Positions 1 through 64,000 of a DNA stretch of 64,000 nucleotides are shown piece after piece (within the stretch, counting starts at the first letter, position 1; each line of letters begins with the position of its first letter). Under the pieces are notes generated by a model. That model had not been told where the DNA came from, searched no databases, and was given only the letters and a program-made list of their open reading frames with translations. Both the position numbers and the translations under genes were made by a program. This DNA is from an uncultured Actinomycetes bacterium (GTDB lineage: Bacteria; Actinomycetota; UBA4738; JACQTL01). The stretch spans positions 299,309 through 363,308 of the forward strand of contig CAVPQW010000005.1 of assembly GCA_963707645.1 (NCBI GenBank). The letters run 5' to 3'.

Positions 1-1401
1 CGCCACGCCCACGATGTGCTGCTCCAGGCCGGCCACACTGGCGAACTCGTCCGGCCCGTGCGCGCCGCCCGAGTACCCGAGCCCGCCGGACGCCCACGGC
101 AGGCCGAGGATCCGGTCGAACACGTAGAAGGGCGCGCACCAGGGGGCCAGGGGGTACGGGACCGGGCGCGCCCCCAGCGCCGCGTAGGAGCGGCGGAAGG
201 CGGCGGCGACGTCCGACGCGGGCGGCGCCTTGGCCCACGGGTACTCGTCGGTCACGCGGACGTCGACGTGGGCGAGCCCGTTCGCCTCGAGATGCCGCTC
301 GATCGCGGCGGCCACCTCGGCCGCGTCGAGCCCGGGCACCAGCCGGATGTCGAGATTGGCCCGCGCGGAGCTCGGGATGATCGTCTTGCTGGCGGGGCCC
401 GTGTACCCGGCCTCCAGGCCCGACACGTTGACGGTCGGCCGGAACAGCAGGATCTCGAGCATCTCCTCCTTCGAGTGCTTCGAGTCCCTCGAGTCCCTCG
501 AGCCGCCGAGCTTGAACCGTGCCGCGCCGCTCTCGCGGAGGTGCTCCTCCGGGTCCCACGTCGCGGCGAGCTCCCCGAGCAGGGCGCGGTCGTCGTCGTT
601 CGGCCCCTGCAGTCCCTGGGTGAGCTCCGGGACCAGCAGCTCCTCGCCGGGCCCGACGATCGAGCCGAGCGCGTGGACCAGCGCCCAGACCGGCGACGCG
701 ATCCAGGCCGCCTCGCTGGAGTGCAGCGGCCGTGACGGCCCGCCCCACTCCCCCGACCGGCAGGACACCTCGAGTCCCAGCAGGCCCTTGCACCCCAGGA
801 TCAGGTCGGCCCGGCCGCCCTCCGGATCGCCGCACAGGTCGAAGTCCACACCGGCGTCGGCCGCCAGGTCGGCGCGGCGATCGCGGACGACCGCGGGCAG
901 GTTCGGGCTCCCCAGCTCCTCCTCCCCCTCGATCACGAACCGGAGCCCGACCGGCACGCCGCCGGTCGCCCGCAGCGCGTCGAGCGCGCAGAAGAACGAC
1001 GAGAGCGAGCCCTTGGAGTTCGCGATGCCGCGGCCCACGACGGCCGGCCCGGCGTCGTCCAGCTCGAGGATCTCCATGGCGAACGGCGGCGCGGACCAGT
1101 CCGGTTCCTCGGCCGGCTGCACGTCGTACATGCCATACCGCAACAGCGTCGGCGCGCCGGGCGGTCCGGGGATCTCGCCGACGATCACCGGGTGCCCGGG
1201 CGTCTCCACCAGCTCCGCCCGGCCGCCGGCCTCCTCGACAAGCGCCATCGTGGCGAGCGCGGTCTCCCGGACCCCCTCGCCGGTCGCGCTGACCGAGGGG
1301 GTCCGGCAGAACTCACGAATGCGCTCGAGGTACCCGTCGAACCGGTCCGCCACGACGTCGGCCACGGCGGGCCGGACCCGGGCCTCTTCTGGGGCCGCCA
1401 C
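1..1401 (-). CDS. M20 family metallopeptidase (dipeptidase/ArgE-DapE-like), 3' end cut by window edge
   Basis: Absent from the ORF track because it runs off the left edge. My reverse-strand translation from GTG 1401 stays open to base 1. It reads ADVVADRFDGYLERIREFCRTPSVSATGEG...TLLRYGMYDVQPAEEPDWSAPPF...GRGIANSKGSL...GAHGPDEFASVAGLEQHIVGVA. Start codon choice is uncertain. Confidence 0.7.
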   Translation of the reverse strand, partial: MAAPEEARVRPAVADVVADRFDGYLERIREFCRTPSVSATGEGVRETALATMALVEEAGGRAELVETPGHPVIVGEIPGPPGAPTLLRYGMYDVQPAEEPDWSAPPFAMEILELDDAGPAVVGRGIANSKGSLSSFFCALDALRATGGVPVGLRFVIEGEEELGSPNLPAVVRDRRADLAADAGVDFDLCGDPEGGRADLILGCKGLLGLEVSCRSGEWGGPSRPLHSSEAAWIASPVWALVHALGSIVGPGEELLVPELTQGLQGPNDDDRALLGELAATWDPEEHLRESGAARFKLGGSRDSRDSKHSKEEMLEILLFRPTVNVSGLEAGYTGPASKTIIPSSARANLDIRLVPGLDAAEVAAAIERHLEANGLAHVDVRVTDEYPWAKAPPASDVAAAFRRSYAALGARPVPYPLAPWCAPFYVFDRILGLPWASGGLGYSGGAHGPDEFASVAGLEQHIVGVA

Positions 1402-1498
1402 CGGGCGAGTATCACCCGTCCGCCGCGTGTGCCGAATGTCCGACTCGTCGCATGCGCTCGCGCCGCGCTTGGCCGAAGCGGCGCCCCGCGTGGTCGTG

Positions 1499-1864
1499 TC
1501 AGTCGGTCTTGGCGTACGTCTCGGCCGTCTTGCTCTGGAACTCCAGTGCCTGCCACGGCCCGTCGCTCGTCACCCACGCGTCGTGGCCCGGGAGGACCTC
1601 GTAGACGTCGCCCTCGGAGACGTCGAACTCCTCGCCCTCGTCGGTCAGCAGGTGCAGAGAGCCCCCGAGCACGTACCCGACGTGGTGCGCCTGGCAGCTG
1701 TCGCCCCCCACGATCGGCTTGATGTCCTCCGACCACCGCCAGCCGGGTTCCATCGTCACCCTGGCCGCGGACGAGCCGACGAGATGAACGATGTCGCCCG
1801 TTCCCCTGCCCAGTGGCCTCGTCTCGTCCGGCTGGTCGAACCGCTTGCCTGCTCCCCCGCCCAT
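1499..1864 (-). CDS. cupin domain protein
   Basis: Last 121 aa of ORF 1499..3235, starting at in-frame ATG 1864: MGGGAGKRFDQPDE...GDSCQAHHVGYVLGGSLHLLTDEGEEFDVSEGDVYEVLPGHDAWV. The upstream part of that long ORF is R/G-rich antisense noise. Confidence 0.6.
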   Translation of the reverse strand: MGGGAGKRFDQPDETRPLGRGTGDIVHLVGSSAARVTMEPGWRWSEDIKPIVGGDSCQAHHVGYVLGGSLHLLTDEGEEFDVSEGDVYEVLPGHDAWVTSDGPWQALEFQSKTAETYAKTD

Positions 1865-2002
1865 GATCGCCCCTTCCACTCGGCCCGCGGCCGTTGCGAC
1901 GCACCCTACAGAGCCGCACGTCACATTCGCCATTTCCGCAGGCCTCTGTTCGAATCCGCGCGGCATATCCCCTGGATCCCTGCGTTCGGAAGGGAGGAAC
2001 TC

Positions 2003-2656
2003 ATGGCGACACGGACGGCTCGCCCGCTGGAACGGTTCGCCTGGATCACGCTGGCCCTGCTCCTGTCGGGCGGCACCGCGTATGCGCTCGACGGGCAGAA
2101 CACCGTCTTCTCCGACGACATCGTCAACGGCGCGGTCCGGAGCGTGGACATCGCCGACGACACGACGGCGTTCGCCATCAAGGGCATCGACGTGGCGAAC
2201 AACACGCTCACCGGCTCCGACATCAAGGAGTCGACCCTCGGTCAGGTTCCGGACGCCCTCGAGGCCACCGTTGGCGGGATCGGGCGGTCGACCTCCCTGA
2301 ACGGGTGCAACCCATCCGACTCGACGCTCATCACGTGCGCGACGGTCAGCATGACGCTCCCCACGCCGTCCCGGGTGCTCCTGATCGGACGGGTCCGGGC
2401 GATCGTCGACGAGGGGGAGACCCAGGGGTACGGCTCCTGCGACCTGGGGACGAACTTCTCGGGTCCGCTGACCGGCACGACGGTCGAGATCTTCACCGAC
2501 CAACACACGCTCGCGCAGGTTCCCCTGATGATCGTGACGCCGGTGGTCGGGGCCGACAGCGTGTCGTTCGGCATCGACTGCAACCAGGAAGCGATCGCCG
2601 GCGGCATCCGGTACGACTTCATCTCGCTCACGGCGGTGGCGCTCTCCGCGGACTGA
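2003..2656 (+). CDS. secreted/membrane-anchored hypothetical protein
   Basis: Tail of ORF 230..2656 from in-frame ATG 2003: MATRTARPLERFAWITLALLLSGGTAYALDG (signal-like), then a normal-composition domain. GGAGG lies upstream of the ATG. Confidence 0.6.
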   Translation: MATRTARPLERFAWITLALLLSGGTAYALDGQNTVFSDDIVNGAVRSVDIADDTTAFAIKGIDVANNTLTGSDIKESTLGQVPDALEATVGGIGRSTSLNGCNPSDSTLITCATVSMTLPTPSRVLLIGRVRAIVDEGETQGYGSCDLGTNFSGPLTGTTVEIFTDQHTLAQVPLMIVTPVVGADSVSFGIDCNQEAIAGGIRYDFISLTAVALSAD

Positions 2657-2677
2657 CCCGCGAGCGCCCTGCTCGCG

Positions 2678-4148
2678 GTGGAGCCGCGCCGACCGGTGCG
2701 AGACTGTGACGCCGTGGATGATGAGACCGCGACCCAGACGCTGCACCGATTGACGTCCTACGCGCCCGGCCAGGACTGGGACCAGCCGCTCGACGACCCG
2801 CGGCTCGTGCACGACTTCGTCGGCACGGACATCGACCTGTTCCCCTGGTTCTTCAAGCGGTACGAACAGGCCCTGCCGGTGATCGCGCTCCCCGCGCGAC
2901 CTGCCGTCGACGACGGCGCCGGCCGTCGCGGTGCTCGCGGGAACCGCCGGCGTCGAGCCGACTGAGCTCGACCTCCCGCACCTCTCCCGGCTGCTCCACC
3001 TGTCGGCGGGCGTGGTCCGGACGACGGTGCGGCCGTACACGACCTGGCTGTTCCGCGCCGCGGGGTCGGCCGGCTCCCGGTCGCCGTTCGAGCTGTACGT
3101 CTGCGCGCCGGAGGGAACGGCGCTGCCGCCGGGCGTGCACTGGTACCACCCGCAGGACCACGCCCTCGTGCAGGTCGGGCCGCCTCCGCGCGGCGGTTCC
3201 CCCGCGGTCGTCGTCACGGGCGTCCCGTGGCGCACCGGGTGGCGCTACCGCGAACGCGGCTTTCGGCACATCTACTGGGACGCGGGAACGATGTTCTCCC
3301 AGCTGTTCGCGTCGGCCGACTCGGCCGGGTTCCCCGCCCGGCTCCACACCCGATTCCCCGACCCCGCCGTCGGCGGCCTCGTCGGCGCGGACGGCGTCCA
3401 CGAGTGGCCGCTCGCGGTGATCGCGCTGGGCGACGGCCCGCCCGCGATCGACGCCACAGGAGCCGCCGAGACCGGAGCGGTCGACTGGGCCCCGCGCGAG
3501 CTCCCGCTCGTCACGGCCGCGCAGCACGCCGGGGACATGGAGGAACTCGGACCGGCGTGGGACCCGGGCTCGCCGGTCGAGGTCGCCGTCGGCGCGGGGC
3601 CGCCGGTCGAGGAGGTCATCCTCACGCGCGGCTCGCAGCGCCGCATGGACGCGTCCCGGGGACTGTCCGAGGAGCTCCTCCGGACGTCGATGGAAGTCTC
3701 CATGCGAGGGATCGACATCCCGCACTTCGTCGTGGTGCACGACGTGGGGGAACTCGAAGCCGGCGTCTACCGGTGGCCGGACATGACGGCCCCGGTGCGG
3801 GCCGGCGCGATGCGCGAGGAGATGTTCCGCATCGCGCTCGACCAGGAGCTCGCCGGGGCGGCGGCGTTCGTCGTGATCGGCGCGGCCGACGTGGGTGCGC
3901 TCTCCGACCGGGAATACCGGGAGGCGCAGCTGGCCTCGGGCATCGTCGAGGGAAGGCTTCACCTGCTCGCCTACGCGCTCGGCGCCAGCGCGTCCGGGAT
4001 GACGTTCCTCGACAGCGAGATCCCGGCGCTGCTGGGCGAGCCGCTCGACTCGATGCTGTGGACCTGCGTCGGCGTGCCCGACTACCCGTCGAAGCCGGGC
4101 GGCCCGCCCGGCGATCCGACGCCGATCCGGATGGTCCCCGGGACCTGA
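2678..4148 (+). CDS. SagB/ThcOx-type (tandem nitroreductase-fold) dehydrogenase, one frame disruption near 2890
   Basis: ORF 2678..2965 (HRLTSYAPGQDWDQP...FPWFFKRYEQALPVIALP) continues in ORF 2931..4148 (LSRLLHLSAGVVRT...RSPFELYVCAPEG..GVHWYHPQDHALV; second half RGSQRRMDASRGLS...GVYRWPD). The frames join if one C of the CCCC run at about 2891-2894 is removed. Confidence 0.65.
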
Positions 4149-4203
4149 CCTGCATGCGGTCCGCATCGACCGGCGGCGTCCGCGGGCGCATGATTGCGGC
4201 CTC

Positions 4204-5405
4204 ATGGACGGGTACACGCGGGAGGAGCTCGCCGAGCGGGCGGGGGTGTCGGTCGATTTCGTCGACCGCCTCGTGGATTTCCGGCTCCTCCTTCCCGCCG
4301 GCGGGCAATTCTCCGACGGAGACCTGCGCAGAACGCGCTTCGTCCGGAACCTCGAGCAGGGCGGCGTTCCGCTGGAGACGATCGGTGCAGCCGTGGAGGG
4401 CGGGGCGATCTCGTTCGGCTTCTTCGACGCCGGGTACTGGGAGCGGTTCGGCGGACTGACGGGGACGACCTACCGCCGGCTCAGCACGGAAACCGGCGTG
4501 AGCATCGAGCTCCTGACGACGCTCCGCGAGTCGATGGGGTACGCGCGTCCCGGCCCCGACGACGCGGTCCGGGAGGACGAGCTCGTCGTGGTCCGCTGCT
4601 GCGGACGCTGATCGCCATGGGCGCGAACCCCCTCGCGCTCGAGCGCCACATGCGGATCTGGGGCGACAGCATGCGCCGGGTGGCGGATGCCGACGGGAGC
4701 TTCTACCGGTCGGAGATCGAGGAGCCGCTGCTCGCCGCGGGACTCGGCTGGTCGGACATGATCCGCGCGGCGTCGGAGGCCACGGAGGCGATGGTGCCGC
4801 TCCTCGATCCCGCGCTGTTGTCCATCTACCACGCGCAATCGGAGCACACCTGGATGGGAAACATCGTGGAGGCCATAGAGTCCGCGCTCGAGGACGCCGG
4901 CCTGCACCGGTCGCCGGAGAACGTGCCGGCGATGTGCTTCCTCGACCTCAGCGGATACACGAGGCTGACCGAGGAACGAGGGGACCAGGCCGCGGCGGAG
5001 ATGGCGGCCACGCTCGCGAAGCTCGTGCAGACCGGCTCGCACGGGCGGGGCGGGCGGCCGGTGAAGTGGCTGGGCGACGGGGTGATGGTGCACTTCCGTC
5101 AACCGGGCGCCGCGGTGCTGTTCGCGCTCGAGATGCGCGAGGTCATCCCCGCGGCGGACCTCCCCCCTCCGCATGCCGGGATCGCCGCCGGGCCGATCGT
5201 GTTCCAGGACGGCGACTACTACGGGCGAACGGTCAACGTCGCCGCCCGGGTCTCGGCGCGCGCGACCGCGGGGCAGGTGCTCGCGACCGACGAGGTCGTG
5301 CGGGTCACGACGGACCCGGACGTCGAGTTCGTGGACATGGGCCCGGCCGAGTTGAAGGGCGTGTCCCGGCCGGTGCGGCTCCACGAGGCGCGGCGTCGGG
5401 ACTGA
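4204..5405 (+). CDS. MerR-like HTH / class III adenylate-guanylate cyclase fusion protein, frame disruption near 4597
   Basis: ORF 4204..4611 starts MDGYTREELAERAGVSVDFVDRLVDFRLL (HTH-like). The tail of ORF 4194..5405 carries the cyclase motifs AMCFLDLSGYTRLTEERGDQAAAEM...VKWLGDGVMVHF...IAAGPIVFQDGDYYGRTVNVAARV. Paralog of 10583..11816. Confidence 0.75.
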
Positions 5406-5449
5406 CGACGCGAAACGGGATTCGAGCGGAACATAGACTCTGACTCGCG

Positions 5450-5938
5450 ATGCGTCTCGAGCCCATGTTCCGCATCTCGATGCAGTACGAGGAGGGCACC
5501 TGGGCCCGCCCGTACGAGGGTTCCGAGGGCGCCGGGTTCGGGCGCGGTGAGGGGACGGTCGCCGGAGAGGGCTTCGCGGGCACGGTCCGGTGGGCGAACT
5601 TCCCCCGGAGGCGTGAGGACGGAGTGTGGACGCCGAACCTCCGGGGAGCGATCACGCTCGACGACGGCGCCGAGGTGCTGATCTCCATGCACGGCCAGAG
5701 CGTCCAGGAGGAGCCGGTCGAGGCCGGGCGCCGCGCCATCCTGGCGCGTATCGAGCTGCTGACCGAGGACGACCGCTACCGCTGGCTGAACACGTGCTTC
5801 CTGGTGGGCGAAGGCGAGATCGACGAGGAGACCGAGGAGTGGTGGCTCGACGCGTTCGTCTGCGTCAACGAGGTCGCCGCGGGCCCGCCGGCCATCGGGA
5901 CGCCGCCGCCCGAGCGCTTCCGCCAAACCCGCCGCTGA
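5450..5938 (+). CDS. DUF3237-like protein
   Basis: ORF 5450..5938 with normal composition. GEGTVAGEGFAGTVRWANFPRRREDGVWTPNLRGAITLDDGAEVLISMHGQ resembles the DUF3237 pattern. Confidence 0.55.
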   Translation: MRLEPMFRISMQYEEGTWARPYEGSEGAGFGRGEGTVAGEGFAGTVRWANFPRRREDGVWTPNLRGAITLDDGAEVLISMHGQSVQEEPVEAGRRAILARIELLTEDDRYRWLNTCFLVGEGEIDEETEEWWLDAFVCVNEVAAGPPAIGTPPPERFRQTRR

Positions 5939-5945
5939 GCCTCGT

Positions 5946-6689
5946 TCACGCTCCTTCTTCGGGCGTCGTCCCGGCGGCGATCAGACGGCGGACGACTCGG
6001 ACGTCGGGTCCGAGCCGGGTCAGGTGGGCGACCAGGTCGTCGGCGGCGGCGTGGAGTGCCTCGTCGGTCATCGGGTCGAGCGCGTCGAGGATGAACAGCG
6101 CCGCCGTGGTGTCGTCGCCGAGCTGCGTGCGGCGCGCCTGGCGCCAGTTCCAACGCCGGCAGGTCACGCCGGCGTCGTCGCACCACACCACCTCGCCGGC
6201 GTCGGGGTGCTCGATCACCGCGGCGCCGTCGGCCACGGTGTCGAAGGGCTCCTCGCCGGTGGCGCGGATCAGCCGCGGCGACCCGGCGTAGCGGGTCAGG
6301 TCCTCGCCGCCGAGCGGGACCTGGTGCAGCACCGAGACGGCGTTGTAGAGGTCGGTGAGCCGGTTCACGCGGGGCAGCCCGGACGCCGCGCGGCGCAGGA
6401 GCGCCTCCAGGCTGTTGCGGGTGCGCTGCGGCTTGGCCCCGAACGCCCGGTACGCCTCCCGCCACGCCGCCACGTGCGGGAGCTGTTCCGCCGGCCGGTC
6501 GCGGAGGGCCTCGCCGGCCGCGACCTCCGCCGCCCGGAGCAGCGCCTCGCTCGCCTGGTCGCTCGGGCCCGGGACGAGCCCGTCGACGGCCAGCAGCATG
6601 GCCCGATAGTCGGGCCGCAGCACGAACACCGCGGCGTCGACATGGCCGCCCGCGAGGAACTCCTGGAGCATGCCGAGCTCAGGCATCAC
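5946..6689 (-). CDS. B3/B4 tRNA-binding-domain protein
   Basis: ORF 5946..6689: WREAYRAFGAKPQRTRNSLEALLRR...LPRVNRLTDLYNAVSVLHQVPLGGEDL...VWCDDAGVTCRRWNWRQ, typical of the PheT B3/B4-like family. Confidence 0.65.
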   Translation of the reverse strand: MMPELGMLQEFLAGGHVDAAVFVLRPDYRAMLLAVDGLVPGPSDQASEALLRAAEVAAGEALRDRPAEQLPHVAAWREAYRAFGAKPQRTRNSLEALLRRAASGLPRVNRLTDLYNAVSVLHQVPLGGEDLTRYAGSPRLIRATGEEPFDTVADGAAVIEHPDAGEVVWCDDAGVTCRRWNWRQARRTQLGDDTTAALFILDALDPMTDEALHAAADDLVAHLTRLGPDVRVVRRLIAAGTTPEEGA

Positions 6690-6750
6690 ATCCTCCGACG
6701 GGGATCCCGAACACGTGGCCCCATGATCGGACCTTACGCAAAGCCCGCAG

Positions 6751-7677
6751 TCACGCTGACCGAACCGGCGGCCCCGCCGTGTTGGGGCCCGGCTCGACGT
6801 TCAGCAGGTCGCGCAGCCGTTCGTCGGAGATGGCCGCCGGCTCGCTCTCGTGGAGGAACCCCGTGACCGCCCGAACGAACCGCTCCGGATGCTCCGCCTG
6901 CGGGAAGTGGCCGGTGTCGCGCATGATCTCGAGTCTGCTGCCGGGCATCGCTGCGTGCGCCGCGTGCGCGTGGGCGACCGGGATGATCGCGTCCCGCTCG
7001 CCCCACACGATGAGCGTGGGGATGTCGGCCGCGAGCGACAACCGCTCCGTGGCGCTCACGCGCTGCCCGCCGGCGTCGACAACCGATCGAAGCGTGTGGA
7101 TGAGCGCGGCCCGAGCGTCGGGGCTCGCGAGTGACGCGTAGCATCGCCCGATCTCGGCGAACGACGCGGTGGGACGAAGGCCGATCCGGGCCAGCCATCC
7201 CGCAACCGTCCGTCCGGCGTCGAGCACGCGCGGGGAGCATCCCACCGACAACACGAGCTCGGCGCCCGGGAGCGTCAGCGCCCGGAGGTGGAGGGCGACC
7301 TCTCTCCCGAGCCCGCCGGAATCGACGAGCACGAGCCGCTCACACCGCTCGGGGAACTGGTACGCCGTTTGCATGGCGATACCGCCACCGAGCGAGTGTC
7401 CGATGAACGTTGCCCGGGGCATGTCGAGCGCCGCCATCAGATCCCGGAGGCAGGACGCGTGGGCGCCGAGCGAGTAGTCGCCGCCCGGGTTCGTCGAGCC
7501 GCCGTGGCCCGGGAGATCCGGCGCGATGACCGTTCCGTGCTCCGCCAGGAGCGGGATCACCGGCTCCCACGTCACCGACGAGCTCGCCATGCCATGGATC
7601 AGGACGATGCCCGGACCCGAGCCGGCTTTCCGGTACGCGACCTCATGACCACGAAGGCGCAGCCGGCGCAGCCTCAT
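6751..7677 (-). CDS. alpha/beta hydrolase
   Basis: Tail of ORF 6751..8493 from ATG 7677: MRLRRLRLRGHEVAYRKAGSGPGIVLIHGMASSS...FIGHSLGGGIAMQ...DTGHFPQAEHPERF. ATGA overlap with the stop of the upstream desaturase gene. Confidence 0.8.
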   Translation of the reverse strand: MRLRRLRLRGHEVAYRKAGSGPGIVLIHGMASSSVTWEPVIPLLAEHGTVIAPDLPGHGGSTNPGGDYSLGAHASCLRDLMAALDMPRATFIGHSLGGGIAMQTAYQFPERCERLVLVDSGGLGREVALHLRALTLPGAELVLSVGCSPRVLDAGRTVAGWLARIGLRPTASFAEIGRCYASLASPDARAALIHTLRSVVDAGGQRVSATERLSLAADIPTLIVWGERDAIIPVAHAHAAHAAMPGSRLEIMRDTGHFPQAEHPERFVRAVTGFLHESEPAAISDERLRDLLNVEPGPNTAGPPVRSA

Positions 7678-8588
7678 GTCGATGAGCCCGCCCGCCGTGC
7701 TTCGTACCGTGCCGCGGCGGCATCGAGGTGCGGCAGGAACTCCATGATCGCGTCGCGGGCGAGCTCGGCCTCGTCGGACAGCCCATCGAGGTGCTCGAGG
7801 CGCCACTGCTTCAGCAGTACGGGCACCAGCACCTGGTCGTGGTGGATGCGGAGGTCGTAGATGCCGGCCTTCGCGATGCGGATCGCCTTCTCGCGGAACG
7901 CCGGAAGCTCGAGCCCCGGCATCGAGAACCCCAGGACCTGCCGGGCCATCGCCACCACCGTGGCCGAGGGATCCACCTCCAGCGCGCCGGCCGTGACGTC
8001 GCGGTAGAAAACGTAGTGGAGGTTCTCGTCCACCGCGATGCGGGACATCAGCTTCTCCGCGACCGGGTCCTCGGTGATCGCGCCGGTGTTCCGGTGCGAG
8101 ATGCGCGTGGCCAGCTCCTGCAGCGTCACGTACACGAGCCCGTCGAGCGGCGTGAAGTCCCCGGCCGGGTAGTAGCCGCGTGAGACGTGCTCCATGCGCG
8201 CGCGTTCCAGGGCGACGGGGTCGACGCCGCGGGTCACGGTCAGGAAATCGCGCATCGCGATCGCGTGGCGGCCCTCCTCGGCCGTCCACCGCCGGGTCCA
8301 CTCCCCCCACGGCCCGTTTCCGCCGAACGTCTCCCAGATCGCCAGGTGGTAGTAGGGCAGGTTGTCCTCGGTCAGGAGGTTGACCTCGAGCGCCGTCTGG
8401 GCGATGTCGGACAACCGGCTGTCTCCGGCGTCCCAGGGTTCGTCCGTGAAGTTTCGGCCTTCCTCCCACGGCACGTACTCGTGGGGGAACCACTCCTGGG
8501 CGGCGGACAGGTGCCGGTCGAGGACGGACCCGACCAGCGATTCGAGCTCGAGCAGGACATCGGTGGGCGTGACGGTCGACGTCGGCAT
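7674..8588 (-). CDS. acyl-ACP desaturase (DesA-like di-iron desaturase)
   Basis: ORF 7674..8588: LTEDNLPYYH...WTAEEGRHAIAMRDFL...QELATRISHRNTG...VDENLHYVFYRD, the di-iron EXXH motifs of the soluble desaturase family. Confidence 0.8.
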   Translation of the reverse strand: MPTSTVTPTDVLLELESLVGSVLDRHLSAAQEWFPHEYVPWEEGRNFTDEPWDAGDSRLSDIAQTALEVNLLTEDNLPYYHLAIWETFGGNGPWGEWTRRWTAEEGRHAIAMRDFLTVTRGVDPVALERARMEHVSRGYYPAGDFTPLDGLVYVTLQELATRISHRNTGAITEDPVAEKLMSRIAVDENLHYVFYRDVTAGALEVDPSATVVAMARQVLGFSMPGLELPAFREKAIRIAKAGIYDLRIHHDQVLVPVLLKQWRLEHLDGLSDEAELARDAIMEFLPHLDAAAARYEARRAGSST

Positions 8589-8614
8589 CAGGGACTCCTC
8601 GGTGATGGACAGAA

Positions 8615-8664
8615 AGGTTACGCTCGCGTAGGTTACGTCAACGTAGGTTACGGTGGCGTAATAT
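8615..8664. promoter_or_regulatory. candidate TetR operator: AGGTTACG x3 at 15-bp period, overlapping a TAATAT -10-like hexamer
   Basis: AGGTTACG occurs at 8615, 8630 and 8645 (units AGGTTACGnnnnCGT). TAATAT at 8659-8664 lies 12 nt upstream of the TetR ATG. The site sits in the 88-bp divergent gap between the desaturase and TetR genes. Confidence 0.5.
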
Positions 8665-8676
8665 CGTTGTCAAGCC

Positions 8677-9309
8677 ATGGGAACCGACCGCCCCAGCCGC
8701 CTCACCGCATCGGCTCGCCGCGCCCAGCTCGTCGAGGTCGGCCGGAGCGTGTTCGCGGAGCGCGGGTACGAGGCCACGTCGGTCGAGGAGATCGCCGAAC
8801 GAGCCAGGATCTCGAAGCCGATCGTCTACGAGCACTTCGGCGGGAAGGAGGGCCTGTACGCGGTGATCATCGACCGCGAGATGGAGCACATCGTCTCGCG
8901 GATCACCGAGGCGATCTCCTCCGGTTCGCCACGCGAGCGGCTCGAGGGGGCCGCGCTCGCATTTCTCACCTACGTGAAGGAACAGCCGGACGGGTTCGCG
9001 GTCCTGACCCGCGACGTGCCGGTCTCGGCCGCGTCGGGTGGCATGTCGGGCCTGCTCAACGAGATGGCCGACCGGGTCTCGAAGGTCTTCGCCGCCCAGT
9101 TCAAGAGCGCCGGCTACGACGCGCGAACGGCGCCGGTCTACGCCCACGCCCTGGTTGGAATGGTGACCTTCGTGGGCCAGTGGTGGACGGAGACCCGGAA
9201 GCCACCGGTGGAGCAGGTGGCGAGCCACATCGCCGCCCTCGCGTGGATGGGCCTCCGGCACCTCCCGAAACGCCCGACGCTCTCCGCAACCTCGCGGCCC
9301 TCTTCCTAG
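8677..9309 (+). CDS. TetR family transcriptional regulator
   Basis: ORF 8677..9309: RRAQLVEVGRSVFAERGYEATSVEEIAERARISKPIVYEHFGGKEGLY, the canonical TetR N-terminal HTH. Confidence 0.85.
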   Translation: MGTDRPSRLTASARRAQLVEVGRSVFAERGYEATSVEEIAERARISKPIVYEHFGGKEGLYAVIIDREMEHIVSRITEAISSGSPRERLEGAALAFLTYVKEQPDGFAVLTRDVPVSAASGGMSGLLNEMADRVSKVFAAQFKSAGYDARTAPVYAHALVGMVTFVGQWWTETRKPPVEQVASHIAALAWMGLRHLPKRPTLSATSRPSS

Positions 9310-9382
9310 GGACCGTCTACAGATTCCGGGCACGTCGGGCGTTACACCCGTGATGACCGAGCATCTCATCGAGGAGTCGCTG

Positions 9383-10336
9383 ATGAAGCGCCTGGCGATC
9401 GTTCATCGAGTCTGCACCGGGGTGGTGATTCTGCTGCTCGGGTCGGCATGCGCAGGCTCCCCATCGTCGCCCCGGGGGTCGGCGGCCCCGACGACAGCGG
9501 CACCTTCCGCGAGCCCGCCGGGCTCGACGGTAGCCTCGAGCTCGGCCGGATCGACGGCGTCGTCACCCACCTCGAGCGTGCAGGAGGTCGACATCGGTGG
9601 CTACCGGCTCGACATCGAGTGCGAGGGCGAAGGATCACCGACAGTGGTGTTCGAAGCGGGGGCCGGGGGCGACCGCTCCGCCTTCGTGAAGCAGCGGGTC
9701 GATCTGCGCGACACCACCCGGGTCTGCGCGTACGACCGGGCCGGCATCGGGACCAGCGATCAGCGGCCCGTGGCCGGTTCCACCACGCTTGGCGACCTCG
9801 CCGACGAGTTTGCGCGTCTGCTCGAGGGGGCCGGCATCGAGGAACCGATCGTGCTCGCGAGCCACTCGCTGGGAGGCGGCGTGGATCAGTTCTTCGCCGA
9901 CCGCTACCCCGACCACGTCGCCGGCCTGGTGTTCGTCGATACGGTCGCGATCCCTGGCTACGTGGACTGGTTCGGACCCCAGGTCGACGACGGCACCGGC
10001 GGAAAGATCGACATGCGACGAACTGCCGAGGAGTGGAAGCAGCTCGGCTCGTTCGGCGCGACCCCGACCATCGTGCTGACGCAGAACTTCCAGGGCGACG
10101 ACGACTTCGCCCCGCAGCGGTTCCGTCGCTACTTCCGCCGGGTGCACGCCGACCTTGCCGCACGGTCGTCCGACGCACTCCACGTGATCGCGGTGGACTC
10201 CGGGCACGTGATCCAGGACAGCTCTCCCGACCTGGTCACCGCGGCGATCACGGAGGTTGTCGAAGCCGTGAGGTCCGGCGAACAGCTCACGCCATGCGAT
10301 GACCGCTTCGAGGATCTCGGCGGAATCTGCGCCTGA
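9383..10336 (+). CDS. alpha/beta hydrolase lipoprotein
   Basis: ORF 9350..10336. The likely start is internal ATG 9383 (MKRLAIVHRVCTGVVILLLGSACAG, lipobox-like). HSLGG nucleophile elbow is present. Confidence 0.7.
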   Translation: MKRLAIVHRVCTGVVILLLGSACAGSPSSPRGSAAPTTAAPSASPPGSTVASSSAGSTASSPTSSVQEVDIGGYRLDIECEGEGSPTVVFEAGAGGDRSAFVKQRVDLRDTTRVCAYDRAGIGTSDQRPVAGSTTLGDLADEFARLLEGAGIEEPIVLASHSLGGGVDQFFADRYPDHVAGLVFVDTVAIPGYVDWFGPQVDDGTGGKIDMRRTAEEWKQLGSFGATPTIVLTQNFQGDDDFAPQRFRRYFRRVHADLAARSSDALHVIAVDSGHVIQDSSPDLVTAAITEVVEAVRSGEQLTPCDDRFEDLGGICA

Positions 10337-10404
10337 AGGATCACGACCGCGGGGGATGAAGTAATCACCCCCATCCGTGGCCTTGGGAAGCCACAAGCAA
10401 TACG

Positions 10405-10488
10405 TGCCCGGGGTGGGACTCGAACCCACATGGCCCAAGGGCCCGCGCTTTTTAAGAGCGCTTCGTCTACCGATTTCGACACCCGGGC
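10405..10488 (-). tRNA. tRNA-Leu (anticodon UAA)
   Basis: The reverse complement folds as a class II tRNA: acceptor GCCCGGG/CCCGGGC; anticodon stem GCGCT/AGCGC with loop CTTAAAA; long variable arm GGGCCCTTGGGCC; T arm GTGGGTTCGAGTCCCAC. No CCA is encoded. Confidence 0.9.
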
Positions 10489-10582
10489 TCGCAGCCAGGA
10501 TATGTCAACGGGAATTCCCGTCCCGTTGGCCGCCGCTCCTCGGCGCCAATGGCAGCGCCTGCAGGCGACTACCATCGCGCCG

Positions 10583-11816
10583 ATGCAGCCCTCCCAATCC
10601 CTGTCCGAGGACGAGCTTGCGCGGGGCAGCGGGGCCCCGCCCGAGCAGATCCGGCGCCTGGTCGACTTGGGGATCGTTCCGCGTCGCGACGGGGAGCGCC
10701 CGTTCGAAGCCGCGGACGTCCACCGGATCCGGCTCGCGCAGGCGTTTGAACGTTCCGGCATCGCGTTGGAGGCGATCGGGGACGCGATCGGCGCGGGCTG
10801 GCTCTCGCTGGACTTCGTGGACCGGATGTTCCCGACTCGCGGCGCCGCTGTCCGGGCGGACCTTCGCGGAGGTCGCCGACGACATCGGGGTCCCGCTCGA
10901 GACGCTCACCCGCCTGTACGCGATGTGGGGACTTCCCCGCCCCGCGCCCGAAGACGCGATCCGCGAGGACGACGAACCGACCTTCCGCGAGTGGAAGGCG
11001 TTCTTCCCGCCGGAGGCCCTCAACGACGAGCTGCTGACCCAGGGCGCGCGGCTGTTCGGCGAGGCGACGAGCCGGGTGGCCGACTGGGGAATGTCCATGT
11101 ACCGGACCTACATGGAGGCCCCGATGCGGGCGGCCGGCATGACGTCACAGGAGATGCTGGACGCTGCGACCGCGTTCGCCTCTGTCGGAACGCCCATCAT
11201 GGAACGCCAGCTCAGCTGGCTGCTGCGACGGAAGCTCGAGCACAACGCGTTCCAACTGATCGTCGAGCACATCGAAGGCGCGATCGAGGCCGCGGGCACA
11301 CCCGTGCCCGGGACGGCGCGCCCGTCGGCGATCGCGTTCGTCGACCTTTCGGGCTACACGGCGCTGACGGAGGAGATCGGGGACCAGGCCGCCGCCGACC
11401 GCGCGGCGACGATGGGGACGATGCTGCAGGAGCTTGCGCACGCTCGGGGCGGGCGGGTCGTGAAGCTCCTGGGGGACGGGGCGATGCTCCACTTCCCGGA
11501 TCCGGCCGAGGCGGTCCGCACCGGACTCGAGGTCGTGCGGCACCTGCATGACGCGGGGATGCCGCCGGCCCACGTGGGCGTGGCGGCGGGCCCGGTGGTA
11601 TTCCGGGAGGGCGACTACTACGGCCGCGTCGTCAACCTCGCCGCCCGGATCATGGGCCGGGCCGGGGCGAACGAGGTCCTGGCGACGGCAGGGGTCGCCT
11701 CGGCGCTCGAGGACCTCGCATTCGAGTCGCTGGGCATGGTTGAGTTGAAGGGAATCGCCGAACCGGTCGAGCTGTTCCGCGCTACCGCCGCCGGAGACGC
11801 GCCGGCGTCCCGCTGA
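10583..11816 (+). CDS. MerR-like HTH / class III adenylate-guanylate cyclase fusion protein (paralog of 4204..5405), frame disruption near 10840
   Basis: From internal ATG 10583, ORF 10430..11551 reads MQPSQSLSEDELARGSGAPPEQIRRLVDLGIV. The tail of ORF 10377..11816 carries AIAFVDLSGYTALTEEIGDQAAAD...VKLLGDGAMLHF...VAAGPVVFREGDYYGRVVNLAARI. The earlier part of ORF 10430 overlaps the tRNA. Confidence 0.75.
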
Positions 11817-11834
11817 ACCCGGCTGCAGGTGGGG

Positions 11835-13199
11835 CTAGTCGACGCGGTCGAATCGGTAGGTGCAGACCTCCCAGCCGGTGACACGCCCGTCGGGGTCGCG
11901 ATCGAGGACTGCCGGCTCGCCAACGTACGGCCCGCCTTCGAACAGCAGCTCGTCGCGCGAGACCAGCCGGAGCGGCATCGGCTGCGGCGCCGGCAGCCCG
12001 GGCCGGCGCGGCGTGTTCGCCTCGAGCGCGCCGTTCCGCCACCGGACGTTGAGGACGAACCCGTCCCCGTTGAAGCTGCCGACGAGCCCGCGCACGTCCC
12101 CGGGCGGAGGCGTTCGGTCAGGCTCGGTGCGCGGCTCCAGCCCCTCACGCCGGACCACCGCGCCGGCCTCCCGAACGAGCCCCGCCACCATCTGGAAGAT
12201 GAACTCGCCGTCGCCGATGTTCGTGAGGGCGATTGCGCCGACGTGGCGCTCAGGCCATGCGAGGAGCCAGCCGGCGTGCCCCCACAACCCGCCGGCGTGC
12301 CCGACCAGCACCCGGTCGCCGAACCGGAACAGCATCGGGCCGAGCCCGTGCCCCTGCTTCCACGAGTCGTCGGCCATGATCTGCGGCCGCCGCATGGCCC
12401 GGACGGTGTCCGACGACAACGGGGAATCGTCGCCGAGGTCGCCGCACAAGAGGCCGACGATCCTCGCCAGGTCCGGTGCCGTCGAGAACAGCTGCCCCGG
12501 CGCGTCGGGCACGGGGTCGTTCGCCGTCGGCACCAGCCGCAGCTCGCCCTCCGGCGCGCGCTCGTAGCCCGACGTGATCCGCGCCTTCGGCAGCGTCGAC
12601 GGGTCGAACGCCGTCGAACGCATGCCGAGCGGCTCGATGATGCGCTCGGTGACGAACCGCACGTAGGGAATGCCCGACGCCCGCGACACGATCTCGCCGA
12701 GCGTGTTGTAGCCGAGGTTCGAGTACTTCCAGCGCTCCAGCGGGGAGAACGGACGCTTGGCGCGGGGCAGCACCGCCAGGAGGTCGGCGCCGGCAAGGAA
12801 CTCCCCAGTCTGCCACCCGGGATCCTCGGGCGTCTCCCGCTGCAGCCCGCCACCGTGCGCCAATAGGTGCCGGATCGTGATGCGCCGGTCGGGGAACTCG
12901 CCGACGTGCTTCCGCACCGGGTCGTCGACCGACAGTCGCCCTTCCTCCGCGAGCATCAGCGTCGCCGTCGCCGTGAACAGCTTGGTGATCGAGGCCAGCC
13001 GGAACACCGAGTCCGGCCGGGCGGCGCGCCTGGTTCGGACGTCGGCCAGGCCGACGCCCGCCGTCCAGATCGGCCGTCCGCGGTGGACGACCGCCACGCC
13101 GAGGCCCGGCAGGTCGTAGCGCTTCGCCACGCCCTCGACCCGCTTCCGCCATGCAACGGCCGTCGCGCGGGAGAGCTCGGGAGCCTGGGACTTCGGCAT
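11835..13199 (-). CDS. serine hydrolase (beta-lactamase/PBP4-like family)
   Basis: ORF 11835..13199: SxxK motif in FRLASITKLFTATA, YSNLGY motif, HAGG near the C-terminal part. Confidence 0.8.
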   Translation of the reverse strand: MPKSQAPELSRATAVAWRKRVEGVAKRYDLPGLGVAVVHRGRPIWTAGVGLADVRTRRAARPDSVFRLASITKLFTATATLMLAEEGRLSVDDPVRKHVGEFPDRRITIRHLLAHGGGLQRETPEDPGWQTGEFLAGADLLAVLPRAKRPFSPLERWKYSNLGYNTLGEIVSRASGIPYVRFVTERIIEPLGMRSTAFDPSTLPKARITSGYERAPEGELRLVPTANDPVPDAPGQLFSTAPDLARIVGLLCGDLGDDSPLSSDTVRAMRRPQIMADDSWKQGHGLGPMLFRFGDRVLVGHAGGLWGHAGWLLAWPERHVGAIALTNIGDGEFIFQMVAGLVREAGAVVRREGLEPRTEPDRTPPPGDVRGLVGSFNGDGFVLNVRWRNGALEANTPRRPGLPAPQPMPLRLVSRDELLFEGGPYVGEPAVLDRDPDGRVTGWEVCTYRFDRVD

Positions 13200-13317
13200 G
13201 GCGGAACCTCCGGATTCAGGGCTGGCGGAGGCATCCTACGCACCCGTCGCCGCAGGCCTCCGGTCGGCACCGTCACTTCGGCAGAGGCCGAAGCGTTGCG
13301 GTGCTAGCGTCGAGTCC

Positions 13318-14079
13318 ATGGACGGCGACGCCGACATCGCGGCCATCGGAGCGCTCCTCGCGGACCGCAGCCGGTGCCGGGTCCTCGCAGCGCTCGGCGA
13401 CGGCCGCGCGCTCCCGGCGACCGTCCTGGCCTCGGAGGCCGGCATCGCTCCGTCCACCGCCAGCGGGCACCTCGCCCGCCTCGTGAACGCCGGCCTGCTG
13501 ACCGTCGAACGCCATGGCCGGAACCGGTACTTCCGCATCAGCGGCCCGGACGTTGCCGATCTGCTGGAGGCGATGGCCAGGCTGGCGCCGCCGCTCCCCG
13601 TCCGGTCACTCCGCGAGGGCACGAGGGCCGAAGCGCTGCGGTTCGCCCGGACCTGTTACGACCACCTCGCCGGCCGGGTTGGCGTCGAGGTCATGGACAC
13701 GCTGCTCTCGGGCGGCCACCTCGAGTCCGGCCCCGACAGCGGGAGCGCCGCGGCGAACCGGCTCTCGGCTCCGGGCCGAGCCCTGAGGTTCGGCCTCACC
13801 GACCAGGGCGCGGCGTTCCTCAACGACCTCGGGGTTGACCTCGAGCACCTGCCGCCGCGGCGCGAACCGGTCCGCTACTGCATGGACTGGAGTGAGCAGC
13901 GCCCACACCTCGCCGGCGCCGTCGGCGCGGCGCTGACCTCGTGGTTCCTCGACCGGGGATGGATCGAGCGAACGGCGACCCGTGCGGTTCGCGTGACCGA
14001 TGCCGGCCGGCGGGGGTTCGAAGGGGCCTTTGCTGTCGACGCCGTCAGGAGCCGGACGGGGGCGGCGACTGCTTCGTGA
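13318..14079 (+). CDS. ArsR-family winged-helix transcriptional regulator
   Basis: Tail of ORF 13198..14079 from ATG 13318: LADRSRCRVLAALGDGRALPATVLASEAGIAPSTASGHLARLVNAGLLTVERHGRNRYFRI. Confidence 0.7.
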   Translation: MDGDADIAAIGALLADRSRCRVLAALGDGRALPATVLASEAGIAPSTASGHLARLVNAGLLTVERHGRNRYFRISGPDVADLLEAMARLAPPLPVRSLREGTRAEALRFARTCYDHLAGRVGVEVMDTLLSGGHLESGPDSGSAAANRLSAPGRALRFGLTDQGAAFLNDLGVDLEHLPPRREPVRYCMDWSEQRPHLAGAVGAALTSWFLDRGWIERTATRAVRVTDAGRRGFEGAFAVDAVRSRTGAATAS

Positions 14080-14356
14080 GCCAGTCCCCCCAAACATCAT
14101 GTCGCCGATCGGTGGCATTCGCCATCTGTCGACGATCGGCGAAAACCTTCGCGGGGAGGAGCGCTGCCCGTGCCGCTGAGCAGCGATTCTGGATCCAACC
14201 GCCACGGTCTGACACGACCGGTTGTCGACGAACGCTGACATTGCCCGACGGTCACCGATCATCGACATGGGCCTGGGAGGAGGACGCCCGTGTCGGAGCC
14301 GGCCCGGGAACGCAAGGCGACGCTGCACGCTTCGTGGACGCCAACACGCTCGCGAA
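14058..14356 (+). repeat. copy A of three-copy conserved intergenic element (core 14086-14288; four palindromic boxes)
   Basis: Aligns by hand with the reverse complement of 25278-25480 (about 80% over about 205 columns) and with 32536-32736. Boxes lie at 14101-14116, 14128-14143, 14224-14239 and 14251-14266. The strand given is only the relative orientation. Confidence 0.8.
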
Positions 14357-14388
14357 TTCCCTCCGGCAAGGCCTGCGCGGCGTGCGAG

Positions 14389-15339
14389 CTAACCGGCCCC
14401 GCGGAACCACTCGACGGTTTCGCGCAGCCCGCCACGGAACGTGTGCTCCGGCTTGAATCCGAGCACCTCCATCGCCGCCGTGTTGTCCGCCTGGGAGTCG
14501 CGGATCTCGCCGGGCCGGGGCGACGCGTACTCGGGTTCCGGCTGCGACACGTCGGGCACCAACGCGCGGATCTCGCGGAGCAGCTCGTTCACGGAGTGGC
14601 GTTCGTTGTACGCGACGTTGAACGCCCGGCCCCACGCCTCCGAAGGCGCCTCGGCCGCGAGGAGATTCGCCTGCACGACGTCGCCGATGAACGTGAAGTC
14701 GCGGGACTGCTCGCCGTCGCCGTAGATCGTGACGGGCCCGCCGGTGAGCGCCGCCGTCGCGAACCGCGGGACGACCGCCGCGTACTCCGACTCGGGGTCC
14801 TGCCGCGGCCCGAACACGTTGAAGTACCGCAGCGCCACGGTCGGGAGCCCGAACGACGCGTGGAAGGCGCCGAGGTAGGTCTCGCCGGCCAGCTTCGACA
14901 CCGCGTACGGCGAGAGCGGCCGGGTGGGGACCTCCTCCGTGACCGGGAGCTGCTCCGCGTCGCCATAGACCGAGGACGACGACGCGTACACGACGCGTTC
15001 CACCCCGGCGTCGCGCGCAGCGATCAGCACGTTGAGCGTTCCAGTGACGTTCGACTCGTTCGACGCGAGCGGCGCCGCGACCGAGCGCGCCACGGAGGGG
15101 ATCGCGGCCTCGTGAAACACGCGCGACACGCCCTGGGTGGCCCGGCCGACGGTGGCCAGGTGTTCCACGGAGCCGACGATCAGCTCGACGTCGCCCGCGA
15201 CGTCGTCGAGGTTGGAACGGCGACCCGTCGACAGGTTGTCGAGCACCCGCACCGCGAGGCCGCGCTCGAGCAGGGCGCGCACCAGGTTGGAGCCGATGAA
15301 CCCGGCCCCTCCCGTGACGAGGCAGCGTTCGGACGTCAC
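14389..15339 (-). CDS. NAD-dependent sugar-nucleotide epimerase/dehydratase (SDR)
   Basis: ORF 14389..15339: VTGGAGFIGSNLV, SSSSVYG, PYAVSKLAGE (YxxxK). Confidence 0.85.
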   Translation of the reverse strand: MTSERCLVTGGAGFIGSNLVRALLERGLAVRVLDNLSTGRRSNLDDVAGDVELIVGSVEHLATVGRATQGVSRVFHEAAIPSVARSVAAPLASNESNVTGTLNVLIAARDAGVERVVYASSSSVYGDAEQLPVTEEVPTRPLSPYAVSKLAGETYLGAFHASFGLPTVALRYFNVFGPRQDPESEYAAVVPRFATAALTGGPVTIYGDGEQSRDFTFIGDVVQANLLAAEAPSEAWGRAFNVAYNERHSVNELLREIRALVPDVSQPEPEYASPRPGEIRDSQADNTAAMEVLGFKPEHTFRGGLRETVEWFRGAG

Positions 15340-17345
15340 TGAGCGGCGGTCCCGAACGGCGGGCCGCCCGGCCCTTCCAGCAGCTCGGCGAGCGTCTCGT
15401 CGCTCTCGCCGCCCGGCACGGGATGGTAGGTCGCCACGACGTCCTGGAGCAGCGCCCGGATGCGACCGGGATCGCCGTCGGCGGCGGCGTCGGCGAGCAG
15501 CCCCACCGCGCGCTCGAGCGAGGCCGGGTCGGGCTCGCGGCCGAGGTTCGCCACGAAGATCTTCTCGACGTTCGTGGTCTCGGTGCCCTCCTCGGCGAGG
15601 AGGATCTCCTCCTTCAGCTTCTCCCCCGGCCGGATGCCCGTGAACTGGATCGGCACGTCGACGTCGGGCTCCAGGCCGGACAGGCGGATGAGCGCCTCGA
15701 CGAGGTCCATGACCAGGACCGGTTCGCCCATGTCGAGGACGAACACCTCCCCGCCGGCGCCGAGCGTCGACGCCTTGAGGATGAGACGCACGGCCTCCGG
15801 GATCGTCATGAAGTACCGCTCCATCTGCGGGTGGGTCACCGTGATCGGCCCGCCCCGGCGGATCTGTTCCTCGAGCAGCGGGATGAGCGACCCGCGCGAG
15901 CCCAGCACGTTGCCGAACCGCACCGCGACGAAGCGGGTTCCGCTCGCCTCGTTCAGCCGGCGGACGATCATCTCGGCCACGCGCTTGGTCGCGCCCATCA
16001 CCGAGGTCGGGTTCACGGCCTTGTCCGTCGAGATCTGGACGAACATCTCCGCGCCGGCCGCCGCGGCGACCTCGGCCAGCACCTTGGTCCCGAGGACGTT
16101 GACCGTGACGGCCTCCTGCGGGTGCGCCTCCATCATCGGCACGTGCTTGTACGCGGCAGCGTGGAAGACGACCTGCGGCTGATACGTGCGGAACACCTGC
16201 CCCATCCGCGCCCGATCACGGACGTCGCCGACCACCGGGAACACCGGCACCCGCGGCGCGCTCCGACGCAGGTCGACCTCCAGGCCGAACAGCCGCGACT
16301 CGTCCTTCTCCAGCAGCACCAGCCGGCCCGGTTCCACCAGCGCGATCTGCCGCGCCAGCTCCGCCCCGATCGAGCCGGCCGCGCCGGTGATCAGCACGGT
16401 GCGCCCGTACAGGTACTCGCCGACGCTCGTCATGTCGAGCTCGGTGACCGGACGCTTCAGCAGGTCCTCGACCTTCACATCCCGGACGCTGGCGAGCGTG
16501 ACCCGGCCCTCGAGCATGGCTGCGACGCCCGGCAGGATCTTCACCGAGGGAACGCCTGCCTGGCGGGCCAGTACGACCACCTCGCGGATGACCGGGCCGG
16601 GCGCGCTCGGCATGGCCACGATGACCTCGTCGACGCGCTCGTCCTTGACCACGCGGGGGATCAGGCTGCGGCCGCCGAGCACCCGCACTCCGTGGAGGTA
16701 GGTGCCGTGCTTGAACGGTGAGTCGTCGATCACGCCGACCGGCCGGAACCCGCTCACCCGGTCGTGTCGGATCTCGCGGAGCAGCTTCTCGCCGGCGCGC
16801 CCGCCGCCGACCACGAGCAGCCGCCGGCCCTCCTCGCGGCCCCCGAGCGTGACCACCTGGTAGATGCGCTTGGCCATCCGGATGCCGGCCACGCCGACGA
16901 ACGACAGGACGAAGTCGAGCACCAGGATCGACCGGGGCAGCGTCGGGATGTGGAGCGGCTCGTGCAGGAAGAACACCGCCGTCCCGAATGCGGTCGTCCC
17001 CACGAGCGTCGCCAGGAACGCCGAGATGACGTCCCGCGTGCTCACGAACCGCCAGGTCAGGTGGTACAGCCGGAACGCGGCGTTCGCCACGACCTTCGGC
17101 CCGATGGCGATGAGGAAGTACACCGGGATGTACTTGCGGTAGTCGTGCGGGATGGCCGCGTCGAACCGGATCAGGAACGACAGGTACAGCGACCCGGCGA
17201 AGATCACGAGATCGCAGGCCAGGAAGAACAGCGTCCGCTTGGACGCGGTGGGGTGCAGGATGCCGTGCAGGCTGAACCGGCGGTGGTGCTGCACCGCTCC
17301 GGACGGCGCCGCCGCGTCCTCGTGGCGCTCCCGGCCGAGCCTCAC
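15336..17345 (-). CDS. membrane-bound polysaccharide biosynthesis protein, CapD/PglF/WbpM-type UDP-sugar 4,6-dehydratase
   Basis: C-terminal 669 aa of ORF 15336..18170 from GTG 17345 (GTGA overlap with the DegT stop). N-terminal TM helices, then ITGAAGSIGAEL...FHAAAYKHVPMME...STDKAVNPTSVMGATKRVAE. Confidence 0.85.
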   Translation of the reverse strand: MRLGRERHEDAAAPSGAVQHHRRFSLHGILHPTASKRTLFFLACDLVIFAGSLYLSFLIRFDAAIPHDYRKYIPVYFLIAIGPKVVANAAFRLYHLTWRFVSTRDVISAFLATLVGTTAFGTAVFFLHEPLHIPTLPRSILVLDFVLSFVGVAGIRMAKRIYQVVTLGGREEGRRLLVVGGGRAGEKLLREIRHDRVSGFRPVGVIDDSPFKHGTYLHGVRVLGGRSLIPRVVKDERVDEVIVAMPSAPGPVIREVVVLARQAGVPSVKILPGVAAMLEGRVTLASVRDVKVEDLLKRPVTELDMTSVGEYLYGRTVLITGAAGSIGAELARQIALVEPGRLVLLEKDESRLFGLEVDLRRSAPRVPVFPVVGDVRDRARMGQVFRTYQPQVVFHAAAYKHVPMMEAHPQEAVTVNVLGTKVLAEVAAAAGAEMFVQISTDKAVNPTSVMGATKRVAEMIVRRLNEASGTRFVAVRFGNVLGSRGSLIPLLEEQIRRGGPITVTHPQMERYFMTIPEAVRLILKASTLGAGGEVFVLDMGEPVLVMDLVEALIRLSGLEPDVDVPIQFTGIRPGEKLKEEILLAEEGTETTNVEKIFVANLGREPDPASLERAVGLLADAAADGDPGRIRALLQDVVATYHPVPGGESDETLAELLEGPGGPPFGTAAQ

Positions 17346-18583
17346 CGACGGCCCACCTCGTCGAGGGCGGCCGTCAGGGCCCCGGCGACCCGAGCGACGT
17401 GGTCCTCCGTCATCGCCGCCCAGAACGGAACGATGAGCGTCCTGGCCGAGGCCGCCTCGGTCTCCGGCAGCGGCGTCGCGAGGAGCGAGTCGTCGCCCGC
17501 GTACGGGGGCTGGCGGTGGATGGCGGGCTCGAAGTACGCCTTGGCCTCGACCCCCATCCGGCCGAGCACCTCGACGAGCCGGTCGCGGTCGATCCCCTCC
17601 GCCACGCGGACCGCCTGAACGAACCACGCCGGCCGGGCCCAGTCGGCGACCCGCGGCAGCTCGACGCGGTCGATCCCCCGCAGCGCCCCCGCGTACCAGC
17701 CCGCCACGCGGGCCCGCTTGTCGAGGATCTCGTCCACGCGGCGCATCTGGGCCACGCCGAGCGCCGCCGACAGCTCGTCGAGCCGGTAGTTGAACCCGAT
17801 CCGCGAGTGGTGGAGCCAGGAGTCGCCGAGCCGGCGGCCCTGGTTCCGGAGGCTGCGGATGCGCTCTTCGAGGTCGGGGTCGGCAACGACGACCATCCCC
17901 CCCTCGGCGGTCGTGATCTGCTTGTTCGGGTAGAACGCAAACGTGGCCGCCGCCGCGCCGGTCCCCGCGTGGACCCACGCTCCGTCGCCCTTTCGATAGG
18001 AGCTCCCCATCGCCTCGCAGGAGTCCGAGATCACCGGCAGGTCCCACGCCTTCGCGATGTCGAGGATGGCGGGCATGTCGGCGGGGTGGCCGAACACGTC
18101 CACCGTCAGGATGCCCGCGACGCGCCGCCCGGTCCGGGGGTCGCGGAGGTCGTCGCCGTCGTCCTTGCACGAGTCGAGGTAGGCGCGGACCAGGTCGGGC
18201 GAGATGCAGAGCGTGGCCGGATCGATATCGACGAACACGGGCTCGGCGCCCTCGTAGCGCAGGCAGTTCGACGAGGCGATGAACGAGAACGACGTCGTGA
18301 CGACGCAGTCGTCGGGCCCGATCCCGAGGGCGCGAACCGCCAGGTGGAGCCCGGAGGTGCCGCTCGACACCGAGATCCCGAACGGGAACCCGGAGAACGC
18401 CGCGACCTGGCGTTCGAACTCGGTGGCCTTGGGGCCGAGGGCCAGCCGGCCGCTCCGGAGGACCGCGAGCACCTCCGCCTCCTCGGCGGGGCCGATGTCG
18501 GGCAGGGCGAGCGGGATGTTCGATTGATCCGAGTTCGTCACCAGCCCCCCGGCTGTCGGCGGCGCCTCATGATAGCCCCGCAT
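17342..18583 (-). CDS. DegT/DnrJ/EryC1/StrS family sugar aminotransferase
   Basis: ORF 17342..18583: IPLALPDIGPAEEAEV...SSGTSGLHLA...FAFYPNKQITTAEGGMVV...GFNYRLDELSAALG. Alternative start GTG 18541. Confidence 0.85.
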   Translation of the reverse strand: MRGYHEAPPTAGGLVTNSDQSNIPLALPDIGPAEEAEVLAVLRSGRLALGPKATEFERQVAAFSGFPFGISVSSGTSGLHLAVRALGIGPDDCVVTTSFSFIASSNCLRYEGAEPVFVDIDPATLCISPDLVRAYLDSCKDDGDDLRDPRTGRRVAGILTVDVFGHPADMPAILDIAKAWDLPVISDSCEAMGSSYRKGDGAWVHAGTGAAAATFAFYPNKQITTAEGGMVVVADPDLEERIRSLRNQGRRLGDSWLHHSRIGFNYRLDELSAALGVAQMRRVDEILDKRARVAGWYAGALRGIDRVELPRVADWARPAWFVQAVRVAEGIDRDRLVEVLGRMGVEAKAYFEPAIHRQPPYAGDDSLLATPLPETEAASARTLIVPFWAAMTEDHVARVAGALTAALDEVGRR

Positions 18584-18670
18584 CCCGGCCCCGCCCCGGA
18601 AGCGGAGCGGGCGCGATGCGCGGAGCCGCGCGGCCGGCCGGAGCGGGCGCGACCCGCCCTGCCGCCGGGA

Positions 18671-20092
18671 TCAGAGGTAGCCGAGCTCTCGGAGCTGTGC
18701 CTCGATCTCCGCCTCCTCGGCCGGGGTCGCGCCGGCCGGCGCCCCGGCGCCCGGCTCCGTGGGGAGTCCCTCCAGCGCCGTGCGGAGCGCCGCCGCCTCC
18801 GCCCCGGCCGCCCCGTCGCCGGACGTCCACGTGCGCTCGGCCTCCCCCGTCCGCAGCAGCCACGAGCGCCCGTCGGTGGCGAGCGACATCGTCGAACGGA
18901 GCAGCAGACGCTGCTCGTCCGTGAGCGGGAACCGCTCCTCCACCTCGGAGGCGCGGCGGAGGTGGTTCCAGGCCGACTCGTACTGCGCCACGGCGACGGT
19001 CGGCGGCGCCGGGTACGGGTCGGAGTCCACGCCCGCCGCGGCGGCGACCCATCCGGGGAGCGCCGTCAGCGACACGCCGTCGACGACCGGCGGCGCGCCC
19101 GGCCCCGCGACGGCGAGCGGCACCCGGACGAGCCGCTCGTCGAGCGCGCCGACATGGCCGAGGCGGTGTTCCTCCCCGAGGTTCTCCCCGTGGTCGGCGG
19201 TGACGATCACGAGCGTCCGGTCGAGGTCCGGGGCGAGCGCCTCGAGGGCCCCGGCCAGGAACGAGTCCGCATACTCGACCTCGGCCCGGTACAGGTTCCG
19301 CAGCAGCCTGAGGTCCTCCTTGAGCGGCCCCTCGGCGGCGCCCACGTTGTACGCGGCGACGAACGCGTCGCCCAGGAACCGGCCGTTGACGCGCGGCCCC
19401 TTGTACCGGTCCCGCGGCGCCAGCTCGCCGAAGCCCGGCGGCGGCAGGTACGGCGCGTGGGCCTCCATCACGTTGACGAACAGGAACCAGGGCCGGCCGT
19501 CGCCGGGCGCCCCGGCCAGGTCGCGGACGTGCCGGAGCGCCTCCCGCGAGCCGAAGTCCCGTCCCTTCCGCGCGTCGCGCAGGTAGCGGGACGCGCGCTT
19601 CGCCCGCCGGCGGAGCCCGTCCGGCAGCACGTCGCGCATCCGCCAGTGCTGATCGGGCTCCGCTCCCCGGGGCGTCACGCGGGCCATCCCCACCGGGTGG
19701 AACTCGTCGAACCCGAGGTCGAACCCCATCTCCCGCGTGATCCACACGTTCGCGGAGACGCCGATCGTCCGGTAGCCGGCGCGCTGCATGACCCCCGGCA
19801 GCCAGCGGTCGCGGTGACGTTCGATGGCCGGCTGCAGCGAGGCCAGCCGGCGTTCCGGGGTGATGGCGGCGGCGCCGGTCACGCCGTGGTCGAAGGGCAG
19901 CAGCCCCGTGAACATCGAGGCGTGCGAGGGAACGGTCCACGGCGACGTGCTGATCGCGACCGCGGCGTGGCCCCGGTCGGCGAGCGCGTCGAACCCCGGG
20001 GTGTGCCCCTTGCCGTGCAGCGCGCCGAAGTGATCGGCCCGCGCGGTGTCGAGGACGACGAGCAGGACGTTGGGCCGGTCGGGGTGCGCCAC
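18671..20092 (-). CDS. sulfatase-like hydrolase/transferase (alkaline phosphatase superfamily)
   Basis: C-terminal 473 aa of ORF 18671..21235 from GTG 20092: PNVLLVVLDTARADH...STSPWTVPSHASMFTG...VIVTADHGENLGEH. Ends EAEIEAQLRELGYL. Confidence 0.7.
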   Translation of the reverse strand: MAHPDRPNVLLVVLDTARADHFGALHGKGHTPGFDALADRGHAAVAISTSPWTVPSHASMFTGLLPFDHGVTGAAAITPERRLASLQPAIERHRDRWLPGVMQRAGYRTIGVSANVWITREMGFDLGFDEFHPVGMARVTPRGAEPDQHWRMRDVLPDGLRRRAKRASRYLRDARKGRDFGSREALRHVRDLAGAPGDGRPWFLFVNVMEAHAPYLPPPGFGELAPRDRYKGPRVNGRFLGDAFVAAYNVGAAEGPLKEDLRLLRNLYRAEVEYADSFLAGALEALAPDLDRTLVIVTADHGENLGEEHRLGHVGALDERLVRVPLAVAGPGAPPVVDGVSLTALPGWVAAAAGVDSDPYPAPPTVAVAQYESAWNHLRRASEVEERFPLTDEQRLLLRSTMSLATDGRSWLLRTGEAERTWTSGDGAAGAEAAALRTALEGLPTEPGAGAPAGATPAEEAEIEAQLRELGYL

Positions 20093-20161
20093 GACGGCCG
20101 AATCTAGCAGCGCGACCTCCGCGGGGGTCGGGCGCCGTGCGGCGCGATAGCGTGTGCCGCC

Positions 20162-21121
20162 ATGACCGAGCCCCGGCCTCCCTTCCCGTTCATCGTGGCC
20201 TGCGGGCGGTCGGGCACCACGATGCTCCGGGTCATGTTCGAACAGCACCCGGACATCGCCATCCCGCCCGAGTCGTACTTCCCGGTCAGCTTCCGCCCCC
20301 GCGTCGACCGGTACGAACGCGACGGCGGGATCGACCTGGGCCAGCTGGCCGAGGATCTCCTGCGGCACGACCGGTTCCTCGCATGGCGGGTCGACGAGGT
20401 GCTGGTCCGGCAGCGGCTCACCGGGACGGCGCCCGACTTCCCCGAGGCGATCCGCCGCGTCTACGCGCTGTACGCGGAGTCGCACGGCAAGTCGCGGTAC
20501 GGGGACAAGACGCCGCCGTTCCTCATGCACATGCGGATGCTGGCGGAGGAGTTCCCGGAGGCGCGGTTCGTCCATCTCGTCCGGGACGGGCGCGACGTCG
20601 TGCTGTCGCTCCGGGACCAGCCGTTCGCGCCGTCGTCGTTCACGGGCGCCGCCGAGTACTGGGCGGCCCGGGTGCGGCGGGCGCGGCAGGCGGGGGAACG
20701 GCTTGGCCAGGACCGGTACCGGGAGATCCGCTACGAGGACCTCGTCGCCGACCCGGAGGGCGAATTGCGCGCGCTGTGCGGGTTCGTAGAGCTCGACTAC
20801 CGGACCGAGATGCTCGCGTACGAGGACACCTCCAGCATCCCGTTGACCGACAAGATGCGCCGGAGCGGCGTCGTCCGCCCTCCGGGCTCGAGCGGGCGCG
20901 ACTGGCGGACCCAGATGACCCCGCGACAACTGGCCGTGGTCGAGACGGTCGCCGGCGAACAACTCGTCGCGTTCGGCTACGAGCTCGCCGGGAAGCCCTC
21001 GGCCCGGGCGAAGGCCACCGCGTCCACCGTGCAGGCCTGGCGCCGAACGGGAGGCAAGGTAGCGAGCGGGGTGGCCGGGCGGGTCCGCCGCGGCCGGGCT
21101 CCGCGCAGCCGGACGGCGTGA
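20162..21121 (+). CDS. sulfotransferase family protein
   Basis: ORF 20162..21121: FIVACGRSGTTML (PAPS 5'-phosphosulfate-binding loop) and VHLVRDGRDVVLS (3'-phosphate-binding region). Divergent from the sulfatase-like gene across a 69-bp gap. Confidence 0.75.
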   Translation: MTEPRPPFPFIVACGRSGTTMLRVMFEQHPDIAIPPESYFPVSFRPRVDRYERDGGIDLGQLAEDLLRHDRFLAWRVDEVLVRQRLTGTAPDFPEAIRRVYALYAESHGKSRYGDKTPPFLMHMRMLAEEFPEARFVHLVRDGRDVVLSLRDQPFAPSSFTGAAEYWAARVRRARQAGERLGQDRYREIRYEDLVADPEGELRALCGFVELDYRTEMLAYEDTSSIPLTDKMRRSGVVRPPGSSGRDWRTQMTPRQLAVVETVAGEQLVAFGYELAGKPSARAKATASTVQAWRRTGGKVASGVAGRVRRGRAPRSRTA

Positions 21122-21171
21122 GCGCGCCCCGGTCCGTCGCCCGAACTGCCCATGTCCGGTACGTTCCGCCC

Positions 21172-23534
21172 GTGGCGCGCCGGAAGCTGGCCCTGGTGTT
21201 CGTGGTGGTGGCGGCCGCGTGCACCTCGACCACACCGCCGCACCCGCAGCCGTCGGATCGCCCTCCGGGCGGCACCCTCAGGGTCGGTCTCATGTCCTCC
21301 GACGACGAGATCGGCGGATGGTGTCCGCTGCTGCTATGCGGGCACACGTTCGATCCCCAATCAACGTCGTTCGTCTCGAACTTCGAGATGGACCGATGCT
21401 GCTTCATGCGAACGCTCATGTCCTACTCGGGAGGCTCGGCGGCCGACGGCGGAACGGTCCCCCAACCCGATGTCGCAACGGCGGCGCCAGCGATCTCGAC
21501 CGACGGGCTGACGTGGACCTTCCATCTGCGGTCGGGCCTGCGGTACGCGCCGCCGTTCGAGGACACCGAGATCGTCGCGGCGGACTTCATCCGTTCGTTG
21601 GAACGGGCGTTCACCCCCGCGAGCAACGACATCCCGTGGGCGGCGGGTGGCGGGACGATCGGCTTCTACTGGACCGACACGTACCTGGCGACCGTCATCG
21701 CCGGCGTCGCCGACTTCACGGCCGGCAAGGCCGACCACGTCTCCGGCCTCGAGGCGCCCGACCCGCACACGCTGGTCGTGCACCTGCTGCAACCGACCGG
21801 CGATCTCGGCTCCCGGCTCGCGCTCCCGCAGCTCGGCCCGATCCCGGCCAACCCCGCCCACCCGGACGATCCCCTCGGCGTCGCTCAGGGCCACGACATC
21901 GACTACGGGGACGTGATGGTGTCGAGCGGTCCGTACATGTTCGAGGGGAGCGAACATCTGACGTACCGGGCGCGGCCGGAGGACCAGCTGCCGCCCGAGG
22001 GCGACGGGCCCGACATGGCGACGCTCGTTCGGAACCCCAGATGGTCGCCGCAGGACGATCCCATCCGGCGCGCGTGGGCCGACCGGATCGAGCTCTTCCC
22101 GATCTCGTCCCCGCGCGAGGGCGAGACGAAGCTCCGCACCGGCGCGCTCGACGTCGTCCTCGATTGGGGCGCGGAGGCTGGGACCGTCACCCGGTGGCTG
22201 GACGACCCGGCGCTCCGGCACCGGATCGAGGTCTCCCCTGCGGACGGCGAGGACTTCCTGGTTCTCAACGTGGCGATTCCGCCCCTCGATGACCTCCACG
22301 TTCGCCGGGCCATGGCGCTTTCCGTGAACCGCCTGGCGGCCGCGAGCGCGTTGGAGGGCGACGGGAGGGAGCTGGGCCGCCGGGTGCTGACCCACCTGGC
22401 CCTCGACTCCTACGAGGGCAACCTCCTGACTCTCGCTACGAACCACCCGGGTTCGCACCCGAGGGGAACCCGGACGCCGCGGCCCGGGAGATGGCGCTGT
22501 CCGGCTACGACACGGACCACGACGGACGGTGCGACGCCGACCCTTGCTCCGGGGTCGAGCTGCTCGTCGACCGGGCGGATGCCCCGGGCGTCGCTGCGGC
22601 GCGGCAGCTCGCCGGCGACTTCGGTTCGATCGGCCTTGGCGTCGACGTCACGCCGCTCCCGAGCCAGCGGATGCGCAACACCTTCGGACATCCCGAGCTG
22701 CACCAGGCGCTCCGGCTCAGCGGCTGGACCAAGGACTACCCCAACGCCAGCACCTTCTTCCCGGCCCTGCTCGGGAGCGACGCGATCCGCGGGGCGAACC
22801 TGAGCCTCGTGGGCGCGTCGCCGGAGCAGCTGCGCCGCTACGGCTACACGGTCGAGTCCGTCCCCTCGGTCGACGACCGCATCGCGGCGTGCTCGGGCTC
22901 GTTCTCGGCGCCCAGACCCGTTGCTGGGCTGCGCTCGACCAGTTCCTGACCGAGCAGCTCGTACCCTGGATCTCCCTGGCGCAGGCGGAAGCGGGCTGGC
23001 CGTCCTCTCGACGGGTGCAGACGGTTAACGTCGACGCGTCCATCGCCATCCCCCTCCCTGCGCTCGACAACATCCAAGTCCGGGGCGAACCGGGCGCGCT
23101 GTCGCCCGTCCCGCCGGCCCCGGCCGAGGTGCCCACGATCCCCGAAGGCGTCTACCGCGTCACGGTCTCGATCGACGACATCGTGGCGGCCGGCGGCGCC
23201 ACGGACGCCGACCAGGACGTCGGTACGTTCACCGGTGGAGCTCGGCGGGGGGTGGTTCCGGTGGCGCCAGCGGTCGGCCGACCCGCTCTTCGATCCCGTC
23301 GGCGTCGGGACCTATGAGGGGTCCGGGGACCGGGTCACGTTCCACCAGTCACAGCCGTACTTCAACGCCCTCGGCTTTTCCCCCCTCACCTGGCAGCTCC
23401 GGGGGACTTCGGTCGTGTTCGACATGGAGCGATGCACGGGCCCGGCGGCAGATGACCCCGACCTCTGCGCGTTCGAACGAGCCCTGTTCACCGCCCACCC
23501 ATGGGAACTGGTCGACCTCGACACTGCAGGCTGA
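21172..23534 (+). CDS. ABC transporter substrate-binding lipoprotein (family 5, peptide/nickel type), three frame disruptions (about 22455, 22895, 23230)
   Basis: From GTG 21172 the sequence reads VARRKLALVFVVVAAACTS (lipobox). It continues through ORFs 20137..22803, 22491..22949, 22529..23317 and 23235..23534 with coherent sequence (ISTDGLTWTFHLRSGLRYAPPFED...SSGPYMFEG...DFLVLNV...GWTKDYPNASTFF). Confidence 0.6.
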
Positions 23535-23572
23535 TCCGACCTCGCCCCCGGATCGCCCGGCGGAACGTCGGC

Positions 23573-25094
23573 CTACGGCTCGTGCAGCGTGACCCAGATC
23601 CCCCCGGAGGCCTCGGCGACGGCGTCGGGGCTGAAGCCCAGGCGGCGCCGGCCGACGACCGCGGCCGTCGAGGGATCGACGTGGGCGACGGTGCCGTCCA
23701 GGCTGTTGGCGACCCACACGCCGTCCGGTCCGGCGGCGACCCCGAGCGGACCGTTGCCCACGTCCGCGACCTCGGTGGTGCGACCGGTCGCGGCTTCGAT
23801 CCTGGTCATCGAATCGGCATCGCGGCTGGTGACCCAGACGTACCCATCCCCGAACGCCAGCCGGCTCGGCTGCCCGTGCAGCAGCGGAATCGGTCGCACG
23901 ACCTCGAGCGTCCCGGGATCCACCTGGAGGACGCGCCCCCCAGCGCGTCGGTCACCCACACGGACCCGCCGCCGACGACGACGTCGACGGGTTGCGTCCC
24001 CGCGGGCAGCGGGATGCGCCGGATGTCGTCCGTGATGGGATCGAGCCGGAGCAACACGCCTTCGTTCGACTGCGCGACCCACACGTGGTCGGCTCCGTAG
24101 GCAACCCCCTGGACGCCGGACCCGACATCGGTCGCCACCACGTCGTTCGCCTGGTCCGGGTCGATCCGCACCAGCTGTCCCGAGATCGCCGTGGTCACCC
24201 AGACGAAGCCGCCGCCGACGGCGATCCCGGTCGGATTCGACGAGACGCCGCCCTGCGCTGGTGACGCGACACCCGTCTCGGCATCGATGCTCTGCACGGT
24301 CTTGTCGTCGAAGTTCGCGACCCAGAGGAGGCCGTCCCCGTAGTCGACATCGGTCGGCGTCCGGCCCACGGGGGCGCCTCCGGCGACCTCTCCGGTCCCC
24401 GGATCGAGCCGCACGATCGTGTTCGCCGCGGGAACGAACGCGTCCTCCGACGCTCCCCCTCCCGAGACCAGGAGCGCCACCGTGACGCCCACGGCGGCCG
24501 CCACCACGAGGGCCGCCGCCACCAGGAGACGCCGCCGGGGCCGTTGCGCCTCGAGGGCGGGCTCCGGGGACTCCGGTTCGCCGGGCGTGTGGCGCACCTC
24601 GGACAGGATGCATCTGGCTGCTCACGCCCTTCAGCTCGTGGAACCCCTTGTCCTCGAACACGAGGTCGGAGCCGGGCATCAGCCTCCCGGACCACGCTCG
24701 AGACGAGGAGCTGCCCGGGCCCGGCCTTGGACATGACCCGGGCGCCGATGTGCACGGCGACGCCGCCGACCTTGTCCCCCATCACCTCGACCTCGCCCAT
24801 GTGGATCCCGGCGCGGATGTCGATCCCGACGGCGTGGAGGCGGTCGATCATGTCGGTCGCGCACGCGATGGCGTCGGTCGGCTGGTCGAACGTCGCGAGG
24901 AACCCGTCCCCGGCCGTGTCGATCTCGCGGCCTCGATGCTGCTTCAGGGACCGCCGGACGATGGCGTGATGCTTCGTGAGGAGGTTCCGCCAACGCGAAT
25001 CGCCGAGCTCCTGGGCGAGCTGGGTCGAGCCGACGATGTCCGTGAACAGGACGGTGGTGAGGATCCGGCGCTTGTCCGAGCCTCCGCGCGGCAT
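23573..25094 (-). CDS. class III adenylate/guanylate cyclase - TM - beta-propeller repeat protein, three frame disruptions (about 24690, 24610, 23935)
   Basis: From ATG 25094: MPRGGSDKRRILTTVLFTDIVGSTQLAQE...DTAGDGFLATF...IHMGEVEV..GGVAVHIGARV. Then a TM segment (RRRLLVAAALVVAAAVGVTVALLV). Then repeats of the type GxxPxGIAVGGGFVWVT / VWVANSLDGTV, spread over ORFs 24195..25184, 23573..24679 and 23806..24597. Confidence 0.7.
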
Positions 25095-25187
25095 CCGCGT
25101 AGTCTCCGCGACGCGCTCCGGGGGCACAAGGCGCACCGAGTCTCCGTGTCCATGAGCGGGGAGATCGGCGACGCGGGTCAGCACGAA

Positions 25188-25520
25188 CCTGAGCGGCGTT
25201 CCGCTCGTTGACGTCCTCGAGGTACAGGTCGAGGACGTCGCCGGGAACCGGGTCTCGAGGGCGGGTTCCGGACAGGAGGCGTCTTCCTCCCAGGCCCATG
25301 TCGACGATCGACGACCGTGTGGGAATGACCACCGCTCGTCGACATCCTTCGTGTCAGACCCGTTGTGTTGGATACGGAACTGCTGCTCAGCGGCACGGGC
25401 AGCGTTCCTCCCCCCGCGATGTTGTCGTCGATCGTCAACGGGTCGCGACTGTCACCGAACGGCGACGTGACGTTGGGGGGAGGAGAGCATGAACCTTCGA
25501 TCCCCGAGGGACGTGGCGAT
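25188..25520 (-). repeat. copy B (inverted, most complete) of the three-copy element: wzt-3'-like relic 25188-25245, core 25278-25480, junction with XRE gene start
   Basis: The reverse complement aligns with copy A over the full 203-nt core. The minus strand of 25188-25245 encodes PGDVLDLYLEDVNERNAAQ, against the true Wzt C-terminus ADEVLNLYLQDVDERNAVAQ. The G-run end of the core runs into GGAGGAGAGC-ATG of the HTH gene. Confidence 0.8.
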
Positions 25521-25751
25521 CGTCGTTCGCGAAGCCCGGCTGACCCACCTGAGCAGGCGGATCTCGCCGAGCGGCTTCACGTGAGCCGCGCTTGGATCGT
25601 CAAGCTGGAGCAGGGACGGGCGCGATTGCAGCTCGGACTCGTTCTCAAGGCACTTGATGCCGTCGGTTTCGTGATGAGCGTGTCCTTCGAGCGGTTGACG
25701 AGGCGGGATACCTCTGGACGCGTCGACATCGAAAACCCCTTGGACTTGTGA
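25489..25751 (+). CDS. XRE-family HTH regulator (HipB/y4mF antitoxin-like, orphan), one frame disruption near 25553
   Basis: ATG 25489 follows GGAGGAGAGC: MNLRSPRDVAIVVREARLTHLS. After a shift, ORF 25365..25751 continues with ADLAERLHVSRAWIVKLEQGRARLQLGLVLKALDAVGFVMSVSF. No hipA-like partner lies downstream. Confidence 0.7.
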
Positions 25752-25800
25752 CGCACCTCGGCGGAGGGTCCGGCCTCGGTCTCTGGCGCGGACTCGGCGC

Positions 25801-26637
25801 CTAACCGGCCGACTCGGCGGGCGCCGGCTCCGCCGGCGCCTGAGCGACCGCGTTGCGCTCGTCGACGTCCTGCAGGTACAGGTTAAGCACCTCGTCGGCC
25901 GGCCCGTCGGCCCGGACCATGGCCCGGTCGAGGTAGATCACCCGGGGGCACAACCGCCGGACGTCGGCGAGGATGTGCGAGACGAACAGCAGCGTCTGGC
26001 CGTTCGCCCGGAGCTCGTCCATCCGCGTGAGGCACCGCCGCTGGAACGACTCGTCGCCGACCGCCAGCACCTCGTCGACGAGCAGCACGTCGGGCTCGAG
26101 GTGGACCGCCACGCTGAACCCGAGCCGCACCTCCATGCCGCTCGAGTACCGCTTGGTCGGCGTGTCGATGAACCGCCCGAGCTCCGCGAACTCGACGATG
26201 TCGTCGAACCGCGCGCGGATGTCCTTCCGCGTCAACCCCAGGATCGAGCCGTACAGGAAGATGTTCTCCCTGCCGGTCAGCTCGGGGTGGATGCCCGACT
26301 TGATCTCGATGAGCGACCCGACCCGGCCGCGCGTCTGCACGTTCCCGGCCCACGGCAGCGTGATCTTCGAGATGAGCTTCAGCGCGGTCGACTTGCCCGA
26401 GCCGTTCGGCCCGATGATGCCGACCGACTCGCCCTCGTTGATGTCGAACGTCGCGTCGGCGAGCGCCCACAGGTGCTTGATGGGCTCGGCCTTCTTGCGC
26501 AGCCCGGCGCGCTCGAGCGACAGCGTGATCTCCCCGGCCAGGGTGCGGCGCTTCACGTGGCCCTTGCGGCGCGCGCCGAGCCGGTACCGCTTCCACACGT
26601 GGTCCATCGAGACGACCGGGGTTCCGTTCGCCGCCAT
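25801..26637 (-). CDS. wzt: polysaccharide ABC transporter ATP-binding protein (Wzt/TagH type)
   Basis: C-terminal 278 aa of ORF 25801..27798 from ATG 26637: GIIGPNGSGKST (Walker A), YSSGMEVRLGFSVA (signature), LLVDEVLAVGD (Walker B), LFVSH. Confidence 0.85.
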   Translation of the reverse strand: MAANGTPVVSMDHVWKRYRLGARRKGHVKRRTLAGEITLSLERAGLRKKAEPIKHLWALADATFDINEGESVGIIGPNGSGKSTALKLISKITLPWAGNVQTRGRVGSLIEIKSGIHPELTGRENIFLYGSILGLTRKDIRARFDDIVEFAELGRFIDTPTKRYSSGMEVRLGFSVAVHLEPDVLLVDEVLAVGDESFQRRCLTRMDELRANGQTLLFVSHILADVRRLCPRVIYLDRAMVRADGPADEVLNLYLQDVDERNAVAQAPAEPAPAESAG

Positions 26638-26639
26638 GG

Positions 26640-27632
26640 TCAGATCACGTCCGCCAGGTAGCCGTCGCGCCGCTTGTACCACCAGTACGAGAAGCCGAGC
26701 GCCAGCACGCTGAGCGCGGCGCCCACCGCGAACGGCCCCCACTCGGGCCACTGGTTGTACACGAGCGCCCGGCGGAAGCCGTCGATGATCGGCGCCAGCG
26801 GATTGAGGAACTTGTAGACCGTGATGAGGTTCGGGTTGTTGGCGAACAGCGGCACGCGCTGCTCCAGCGTGTCCATCGAGTACGCGATGGGCGTCAGGAA
26901 CAGCAGCGCCTGCAGGACGCTCGGCACGATGTACCGGACGTCGCGGAACCAGGCCACGGTCGCCGAGAAGAACAGGGCGAGCGCGAGCATCAGGACCCAC
27001 AGCACGACGAGCAGCGGGATCATCGCGAGCCACGTCCACGTGGGGAAGTACCCGAACGCGCAGCTCATCACCAGCAGGATCGCCATCGAGATCAGGAAGT
27101 CCGCAGAGGACGAGATCACGGCCGCGATGGGGAACACCTCGCGCGGGCAGTAGATCTTCCGGACGATCGGGGCGTTCGCGATGATCGAGTTGATCGAGTA
27201 GTTCGTGGCCGACTGGAACAGCGACCACGGCACCAGCGCCGAGTAGGCGAACAGCGGGTAGGGGACGCCGCCCGTCGTCTGCGAGAACCGCGCGAGGTTC
27301 CCGAACACGAACGAGAACAGCACCATGGTGAGCAGCGGGTTGAGCACCGCCCAGAACACGCCGAGCGCGGCCTGCTTGTAGCGGACCCGGAGGTCGCGCT
27401 CCACGAGGCCCATGACCAGCTCGCGGGCACCCCACAGGTTCCGGAGGGACCGGGCGACCTTGACCGGGTAGCGCTGCTGCTCGGGAGCGGTCGTGGCGAG
27501 GTCGTCGGTCGTGCGCGGCTCGACGCGGGGGATGACGCGGGGGACGCGGCGTTCCTCGAGGACGCCCTCGTCGAGATCCTCGGGGCCCGGCTCCTCGATC
27601 AGGACTCCGTCGTGCGGCGCATTGACGACCAT
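26640..27632 (-). CDS. wzm: ABC-2 type polysaccharide export permease (Wzm/TagG type)
   Basis: ORF 26640..27632: RDLRVRYKQAALGVFWAVLNPLL followed by six hydrophobic segments. Sits immediately upstream of wzt. Confidence 0.85.
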   Translation of the reverse strand: MVVNAPHDGVLIEEPGPEDLDEGVLEERRVPRVIPRVEPRTTDDLATTAPEQQRYPVKVARSLRNLWGARELVMGLVERDLRVRYKQAALGVFWAVLNPLLTMVLFSFVFGNLARFSQTTGGVPYPLFAYSALVPWSLFQSATNYSINSIIANAPIVRKIYCPREVFPIAAVISSSADFLISMAILLVMSCAFGYFPTWTWLAMIPLLVVLWVLMLALALFFSATVAWFRDVRYIVPSVLQALLFLTPIAYSMDTLEQRVPLFANNPNLITVYKFLNPLAPIIDGFRRALVYNQWPEWGPFAVGAALSVLALGFSYWWYKRRDGYLADVI

Positions 27633-27844
27633 GTGCGCGCCGGACGTCGGCGACGCGTCGGGGGCTTCGTTGGCGGGCGGGGTCGGGTCGGGCGTTCGAA
27701 ACCGCGTCCGCTTCCGGAGGGCGCGCGGAAGCGGGCTGGTCCCTGGTTTCCACGACGGTCGAGTTTACACGGCCAATTCCGGGCCCCCGGGGAGGCACGT
27801 GGCCGTGACCATCCCCTTCGACCCGGCCGGTAGGCTTCGGCGCG

Positions 27845-28690
27845 ATGCCGAGCGAGGAACAACAGCCGCGGGTGGTCGCGGTGGTCGTGACCTACCGGCG
27901 GACCGACCTCCTGCGGGGCAGCGTCGAGGCCGTGCTCGGCCAGACCCGGCCGCCCGACGCGGTGCTGGTCGTGGACAACGACGACATGGCCGCCGGGGTC
28001 CTGGCCGACCTCGTCGCCGGCGACGCGTCGAGCCCGCCGGCGCCGGTCGAGGTGATCGAGACCGGGTCCAACCTCGGCCCTGCCGGGGGCTACGAGGTCG
28101 GGTTCCGCGAGGCGATGGCCCGGGGCGCGGCCAAGGTGTGGACGGTCGACGACGACCTGGTGCCCGAGCCCGACTGCCTCGAGCGGCTGCTCGGCGCCTC
28201 GAAGGGCCGCGACGTGCTGATCCCGCTCCAGCGCAAGCCAGGGTTCGTGAAGGGCCACCCGCCGTCCTGGAACGGCACGCTCTTCGACACCGCCGTGGTG
28301 GACGCCGTCGGCCTCCCCCGGGGCGACCTGTTCTTCTGGGCGGAGGACTCGGAGTTCTACCAGCGCATCCGGTGGGGCGGGTTCCCGATCCGGCCGGTGG
28401 CCGACGCGGTGGTGTTCCACGTCAACCCGGAGGACCGGGAACGCGGGTCGGCGCGCGACTGGCGCCTGTACTACGAGATCCGCAACGGGCTGTACGTGCG
28501 GCTCGTGCTCCGGCCGCGGACGGCGAAGGGAACCTGGCGGGCCTGGCGGTCCGCGTTCGGCAAGCTCGGCGCCATCGTGTTCCTGGAGCCCCACAAGCGG
28601 CGGTCGATCGGGCTGTGGTGGCGCGGCTACCGCGACTACCGGAAGCGCCGGCTCGGCAAGGTCGTGGCGCCGGAGGACTGGCAGGGCTGA
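27845..28690 (+). CDS. glycosyltransferase family 2
   Basis: ORF 27845..28690: VVAVVVTYRRTDLL...VLVVDNDDMA...SNLGPAGGYEVG...WTVDDDLVPEPD. Confidence 0.8.
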   Translation: MPSEEQQPRVVAVVVTYRRTDLLRGSVEAVLGQTRPPDAVLVVDNDDMAAGVLADLVAGDASSPPAPVEVIETGSNLGPAGGYEVGFREAMARGAAKVWTVDDDLVPEPDCLERLLGASKGRDVLIPLQRKPGFVKGHPPSWNGTLFDTAVVDAVGLPRGDLFFWAEDSEFYQRIRWGGFPIRPVADAVVFHVNPEDRERGSARDWRLYYEIRNGLYVRLVLRPRTAKGTWRAWRSAFGKLGAIVFLEPHKRRSIGLWWRGYRDYRKRRLGKVVAPEDWQG

Positions 28691-28867
28691 TCGGATCGGG
28701 ATCCGCCCCTGCGGCCCGGGGAGGGGTTCCTCGGCGGGCTCGCCGGCGGCGAGACGCAGACGCAGGGCGTCCGCGCGCTCGGCGAGTGGCTCGGTCGGAA
28801 CTTGCCCCAGGGCTGAACACGTCCGCCTGCCGGGACCGGACCGGGCCCGCCCGTAGAATCCCGGCCC

Positions 28868-29813
28868 ATGCGAGCGCTGGTGACCGGGGCGGCGGGGTTC
28901 ATCGGGTCGCGACTCGCGGCCCGGCTCCTCGACGAGGGGCACGAGGTCATCGGCGTCGACGCGTTCACGCCGTACTACGACCCGTCCGACAAGCGCGCGA
29001 ATATCGACGCGCTGCTGCAGCGCGCCGGGCACACCTTCGCCGAGGCCGACCTCCGCGAGGCCGACCTGGCGCCGTTCGTCGAGGTCGACGCGGTATTCCA
29101 TCTGGCGGCCCAGCCGGGCGTCCGCACCTCCTGGGGCGCGTCGTTCGCCGACTACGTGGAGCACAACGTGCTGGCAACGCAGCGACTGCTCGAGGCCTGT
29201 CGCGCCGCCTCGACGCCGCCCCGGGTCGTCTTGGCGTCATCGTCGTCGGTCTACGGCGAGGCGGAACGGCACCCGACGCCGGAGAACCTCACCCCCCGCC
29301 CGGTGTCGCCCTACGGCGTGACCAAGCTCGCCGCCGAGGCCCTCCTGACTGCGTACGCGGCCAACTTCGGGCTCTCGGGTGTCGTGCTCCGGTACTTCAC
29401 GGTCTACGGCCCCGCCCAGCGGCCGGACATGGCGTTCCATAAGTTCATCCGGGCGGCGCTCACCGGCGAGGGCGATCGAGGTCTACGGCGACGGAGAGCA
29501 GACCCGGGACGTGACGTTCGTGGACGACGCGGTCGATGCGACGATCGCCGCCGCCGGGACCGCCGAGGCCACCGGCGCGATCAACGTGGGGGGCGGGTCC
29601 CAGGTGGCGCTCAACGAGGTGCTCGAGGCCATCGGGCGCATCACCGGCCGCGAGCTCCGCATCGAACGCCGCGACAACGCCCCGGGCGACGTCCGGCACA
29701 CGTCGGCGGAGCTGACCCGGGCGCGCACCCTGCTCGGATACGACCCCCAGGTCGGGCTGGAGGAGGGCCTCCGCCAGGAGGTCGACTGGCTCCGCGCGCG
29801 GCTCGGGCGATGA
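28868..29813 (+). CDS. NAD-dependent epimerase/dehydratase (SDR), one frame disruption near 29465
   Basis: Start of ORF 28868..31057 (MRALVTGAAGFIGSRLA...SSSSVYG...PYGVTKLAAE...RYFTVYGPAQRPDMAFHKFI) continues in ORF 29379..29813 (IEVYGDGEQTRDVTFVDD...). Confidence 0.8.
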
Positions 29814-30980
29814 CGCGGGCCGGCGCCCGCCGGGCCCGTCAGGATCGCGTTCCTCATCAACTCCCTGGGGACCGGCGGCGCCGAGCGCCAGCTGGCGCTG
29901 ACGGTCGCCGAGATCGACCGGGAACGGTTCGAGCCGGTCGTCGTCACGCTGTTCCACGCGGGGGCGTTCCGGGAGGCGGTCGAACGGGCCGGGGTCGCCG
30001 TCCACGACCTCGGCCTCCCGAAGTCGCTCCGGCCGGCGATCAGGGGCGCCCGGGACGCGCTCGGGTCGATGCGGCCGGCGATCGTGCACACGGCGATGTT
30101 CGAGGCGAACGTCGCCGGCCGGCTCGCCGGCCGGCGACTCGGGATCCCGGTCGTGAGCCACGCGACGAACACCTACGACGCGCGTCTCCGCGAAGCGGAG
30201 ACGCGCGTCCCCGCCTGGAAGCAGCGGGCCGCGCGGCGCCTCGAGCGGTGGACCGCTCGGCGGTCGAACGCGCGAATCGTCGCCGTCGGCGACGAGGTCG
30301 CCCGTTCGACCGCCCGCTACCTCGGCGTCCCGCTGGAGCGCGTGGCGGTGGTCCGGCGGGGATTCCGCTTCGACGAGCTGGATGCCGCGGCGAGGGAGCC
30401 GCTCGAGGCCCCGGCATGGCCGGAGGGCGCCGCGCCCCGGCTGCTCGCGGTGGGCCGGCTGGCGCCGCAGAAAGGCCTCCGGTACCTGATCGAGGCCATG
30501 CCCGCGGACCCTGCGAACGCCACCCGGCAGCCCACCTGGTCGTGGCGGGGACCGGACCGCTCGAGGCCGAGCTCCGCGACCTCGCGGCCGTCCGCGGCGT
30601 TGCGGACCACGTCACCCTGGCCGGCGTCCGCCGGGACGTTCCCGCGCTCCTCGCCGCCGGGGACGCGTTCGTCCTGCCCTCGCTGTGGGAGGGCGCGGCC
30701 GGCGCGCTCGTCGAGGCCATGGGCCTCGGCGTCCCGGTCGCCGTCACGGACGACCCGGCCCTGCGGGAGGTGGCCGGGGACGCCGCCGCGTACTTCCCGC
30801 CGCAGGACCCCGCCGCCGATCGCCGAGTCCGTGGCCGGGCTCGCGGCCGACCCCGACGCCGCCCGCCGCCGGGCGGCGGGAGCGGTCACGCGCGTCCGTT
30901 CGATGCACGACATCGCCGCGAACACCCGCCGCCTCGAGGCCGTCTACGACGAGGCGCTCGGTCGCGGAGCGGTCTCCTGA
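29810..30980 (+). CDS. glycosyltransferase family 4 (GT-B), at least three frame disruptions (about 29830, 30515, 30820)
   Basis: ATG 29810 overlaps the previous stop (ATGA). Coherent sequence is spread over two frames: RIAFLINSLGTGGAERQLA...; HLVVAGTGPLEAELRDLA...FVLPSLWEGAAGALVEAMGLGVPVAVTD; IAESVAGLAADPDAARRR... Confidence 0.7.
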
Positions 30981-31028
30981 CGACCGCGCGCGGCACGTTC
31001 AGCGGCGCGATGCCGGGCGAATTCGGCA

Positions 31029-31056
31029 GCCGAAAGTTTTGGCCCTTCGGTTGTTG
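31029..31056 (+). terminator. weak candidate intrinsic terminator after the GT4 gene
   Basis: GCCGAA (31029-31034) pairs with TTCGGT (31046-31051) and is followed by TGTTG. The same CCGAA can instead pair with the upstream TTCGG at 31022-31026. The stem is short and the loop is 11 nt. Confidence 0.25.
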
Positions 31057-31083
31057 ACCCTCCCGGAAATGCCTGCCTAGCAT
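31054..31083 (+). promoter_or_regulatory. sigma-70-like promoter for the nucleotide-sugar dehydrogenase gene
   Basis: TTGACC (31054-31059), an 18-nt spacer, then TAGCAT (31078-31083), 48 nt upstream of ATG 31132. Confidence 0.45.
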
Positions 31084-31131
31084 GGTGCGCTTTGCCACCG
31101 ACCGGGCGTCCGAGGGGATGGCGCTGAGCGC

Positions 31132-32454
31132 ATGACGCTGGAACTGGGCATCGATCCACTCAACGAGCTGGCCGAACGGATCCGCACGAAGCAGGCGCGG
31201 ATCGCGGTCGTCGGGCTCGGCTACGTCGGGCTGCCCCTCCTCGTCTCGGTGGCGAACGCCGGCTTCCGGACGATCGGGCTCGACGCGGACCCCGAGAAGG
31301 TCGGGCTCCTCGCGGAGGGGCGTTCCTACATCGTCGACGTCACCGACTACGACGTCGCCAGCGTCGAGCGGGGGCGCTTCTCGACCGATCCCGCGCTCCT
31401 CGACGATGCCGACGTCGTCATCATCTGCGTCCCGACGCCGCTCACCGACCACGCGCCGGACCTGTCGCTCGTCCGCCGAGCCGCCGAGGACGTCGGCAAG
31501 CACCTGGCGAGCCGGGGCGGCTGGTCGTCCTCGAGTCGACGACCTACCCCGGCACCACCGAGGAGATCCTCCGCCCCTCGCTCGAGGCGCACTCGGGACT
31601 CGAGGCCGGGCGCGACTTCGCCCTCGGCTACTCGCCGGAGCGCATCGACCCGGGGCAGCGCTCGCACCGCCTCGAGAACACGCCGAAGATCGTCGCCGGC
31701 CTCACCGACCGGTGCCGGGATCTCACGGCGTCGTTCTACGCGCACTTCGTCCGGGACGTCGTGACCACGGCGTCGCCCCGCGAGGCCGAGATGGCCAAGC
31801 TCGTGGAGAACACGTTCCGCCAGGTGAACATCGCCCTCGTGAACGAGCTCGCGATCATGGCCCGCGAGATGGGCGTCGACATCTGGGAGGCGCTCCAGGC
31901 CGCGTCGACGAAGCCGTTCGGCTACATGCCGTTCTGGCCGGGGCCGGGCGTCGGCGGCCACTGCATCTCGATCGACCCGTCCTACCTGTCGTGGCGCGCC
32001 GGCCAGCAGCTCGGCTACCGGATCGGGTTCATCGAGCACGCGAACGAGGTGAACAACCGGATGCCCGAGTACGTGGTCTCGCGGATCGGCGAGGCGCTCA
32101 ACGAGGCCGGCAAGCCGCTCAAGGGGTCACGGGTCTTCTGCATCGGCGTCGCGTACAAGCCCGGGGTCGACGACCTCCGGGAGTCGCCGGCGCTCGAGGT
32201 GCTCGACCGGCTGGCCCGGCGCGGCGCCACGGTGAGCTACCACGACCCCCTCGTGGCGCACGTGGAGCTTCGGGAATTACAGCTCGACTCACGGCGCGCT
32301 CACGGAGGAGGTCCTGGAGGACCAGGACTGCGTGGTCGTCCTCACCGCCCACCCGGGGCTCGACGTCCGCATGGTCGTCAGGTGCGCGGCGCTCGTGTTC
32401 GACGCCCGGGGGGTCACCGCCGGCATGGACGCGCCGAACGTCGTCCGCCTGTAG
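31132..32454 (+). CDS. nucleotide-sugar (UDP-glucose/GDP-mannose family) dehydrogenase, two frame disruptions (about 31510, 32280)
   Basis: ORF 31132..31764 starts ...RIAVVGLGYVGLPLLV (Rossmann fold). It continues in the frame of ORF 31761..32564 (LESTTYPGTT...EMAKLVENTFRQVNIALVNE...GPGVGGHCISIDP...GVAYKPGVDDLRESPA). The last 55 aa (...VVLTAHPGLD...APNVVRL) lie in a third frame ending at 32454. Confidence 0.8.
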
Positions 32455-32487
32455 CCGCGGAACCCCCGCCGCAAACACCTGTTGGTC

Positions 32488-32830
32488 GGCGACGATCGCA
32501 ACGTCCCTTGGAGGAGCACGGACCTTCGTGCGCTCTCCTCCAGCGTCGTGTCGCCGATCGATGACAGGCACGAACAGTCGACGAACGACGACATCTTCGT
32601 GGGGAAGGACCGCTGCCTGGGCGGCTGAGCAGCGATTTCGTATGTACCACGACGGATCTGACAGGCTGGATGTCGAGGAGCGGTGACTTCCCCCGAAGGT
32701 CGACGATCGACGACATGGGCCTGGGAAGAGCCAGCCGTCATCACCGCCAAGGGATCCATCGCCCCCCCGGGGACATTCGAGGCAAAGAGCCCAGCCACCT
32801 GGGCGGACGTGCGAGGGGCCGAGCTTCGAA
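32488..32830 (+). repeat. copy C of the three-copy element (core 32536-32736), with truncated XRE-start relic and weak wzt-3'-like relic
   Basis: The core aligns with copies A and B, sharing GTCGCCGATCG, GCTGAGCAGCGATT, TCTGACA, ATGTCGAGGAGCGGTGAC and GACATGGGCCTGGGA. The reverse complement of 32490-32509 matches 18 of 20 nt of XRE codons 7-13. Confidence 0.75.
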
Positions 32831-32928
32831 ACGGCATTGAAAGTCGGACGCCTGAGCCGAGCCCGTTCGTCCCGCCCGATGCGACCCTCCGAGGCCGGTT
32901 CGGGACCGTCCGATATCCTCAAGCCCCG

Positions 32929-33857
32929 ATGGCACCCGACGTCTCCGTCGTCATCCCCACGAAGAACCGGCCCCAGCTGATCGGCCGGGCCGTGGCCAGC
33001 GCGCTGTCCCAGGAGGGGCCGAGCGTGGAGGTCGTGCTCGTCGACGACGGCTCCGACCCGGACGCGGCGGCCGCCATCGCGGAGGTCGGGCGGTCCGATC
33101 CCCGCATCCGGCACGTCCGCAACGAGGAGTCGATCGGGAACCCGGCCTCGCGCAACCGGGGGTTCGAGGAGGCCACCGGCGACCTGTGGTGCACGCTCGA
33201 CGACGACGACGAGTTCACGCCCGGCCGGCTCCGCGCGCAGGTCGAGGCCGTCCGCGCGACCGCCGCCGACGACGTCATCGGCATCGCCGGGGTCGAGCTC
33301 CGGTGGACCGATCGCGACCCGCTCGTGCAGCTCCCGCAGATCGGGGCCGACCCCGTCCGGCTCGACACCGACGCGACCCGTTCGCGCGGCTCGCGCCGCG
33401 GCTGTTCCTGAACACCTACCTCGTGCCGGCCGCGCTCATGCGGAAGGTCGACGGCTACGACCCCATCCTGCGGTGGGGCGAGCACACGGACCTGTACCTC
33501 CGCCTGCAGAAGGTTGCGCGGTTCGTGGGCGTGCCCATGGTCGGAACGGTCGTCCACCGCGACGCCGCGCCCGGCCTGGCCCGACAGGCCTGGGACCGCA
33601 AGGTCATCGGCGTGTCGCGGATCCTCGAGAAGCACGCCGACGTGTTCGAACGGAGCCCGCACCTTCGGGCGGTGTGGCTCGACGGACTCGGCATGGCCTA
33701 CCTCCGCACGGGCCGGCGCGCCGAGGCCCGGCGAACGTTCCGCGAGGCCCTCAGGGCGAACCCCCGCCGGGCGCGGATCCTCCGGCACCTGGTGGCGGCG
33801 ACCACCCACACGGAGACGATCCTGTGCCGGGGCAAGGCCGAGCGGGTGCCCGCGTGA
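32929..33857 (+). CDS. glycosyltransferase family 2, one frame disruption near 33375
   Basis: In ORF 32683..33411, from ATG 32929: MAPDVSVVIPTKNRPQLIGRAVASALSQ...VVLVDDGSDPD...LDDDDEFTPGRL. It continues in the frame of ORF 33186..33857 (LFLNTYLVPAALMRKVDGYD...). Confidence 0.75.
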
Positions 33858-33873
33858 CCCGGAGGCCCGCCCG

Positions 33874-35488
33874 ATGAACCGAGGCGGCGTGCTGGTCGTC
33901 GGCATCGACGGCGGGACGTGGGACGTGTTCCGCCCGCTCGCCGAGCGGGGCCTCATGCCGAACATGGGCCGCGTGCTCGACGAGGGCGCGCACGGCGAGC
34001 TCACGAGCGTCGTCCCCTGGTACACGATCCCCGGCTGGACCAGCCTGATGACCGGGGCGAACCCCGGCCGCCACGGCCTGCTTGCACTGGGTGCGGACCG
34101 AGGCCGCCGACTACTGGGAGAGCCGCCGGGCGGGGCGCCGGTTCACCCTCAGCACCGACATGGGCCTGCCGACGTTCTGGGACGTGGCCGGCGCCGCGGG
34201 CAAGCAGGTGGCCGTCGTCAACATGCCGCTCACGTTCCCAGCCTGGCCGGTGAACGGCGTCATGGTCACCGGCCTGCTGACCCCGGCGGGCGACGTCGGC
34301 GGCCAGTCGCACCCGGAAGGGTTCCTCGGCGACTACCCCGAGTACCGCGTCGACCTCCGCCACGCCAAGGGCCGGGAGGCCGAAGGCAGCCTGCCGCCGC
34401 TCCAGCAGCTCCTGCGGGAGATGGTCGAGGTCACCGAGAGCCGGCGCCGCCTGATGTCCGACCTCACCGCCGGCGACCGGGACCTCATGGTGGCCGTGTT
34501 CGTCGGCATGGACCGGGTCTCGCACCGCGTGTGGCCGGAGCAGGAACGCCTCCTCGCGGGCGACGAGTCCGGGGAGCTGGAGCGCCTGCTCGGCGAGTAC
34601 TACCGGTCGCTCGACTCGGTGATCGGCTCGCTCATCGAGGCCGCGGGGCCGGACGCCACCACGCTGTTCGTGTCCGACCACGGCTTCGGGCGGGGCCCGG
34701 ACCGGAAGTTCCGGGCCAACGCCTGGCTGCGCGACGCCGGCTACCTGGCGCTCCGGGGCGGGCGGGTGCAGCAGGCCGCGCATTCGCGCGGCCGGCTGAA
34801 GAAGGTCGGGAGCCGGGCGCTCAAGGCCTACCGCCGGCGTGCCCGGCGTCCCGCCGAGCACGTCGGCGTCAACCTCGCCGCCACGCAGGCGTACGCGGTG
34901 CAGTTCTCCTGGTGTCCCGTGTTCGGGATCGCCGTCAACGAGCGCGGCGTCAAGCGCGAGGGCTCGGTCGACCCGGCCGAGATCCCGGCGCTGCTCGACC
35001 GGATGACCGAGGACCTCATGAAGATCGAGGACCCCGACGCGAGCGGTCCGGTGGTCCTCAGGGTGATGCGGCGCGAGGAGGTCGCCGACGGGCCGGAGCT
35101 CGCGCGGCTCCCCCATCTGTTCGTCGAGCTCGACCCCCGCTACTTCCCCGACGACGGCCTCCGCCGCAGGGACGTGTTCGAGCCGCTGCAGACGAGCTCG
35201 GGGCGGCACACGCGGGAGGGGCTGCTCGGGGCGTTCGGGGCACGGGTCAACCCGGCGTTCGACGGCGCGGCCCGCATCGAGGACGTGGCGCCGACGGTCC
35301 TGGCGCTGCTCGGCCTCGAGGCCACGCCGGACATGGACGGCAAGGTGCTCGGCGACCTGGTGACGACGACCGACCATCTGGAGGCGGCGCCCGAAGCGGC
35401 GGCGCCGACCGCCACGGCAGTCGAGCTGTCGGAGGACGACCAGGCCGCCATCGAGCGGCACCTCAGGGATCTCGGGTACGAGGAGTAG
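33874..35488 (+). CDS. alkaline phosphatase superfamily protein (type I phosphodiesterase/nucleotide pyrophosphatase-like), one frame disruption near 34080
   Basis: From ATG 33874: MNRGGVLVVGIDGGTWDVF...VVPWYTIPGWTSLMTGANPGRHG. It continues in ORF 34082..35488 (...LFVSDHGFG...). Ends DDQAAIERHLRDLGYEE. Confidence 0.7.
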
Positions 35489-35494
35489 CCGGAC

Positions 35495-36469
35495 TCAGTC
35501 GCTCGGGCCCTGGCCGGACCCGTCGGTCGTGGGGGGAACGGAGGTCGCACCCGACGTCGCGCCGCTCGGGCCCGGCGAGGGCTCCGCCGCCTTCTCGACG
35601 ATCTTCACCGAGTTGATGTAGATCGCCTCCTTGGGCTGCTGCCCCTCGAGGCCGGCGCTCGGGTCCTGGATCGGCAGCTGCTGGATCTTCTGGGCCACGT
35701 CGAGACCCTCGGTGATCTTGCCGAACACCGTGTAGTTGTTGTTGTCGTCGAGCAGGTGGCCGTTCTTCCCGGTGATGATGAAGAACTGGCTCCCGCCGGT
35801 GTTCGCGCCGGCGTTCGCCATGGCGATCGTGCCCGGCGGGTACTTCTCCGACCCGCTCAGCTCGTCCGGGATCGAATACCCCGGCCCGGTCGTGCCGGTG
35901 CCCTGGGGGTCGCCGCCCTGCACGACGTCGATGCTCGTGTCCAGCCGGTGGAAGTACTGCCCGTCGAAGTACTGGTGGTCGGCAAGGAACACGAAGCTGT
36001 TCGAGGTGATGGGCGCGGAGACCGGGTTCAGCTCGAACTTGATCGTGCCGCACGAGGTGTCCATCACCGCGACGTAGGTCTTCTGCGGGTCGATGGTGAG
36101 CGGCGGCGGCCCGTCGAACTGGGGCTTCGGCTTGCCGGCCTGCGGCGGCGCCTTCGCGTCGCACGCGACCTGCTCCGGCGCCGGGTTCGGCGTGATGGTG
36201 CCGTTCTCCTTGCCCGTCCCGGGCGAGTAGGCCGGCGTGGGCGACGGCCCGGTGGTCGGCCCGGTCGTCGGCGTCTTGTCCGCCGAGGGCTTCTTGTCGC
36301 CCCCGGTGAGCAGGAACACGGCCCCCATGCCGACCGCCAGCACGGCGACGCCGATGACGGTGCCGGTGAGGATGCGCCGCCGCTTCTGCCGGCGGCGCTC
36401 CGCCTGACGGCGGGCCGCGAGCTTCGCGAGCTGTCGTTGTCGGGTCTTGCTCTTGGACATCGGCGGCAC
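35495..36469 (-). CDS. membrane-anchored cyclophilin-type peptidyl-prolyl isomerase
   Basis: ORF 35495..36469: basic N-terminus plus a TM segment, then FHRLDTSIDVVQGGDPQGTGTTGPGYSIPDE...GTIAMANAGANTGGSQFFI. Confidence 0.85.
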   Translation of the reverse strand: MPPMSKSKTRQRQLAKLAARRQAERRRQKRRRILTGTVIGVAVLAVGMGAVFLLTGGDKKPSADKTPTTGPTTGPSPTPAYSPGTGKENGTITPNPAPEQVACDAKAPPQAGKPKPQFDGPPPLTIDPQKTYVAVMDTSCGTIKFELNPVSAPITSNSFVFLADHQYFDGQYFHRLDTSIDVVQGGDPQGTGTTGPGYSIPDELSGSEKYPPGTIAMANAGANTGGSQFFIITGKNGHLLDDNNNYTVFGKITEGLDVAQKIQQLPIQDPSAGLEGQQPKEAIYINSVKIVEKAAEPSPGPSGATSGATSVPPTTDGSGQGPSD

Positions 36470-36526
36470 AGGTTACCGAACGGCGTCCGGTTTGGCCGGG
36501 TTCGACGGTTCACGTTCAGAGGGTTC

Positions 36527-37931
36527 TTACCCTGGCTCGAACAGCGAGCGCGCCAGCCCGTCGAGGATGTCCGTCTCGGAGACAACGGCCACCTCGAAGC
36601 CGAACGCGCGCATGGCCCGCGCGAGGATCATGGCGCCCGCGACGATCACGTCGGCCCGGCCGGGGACCATGAACGGCAGCGCGGCCCGTTCGGCGATGGT
36701 CATCTCGGCGAGCCGTTCGAGGACGCCTTCGGCGGCATCGACGGTCAGGGAGGACCCGGTGGACGCGGTCGGGGTCGTAGCCGTCGAGGCCCAGCGCCAT
36801 GGCCTGCACCGTGGTCGCCGTGCCGGCCACCGCCACCAACGTCCGGGCCTCCCCGACGGGCACCGACGCCGGCACGGTCGCCAGCACCGCGTCGACCTCC
36901 GCGCGCAGGCGCGCCATGTCGTCCGGTGTCGGCGGGTCGGCCGGGCGGACGCGTTCGGTCATCCGCACGCTTCCCATCTGGGCGGAGACGGCGGCCCGCG
37001 GCGCGTCGTCGCCGAGGACGAACTCGGTGGAACCGCCGCCGATGTCCACGACCAGGAACGGCTTCGGGCGGTCCAGGCCGTGCGTCGCCCCGACGAACGA
37101 GAGCCCGGCCTCGTCCTCGCCGGACAGCACCTCCATCGGCGCGCCGGTCGCTTCCAGCATGCCCCGGGCCAGCTCGTCCCGGTTGTCCGCGTCGCGCACG
37201 GCGCTTGTCGCCCCCACCCGAACGCGCTGCGCCCCAAGGGCCTTCGCCTTCCGCCCGTACCCGACGAGGACCTCGAGCGTCCGCTCCAGCGACTCGTCGG
37301 CGATGCGGCCGTGTTCGTCCACGCCCCGCCCGAGACGGGTGATCATGGTGTCGCGAGCCACGTCGGCGAGGGCGCCGTCCTCGATCGGCTGCGCGACGAG
37401 CATCCGGACGGTGTTCGTCCCGATGTCGAACACCGCCACGCGGCCATCGCGCGGCTCGTCCGGGTGGACCGGGTCGAGGCGCTCGGCGACCATCCGGCCG
37501 ATCGGGTCGTCCCCGCCCGCCAGGTGGTTGGCGAAGTGGGCGTGAAGGCACTTCACCCCGATGCGGGTCCCGCCGACGCCGCCCCAGCCGGCGGCGGCCT
37601 CGTGGAACCGCGCCCGCTCCCGCGCGTACGACGCGTGGGCCCGCTCGACCGCCGCCCGGAACTCCTCGTCGTGGTCGAACCGTTCGTTGAGCCGGGTGAT
37701 CTCGCCCGTCGACTCGATCCGGCTGACGGCCTTCACCGCCTCCGGGCACGTCAGCCAGTACAGCGTGGGGAACGGGTCCCCGTTCGGGTCGACCGGGTGG
37801 TTCCGGATGACGATCGGGTGCGACCCGCCGCCGGACTCCACACAGCGCGCGGCGACCTCGAAGCGCGTGGTGGGTTCGCGGCCGAGCTGCGCCGCGACGG
37901 CGTCCCGGTCGGCGGCCGACAGGACGGTCAC
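36527..37931 (-). CDS. ppx: DUF501 domain fused in frame to Ppx/GppA exopolyphosphatase (as assembled), one frame disruption near 36755
   Basis: ORF 36516..37931: the DUF501 part (PTLYWLTCPEAVKAVSRIES...GVKCLHAHFANHLAGG) runs without a stop into the Ppx part (RVAVFDIGTNTVRMLVA...VVDIGGGSTEFV). The last 75 aa or so (MTIAERAALPFMVPGRADVIVAGAMIL...) lie in another frame ending at 36527. An internal GTG at about 37450 could start Ppx separately. Confidence 0.7.
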
Positions 37932-37941
37932 GCGAAGAGGG

Positions 37942-38319
37942 CTACCGTCGTTTGTGGTCCATCGATCGCCGGTACTCGACCTGACGCTCGTCGCTCGAGC
38001 GGAGGAACTTCTTCAGCTTCTGCTCGAACTCCGGATCGGACCCGCGGCGGCGCTCGATGCGCGGCTGGGGGTCCTGCAGGGCCTTGATCGAGAGATCGAT
38101 CTTGCCGTCGTCCTTGATGGTGATGACCTTTGCCTGGACGACGTCGTTCTCGCGAAGGTGGTCGTGGACGTCCCTCACGTAGTTGCGGTCGATCTCGGAG
38201 ATGTGGACCAGTCCGACCCGACCGCCTTCGAGCTGGAGGAACGCCCCATACGGGGTGATTCGCTGCACGGTCCCCTCCACGACCGCGCCGACCTCGAGAT
38301 CTGCGATGTCCGGTACCAA
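37942..38319 (-). CDS. S1 RNA-binding domain protein
   Basis: ORF 37942..38319 (TTG start): VGAVVEGTVQRITPYGAFLQLEGGRVGLVHISEI...VQAKVITIKDDGKIDLSIK. Confidence 0.85.
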   Translation of the reverse strand: MVPDIADLEVGAVVEGTVQRITPYGAFLQLEGGRVGLVHISEIDRNYVRDVHDHLRENDVVQAKVITIKDDGKIDLSIKALQDPQPRIERRRGSDPEFEQKLKKFLRSSDERQVEYRRSMDHKRR

Positions 38320-38476
38320 CCTTTCTGCTGCTCCGCAGGCAGTCCCGGACGCCCGTCGCGCCCGGATCCCGGCTGGGGAGGGTCATGTTCCCACCGGCTG
38401 GAAAACGCCGTCAATACGCAGTTTCGTAAGGGGGGCGAGTGGAAGCCGACCTCCACCGGGTCGCTCGCTGCCATTG

Positions 38477-39736
38477 CTACGGCCGGCGGAGCCGCGCCAT
38501 CGCGACCGCCACGTCCCCCTGCTTCTGGTAGATGCCACCCGCCAGGACGATCCTCCCGTCCGGTTGCAGCGCCACGTCGGAAGCAAACGTCTGGTGGCCG
38601 ACAAAGCGGATGTGGATGGCGCCGTCCTGGAAGAACGCCGGGTCCAGCCGGCCGTCGGAGGCGAACCGCGCGACGGCAAACGCTCGCTTGGTCGCCTGCC
38701 GTGAGGAGCTGTCGAAGGCGGTCACGATCTTGCCGTCGGACTGGAGCGCGAGCCCCGTCGCCACTTCGATCCCTCCGAAGATGTCCGCCAGCACCACGCC
38801 GTTCCGCCCGAAGGAGGCGTCCCGCGATCCGCCGGGGAGGAAACTGGCCAGGATCACGTTCCAGCCACCCGGTGCACCGCTGAGTCCTCCCGCCACGACG
38901 ATCCGTCCATCGGCCCGGACCTCGACGCCGATGACACTGAGCTGGCTCCCGGGATTCACGTGGATGCGGACGACGCCATCGTCGGCGAACGTTCGATCGA
39001 CGGTCCCATTCGGGGCGAAACGGGCGATGAACGCGTCCGTCGGGCTTTCGCCCGCGAGCACGATCCTGCCGTCCTCCTGGAGGGCGATCGCCGTCGGCCT
39101 CCCGGGAAGGGGGATCACCGACACCCCGTCACCTGAGAACGACGGGTCGAGTCCCCCGTGGCGGCGGAATCGCGCGACCGCGAAGCCATCGCGGGTCTCC
39201 GGCATCGCTCCGGCTACCAGGACCTTCCCATCGGCCTGCAGGGCGACGGCGCTCCCGAAGTGCACCAGCCGGGTGCTGGCGAGCCCGTCGTGGGAGAACC
39301 CCGGGTCCGGCCCGCCTCCCGGCAGCAGGCGCCCAACGCACAACTTGGGGCCGCGGCCCGGCACCGAGAGCACGCCGGCGACGACCACCCGGTTGTCGGT
39401 CTGGACCGCGAGGTCACGCAGCGAACAACCCGGCAGGGCTGCATGTCCGTCGCCGGAGAAGCCCGTGTCCAGCCTCCCGTTCGGCGTGTACCTCGCCACG
39501 ACATCCCGCGGCGTGCTCCGAACCGCGGCGAGGATCCGGCCCTTCGTGTCGATCCCGATTCGAAGGGCTGATGAGCTACTCCCGATCGCCGTGACCACCT
39601 TCCCGTCCTTCGAAAACGAGGGATCGAGCGGACCCGCGAGGGCGTGAGCGGGGACCAGGACCGGCAGCAGCACGGCCACCAGGAGGATGGCAAGGGTTCC
39701 CACCACCGGGTGTCGATCGGAACCCCGGCTCGTCAT
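38477..39736 (-). CDS. secreted delta-60-repeat (beta-propeller-like) protein
   Basis: ORF 38477..39736: signal peptide, then at least seven repeats of the type G(R/G)LDxSFxxDGxV... Confidence 0.75.
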   Translation of the reverse strand: MTSRGSDRHPVVGTLAILLVAVLLPVLVPAHALAGPLDPSFSKDGKVVTAIGSSSSALRIGIDTKGRILAAVRSTPRDVVARYTPNGRLDTGFSGDGHAALPGCSLRDLAVQTDNRVVVAGVLSVPGRGPKLCVGRLLPGGGPDPGFSHDGLASTRLVHFGSAVALQADGKVLVAGAMPETRDGFAVARFRRHGGLDPSFSGDGVSVIPLPGRPTAIALQEDGRIVLAGESPTDAFIARFAPNGTVDRTFADDGVVRIHVNPGSQLSVIGVEVRADGRIVVAGGLSGAPGGWNVILASFLPGGSRDASFGRNGVVLADIFGGIEVATGLALQSDGKIVTAFDSSSRQATKRAFAVARFASDGRLDPAFFQDGAIHIRFVGHQTFASDVALQPDGRIVLAGGIYQKQGDVAVAMARLRRP

Positions 39737-39833
39737 CGGGCGCCCCCTCCTCTCGATCGAAGACCTGCTCCTCGACTGGGCAGGTGCGCTGAACCCTACG
39801 ACGTCGGGTCCGTATTGAGGGAGCGCGCGGCCG

Positions 39834-43361
<3,528 letters not shown>

Positions 43362-43393
43362 CGCGGCGAACTCCTGTTCGTGGTGGGCCGCCG

Positions 43394-44417
43394 TCACCCG
43401 GCGAACTCCGTGTCCTGGATCCGCTCGAGCGTCGATACGGCGACCGACCGAGCAGCAACCCCCGCGAAGTGCCGAACTGCCGAACCGAGACGAGCGGCTC
43501 GTGAAGCGGCAGGAGCGCGTCAGCTCGTCGGGGATCCGGAGCGACCCGGTCCACCGGATCGCCACGACGCTCGCCCAGTCGTGGCCGAACGACCGGGTGT
43601 GGGGCCGCTCCCGGAGTCGCGCCGGCCACCGCGATCCCCAGGAGCCGAGCGGCCTCGGGCCCGAGGGGATCGCGGATCGCGAGCGTCGTCCGGCGGGTGA
43701 AGTCGAAGATCGCCGGATCGACGTCGTCGTACGACACCGACGTGAACTCGAGCGACAGCGCGGCGCGGTGTCGCCCCGCGGGAATACGCGTACGGCGAGC
43801 GGGACCGTTGCTCCGCGTCGACGTCGATCTCCACGCGCCCGACCAGCGTGTCGTCGGTCTTCGGTTCCAGCGACGAGCCGGTACGCGTCGCGCCCGGCCA
43901 CTCGCACGCCGCCGTCGACGAAGACCCGCGTGGTCGGCTCCAGGCCGTGGAGCAGGCCCCGGAACATGTCCTCGTCGATCAGGAGGTCGAGCGGGAACAG
44001 CCCGGTGCGGATGCCGGCCGGCGCCAGCCGGGTCGCGGTGAGAGAGCCGAAGTCCCACGCCCACGCGCCGTCGTGGCCGACGTACACGCCCTGCTCGGAG
44101 TTCGGTTCGACGACCGAGATGCGTGCGCCGAACGGCGAGCGCCACAGCCGGATGGTGTGGTCGCCGAGGAGGAACCCGACCGCGCCGCCGTCGAACAGTC
44201 GCCGTCGCCGCCGACGTCCGGGCAGGCCGAGGTCGAGGTGCAGCCGGAGGTCGCCGCTCACGTCAGGGTCGCGGCGAGCGCGTCACCGCCGACGCCGCCA
44301 GCCGGTCGGCCGAGATCGCCGGGAGGTCGACGTCGTCGACCGGGCGGCGCGCACGGCGACCACCGCACCGACCACCACGACGACGGCGACGCCTGCCGCC
44401 ACCCATCGCCTGTTCAT
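43394..44417 (-). CDS. LolA-like/lipoprotein-carrier-like secreted protein, several frame disruptions
   Basis: ATG 44417 gives MNRRWVAAGVAVVVVVGAVVAV (signal anchor). Later fragments: VSGDLRLHLDLGLPG..., YRLV..., LSLEFTSVSYDDVDPAIFDFT, ...VSTLERIQDTEFAG. The family call is tentative. It heads an operon with the ABC ATPase and permease. Confidence 0.45.
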
Positions 44418-44538
44418 CGGAGAGTTGCTCTGAGCATGCGCGGCGAGCCGATCCCCCGGCCGTCACGACATCTCCACAGGAAGCGCGGGGCTCAGTCACC
44501 GGTCGGTCTGGGCGGGCTCCGTCGCGCCGGCGACGGCG

Positions 44539-45459
44539 TCAGCATCTCGCGGGCTCGTGTTGCCGTCTCGCGGGCTCAATTCGCGACCGCGGGCTCGCGC
44601 CGCGGGCCTCCCGGAACATCCGGCGGAGCTCGTCCTCGGACATCGACTCGAGATCCAGGCCCTGTTCGTCGGCCATGGCCATGAACGCGGTCGTACCGGC
44701 CGGCGAACCCGCGCACGGTGCGCCGCAGCGCGGTCTCGGGGTCCACGCCGAGCCGCCGCGCCACGCCGACGGTCGCGAACAGCACGTCGCCGATCTCCTC
44801 CTCGGCGTTGGCCGGGTCGGCGGCCCGTTCGAGCTCCGCCGATCTCCTCGCGGAGGGCGGACATGGCGCCTTCGGTCGTCCGCCACTCGAACCCCCAGCC
44901 GGCCGCCCGGCGGAGCACCTTCGACGCGCGGGCCAGCGCCGGGAAGCGTGGCGGGGATGTCGTCCTCGACCTCGGCCGGACGTTCGGCGGTTCCCTTCTC
45001 CTCGGCCTTGATGCGCTCCCAGTTCACGAGCACCTCGTCGGCACCGGAGACCGAGACGTCGCCGAACACGTGCGGGTGGCGCCGGATGAGCTTGGCGACG
45101 ATCCCCTCGGCCACGTCGTCGACGTCCCACCGTCCCTCGTCGGCCGCCATCTGCGCGTGGAACACGACCTGGAGCAGGAGGTCGCCGAGCTCGTCGCGGA
45201 GGCGGTCGTCGTCGTTGCCGTCGATGGCGTCGAGGACCTCGTGCGCCTCCTCCAGCAGGTGCCGGGCGAGCGACCGGTGATCCTGCTCGGCGTCCCACGG
45301 GCACCCGCCGGGACCGCGCAGGCGCGCCATCACGCGCACGAGGTCGAGCAGCCGTTCGCCGCCCTGGGATGCCGGAACCGGGACCGTCGGGAACGCCGGG
45401 CAGCGGGCCGGATTTCTCCGGGACCCCTGCTGCGGCGGGGCGCCGTCCGCAGGGCTCAC
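44539..45459 (-). CDS. mazG: MazG nucleoside triphosphate pyrophosphohydrolase, frame-disrupted in second half
   Basis: ORF 44539..45459: LRGPGGCPWDAEQDHRSLARHLLEEAHEVLDAI...ELGDLLLQVVFHAQMA..GRWDVDDVAEGIVAKLIRRHPHVF. The second MazG repeat (EEEIGDVLFATVGVARRLGVDPETALR) lies in the frame of ORF 44576..45304. GTGA overlap with the upstream gene. Confidence 0.8.
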   Translation of the reverse strand: MSPADGAPPQQGSRRNPARCPAFPTVPVPASQGGERLLDLVRVMARLRGPGGCPWDAEQDHRSLARHLLEEAHEVLDAIDGNDDDRLRDELGDLLLQVVFHAQMAADEGRWDVDDVAEGIVAKLIRRHPHVFGDVSVSGADEVLVNWERIKAEEKGTAERPAEVEDDIPATLPGAGPRVEGAPPGGRLGVRVADDRRRHVRPPRGDRRSSNGPPTRPTPRRRSATCCSRPSAWRGGSAWTPRPRCGAPCAGSPAGTTAFMAMADEQGLDLESMSEDELRRMFREARGASPRSRIEPARRQHEPARC

Positions 45460-46463
45460 GGGCCGAACGCGGTCGGCGAGGGCAGGGCGGTGGCCGTGGA
45501 GTTCAACGGCACGACGGCGCCGGTCCGCGGATCGAGCCGGCCGTAGCGGGGGTTCACCTCGACGCCGTCGGCCGACCTGGTCCGCGTACCACTTCTGGAG
45601 GGCCGGCCCCTGGAGCTGCTGTACGGAGCTGGTCGCGGACCTCGTCGAAGGCCGCCGTCTTCACGGAGATCAGCTCGATGATGTGCCAACCGAACCGGGA
45701 TTGCACCGGCGCGCTGATCTGCCCGGGCTGGAGCGCGAGCGCGCCCCGGACGAAGTCGGAGTCGAGCTGCCCAACGGGGTGGTCCCGAGGTCGCCGCCCC
45801 GCTGCCCGGAGACCTTGTCGATCGAGTACTTCTTCGCGAGCTCGGCGAAGTTCTCCGGTGTGACCTCCTTGGCGACGCGGTTCGCCTCCTGTTCCGTCGG
45901 CAGCAGGATGTGGGCCGCGTGGAGCTGGGTGAAGTCGCCCCGCTGGCGCCGGTAGGCGGCCCGGAGCTGGTCGTCGCCGACGGCCTTGGCGGCCACGGCG
46001 TCCTGGACCCGTCGGACGAGCAGCCGTTCCCGGATGAGGCCGTCGAAGTCGGCCTGGTCGAGCGCCGAACTGGTCGAGGATCGCCTGGAGCTGCTCGGGG
46101 CCCAGCTGCTGCCGGAGTGCGTCGATCGGTCGCGTCGACCTCGAACGGCCGGACGCTGGATGTCGTGGTCCTCGGCGTAGGCGCGGACGATCTCCCGTTC
46201 GACGAGGAACTCGACCGTGTACCGGACGCACGGATTGCGGGCCGGCTCGCCGGGCGCCTGCGTCCCGCACGACCGGTCGGAGCAGCGCGGTGAGCACCCG
46301 CGCGGCCGGGCGTCGTCGCCTCGACCTGCGCGTCGCTGATCTCGACGCCGTGCACGACGGCCGCGGGCCGGCGCAGGCTCTCGCCGCACGCGCTCAGCCC
46401 GAACACGAGCGCGAGCGCAAGCACGAACGCCAGGGAACGAGGGAGGGGACGGAGGGAGGACAC
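45456..46463 (-). CDS. parvulin-type (SurA/PrsA-like) peptidyl-prolyl isomerase lipoprotein, several frame disruptions
   Basis: GTG 46463 gives VSSLRPLPRSLAFVLALALVFGLSACG (lipobox). The PPIC fragment GGDLG...ISAPVQSRFGWHIIELISV lies in ORF 45554..46297. The C-terminus is DGVEVNPRYGRLDPRTG. Confidence 0.65.
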   Translation of the reverse strand: MSSLRPLPRSLAFVLALALVFGLSACGESLRRPAAVVHGVEISDAQVEATTPGRAGAHRAAPTGRAGRRRPASRPAIRASGTRSSSSSNGRSSAPTPRTTTSSVRPFEVDATDRRTPAAAGPRAAPGDPRPVRRSTRPTSTASSGNGCSSDGSRTPWPPRPSATTSSGPPTGASGATSPSSTRPTSCCRRNRRRTASPRRSHRRTSPSSRRSTRSTRSPGSGAATSGPPRWAARLRLRPGRARAPARADQRAGAIPVRLAHHRADLREDGGLRRGPRPAPYSSSRGRPSRSGTRTRSADGVEVNPRYGRLDPRTGAVVPLNSTATALPSPTAFGP

Positions 46464-46468
46464 GGGTG

Positions 46469-46478
46469 TCCGATTGTA
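46469..46478 (-). promoter_or_regulatory. TACAATCGGA -10 element, probably giving a leaderless or near-leaderless transcript
   Basis: On the minus strand, TACAAT ends 9 nt before GTG 46463. The identical 10-mer TACAATCGGA also lies upstream of rplY (60446-60455). Confidence 0.45.
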
Positions 46479-46638
46479 CCGACGCCGTCGATTTGGACGG
46501 GGGTCCGGCCGTTCGCGGGCCGGCCTGGCGCACGGCGGCACACGGGCGATCGCGTCGAGCGTGGCGCATGCCACCGCCCGCCCACGCACGGTGGCACACG
46601 CGCAATCCCGCGCGGGCCACCGCCGCGTAGCACGGGGC

Positions 46639-47599
46639 ATGGGCGTGCCGACGGCGGAGCAGGCGAGGCCGCAGGCGGCGCGGGACCTCGTCTACTTCGG
46701 CGGGGTGGTCGGGCTGGGCCGGTTCCGTTGCGCTCCCGGCCACCCGGCGTGGCGCGAGGAGAACCGCATCGGGGTCTGGCCGCTCGTCGCCTTTCCCGAG
46801 ACGACCGTCCGCATCCGCCAGGCCGGCCACGAACCGGTCGTCGGGCACGCCGAACCACGCCGTCTGCTACCGGGCCCACCAGCCCTACCGGCGTGAGCTC
46901 ATCGCCGCCGAGGGCGACCGGTGCACGTTCGTCGTGGTCGACCCGCGCACCCTCGCGGAGATGACGGCCGAACTCGGCCGTCCTGCGGAGCCGGACGACG
47001 CGGCGTTCCCCGAGGTCACGGCGCCGATCCCGACAGGAGGCGTTCCTCGTCGCACCGGGCCGCGGTTCGGCGGGCGGAGTCCGACCCGGAACCGGACCGG
47101 CTGCGGCTGGACGACGACCCTGCTCGGCGCCGTTCGGGCGGTCGTCGTCGCGGCCGTCTCCCGCGCGGAACGGGTCGAGGCGGCGGCGCGGTCGGCGCGG
47201 AAGCGTTCGGCCCGCACCGAGGCCGCCCACGCCGAGACCGTCGAGGACGCCAAGGCGCTCCTCGCCGAGCGGTTCGCGGAACGGCTCACGCTGGAGTCCG
47301 TGGCCCGCGAGGTCCACACCTCGCCGTTCCACCTGGCCCGGATGTTCCGGCGGCGGACCGGGTTCGCGCTGCACGAGTACCGCACCCAGCTGCGGCTGCG
47401 GGCCGCGGTGGACCGCTTCGACGGGGGCGACTCGCTCGCAGGCGTCGCCGTCGCCTGTGGGTTCGCCAGCCACAGCCACCTGACCGACGCGTTCCGGCGG
47501 GCGTTCGGGACGACGCCCTCGGCGTTCCGGGACCTGGGGCGGCGCCGAGCGATGCCGCCGCCCGGGACGCGGCCGGAGCGCCGCCAGACGGCCGGCTGA
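46639..47599 (+). CDS. AraC family transcriptional regulator, frame-disrupted
   Basis: The C-terminal HTH lies in ORF 46934..47599: LTLESVAREVHTSPFHLARMFRRRTGFALHEYRTQLRLRAA...GFASHSHLTDAFRRAFGTTPSAFR. The N-terminal cupin-like part from ATG 46639 lies in ORF 46474..46896. Confidence 0.7.
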
Positions 47600-47606
47600 C
47601 TCCGGC

Positions 47607-48720
47607 TTACTCGGGCGAGCCGGCGTCCTCCGGCGCCTCGTCCTCGGGAACGACCTCCCGGCGCCGTCCACTGCCGGCCGGGCAGGATGATGCTCGACGA
47701 GGTCCCCACGGCGACCGGCTTGCCGTCGGCGTTCCGCAGCTCGCACGAGGCCACCGCCAGCGAACTTGCCCCGGTGCGTCACGCGCGCCTCCGCGGTGAG
47801 GTCGCGCATGTCGGGGAACACGGGCCGGACGAAGTTCACCTTCAGGTCGAGCGGCGCGAACACCGCCCCGGCAGGGATCGTCGTGTGCACCGCGCCGGCG
47901 AGCGCCGTGTCGACCACCCACGCGATCGCGCCCCCGTACAGCGCCCGGGCGGGGCTGTTGAGCCACTCCGTCGCCGGCTGGACGAACACGGCCCGGCCCT
48001 CGTCGACCTCGGCGAACCGCCCGCCGGTGAAGTGGTGGATGGGCGGCGACGGCAGGTCGCCCGCGATGAGCGCCCGGTAGACGCTCGAGCCCGTCGCGTT
48101 CGTTCCACACCTCCTGACCGACGAGGGCGCCCTCCGGTTCGCGCTGCCAGGGGTCGGGCGTGTCGTGGTCCGGCGCGTACACGGGAAGCGACTCCGGGTC
48201 GGGCGGCTCGGGCGTGACCGGGAGCGGGTCGAACAGGAAGCACCGCGTGGTGCCGTGGCCGAGCAGGCGCCCGGCTCGCGTCCTCGACGCGGATCTCCGA
48301 GAGCGCGACCCGCTTGCCGGTGTGGATGAGCCGCGCCCGTCCGATGAGCTCGCCGCTCCGCGTCGAGACGGGCCGGAGGTAGTTCATCGACAGGTCGCTC
48401 GTGACGAGCAGCCGCCCGGGCGGAAGCGCCGTCGCGATCGCCGTTCCCAGGGGCGCGTCGGCCACGAACGCCATCGTCCCCGCCGAGAACAGCCCGGCCG
48501 GCGTCTGCCACCACGGCGAGGCCGGCATGGTGAACGTCGAGGAACCCGGCCCGCAGTCGACCGGCTTCAGCCCGGTGAGGTGGTGGATCGGCGGCGCCGG
48601 CGTCTTCCCCGCCAGCGTGAGCCGCATCCGCTCGAGCCCGTTGAACCCGAGCACCGACGGGTCCGAGTACCCGCCCCGGACGGGCTCCTGCCAGATCGGA
48701 ACCGCACGCGTCGTCGCCAT
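47607..48720 (-). CDS. tandem hotdog-fold (PaaI-like) thioesterase, frame-disrupted
   Basis: From ATG 48720, first domain: PPIHHLTGLKPVDCGPGSSTFTMPASPWWQTPAGLFSAGTMAFVADAPLG...TSDLSMNYLRP. Second domain, in other frames: PPIHHFTGGRFAEVDEGRAVFVQPATEWLNSPARALYGGAIAWVVDTALA...LDLKVNFVRP. Confidence 0.65.
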
Positions 48721-48844
48721 CTCGCGGCGAGTGTAGTGGCGGCCCGGGTGGCGCTCGTCGGGAACGCGCGCCCGACCCGGCCGCGCCGAACGCGCGCCCA
48801 CGACGCCGGCCGATCGCGAGGCCCCAGCCGTGCGCGAATGGCGG

Positions 48845-49467
48845 CTACCCGATGCGCTCCCATTCCGGGCGGTGGCAGCCCCATGAGGATCACGTCGTGG
48901 CGCCGGCCGTTGCGTTCGAAGTGCTCGCGCAGCCGCCCCTCCTCGGTGAACCCGAGCTTCCGGTACAGCGCCTGGGCCCGCTCGTTGTAGCCGAACACGT
49001 CGAGCCAGATGCGGTACAGGTTCAGCTCCTGGAACCCGTAGCGGATCGTCACCTTCGACGCGTCGGTGCCGAACCCCTTGCCCCACTCGGACTCGCGCCC
49101 GATCCCGAGACCGAGGACGGCGGTGCGGTGGTGCGACTGGATGTCGTAGAGGCGGGTCATGCCCACCAGCCGGTCGTCGTCGATCGCCCGGAGCGCGAAC
49201 GTGACGCTCGCCGGCCAGTCGTCGCGCCACTGTTCGATCTGCTTGGCGGCGTCGTCCTCCGAGAGCGGCCGGATGGCATGTCGAACCCCATCCGCTGGAA
49301 CCCCATCTCGCTGTGCCACGCGGCGAGCTCCGCGGCGTCGCGTTCGAGGTCCCAGGTGTCGAGCCGTATCAGGTCGCCCCGGAGCAGGTCGTAGTCGCCG
49401 GCGGGGGCTGAAGTGCCTTGCGTTGCAGGTGTTTCGGTGTTCGGGGGTACGGCTTCATGGAAGACAT
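48845..49467 (-). CDS. GNAT family N-acetyltransferase, about three frame disruptions
   Basis: ORF 48567..49319 core: LVGMTRLYDIQSHHRTAVLGLGIGRESEWGKGFGTDASKVTIRYGFQELNLYRIWLDVFGYNERAQALYRKLGFTEEG. The N-terminal part (DLLRGDLIRLDTWDLERDAAELAAW) lies in ORF 49157..49729. The start is approximate. Confidence 0.65.
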
Positions 49468-49697
49468 GGCGATCCTTTCGAGATTGCGGTGCGCCCGTGA
49501 GGCGCCCGCGGCGGCTTCGGAAACGAAGAAGGCCGCCCTCGCGGACGGCCGGAACGCGATCGCGCGTGACCGCTAGCCGGAAGCGCCGGAGGGACGACGG
49601 GAGCAGCTGGTGCCGTTCACGTGTCATCCCTCCTCTCGAACGTCGGTCGATCTTCGGACCCCGTGGAGTGTACGGGTCGTTTCGCGCGGCAGTCATC

Positions 49698-50192
49698 TCA
49701 CGAGAGGTCGAGCCGGTACTTCCCCTCACCGTAGGACGGGTTCGACGGCAGCGGCTGGGTGTCGCCGGTCGGGCGGAATCCGCAGGAGCGGTAGAGCGCG
49801 ATCGCCGGCTCGTTCCCGTCGGTCACCCAGAGGTTGATCACGTCTGCGCCCTCGGCGCGCGCCCAGGCGACGACCGCCTCGACGAGCCGGCGGCCGAGCC
49901 CGGCGCCGCGGTGCGACGGGTCGACCCACATCGAGACGAGGTGGACGGCGTCGGGGTGTTCCTCCTCGTGATAGCCGCCGGCGAGCCCGACGAATCGCTC
50001 GCCGTCGTCGGCGACGAACATGACGCCGTCGCCGCTCCTGCCCCGGCCCGACCACTGCCGCCACTCGGCCTCGGTGCGGTCGCGTTCGCGCTCGAGCGTC
50101 GAACCGAACGCGAGCGGCGACTCGGCGAGGGCTCGCAGCCGGACGTCGCGCACGAGCGTCCAGTCGTCCTCGGTCGTCGGACGGATCTCCAT
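49698..50192 (-). CDS. GNAT family N-acetyltransferase
   Basis: Last 164 aa of ORF 49698..50642 from ATG 50192: MEIRPTTEDDWTLVRDVRLRAL...VDPSHRGAGLGRRLVEAVVAWARAEGADVINLWV...NEPAIALYRSCGF. Confidence 0.8.
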   Translation of the reverse strand: MEIRPTTEDDWTLVRDVRLRALAESPLAFGSTLERERDRTEAEWRQWSGRGRSGDGVMFVADDGERFVGLAGGYHEEEHPDAVHLVSMWVDPSHRGAGLGRRLVEAVVAWARAEGADVINLWVTDGNEPAIALYRSCGFRPTGDTQPLPSNPSYGEGKYRLDLS

Positions 50193-50231
50193 CGGCTCGC
50201 AGTCTGCCAGCCCGGCGGCCAGACTTGGCGG

Positions 50232-50766
50232 GTGGAGTTCCGGGTCCGGCCGGCGGAGCCCTCGGACGTCGCGGCGATCGCCGAGGTGCACGTCCGCGGC
50301 TGGCAGTGGGGCTACCGCGGGCTGCTCCCCGAGGCCCTGCTCGACGACCTCGACGCGGGCGAGCGCGCCGAGCGCCTCCTGGCGGTCATGACCGCCGACG
50401 AGCCGACGATCGCGGTCCACCTGGCCGAGTCCGAAGGCCGCGGTCATCGGGTTCGTCTCGAGCGGTCCGACCCGCGACCCGGGCGCCGGCGAGGAGGTCG
50501 GCGGGGGACCGGCGAGGTCTACGCCCTGTACCTCGACGAGGACGCCGCGGGAACGGGCGTCGGTGCGGCGCTGCTCGGCGCCGCGGTCGACGAGCTCCGG
50601 GTCGCGTGGATTCGCGCGGGCGGAGCTGTGGGTCCTCGACACGAACGCCCGCGCCCGGCGCTTCTACGAGCGCGAAGGCTGGCGCGCCGACGGCGCAACG
50701 AAGTCCGAGAGGTTCCACGGCGTCGAGCTGCGCGAGGTCAGGCTCGGACGGCCGCTCCGGGACTGA
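50232..50766 (+). CDS. GNAT family N-acetyltransferase, two frame disruptions
   Basis: GTG 50232 gives VEFRVRPAEPSDVAAIAEVHVRGWQWGYRGLLP. The end lies in ORF 50563..50766 (FARAELWVLDTNARARRFYEREGWRADG). Confidence 0.65.
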
Positions 50767-50873
50767 GCGGTTCATCGGGTTCGAGCACAAGCGGACGGGA
50801 GGCACCGGCAGTCGGCCGCGTCAATCGTGGCGCGGTACGCGGGGCGCCAACCGGGCACGACCAAGAACCCGGA

Positions 50874-52051
50874 CTAAGGCGGAGCGCGCTCGTTCTTCCA
50901 GTGGCAGCCCGTCGGGGCGGTAAGAAGCGAGGGCCGGCCGTCAGTCATCTCCACGCGGAATCCGTCGTGGATCAGTCGGTGGTGCCGTCGGCAGAGCAGC
51001 ACCAGGTTCGACAAACGCGTTTGCCGCCGTCGGCCCAGTGCACGATGTGGTGCGCGTCGCACCAGGACGCGGGCCGGCCGCATCCGGTGAACCGGCACCC
51101 GCCGTCGCGAACCACGACCGCCCGGCGGAGCGGGGCCGGAACCACCGGCGTCCGTCGACCGACGTCGAGCGGCTCCGACCGGCCCTTGGTGATGACCCGC
51201 GCAACGCTTGCGTCGCACGCGAGCCGACGAGCCGACTCTCCGGAGATCTGCGTGGAATCCAGCTCGGCGCTTCCCCGGGTTCGTCCTTCGAGCACCTCGA
51301 GGTCGACCGTCACGGTCAGATGCGGGCGCTCCCCGCCTACCGCCGGCCGGTCCGAGCGATCGAGCCAGTGCCGCGCGAGCTCGCCCAGCGCATCGCATCG
51401 GCGCTGGGCGGGAGTTCGCCGGTCATCCGGCGCCTTCGCCCATCCCGACGTGATCGAGTCGAGCGCCGTCTCGAGCGTCTGCCCGTTCTCCGGGTCGAGG
51501 TTGCCGTCGGCCCGGAACATCCCCCAGCCGAGCATCGACAGGGAGAAGCCCCGCCGGTCGTAGCGTTCCCGGTCGGCCGCGGCGGCATCCGCCTCGACCA
51601 TGTCCCGCCAGTGCGACACCGCGCGGCGGAGCCCCTTCGACGGCAGCGTTCGGGCGCTCTCCACGAGGAGCTCCTCGACTCGCGAGAACTCCTCGGGATC
51701 CGCCTCCCGCGCCGCCACGAGCTGGCTCACGGCGGAGGTGGATACGTCGCCCGCATACAGCGCGTCGCGTGCCGCCGGCATGTGCTCGAGCGCCCGTGCC
51801 GTTCGAACCTGACGGGCCGCCTCGGACCATGTGGTCTGCAGCCGGTCCTCGACCCACGCGGTCACCGACAGGTGCCCGGAGTTCGCGAACATGGCCCGCC
51901 GCTCGACCTCGGCCACCGTCCGGGCCCTCTCGCCCTCGAGGATCCCCTCGGCCCGCGCGATCTCCTGCAGGCGCGCCTCGACCTCGGCGTCGGAGAGGAA
52001 GCGAAGGTCCTCCCCACACAGCTCTTCGAGGCCGGAACGCAGCGTGCTCAT
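50874..52051 (-). CDS. DUF222 / HNH endonuclease family protein (REP13E12-like), one frame disruption near 51010
   Basis: From ATG 52051, ORF 50972..52450 reads MSTLRSGLEELCGEDLRFLSDAEVEARLQEI...RRLACDASVARVI...RRAVVVRDGGCRFTGCGRPASWCDAHHIVHWADGG. It continues in ORF 50874..51398 (TRLSNLVLLCRRHHRLIHDG). Confidence 0.75.
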
Positions 52052-52199
52052 GGCAGTATCGAACACCAGTTCGGGGGGTCTGTCAGTGACCTCGGTCACA
52101 CCCCCCGTGCTATTTCCGCTGGTCAGAGGCATGGCCGAAGAAGAAACAAAGAAATTTCGGGAGCGTGTACCGTCATCGCGCCGATTGAGGAGCACGTTC

Positions 52200-52443
52200 A
52201 TGTCACCGGAACAGAAGAGGTCCGCGCCACCCGGCTTTCGTCGTCCTCCGTCAGATTGAGGAGGGTCGTTGGGAACTGCTCGGCGAGTACGAGCGGAAGC
52301 CCGGCCTGACAGCGCGAGCCGCTCGTTCACAGGCGATCCTGGACGCCACGCGGGGCGCGGCGGGAGCCGGCGATGTCTTCGCGGCGGTGCTCCGCAGCGA
52401 GTGGCGCGTCGCCCTCGACTGGCAGCCGCCACCCGACGGGTAG
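52200..52443 (+). CDS. small hypothetical protein (about 80 aa), one frame disruption near 52237
   Basis: GAGGAG lies 7 nt upstream of ATG 52200. MSPEQKRSAPPGF is followed, after a shift at a TTT run, by VVLRQIEEGRWELLGEYERKPGLTARAARSQAILDATRG...VLRSEWRVALDWQPPPDG. The GC3 bias looks coding, but no family is recognised. Confidence 0.3.
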
Positions 52444-52466
52444 CCGCCAAGGGCGAGGCCGGGGCC

Positions 52467-55400
52467 TCAGCCGGTCGGTGAGCCCGCGGCCGGCGCCTCG
52501 TCGGCCGCCGCGAGCAGCTGCTCTTCCACCCAGCCGGGGAGACTCGGGCCGCCGAGCACCACCGGCGTCAGGTTCAGGGTCTTCGTCGTCGAGTGGTACG
52601 CCGCGTCCGGAACACGCGAGGTCAGGTCCAACTGCAGCCGGTCGGGCAGCGACAGCGGCTTCAGCCGGACCTGCGTCCGGAAGGTCCCGACCTCGGTCAC
52701 CCCGAGCCGCGTCGCCGTCACCCGCAGCCGGGCGATCCCGAACAGCGTCTCCACCTCCGGCGGCAGAACGCCGAACCGGTCCCGGATCTCCACCGCGATC
52801 TCGTCCAGCTCCGCGTGGTCCCGCGCGTTCGACACCCGCCGGTACAGCTCCAGCCGCAGGCCTTCCTGCCCGACCCACCCCACCGGGATGAACGCCCGCA
52901 CCGGCAGGTCGATGCGCACGTCCATCTCCGCGCGCACCTCCTCGCCCTTCATCTCCGCGACGGCCTCCTGCAGCAGGCGCATGTACGTGTCGAACCCGAC
53001 CGCCGCGATGTGTCCGTGCTGCTCCGCCCCGAGCAGGTTCCCGGCGCCGCGGATCTCGAGGTCCCGCATCGCGATCTTCACGCCCGACCCCAGATCGGTG
53101 AACCGGCTGATCGACGACAGCCGCTCGTGCGCCTCCTCGGTCAGCGACTGTTGCGGCGGGAAGAAGAAGTACGCGAACGCCCGCTCCGCGCGAACGCCCG
53201 ACCCGCCCCGCAGCTGGTACATCTGCGCCAGCCCCAGCCGGTCGGCACGTTCGACGACCAACGTGTTCGCCGTCGGCACGTCGAGGCCGGACTCGATGAT
53301 CGTCGTGCACACCAGCACGTCCGCCTCGCCCTCCCAGAACTTCAGCATCTCCTTCTCGAGCAGCGTACTCGTCCATCTGGCCGTGCGCCACGATCACGCG
53401 CGCCTCGGGCACCTCCTGCTGCAGCCGCTTCGCCGCCCGGTGGATCGTCTGAACGCGGTTGTGCACCCAGAACACCTGTCCGCCCGCGCAGCAGCTCGCG
53501 CCGCACCGCGCCGAACCCGAGCCCGTCGTCGTACGGCCCGACGTAGGTGAGCACCGGCTGGCGGTCCTCGGGCGGGGTGTCCAGAACGCTGAGCTCGCGC
53601 ACACCGGTCAGCGCCATCTCCATCGTCCGAGGGATCGGCGTCGCGGTCATCGTCAGGACGTCCACGTGCGCCCGCATCTGCTTGATGCGCTCCTTGTGGG
53701 CAACGCCGAAGCGCTGCTCCTCGTCCACGACCAGCAGGCCCAGATCCTTGAACTGGACGTCGCTGTTCAGCAGCCGGTGCGTCCCGATCACGACGTCGAT
53801 CGACCCGGCGACCAGCCCCCGCACGACCTCGCTCTGTTCCGCAGCGGAAAGGAACCGCGACAGCATCGCCACCTTCACCGGGAACGCGGTGTACCGCTCG
53901 GTGAACGTGACGTAGTGCTGTTCCGCGAGCAGCGTCGTCGGCACGAGCACCGCGACCTGCTTGCCGTCCATGACCGCCTTGAACGCAGCCCGGATGGCGA
54001 TCTCGGTCTTGCCGTAGCCGACGTCGCCGCACACCAGCCGGTCCATGGGCACCGACTGCTCCATGTCGCGCTTGACGTCGTCGATCGCCGTCAGCTGGTC
54101 GCGGGTCTCCTCGAACGGGAACGCGTCCTCGAGCTCGCGCTGCCACGGCGCGTCGGGCTTGAACGCAAAGCCCGGAACGGCCATCCGGACGGAGTACAGC
54201 CGAACCAGCTCGCCGGCCATCTCCTGCACCGCCCGGCGGACGCGCGCCTTGGCCCGCGGCCAGTCGGAGGAACCGAGCTTGGTCACGCGGGGCTGCTCGC
54301 CGCCGAGGTACTTCGCCACGACGCCGACCTGGTCGGCCGGGACGTAGAGCTTGTCCCCGCCCCCGTACTCGAGCAGCAGGAAGTCGCGGGCCGAACCCTT
54401 GATCTCGCGGTGGACGATGCCGCCGAAGCGGGCGACGCCGTGCACGTGGTGCACGGCGTAGTCCCCCGGCTCGAGCTCCATCGCGATCGCATCCGCGCGT
54501 CGCTTCGCGACGCGCGGCTGCTGCCGGGTGTGCCGCCGGGCCCCGAAGAAGTCCTCCTCGCCCGCCACGGCCAGGCGCCCGGGCCCGAACACGAATCCGC
54601 CGCTCGACCGGCGCCTCGACGACCTCCACTGCAGTCGAAGCGGACCCGACTGCGGGGCCCAGGCGGTCGTCCGGGCCGCCCCGCGCGCTCCGCCACCAGC
54701 TCCCGCGCCCGGTCCAGCGATCCGTGCGCCTCGGCGGCGACCACCGTCCGGAACCCGGCACCGGCCAGGTCCGCCAGCCGCGCCGCCATCTCGGACGGAT
54801 TCCCGGACGCGGTCCCCCACCCGGCGAGGCCCAGGTCCTCGCCCTCGGAGAATTCCGACAGGTGCAGCAGCGGCCGCTCGCCGACGGCGTCGTCCAGCGG
54901 CAGCACGAACGGCGCCCCCGGCCACTGCGTGGCCGCGGCCAAGCGCCGCGGCCTCGCTCGCCACCCGCTCCGCCCGGTCGGCGACGCGCCGGCCCGGCGA
55001 CAGCAACGACCCACGTTCCCCGCGGGCAGCAGTGACATCGGGGACTCCAACCGGTCGTACACGAGCCCGGCCAGCGTCTCCATCCCCTCGAACTCGAGCC
55101 CCTCGCCGAGCCGGCGCGAGGCCGTCCCGGAACCGCCCCAGATGTCGCGGCGCCCTGGCCGTTCGGCCCGCGACCGGACGTCGAGCGACGCCAGCAGCTC
55201 CCGGACCGGGTGCACGGGCACCGACTCCACCGCTCGCCGTCGACAGTTGCGTCGCGGCCGAGAACTCGCGCAGCGAGTCGATCTCGTCGCCGAAGAACTC
55301 CGCGCCGGACCGGGCGGCGGACCGTCCGGGAACACGTCGAGCGTTCCCCCGCGAACCGCGAACTCGCCTCGATGCTCGACGACGTCCGCCCTGGTGTAGC

Positions 55401-55885
55401 CGAGCTCCACCAGCCGCTCCGCCAGCGCGTCCGGAGCCACCTCGGTCGACCGCGCGACCACGAGCGGCTGGTGCGCGCCGAGGTCCGGCGGCACGCCCTG
55501 GATCGCCGCCAGCACCGGCGCGACCACCACGAGGGCGCCGTCCGAGGCCGCGGCCTCCCGCATCCGGCGCGCCGCCGCGCCCCGCAGCGCGGCGATCTCC
55601 GGCGCCGGCGAGATCCCCTCGTACGGCAGCGACTCCCATGCCGGGAACAGCACCACCCGGTCCCGCCCCGAGGTACGCCCCGACGCCCCGGGCCATGGTC
55701 TCGGCCTCGTGCGGCCCGTTCGCCACCGCCATGACCGGCCCGTCGAGGGCCCGGGCCAACGCCGCGATCGCGAAGTCGTGCCCCGCCTCGGCCCGCGCCA
55801 CCCGCGGGCGGTCGGACGACGCCAGCAGCCGGTCGAACGCCTCCGACCGCGCCAGCAGGTCCAGCATCTCGTCGAACTTCGTCAC
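52467..55885 (-). CDS. mfd: transcription-repair coupling factor Mfd, many frame disruptions
   Basis: From GTG 55885: [11 protein letters not shown].... Helicase motifs are spread over ORFs 53342..56191, 54283..55656 and 52467..53348: [65 protein letters not shown]. Confidence 0.9.
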
Positions 55886-56120
55886 GCACGAACTCCCGTC
55901 GGGAACAGCACGAAGAGGCCCGGCAACGGCCGCCAGGCCTCTGACCAGCACGTTCTTCGATTCCCCGAGCGGCTGTGCCGCCCGGTGGCGGTGCCATGGT
56001 ACGCGTCCCCGCACGCTTCCCGGACGCGGTTGTGGATGCCCTACAGTTCGCGCCAGCCTCGGGGGTTGATACCGGGGAAGGCATCGCCTCGGCGCGGGGG
56101 TGGATTCGGCGGCACGGATC

Positions 56121-56165
56121 GCCGGATTCGGCTGCCGAGGGGTTGCCGGATTCGGCTGCCGAAGG
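56121..56165. repeat. 24-bp tandem duplication GCCGGATTCGGCTGCCGARGG x2 in the mfd / secreted-protein divergent intergenic region
   Basis: Copies lie at 56121-56141 and 56145-56165, with 20 of 21 positions identical. A third GGATTCGGC lies at 56102-56110. Confidence 0.7.
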
Positions 56166-56184
56166 CGGCCGGGAGGGAGGGAGC

Positions 56185-56655
56185 ATGGCACGGGTCAAGC
56201 TCATCGGCGTCCTGGTCGGCACGGCGGTCCTGGCGACCGTCGCGCTCGGGGCCGGGGCGGCGAGCGGAGACGTCGGCATTCACATCATGTGGCCGACCGA
56301 CTCGGTCAAGGTCGAGATCTTCGACGCGGAGCACGACGGCCTCACGATGGGCGACCGGCTGACCGCCCGGGGCCCGCTGTACGACGCGGCCAATCCGGGC
56401 ACCAAGGTCGGGAACGCCTACATGGACTGCGCGATCGCGAAGAACTTCGCGGGCGGCCACGGGCTGTTCAACTGCACGTACCTGCTCGACCTGGACGGCG
56501 GGGACATCACCCTGCAGGGGATCGACCCGCCGGGGACCAGCGTGGTCCCGTTCGCGGTGACGGGCGGAGACGGCGCGTTCCGCACGGCCCGGGGCGACGC
56601 GGTCTTCACCGACACCTCGGCCGGAACTGAGATGGAGATCACCCTGGCCGACTGA
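56185..56655 (+). CDS. secreted hypothetical protein (small beta-barrel, dirigent/allene-oxide-cyclase-like suspected)
   Basis: In ORF 55975..56655, ATG 56185 follows GGGAGGGAGGGAG. Signal peptide [28 protein letters not shown]. The family guess is weak. Confidence 0.6.
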
Positions 56656-56890
56656 CGCATCCGTTCGAGCAGCCAACCTCCTGCGCCCGATCGCCCAGGG
56701 GGCCTGACTCCCCGTTCCGATCGCCGAATCACCCGTCGGACGCACCGTCGGTGAGCGACGGACCGGCGTGTATCGGCGCGTCCGGTCACGATTCCGGGCG
56801 GCGGCGGGTCATGTCCTCCGGAGCCGTGTACCTTGAACAACACGACGCTTGGAACCGGTGCGAGGGGGCGCCGGGGGAGGTGGAACGACC

Positions 56891-59060
56891 ATGATCCGAG
56901 CCGTGGCCCGGTGGTGCTACCACCGGCGGTGGCTGACCCTCGTCGTCTGGATCGTCGCGCTCGTCGGCGCGCAATACGCGGCCTCGAGCTTCGGGGGCGA
57001 CTTCGCCAGCGACTTCTCGCTCCCGGGCGCCGAGTCCCAGAAGGCGTTCGACCTGCTCCGCGATCGGTTCCCACAGGTCTCGGGCGACTCCTCGCAGCTC
57101 GTGTTCAAGGCCGACGCCGGCGTCACCGACCCCGAGGTCAAGGCCACGATGGAGGCCCTGTTCGCCGACATCGAACAGGTCGACCACGTCGAGGACGTCG
57201 TCGATCCCTACACGCGCGCCCACGCCGCAGATCTCGCGGGACGGGACGATCGCGTTCGCCGAGATCCGGTTCGACGTCAAGGCGAGCGAGGTCCCCAAGG
57301 AGGTCGTCGACGAGATCCTCGCGCTCGGGAGGCAGGCGGACGGGCCCGGCCTGCAGATCGAGTTCGGCGGTCCGGTCATCGAGAACGCGCAGTTCGAACC
57401 GCCCGGCCAGTCGACGACGTCGCGCTGATCGCGGCGATGATCATCCTGCTCATCGCGTTCGGGTCGCTGCTCGCGATGGGACTCCCGGTCATGACCGCGC
57501 TGTTCGGGATCGGCATCGGGCTCGCCCTCGTGCTGCTGTTCGCGAACTTCATGTCGGTGCCCGACTTCACGATCGAGGTCGCCGCGATGATCGGCCTCGG
57601 CGTCGGCATCGACTACGCGCTGTTCATCGTCACGCGGTACCGGCAGGGGCTCCGCGAGGGACTCGACCCCGAGGCCGCCGTCATGCAGGCGATGGCGACG
57701 GCGGGCCGCTCCGTGCTGTTCGCCGGGATCATCGTCGTCATCTCGTTCCTCGGCATGCTGCTGATGGGGTTCGACGTTCCTGCAGGGCCTCGCCGTCGGC
57801 GGCGCCGCGGTGGTGTTCGTCACGATGCTCGCGGCGCTCACGCTGCTGCCGGCGGTGCTCGGCTTCACCGGACGGAACATCGACAAGCTGCACGTCCCGT
57901 TCTTCGGGAAGAAGGACACGACCACCAGCGGGTTCTGGTACCGGTGGAGCCAGACCGTCCAGCGCCGGCCGGTCGTCACCGGCGCCGTCGGGCTCGGCAT
58001 CGTGCTGATCCTCGCGGTGCCGCTGTTCTCGATGCGGCTCGGCGCGGCGGACGCCGGGAACGAGCCGGCGCACCTCACCACGCACCGGGCCTACGAGCTG
58101 CTGTCGGAGGGCTTCGGGCCGGGGTTCAACGGACCGCTGATCCTCGCGGCGGAGGTGAACGGGCCGGAGGACATGGCCGACGCTCCAGCAGCTGCAGGCG
58201 AAGCTCGCGTCCGCCGAGAACGTCGCCGCGGTCTCGCCGGTGATCCCGAACGCCACGGGGGACACCGCCATCATCACCGTGTACCCGGGCTCGGCGCCCC
58301 AGGACGAGGCCACCGACGAGCTGGTCCACCGGCTGCGGGACGAGGTGATCCCGAACGCCACCGCGTCGACCGACACCCCGGTCTACGTCGGCGGGTTCAC
58401 GGCGATCTTCGTGGACTTCGCGGCGACGGTCGGCAAGCGCATGCCGATCATGATCTCGGTCGTCATCCTGCTCGTCGTTCCTGCTGCTGCTGGTGGTGTT
58501 CCGGTCGATCGTGGTGCCGATCAAGGCCGCCGTGATGAACCTGCTCTCGATCGCGGCCGCCTACGGCGTGCTGGTCGCGGTGTTCCAGTGGGGATGGGGC
58601 CAGTCGCTGTTCGGGCTGGAGCACACCGGGCCCGATCGAGTCGTGGATCCCGATGATGATGTTCACGATCCTGTTCGGGCTGTCCATGGACTACGAGATC
58701 TTCCTGCTCTCGCGGATCCGGGAGGACTATCTGCGGACCGGCGACAACGCCCGGTCGGTGGCGAGCGGGGTCGCGTCGACCGGACGGCTCATCACCGCCG
58801 CGGCGCTCGTGATGATCGCGGTGTTCCTGTCGTTCGTCGTCGGGTTCGACGTCCGACAGGTCAAGGAGATCGGGCTGGGGCTCGCCGTCGCGATCTTCGT
58901 CGACGCCACGCTGATCCGGATGGTGCTCGTGCCGTCGGTCATGGAGCTGCTCGGCGACGCGAACTGGTGGCTGCCGAAGTGGCTGGGACGCATCCTGCCC
59001 AAGGTCCGCGTGGAGGACGAGGAGCTGCCGGCGCCGGCGCCGGAACCGGTGCGCGCGTAG
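56891..59060 (+). CDS. MMPL family (RND superfamily) transporter, many frame disruptions
   Basis: ATG 56891 gives MIRAVARWCYHRRWLTLVVWIVALVGAQY. Later pieces: GIGIDYALFIVTRYRQGLREG; SVLFAGIIVVISFLGMLLMG; and, in ORF 58653..59060, LSMDYEIFLLSRIRE...GLAVAIFVDATLIRMVLVPSVMELLGDANWWLPKWL. Confidence 0.8.
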
Positions 59061-59075
59061 CCGGCGGGCCGGCAG

Positions 59076-59661
59076 CTAGCGGCGCGGGCCGCGGTTGAAC
59101 AGTTCCTGCGCCGAGTTCAGGCCGTCGCGGATCAGCGCGACCACGGCGTCGGCCGCGTCCTCGACCGTGACGCTCGGCGTCGGCCTGTTCCTTCTTGGTG
59201 AACGGCTCGAGCACGTAGTCGGCGGGGTCCTGCCGGCCCGGCGGACGGCCGACGCCCACCCGGATCCGGAAGAAGTCCATCGACCGAAGCCCCTCGACCA
59301 GCGAGTCGAGCCCGTGGTGCCCGGCGGTCGAGCCGCCCCGCTTGACCTGGAGCCGGCCGAACGGGAGGTCGATCTCGTCGTGCACGGCGATGACCTGGTG
59401 CGGCGCGAGGTGGTTCCGCTTGGCGAGCGAGGCGAACCCCGGCCCGGACACGTTCATGAACTGCGTCGATCGGGCCACGATGATCCGCTCCACGCCCTCC
59501 TTGAACTCCGCGGCCTCGACGGGCATGGGACGGAGCCGACGGAACTTGGTTTCGGCGCGCCCGGCCAGGGCGTCCACGACCATCTGCCCCACGTTGTGGC
59601 GCGTCTCGGCGTACTCGGAGCCGGGGTTGCCCAGCCCGGCCACCAGCCAGGTCATCGCCAC
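59076..59661 (-). CDS. pth: peptidyl-tRNA hydrolase, one frame disruption near 59170
   Basis: ORF 58939..59661: WLVAGLGNPGSEYAETRHNVGQMVVD...FMNVSGPGF...VIAVHDEIDLPFGRLQVKRGGSTAGHHGL. The true C-terminus (...ALIRDGLNSAQELFNRGPRR) lies in another frame ending at 59076. Confidence 0.9.
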
Positions 59662-59676
59662 GATCGCAGCAGCCCG

Positions 59677-60390
59677 CTACTCGGAGTCGCCCGAGTCGCC
59701 GCCGGAACCGGAGTCGCCGCTCTCGCCGTCGCCGTCCCCGGCCCCCTCGGCGGCCTCGCCCTCGGCGCCCTCTTCGCCCTCGGCCTCTTCGCCCTCGGCG
59801 ACCTCGCCCTCGACGGCCTCCTCCTCCTCGAGACGGAGGATCGGCGGCGGGACGACGGCCATGATGCTTGCCTCGGGGTCGGTGATCAGCTCGGCGCCGT
59901 CCGGGATCTTCAGGTCGCCGGCCTTCAGGCCATCGCCGATGCCGAGCGCCGAGATGTCGGCCTCGATGCCGTCGGGCACGTCCTGCGGGAAGCTCTCGAG
60001 CTTGACCTCCCAGAGGTGGTGCTCGATGACGCCGCCCTCCTTCACGCCGTGCGACTCGCCGATCAGCTCGACCGGCACGTCGACGGTGATCTTCGTGTCT
60101 CGGCGCACGGCCAGGAAGTCCACGTGGATGAACTGGCCCCGGACGTGGTCGCGCTGGATCTCGCGGGGCAGCGTCAGGTGGTGGTCCTTCTTCACCTGGA
60201 GGTCAATGAGCACGTTCGTGCCCGCGTCCGTGTGGAGGACGTGGAACAGATCCCGCGAGTCCACCGCGACGGGGACCGGGTCCATGCCGTGCCCGTAGAC
60301 CACGCCGGGCACCTTGCCGACGGCGCGCAGCTTGCGGGCGGCGCCCTTCCCGTTCCCCTCACGGGGTTCGGCGATCAGCTTCCTCTCCAT
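59677..60390 (-). CDS. rplY: 50S ribosomal protein L25/general stress protein Ctc with long acidic tail
   Basis: ORF 59677..60390: GKGAARKLRAVGKVPGVVYGHG...HVDFLAV...C-terminal (E/G/A/D/S)-rich 50-aa tail. Confidence 0.9.
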   Translation of the reverse strand: MERKLIAEPREGNGKGAARKLRAVGKVPGVVYGHGMDPVPVAVDSRDLFHVLHTDAGTNVLIDLQVKKDHHLTLPREIQRDHVRGQFIHVDFLAVRRDTKITVDVPVELIGESHGVKEGGVIEHHLWEVKLESFPQDVPDGIEADISALGIGDGLKAGDLKIPDGAELITDPEASIMAVVPPPILRLEEEEAVEGEVAEGEEAEGEEGAEGEAAEGAGDGDGESGDSGSGGDSGDSE

Positions 60391-60445
60391 GACGCGAACC
60401 TTCCTCTACGTGCAGTAATGGGGTGGTCCGCAGGTGGGACCGACT

Positions 60446-60455
60446 TCCGATTGTA
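60446..60455 (-). promoter_or_regulatory. TACAATCGGA -10 element upstream of rplY
   Basis: On the minus strand, TACAAT lies 59 nt upstream of ATG 60390. A GGTCC/GGACC hairpin sits in the leader. The same 10-mer occurs at 46469-46478. Confidence 0.4.
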
Positions 60456-60485
60456 GCCAGGAGGAAGCCAACCCGACCCGCGGCC

Positions 60486-61394
60486 TCACCGGTCGCGCAT
60501 CCAGGCCAGCGTGGAGGCCAGCCCATCGGGCAGCGCGACCTTCGCCTCCCACCGGAGCACAGCCTTCGCCTTCGACGGGTCGACGTAGTTGCGGGCCGCC
60601 TCGCCCGGCCGGGTCGGGCGGCGCTCGATCTCGAGCTTCGTGCCCGCCGCCTTCTGGACGAGGTTCGCCAGGCGGGCCACGCTCGTCTCGACCCCCGTTC
60701 CCAGCTGGAACACCCCGCTCGACGGTGAGCGGAGTGAGATCCGGACCGCGCGGCACACGTCGTCGACGTGGAGGAAGTCGCGCGTCTGGCGGCCGTTCCC
60801 GTAGATGACGAGCGGCTTGCGCCGGAGCGCCCTCCGGAGGAACTCCGCAACCACGCTCCGCTTGTGGTCGCAGTTGGACCCGTACACGTTGGAGAAGCGC
60901 AGCACGATCCCGGTGAAGCCGTAGACCTCCTGGAACGCCTGGAGCGCCGCCTCCCCGTACAGCTTCGACGCGCCGTACGGTGAGAGCACGCTCGGCACAA
61001 CGGCCTCGTGGAGCGGCGGCTTCGCACCCGCCAGCACGGCGCCCGACGACGCGAACACCACCCGCCCGACGCCCGCCCTGCGCACGGCGTCCAGCACGTT
61101 GAAGGTGCCCCGGACGTTGACGGCGAAGTCCTTCTCGGGGTGCTCGACGGAGGGCGCGACGCCCGACATCGCAGCGAGGTGCACGACCGCGTCGGCACCC
61201 TTCACGGCGCGGCGCACGGCGGCGGCGTCCTCGATGTTCGCGTTCGTCCTGCGGACCTTCAGGCCGGCCAGGTAGTCGGTCGGCACCGAGTCGAAGTCGT
61301 CGAGCACGCGCACACCGACGCCCGACGCAACGAGCGCCCCGGCCAGGTTCGAACCGACGAAACCGGCGCCACCGGTGATGAGGACCCCTCCCAC
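60486..61394 (-). CDS. NAD-dependent epimerase/dehydratase (SDR)
   Basis: ORF 60486..61394: ITGGAGFVGSNLA, PYGASKLYGE, IYGNGRQTRDFLHVDD. Confidence 0.85.
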   Translation of the reverse strand: MGGVLITGGAGFVGSNLAGALVASGVGVRVLDDFDSVPTDYLAGLKVRRTNANIEDAAAVRRAVKGADAVVHLAAMSGVAPSVEHPEKDFAVNVRGTFNVLDAVRRAGVGRVVFASSGAVLAGAKPPLHEAVVPSVLSPYGASKLYGEAALQAFQEVYGFTGIVLRFSNVYGSNCDHKRSVVAEFLRRALRRKPLVIYGNGRQTRDFLHVDDVCRAVRISLRSPSSGVFQLGTGVETSVARLANLVQKAAGTKLEIERRPTRPGEAARNYVDPSKAKAVLRWEAKVALPDGLASTLAWMRDR

Positions 61395-61456
61395 AGCCCG
61401 GCGAGGATACCGGCTGCGGAGAACCGCCCGACGGTGCTCGTATCCTGCACTCCACG

Positions 61457-62143
61457 ATGGACGAGGAGCTCGACGACTTCGCGATGACCGAACGGACCCG
61501 CGTCCGGCGGCATCCCGAGCGCGGCGTCTACGACCACGAGACCGCGTACGCGATCCTCGACGAGGCGCTGTACTGCCATCTCGGCTGGGTCGACCCGAAC
61601 GGCTCGCCGCGCATCGTGCCGACCATCCACGTCCGGGTCGGCGACACGCTGTACGTCCACGGTTCGAACGCCAGCCGAACCCTGCGTGCCAGCAGGGAGG
61701 GCGGCGAGGTCTGCGTGTGCGTCACGCTGCTCGACGGCCTGGTGCTGGCGCGGTCGGCGTTCAACCATTCCATGAACTACCGCTCGGTGGTGGTGTACGG
61801 CGTGGCGCGGGAGGTCACCGATCCCAACGAGAAATGGGAGGCCCAGCGCGCGCTCGTCGACCACGTGGTCCGCGGGCGGAGCGCCGACGCGCGCATGCCC
61901 GACCAGCGCGAGCTCGACCAGACGACGATCATGGCCATCCCGCTCGACGAGGTCTCGTCGAAGGTCCGCACCGGCCCGCCGAAGGACGACGAGGACGACC
62001 TCGATCTCGGGGTGTGGGCGGGCGTCCTGCCCTTCGACCAGGTGCCGGGCGAGGCGATCCCGTCCCCCGACCTGCGCGCGGACGTGGACATCCCGGCGTA
62101 CGTGCGGCGTTACGAGCGGCCCGGGGGCGGTGCCGGCAGCTGA
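61457..62143 (+). CDS. pyridoxamine 5'-phosphate oxidase family (FMN-binding split barrel) protein
   Basis: ORF 61457..62143: ERTRVRRHPERGVYDHETAYAILDEALYCHLGWVDPNGSPRIVPTIHVRVGDTLYVHGS...RSVVVYG. Confidence 0.7.
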   Translation: MDEELDDFAMTERTRVRRHPERGVYDHETAYAILDEALYCHLGWVDPNGSPRIVPTIHVRVGDTLYVHGSNASRTLRASREGGEVCVCVTLLDGLVLARSAFNHSMNYRSVVVYGVAREVTDPNEKWEAQRALVDHVVRGRSADARMPDQRELDQTTIMAIPLDEVSSKVRTGPPKDDEDDLDLGVWAGVLPFDQVPGEAIPSPDLRADVDIPAYVRRYERPGGGAGS

Positions 62144-62169
62144 AAGGATCCGCCGAAGATGCCGGGCCG

Positions 62170-63303
62170 ATGGCAACGACCGACGAGGTCCGCATCCTGC
62201 ATGTCGTCCCCCGGATCGTGCGCCGTGGGGCCGAGGTCTTCGCCGCGCAGCTCGCCGAGGCGCTCCAGCCGGTCTCGCGGAACCTGCTGTTCCCGCTGTT
62301 CGGGCCGGACGAGGGTGATCCAGCGGGGCGGGTCCGCGTGGTGCCCGGCGCGAAGCCCGTCGGCCGGGTGGAGGGGCGCGTCGGCGTCGACCCGGGAGCG
62401 GTGGCCCGGCTGCGGGCGGGGTTCCACAAGCTGCGGCCCACGCTGGTCGTCGCGCACGGCGGGGAGCCGCTGAAGTACGCCGTGCTGGCGGACCCGAGGG
62501 GCCGCGTCCCGCTCGCCTACCGGAAGATCAGCCACGCGGTCGGCGGCCGCGGCGAGCGCATCCTGGCCCGGATGTACGAACGGACCGCGCGGATCTTCGC
62601 GGTCACCGAGGAGCTCAAGCGCGAGCTGGTCGAGGAGTTCGCGGTCGACCCCGCCCACGTGGTCGTGATCCCGACCTCACGAAAGGCCCCCCCGAACCTG
62701 TCCACCGAGGAACGGGCCGCGCTGCGCACGGAGATCGGCGCCGACCCGGGACGGCCGCTCCTCGCGTGGGTCGGCCGCCTGTCCGACGAGAAGCAGCCCG
62801 GCGCCGCACTGCAAGCCTTCGCGCTGATCCGGTCGCGGTTCGGGCCGTGTTCCCTGGCGATCGCCGGCGACGGCCCGCTGCGCGGATCGGTGGAGCGGGC
62901 CGCCGGCGCCGCCGGACCGGGAGCACTCGTTCTCGGCTCGCGCGACGACGCCGACCGGATCATCGCGGCCAGCGACCTCGTGCTCTCGACGAGCCGGACG
63001 GAGGGCGCACCGGGCGTCCTGGTCGAGGCCGGCCTTGCCGGCGTGCCGGTGGCGGCCTTCGACGTGGGCGAGGTGTCACAGGTGATCCGGCAGAACGAGA
63101 CGGGCGTGCTGGTTCGGCCCGGCGACCTCGACGCCTTGGCCGACGCGGCGTGCCGGCTCCTGGCCGACCCCCGCGCCCGCGAGCGCATGGGCGCCGCCGC
63201 TCGCGAGGCCTGCGCCCCGTTCGAGCTGGCCACGATCGCGGCCCGGTACGCGGCCGCCTTCGCCGACATGCTAGGCCGGGCCGGGACGCCGCTCTCGCCC
63301 TGA
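62170..63303 (+). CDS. glycosyltransferase family 4 (GT-B)
   Basis: Tail of ORF 61375..63303 from ATG 62170: VRILHVVPRIVRRGAEVFAAQLA...VGRLSDEKQP...LVLSTSRTEGAPGVLVEAGLAGVPVAAFDVGEV. Confidence 0.8.
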   Translation: MATTDEVRILHVVPRIVRRGAEVFAAQLAEALQPVSRNLLFPLFGPDEGDPAGRVRVVPGAKPVGRVEGRVGVDPGAVARLRAGFHKLRPTLVVAHGGEPLKYAVLADPRGRVPLAYRKISHAVGGRGERILARMYERTARIFAVTEELKRELVEEFAVDPAHVVVIPTSRKAPPNLSTEERAALRTEIGADPGRPLLAWVGRLSDEKQPGAALQAFALIRSRFGPCSLAIAGDGPLRGSVERAAGAAGPGALVLGSRDDADRIIAASDLVLSTSRTEGAPGVLVEAGLAGVPVAAFDVGEVSQVIRQNETGVLVRPGDLDALADAACRLLADPRARERMGAAAREACAPFELATIAARYAAAFADMLGRAGTPLSP

Positions 63304-63486
63304 CGTACGCCCAAAGTCTCCCTTCCGGCGCGCGGACCCTTCGGCATAGACTCCGGCTCGCAGGGGATTCCGGGCCGCGGTGTTTGATCGACGCCGCGGG
63401 CCCGATTGACGCACAGGGATCGCCGGGTCGTGCGTCGCGGGAGGGGGAGCGTCCCGACCCTGGTCGACCTCCGGGGAGGAGGAACG

Positions 63487-64000
63487 ATGCGTGGGACGGG
63501 TCGCGCGGGGGATGGATCGCGGGGCCGCACCGGCCGGCGACGCGGAGCCAGGATCACGGCCAGGGCCCTCGTCCTGATGCTCCTCGCGGGAGGGCTCCCG
63601 GCGTTGCTCCCGACGACCGCCGGGGCCGCGGCGTGCGGCGTCCCGACGTCGGCCACGGTCCGGGGCAAGCTCGTCAACTACGACCAGTGCTACGACAGCT
63701 CGTTCATGCGGAGCGGGACGACGTACGAGGTCCACGTCTACTACACCGAGCAGAACACCATGGCCAACCAGGCCCAGTGCACGATGGCCGAGGGGGCCGC
63801 CCGGTGCGAGCACGCGATCGCCGACGTCGACGACGGCAGCGGCGACAACCTCGTCGCGATCGCCATCGCCACGGAGGCCGCCGGCGCGCTGAGCTTCTAC
63901 CTGGACCGGAACCTCAGTCCGATCGGCGCCGGCACCGAGCTGAACATCTACGTCGGCGAGGACCCCCGGGGCGGCGGCGTGATCTACCCCAACAGCCTGT
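63487..64000 (+). CDS. secreted hypothetical protein, 3' end beyond window
   Basis: ATG 63487 follows GGGGAGGAGG. My translation reads [72 protein letters not shown]... and stays open to the window end. Not in the ORF track because there is no stop. Confidence 0.6.
   Translation, partial: MRGTGRAGDGSRGRTGRRRGARITARALVLMLLAGGLPALLPTTAGAAACGVPTSATVRGKLVNYDQCYDSSFMRSGTTYEVHVYYTEQNTMANQAQCTMAEGAARCEHAIADVDDGSGDNLVAIAIATEAAGALSFYLDRNLSPIGAGTELNIYVGEDPRGGGVIYPNSL

Follow-up and report, generated by a model that had tools for sequence, protein, structure and literature searches.

The E. coli HipB protein binds cooperatively to four operators located in its own promoter (PMC3920265). Orphan antitoxins occur frequently; those that belong to HipA toxins are among them, and abound in Klebsiella (PMC7192599). 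The locus described here lies in a 64,000-nucleotide stretch of DNA, called in the following the window, and is compared with other loci denoted by L numbers. On balance, the data moderately favour viewing the region 25188-25800 as a composite of two decaying pieces, a dead fragment of the wzt 3' end and a unit of ~540 bp; the latter would descend from a hipBA toxin-antitoxin operon which lost hipA, and would form a decaying, low-copy repeat family.

The window has a G+C content of 72% and hosts a polysaccharide gene cluster, with wzm/wzt, glycosyltransferase, epimerase, DegT, UDP-glucose dehydrogenase, sulfotransferase and sulfatase genes. The region of interest is comprised between a minus-strand cyclase gene, which starts at 25094, and the wzt stop codon (25801-25803). 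Its features are the following:

23806-25094, minus strand: class III nucleotidyl cyclase gene, with a transmembrane segment and beta-propeller repeats
25165-25257, minus strand: non-functional relic of the wzt 3' end; its homology covers the terminal ~100 nt of the gene (…PGDVLDLYLEDVNERNAAQ…)
25250-25797, plus strand: repeat unit, formed by core, XRE gene and a tail of ~46 nt, with limits set by homology to the independent copy L046
25278-25485, plus strand: core copy B, ~205 bp, with dyad symmetry (nhmmer E=1e-61)
25489-25751, plus strand: frameshifted XRE gene of the HipB/Y4mF type, 263 nt
25801-26637, minus strand: wzt, encoding the ATPase of a polysaccharide-export ABC transporter, an intact neighbour

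The order relic, core, XRE gene and wzt stop given in the earlier note is correct, and 49 nt separate the XRE stop codon (25749-25751) from that of wzt. The cyclase gene is divergent from XRE and carries, relative to L001, two uncompensated +1 indels (24608 and 24684). The UDP-glucose dehydrogenase gene (31132-32455) is similarly split over three frames. These broken conserved genes reflect either genome decay or indel errors in the assembly, and bear on the reading of the XRE frameshift discussed below. Other sequences of the window deserve mention. An ASdes sRNA (RF01781; 68.9 bits, full-length model coverage), found at 8209-8276 on the plus strand, is the sole above-threshold Rfam match in the window. 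Segments 4927-5132 and 11326-11531, 6.4 kb apart, are 70-73% identical at the nucleotide level. The second is located inside an ORF (10377-11816) with a class III cyclase domain, and the two plausibly mark paralogous cyclase genes, which would raise to three, with the cyclase flanking the relic, the cyclase-type genes of the window. The arms of a 36-nt inverted repeat, 92% complementary, are located just upstream of the epimerase gene (15457-15492) and in the beta-propeller part of the cyclase gene (24204-24239).

The XRE sequence had been regarded as an intact orphan gene. Its 263 nt do not support this, as the frame opened by the ATG ends after 30 codons. In comparison with all four orthologous contigs, 3 nt are absent at about 25550, and 1 nt at about 25555. 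An assembly error is possible, because the cyclase and UDP-glucose dehydrogenase genes are frameshifted too; real decay is favoured by changes unique to the window at otherwise conserved residues (K2N, L61F, W88L), and XRE is probably a pseudogene in this assembly. Once repaired in frame, the protein has TIGR03070 (Y4mF/HipB) as best NCBIfam match (E=1e-12), with a score of 47.6 bits that does not reach the curated cut-off of 71.65. A Cro/XRE-type HTH is recognized by both PF13560 (37.9 bits, cut-off 27) and PF01381 (25.8 bits, cut-off 23). Matches at 40-55% identity retrieved by a profile search bear the source names HipB or y4mF, and the assignment to this group made earlier thus holds, as does the notion that XRE has no toxin partner, since no hipA adjoins the window copy.

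Close homologues of XRE (70-83% identity) are intact, 87-88 aa long, and found in metagenomes only. Intact copies are under purifying selection (dN/dS 0.34-0.64). Profile searches over species-representative genomes detected only Cellulomonas persica, at 43% identity, and neither XRE nor the core had protein or DNA matches in a plasmid collection. L001 (1300-1345) and L003 (660-700) share a +1 insertion in XRE, and the frame is restored in the two by different nearby -1 deletions. The restoration suggests that selection may act to retain the C-terminal part of the protein.

The connection with hipBA operons comes from more distant homologues. Domain searches identified XRE homologues directly upstream of genes encoding Couple_hipA and HipA_C domains in L047/L048 and L012. 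The former is 49% identical to the window XRE by BLASTP, and 43% in alignment A9; the latter is 42% identical over 66 aa by BLAST, and 37% in the same alignment. The C. persica homologue (L044; 43% in the best tblastn segment) overlaps the next ORF at an ATGA, and this ORF, by inspection of its sequence, reads as HipA-like. None of the close copies of the unit is flanked by hipA. The search for full-length modules advised in the earlier note was therefore successful in part: hipA was found beside the distant homologues L012 and L047; no close copy carries it, and no integrase was found in the window ORFs scanned.

The core hosts four 16-bp palindromes fitting the consensus GTCNNCGATCGNNGAC, arranged in two pairs. 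Partners are 27 bp apart, and about 96 bp separate P2 from P4. The elements of core B are listed here:

25300-25315: palindrome P3, GTCGACGATCGACGAC
25328-25343: palindrome P4, degenerate, ACCACCGCTCGTCGAC, about 27-28 bp from P3
25382-25403: conserved central hairpin, GCTGCTCAGCGGCACGGGCAGC, mean column conservation 0.90
25424-25439: palindrome P2, GTCGTCGATCGTCAAC, putative operator, conservation 0.95, in register with the L012 hipBA promoter
25451-25466: palindrome P1, GTCACCGAACGGCGAC, putative operator, conservation 0.96, 27 bp from P2 and 22 nt upstream of the ATG
25474-25484, plus strand: Shine-Dalgarno-like run, GGGGGGAGGAG, with predicted pairing to CCUCCCCCC at 25405-25413, without covariation

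In copy A, the starts of P4 and P3 are 27 bp apart. The window contains 18 matches to the palindrome, 10 of which fall in the three cores described below; 4.85 would be expected over the entire window. Conservation within the core is highest at P1 and P2. These two palindromes bracket a -10-like hexamer, and are both positioned just upstream of the ribosome-binding site. A consensus promoter scan of the interval 25050-25850, tuned to E. coli-type promoters, detected nothing. L012, a genuine hipBA operon, was picked up by scanning for the P1-P2 pattern. Its promoter is organized as TGTCGCCGCTCGTCGACA, 11 nt containing TACAAT, TCAGCGAACGGCGACA, 23 nt and ATG, in register with the array P2, 11 nt, P1, 22 nt and ATG of every core. 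At least the core half nearest to XRE therefore corresponds to a hipB(A) promoter/operator region. The distal half is an internal repeat of the same palindrome-spacer-palindrome unit. Core and XRE most likely represent together a hipA-less hipB gene with its operator/promoter region, and the palindromes are putative binding sites of the XRE protein. The consensus GTCNNCGATCGNNGAC is accordingly an operator prediction for this HipB clade, open to testing.

The core had been viewed in the earlier note as a hairpin hiding the XRE ribosome-binding site. According to this explanation it would be a structured cis-regulatory RNA, a 5' leader controlling XRE translation. The fold predicted is stable (-102 kcal/mol, z=-2.9), and in the consensus structure predicted, CCUCCCCC is paired to the Shine-Dalgarno run. 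However, both strands fold equally well, the opposite one having z=-3.1, as palindromic DNA should. The covariation terms amount to +0.58 and -0.03, with 3 compensated pairs on either strand, figures of low power because only 7-8 similar sequences are at hand; P3 changes are not compensated in P4. Neither gathering nor permissive thresholds gave a match of the core in Rfam. Copy A is located between two gene ends, and L001/L003 lack most of the core. An RNA leader thus appears very improbable. The core was also considered as a coding sequence and discarded, because the frames of the small ORFs differ from copy to copy. In annotations the core should not be labelled as riboswitch or MITE, and the window XRE should be marked as a pseudogene.

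That the core is present in three copies of about 205 nt (A, 14085-14287; B, 25278-25485; C, 32531-32735) was confirmed. The reverse strand of each also matches the nhmmer model. Additional copies were found elsewhere, and the unit occurs in at least eight different gene contexts of one uncultured actinobacterial lineage of high GC, most often having lost sequence from the XRE side:

14085-14287, minus strand: window copy A, core lying between two gene ends, the stop codons of an HTH-regulator gene (14079) and of the epimerase gene (14389)
25250-25797, plus strand: window copy B, between wzt and cyclase, as in L001-L004
32484-32850, minus strand: window copy C, C-type subfamily, between UDP-glucose dehydrogenase and GT2 genes; XRE 5' remnant (32484-32529), core (32531-32735) and an extension of ~115 nt common to L026
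L026: C-type subfamily, between DHFR-like and aminotransferase genes
L016: C-type subfamily, at an LppX-like lipoprotein gene
L045: between wzt and sulfotransferase genes, XRE intact, relic absent
L046: between nadA and isochorismatase genes, whole unit, XRE frameshifted
L053: directly upstream of rpsO, XRE intact

The limits of the unit result from L046, in which positions 272-806 are 81% identical over 544 nt to window 25260-25797. One end falls 3 nt from the wzt stop, the other at the relic. The left motif TCGAGGGCGGGTTCCG is common to the window, L002 and L046. A left-boundary motif of ~13 nt (GGGCGGGTTCCGN) is reiterated as three tandem repeats in L046 (222-270) and L002 (1-55), and is found once in the window (25250-25266), where the left motif and the start of the relic make up a 26-nt near-palindrome (25244-25269).

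C-type copies host decayed XRE remnants of about 45-130 nt. Copy C of the window retains XRE codons (24/26 nt; score 35 vs 14.8±2.3, 0/500), as reported in the earlier note. In contrast, the XRE remnant described at copy A is not significant. The view of A and C as truncated copies of the B module is consequently valid for C, in which core and XRE extension are both significant, and for the core alone in A; the relic is missing at either. The tail following the XRE stop is common to B and L046, which indicates that the loss of hipA preceded the copying of the unit. Identity among copies is 64-85%, and the family is therefore old. Of the 39 loci of the JGI metagenomes carrying the P1-P2 pattern, L012, L016 and L026 are real and the others fortuitous; the core DNA pattern had 0 matches in species-representative genomes.

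Cores A and B mark synteny breakpoints. Relative to L049, the window has 4.7 kb of extra DNA (21123-25859), comprising a solute-binding protein gene, the cyclase, the relic, core B, XRE and the wzt tail. Relative to L051, the extra DNA (13200-14388) includes the HTH gene and core A. Copy C is found just past the end of the L049 homology, outside the comparable range. L049 features, between the GT2 and epimerase genes, which are adjacent in the window, a PIN-domain (VapC-like) gene, a small upstream ORF and a PNPOx gene (6645-7745), a further insertion of toxin-antitoxin type in the same cluster. In L049, the epimerase gene is immediately followed by a sequence that looks by eye like a tRNA (17745-17833). 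In the window, tRNA-Leu(UAA) (10404-10488, minus strand) is about 3.9 kb away from the epimerase gene, and core A, the HTH regulator gene, a beta-lactamase-family gene and the start of a cyclase ORF are located in between.

The dispersal described could indicate a small non-autonomous mobile element, similar to a MITE or a cassette, in which the core is the substrate for recombination or transposition, XRE is a passenger or an accessory DNA-binding factor, and the enzyme is supplied from elsewhere. The variety of insertion contexts, the absence of the unit from the closest Wzt relatives, and the presence of three copies within 19 kb at breakpoints of the polysaccharide cluster, as far as A and B are concerned, all fit such an element. 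So do the location of most copies between gene 3' ends and the overall inverted symmetry of the core, the ends of which pair. Sharp terminal inverted repeats are however missing, and no target-site duplication is definable at copy A by comparison with L051 and L049, because the intergenic DNA of the empty sites is too diverged. Copies vary in extent, and their divergence speaks for age and against a recent burst. MITEs are expected to be many near-identical dispersed sequences, and the copies found here are few and 64-85% identical, with three true matches in the JGI metagenomes and none in species-representative genomes or plasmids. Integrase or transposase Pfam domains were not detected in the ~20 principal ORFs scanned over part of the window (about 10.4-36.5 kb), in agreement with the earlier statement that no integrase is present. 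Last, the P2-P1 half is by homology a hipBA promoter. For all these reasons a mobile element is unlikely.

The second piece of the region is the relic. The earlier note had described it as a duplicate of the wzt 3' end, and segment 25188-25244 is indeed the best non-self match in the window for the 3'-terminal 120 nt of wzt (blastn, 80% over 60 nt, E=5e-10). By tblastn, EVLNLYLQDVDERNAVAQAPAEP aligns with DVLDLYLEDVNERNA-AQVRADP at 15/23 residues (E=7e-5). A lack of significance would have dismissed the relic; the Smith-Waterman score is 61, against 17.9±3.0 in shuffled sequences (0/500). Similarity extends to 25257 when the wzt ends of L002 and L045 are used for comparison. The relic lacks the last 13 nt and the stop codon of wzt, and is shortened by deletions in L001/L003 and L004. 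Its alignment to the wzt 3' end, proposed as a means to date the duplication, is significant and gives no date: identity to seven wzt tails is 74-84% over 39-85 nt, and does not discriminate among them. The degraded relics assigned to the other copies did not stand up. The sequence next to copy A (GDAARFVDANTLAN) is equalled by shuffles in 86/500 cases, and in 189/500 when compared with wzt itself; the flank of copy C is similarly not significant by the shuffle test.

The Wzt proteins closest to that of the window, encoded by L052 (95% aa identity), L051 and L049/L050 (92%), are found at loci lacking XRE. No core is present in 12-21 kb of L049-L051, in which wzt and a sulfotransferase gene converge, 108-148 nt apart. 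Absence of the module from these relatives implies that DNA was inserted or exchanged at the wzt 3' end, as had been surmised. Empty sites do exist in the form of wzt loci devoid of the module, and none of the relatives compared has wzt directly next to the cyclase gene. The possibility of a merely local ancient duplication, with the same arrangement in relatives and no repeats elsewhere, is half borne out: the arrangement is common to L001-L004, and repeats occur in other contexts. The arrangement is old, since it is found in L001-L004, in which deletions have shortened the relic and in some cases the core.

The wzt gene is a mosaic. L045, which carries the module, is the most distant from the window in the wzt body (85% identity), and is 83% identical in the last 105 nt. 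In contrast, the module-less L052, L049 and L051 are 89-93% identical in the body and 62-71% in the tail. In all module-bearing loci wzt ends with …AES(A/T)G*. These data hint that wzt tail and module may travel together. They could be accounted for by an integrative element that targets the wzt 3' end and brings in a replacement terminus, with the displaced original left as the relic in the place of an attR. In its favour, the module is exactly flanked by diverged direct repeats of the wzt 3' end, and is next to wzt in two otherwise different arrangements, those of the window and of L045. Against this, a wzt tail is missing in the flanks of L053 and not significant in those of L046, which lacks the relic as well, and no relic is found in L045 or at copies A and C. 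The DVNER(N/Q)A motif of the relic tail is a family consensus, not an element-specific signature. XRE identity between the window and L045 is 78%, below that of the wzt body, and gives no sign of recent co-transfer. No integrase, as said, is encoded by the about 20 ORFs scanned. The idea that the element carries a replacement wzt end is thus not supported by the independent copies, and an integrative element is improbable. The tail-versus-body mosaic keeps a weak case for it; devoid of an integrase, it is a weaker explanation than a decaying, toxin-less hipB.

The presence of the relic indicates that the DNA downstream of wzt was rebuilt. Under the hipBA-descent explanation, incoming DNA, made of wzt with its tail and the module, may have undergone homologous recombination within wzt or upstream of it. 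It would also have been joined illegitimately, about 100 nt short of the stop codon of the resident wzt, and the resident tail would thereby have been stranded as the relic. Homology-anchored recombination at one side and an illegitimate join at the other would be the simplest reading of the wzt junction. The unit would consist of an 88-codon HipB-type HTH gene and of the core as upstream promoter/operator region. By analogy with E. coli HipB, the palindromes would be occupied by dimers of the XRE protein, which would act as repressors of their own promoter. The hipA-less unit would have been copied to many loci in the actinobacterial lineage, most copies having been truncated from the XRE side, and the frameshifted window copy B would probably be non-functional.

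Some data do not fit the operator model. Copies A and C have retained the palindromes even though neither has an XRE to be regulated, a conservation which a role as operators is by itself insufficient to explain. Copy A is moreover located between two gene ends, where no promoter is needed, and in L001/L003 the XRE frame is still open in spite of the absence of about 190 nt of core. Furthermore, descent from hipBA leaves the copying of the 540-bp unit to new loci unaccounted for. The latter could in principle be explained if hipB and operators formed a self-propagating cassette, in which the HTH protein binds the four palindromes, recruits host recombination and inserts the unit beside gene ends. 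Such a cassette is highly unlikely; if real, it would seed rearrangement breakpoints in polysaccharide clusters, or be a spreading anti-addiction element.

As descendant of a hipBA operon, the unit documents the decay of a toxin-antitoxin operon to an orphan antitoxin gene which kept its operator array, and indicates that what is left can survive as a repeat family of few copies, located at the junctions where a cell-surface polysaccharide cluster was rearranged. The locus is a neat example of decay and rearrangement in a genome rather than a system of a new kind, and opens no long-standing question.

The unit resembles in part several known systems. Like MITEs and REP/BIME sequences, it is a short, palindrome-rich dispersed repeat, mostly found between gene ends, and is predicted to fold into a closed stem-loop on either strand. 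It differs from all of these because it carries, or carried, a gene, has a low copy number, and corresponds for one half to a promoter/operator region. Defined terminal inverted repeats, target-site duplication and cognate transposase are lacking as well. Genomic islands that restore the 3' end of their target gene are similarly flanked by diverged direct repeats of a gene 3' end. In contrast to these, the unit has no integrase among the ORFs scanned, the insert is only about 0.55 kb long, copies found elsewhere have no gene end, and the repeats are about 80% alike. Orphan antitoxin genes are closer, as they too are antitoxin-family genes without toxin, found in varied contexts and degraded in some copies. 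Here, however, gene and upstream region of ~205 bp behave as one repeat, with many truncated copies, three of which in one polysaccharide cluster. In comparison with E. coli hipBA, the unit lacks hipA, its palindrome is GTCNNCGATCGNNGAC and not TATCCN8GGATA, sites are arranged in two pairs about 96 bp apart to which binding is putative, and the NCBIfam score is below cut-off. The two have in common a small Cro/XRE-type HTH antitoxin gene with four palindromic sites near its start (PMC3920265), and homologues of the window XRE located in true hipBA operons share the two-palindrome layout.

Follow-up and report, generated by a model that had tools for sequence, protein, structure and literature searches.

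The gap between a UDP-sugar dehydrogenase gene and a GT2 gene in the window (the whole 64-kb stretch of DNA that was analysed) contains a repeated element, copy C, which is probably a decayed duplicate of the operator/promoter region of a HipB/Y4mF-like XRE repressor, with copy B of the same element as the original. The copies are homologous, copy B lies in its native context, the palindromic boxes share one architecture and are conserved, and relatives differ in which copies they carry.

Structure of the Gap Upstream of the GT2 Gene

An earlier reading made from the DNA letters alone (the sequence-only reading) had described a gap of 475 bp between a sugar dehydrogenase gene and a GT2 gene. 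The gap is present and measures 474 nt (32455–32928). It extends from the TAG stop codon (32452–32454) of the UDP-sugar dehydrogenase gene upstream (31132–32454, + strand; Pfam UDPG_MGDP_dh_N), which shows two apparent frameshifts in a three-frame reading, to the ATG at 32929 of the GT2 gene downstream, whose 5′ part (32929–33408, + strand) matches Pfam Glycos_transf_2 (E 7e-30) and shifts frame near 33380. Contig L015, which carries a GT2 homologue, begins at that gene and thus has no DNA upstream of it.

The repeat had been claimed to span 32488–32830. Similarity to the two other copies in the window, A and B, is confined to approximately 32484/32490–32740, or about 53% of the gap, but the whole segment 32484–32849 is common to the metagenome contig L014, and the claimed right-hand limit is therefore roughly right for the C subtype. 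This C-type unit (32484–32849, + strand) consists of a hipB stub, a four-box core and a 110-nt extension. The stub (32484–32533, − strand) is the dead 5′ end of a hipB-like gene of about 15 codons, with its start changed from ATG to ACG; its DNA aligns with the first hipB codons of copy B and of contigs L006 and L014, and it gives a weak tblastn match at 32529–32488. It abuts the dehydrogenase stop codon and is untranslatable.

Within the core, box 1 (TGTCGCCGATCGATGACA, 32549–32566) has zero mismatches to TGTCRNCGWTCGNYGACA and is followed at a distance of 27 bp by box 2 (32576–32593). The central segment (32594–32670) contains a conserved CGCTGCC..GCTGAGCAGCG dyad and TCTGACA, and precedes a degenerate box 3 with three mismatches (32671–32688) and, 27 bp further on, box 4 (32698–32715). 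The distal end common to A, B, and C (32716–32740, + strand) comprises TGGGCCTGGGA and a purine-rich Shine-Dalgarno-like run; both the alignment and the flank tests place the end of the three-way similarity here, at ...CGACATGGGCCTGGGAGGAGGACGCC (32740 in copy C). The extension that follows (32741–32849, + strand) is specific to the C type, being 81% identical to L014 and unlike the flanks of A or B. Copy C as a whole lies about 189–445 nt upstream of the GT2 ATG.

A Family of Three Intergenic Copies

Repeat searching and blastn identified one element in three copies, A (14083–14305, + strand), B (25278–25488, − strand), and C (32484/32490–32740, + strand), and no fourth copy was found in the 64-kb window by either approach. 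In blastn comparisons A and B were 80% identical over 224 nt (E 5e-48), B and C 77% over 244 nt (E 1e-43), and A and C 75% over 213 nt (E 4e-30), with an overall range of about 72–80% among the in-window copies. The repeat copy in the gap, the third of the set, is thus real and has the orientation of A, inverted relative to B, and the element proved to be a genuine repeated non-coding cis-element, as the sequence-only reading had it. Its statements on orientation were also borne out: B lies upstream of the cyclase gene (− strand), A faces the 3′ end of an epimerase gene, and C is oriented toward GT2 as B is toward the cyclase gene, with 188 nt between the end of the core and the ATG at C and 183 nt at B, although the sequences of these two stretches are unrelated. 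All copies are intergenic, and the element has a G + C content of 62–64%, compared to 72% for the window and the genome.

Beyond the core (in C, past 32740), the flanks of A, B, and C show no significant similarity when evaluated against shuffled sequence, and a flank homology of the three copies that was apparent by eye was rejected because it scored no better than the shuffles. When copies from metagenome contigs are included, two subfamilies can be distinguished: B, L006, and A group together at 80–85% identity and C groups with L014 at 84%, with 70–77% between the groups. The proximal ends differ, since A stops at the ribosome-binding site of hipB, C and L014 run 50–80 nt into hipB, and B continues into the gene. 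A common distal end, differing proximal ends and the lack of any visible target-site duplication at the copy junctions together fit a DNA-level duplication of the control region, or of a hipB cassette with later erosion of the gene. Because both C and the L014 copy retain the first hipB codons along with the ribosome-binding site, they descend from a hipB-bearing locus.

The Native Locus

Copy B represents the native control region (25278–25488, − strand) between the ATG of an adenylate-cyclase-type gene (Guanylate_cyc; ATG 25094, − strand, placed by homology with the gene call in L005) and the ATG of a hipB/Y4mF-like XRE gene (25489–25751, + strand), whose homologues have 88 aa and which is frameshifted near 25554 in the window. 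Its boxes are located at 25450–25467, 25423–25440, 25326–25344, and 25299–25316. Read on the opposite strand, copy B ends with GGGGGGAGGAGAGC-ATG (ATG 25489), which is the ribosome-binding site and start of hipB; GGAGGAG lies 5 nt before this ATG, and box 1 ends 21 nt before it. Elsewhere in the window, two segments of about 200 nt (4927–5132 and 11326–11531) that are 70–73% identical and exactly 6399 nt apart look like paralogous adenylate-cyclase-type coding DNA with GDGVMVHF-like motifs, which would mean that the window contains several cyclase genes.

The hipB-like gene of the window was recovered as two tblastn HSPs in different frames. With the frame restored, the best NCBIfam match of the protein is TIGR03070 couple_hipB (Y4mF family antitoxin) with an E value of 1.2e-12 and 47.6 bits, the curated cutoff being 71.65 bits; Pfam reports HTH_31, and the PDB profile matches are generic XRE proteins, among them HipB structures at E 7e-6 to 3e-4. 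Intact homologues in the protein database have 88 aa, are 78–83% identical, are all metagenomic, and end in ...PLDW. The window gene itself ends in ...PLDL (25743–25751) through a TGG to TTG change, with Trp at this position in five of five homologues; the Leu results from a substitution and not from an indel, and the corresponding position of E. coli HipB makes contact with HipA.

No hipA partner is present: downstream of hipB, which ends at 25751, a convergent ABC ATPase gene ends at 25801, and the same holds for contigs L005, L006, and L007. In the absence of a hipA gene, the hipB-like gene is an orphan that fails one defining feature of hipBA. Contig L008 has the order cyclase gene, element, hipB, with the two genes divergent, and L006 carries the element and hipB followed by the convergent ABC ATPase gene but ends before any cyclase gene could be reached. 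Since this arrangement is kept in related contigs, copy B marks the ancestral location, a divergent hipB/cyclase control region. The orphan gene is intact in at least five related contigs beside the same neighbours and therefore looks like a domesticated regulator rather than debris. Two of these relatives, L005 and L007, are syntenic with the window at 91% DNA identity, with hipB and the cyclase gene intact, and have lost about 170 nt of the native element, from box 2 to past box 4 (L005 1085–1153 and L007 430–510 compared to window 25263–25432). In L008, the orthologous element (205–300) lacks the CCCAGGCCCA end motif.

The 3′ end of the ABC ATPase gene (original 25814–25898) recurs in diverged form on the other side of the element (25165–25244, − strand), with 75% identity over 85 columns and a score reached by none of 300 shuffles. 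The two copies of this gene end bracket hipB and the element as 85-nt diverged direct repeats and resemble the footprint of an old integration, in which a gene end is doubled as in attL/attR.

Frame Changes in the Source Assembly

Frame changes affect the dehydrogenase gene (twice), the GT2 gene continuing into a TPR segment, a phosphodiesterase gene, an epimerase/GT4/GT1 stretch, and hipB, the stretches concerned being 31132–32454, 32929–33900, 33514–35488, 28868–31054, and 25489–25751. A relative's contig has intact genes of normal length where the window genes change frame, which suggests indel errors of a long-read assembly rather than pseudogenes. The frame changes belong to the source assembly, since the window's own truncated gene products come from its 813-kb source contig. 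Single-base indels, including the one in hipB, may thus be sequencing errors. For the same reason, the tightly packed, intact operon that the sequence-only reading had assumed around the gap is uncertain, given the apparent frameshifts in neighbouring genes. The Leu end and the frameshift of the only hipB-like gene in the window count against a role of the boxes as its operators, but the frameshift may be a sequencing error because many genes in this assembly are frameshifted.

Palindromic Boxes as Candidate Operators

The core of about 210 bp contains four 18-bp imperfect palindromes with the consensus TGTCRnCGaTCGnYGACA, arranged as two pairs around the conserved central segment, with a start-to-start pitch of 27 bp within each pair and 95–96 bp between the starts of box 3 and box 2. 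When up to two mismatches were allowed, the motif occurred at 11 sites in 64 kb, 10 of which fall inside the three copies (22 strand-matches compared to 0.85 expected); the sole site outside the copies in the 64-kb window is probably due to chance. Across six copies (A, B, C, L006, L008, and L014), 47 of 72 box columns are invariant compared to 46 of 119 non-box columns (Fisher p = 5e-4), the dyad of the central segment has a mean pairwise identity of 0.83, and the 9-nt spacers within the box pairs are the least conserved parts (0.58–0.70 mean identity). Box positions 5, 6, and 13 vary without compensating changes, and this variable, non-complementary pattern fits protein contact and not RNA pairing. 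In L008, indels between the boxes add 10 bp (pitch 37) and approximately 11 bp, each roughly one helical turn. Neither a sigma-70-like promoter (sought in both directions), nor a terminator, nor a conserved −10 hexamer was found, which is weak evidence in a high-G + C actinobacterium.

By analogy with E. coli hipBA, the boxes may be operators to which the HipB-like protein binds as dimers. The hipB ribosome-binding site is immediately preceded by boxes 1 and 2, which would overlap the hipB promoter or leader and could mediate autorepression, and boxes 3 and 4 would face the divergent cyclase gene. The control region has probably been copied as DNA into at least two other intergenic sites. At copy C the hipB part has decayed to the stub, with the side that originally faced the cyclase gene now pointing at GT2. 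If copy C is active, it most likely acts as a protein-binding array between the dehydrogenase gene and GT2, which could serve as a repressor roadblock or as a repressible promoter, and any such effect on GT2 expression would tie this gene to the HipB-like regulator.

Copies in Relatives and the Possibility of Neutral Decay

A different view of copy C is that of a neutral relic of a duplicated or integrated hipB cassette, a mere spacer between the dehydrogenase gene and GT2 with no regulatory role. This is unlikely on balance, although several features of the copies agree with it, among them the history of copy A and the comparison of C with its counterpart in L014. Copy A (14083–14305, + strand; boxes 14100–14117, 14127–14144, 14223–14240, and 14250–14267) sits between the stop codons of an ArsR-type gene (14079) and the epimerase gene (14389). 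In two relatives with ArsR-type proteins 89% and 85% identical to that of the window, the convergent ArsR-type and epimerase genes overlap and leave no room for the element, and in a third, L016, the site is occupied by a 127-nt spacer of unrelated sequence; contig L033, which is 95.4% identical to the window over 4.2 kb, does carry copy A. Between the window and L033, 69 of 72 box positions, 123 of 135 positions of the non-box core, and 92 of 101 flank positions are identical. The non-box core and flank together thus show 91% identity, close to the 94% at third codon positions of the ArsR-type and epimerase genes, and the excess conservation of the boxes over the non-box core is not significant (p = 0.27). 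Copy A, absent in three relatives, present in L033 and diverging at about the synonymous rate, is therefore best described as a lineage-specific insertion that drifts approximately neutrally; since its non-box part drifts in this way, A and possibly C may be functionless relics. Beside copy A, the epimerase gene contains one arm (14652–14726) of a 75-nt inverted repeat with 75% complementarity to 29482–29556; the two arms are paralogous epimerase coding sequences on opposite strands, the second at approximately 28.9–29.6 kb, and lie outside the element.

The L014 copy (1510–1871) is 82% identical to the C unit (32484–32849) over 370 aligned columns and is located between a gene judged DHFR-like by visual inspection of its translation and a convergent ORF. 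The flanks of the C-type unit are unrelated on both sides between the window and L014, and the ends of the unit are sharp. Identity is distributed evenly over the stub (78%), the core (84%), and the extension (81%), as neutral decay would predict, and boxes (62 of 72 positions identical) are not significantly more conserved than the non-box core (107 of 129; p = 0.69). Numerous 1-nt indels between C and L014 indicate that the C-type unit is non-coding, and for the same reason the idea that the element or its extension contains a conserved small ORF was rejected. The dead hipB stub of copy C, the tolerated loss of half the native element in L005 and L007, and the location of copy A and the L014 copy at the 3′ ends of convergent genes, a position that offers no gene to control, likewise agree with neutral decay. 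On the other side, boxes 1 and 2 are near-perfect in both C and L014 despite about 16% overall divergence, the boxes are more conserved than the rest of the core over the six copies (although the native copies may supply much of this signal), and two unrelated loci have retained a 366-nt unit whose ends are sharp.

Possible Mobility of the Element

The element could also be a MITE- or REPIN-type mobile element, small and non-autonomous, whose inverted box pairs would act as termini or hairpins recognized by a transposase in trans. Copy A is polymorphic for presence and absence between relatives, the C-type unit occurs with sharp ends at unrelated loci in two organisms, and all copies are intergenic with a G + C content below that of the genome, as would be expected of such an element. 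The left and right box pairs are moreover inverted repeats of each other, matching at 38 of 50 positions in L006, a score that no shuffle reached. This inverted similarity is, however, limited to the operator-like boxes, and the native copy is syntenic across relatives. A search for terminal inverted repeats common to all copies and for target-site duplications at the junctions found neither, and ragged proximal ends without target-site duplication are a poor fit to a transposon with fixed termini. The copies differ by 20–28%, hence there has been no recent burst.

Database searches did not reveal a wider distribution either. No match was obtained by blastn against plasmids (PLSDB), a pattern scan of 185,579 representative GTDB genomes yielded four hits, all of them chance matches to the anchors only, and viral contigs gave no pattern hit, a protein search retrieving only distant generic XRE relatives. 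The pattern scan of metagenomes gave six hits, of which L014 alone was real, the other five being chance matches within coding sequence. The sequence family of the element is undescribed and found only in a few soil metagenome contigs. Taken with the points on termini and divergence above, a MITE- or REPIN-type origin is improbable.

RNA Structure Potential

The sequence-only reading had placed a hairpin at the start of the element, proposed a long structured RNA leader for GT2, and attributed antisense potential to copy A. The hairpin (GGAGGAG...CTCCTCC, 32510–32541, + strand) does exist, with arms at 32510–32516 and 32535–32541 that pair in the MFE fold, and its 3′ arm equals the reverse complement of GGAGGAG, the Shine-Dalgarno sequence of hipB. 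Because copy B runs into the hipB ribosome-binding site and ATG, the CTCCTCC arm corresponds to the ribosome-binding site in antisense, and the hairpin is formed by the antisense Shine-Dalgarno sequence and first codons of the dead hipB stub, a fossil ribosome-binding site.

Rfam 15 covariance models gave no match at the element in a gathering scan of the whole window, and a scan of 32300–33000 up to E 10 returned only noise. The sole Rfam hit in the window was a full-length match to ASdes sRNA (8209–8276, + strand; 68.9 bits; E 3e-14), which lies opposite a probable − strand gene (7674–8669). A tRNA-Leu(UAA) predicted by ARAGORN (10404–10488, − strand) has no counterpart in the Rfam gathering scan and coincides with long ORFs; the prediction may be false. 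RNAalifold analyses of the six copies yielded covariation terms of +2.9 and +1.9 on the two strands, positive values being penalising, and only 2–3 of 55 predicted pairs were compensatory on either strand, with box 1 paired to box 4. MFE z-scores of the core ranged from −1.4 to −2.8 and were similar on both strands, as expected for DNA palindromes. The fold of the whole 474-nt gap (z = −2.8 on the + strand compared to −0.2 on the − strand) is the one result that favours an RNA leader.

The ability of the element to form structure is a side effect of its four operator-like palindromes. Given the Rfam and covariation results, the similar folding of the core on both strands, and the origin of the hairpin as a gene remnant, the proposed leader is not supported, and on the same Rfam, covariation, and strand-symmetry evidence an antisense RNA role of copy A is unsupported. 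That the element is a cis-acting structured RNA leader, an sRNA, or an antisense RNA is thus very improbable, even though it is co-oriented with the flanking genes, has a G + C content below that of coding DNA, and shows the strand difference of the whole gap, since the variable box positions are non-complementary and no terminator was found. With its four palindromic repressor-type sites, the most fitting interpretation of the gap is duplicated regulatory DNA rather than a structured RNA leader.

Comparison with Known Systems

The closest parallel to the native locus is the hipBA operon of E. coli, whose HipB has 88 aa and a conserved C-terminal W88 (PMC3376134) and binds four operators of the form TATCC-N8-GGATA cooperatively (PMC3920265); these operators are 18-bp sites with an O1–O2 pitch of 28 bp, as derived from the published O1O2 oligonucleotide. 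In copy B, L006, and L008, four 18-bp palindromes of the same 5-N8-5 format are likewise located directly upstream of a HipB/Y4mF-type XRE gene of 88 aa, the pitch of paired sites is 27 bp, and the homologues end in Trp. The systems differ in the half-site, which is TGTCR/YGACA with a conserved central CGATCG here as opposed to TATCC, in the divergent pairing of the gene with an adenylate cyclase gene, and in the copying of the operator region to other loci. Compared to the hipBA operator array, copy C has only a dead hipB stub left beside its boxes. The locus also resembles orphan antitoxins and decayed toxin-antitoxin cassettes, as an antitoxin-family HTH gene occurs without a toxin, stubs are found at the secondary copies, and a duplicated gene end of 85 nt flanks the native cassette on both sides; unlike in decayed cassettes, the orphan gene is intact in at least five related contigs with the same neighbours.

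Putative mobile promoters have been defined by at least 80% identity over at least 50 nt between the −150 to −50 regions of non-paralogous genes (PMC3575422; Matus-Garcia, Nijveen and van Passel 2012). Similar to these, the element forms homologous non-coding regions before unrelated genes in one genome and in another organism, with no known IS associated. The in-window identity is 72–80%, with B–C (77%) and A–C (75%) falling short of their definition, and reaches 82–84% for L014, but copy C lies outside the −150 to −50 interval relative to GT2. The element further differs from putative mobile promoters in that, of its four secondary copies, two are directed at gene 3′ ends, and in that a gene stub has been copied along. 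With REP/REPIN, ERIC, Correia, and MITE repeats the element shares its intergenic location, palindromic modules, inverted box pairs, and presence or absence among strains. It differs from them in lacking common termini and target-site duplications, in its few and diverged copies, and in that the palindromes always occur in the same 210-bp frame derived from a gene control region.

Implications

A broader interpretation is that the hipB control region is a portable operator cassette whose copying into new intergenic sites brings genes, here a GT2 operon for sulfated polysaccharide, under an orphan HipB-like, cyclase-paired repressor as part of its regulon; such a cassette may move with the help of its palindromic pairs of boxes and of the 85-nt direct repeats at the native locus, which resemble those of an integration. 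This is speculative and rather unlikely, and the same doubt attaches to its extension, in which a domesticated toxin-antitoxin autoregulatory module would be spreading and rewiring cell-envelope polysaccharide synthesis.

For annotation, the 474-nt gap contains neither an overlooked ORF nor an RNA gene. Duplicated control regions of orphan antitoxin-type regulators are already known as a kind, and if the copies are neutral relics they would be ordinary genome debris in a poorly sampled actinobacterial lineage. If the HipB-like protein binds the boxes, the element would be a clear case from nature of a regulon growing through the duplication of an entire operator array, and an orphan antitoxin-type repressor would have entered ordinary gene regulation beside a cyclase gene and inside a polysaccharide cluster.
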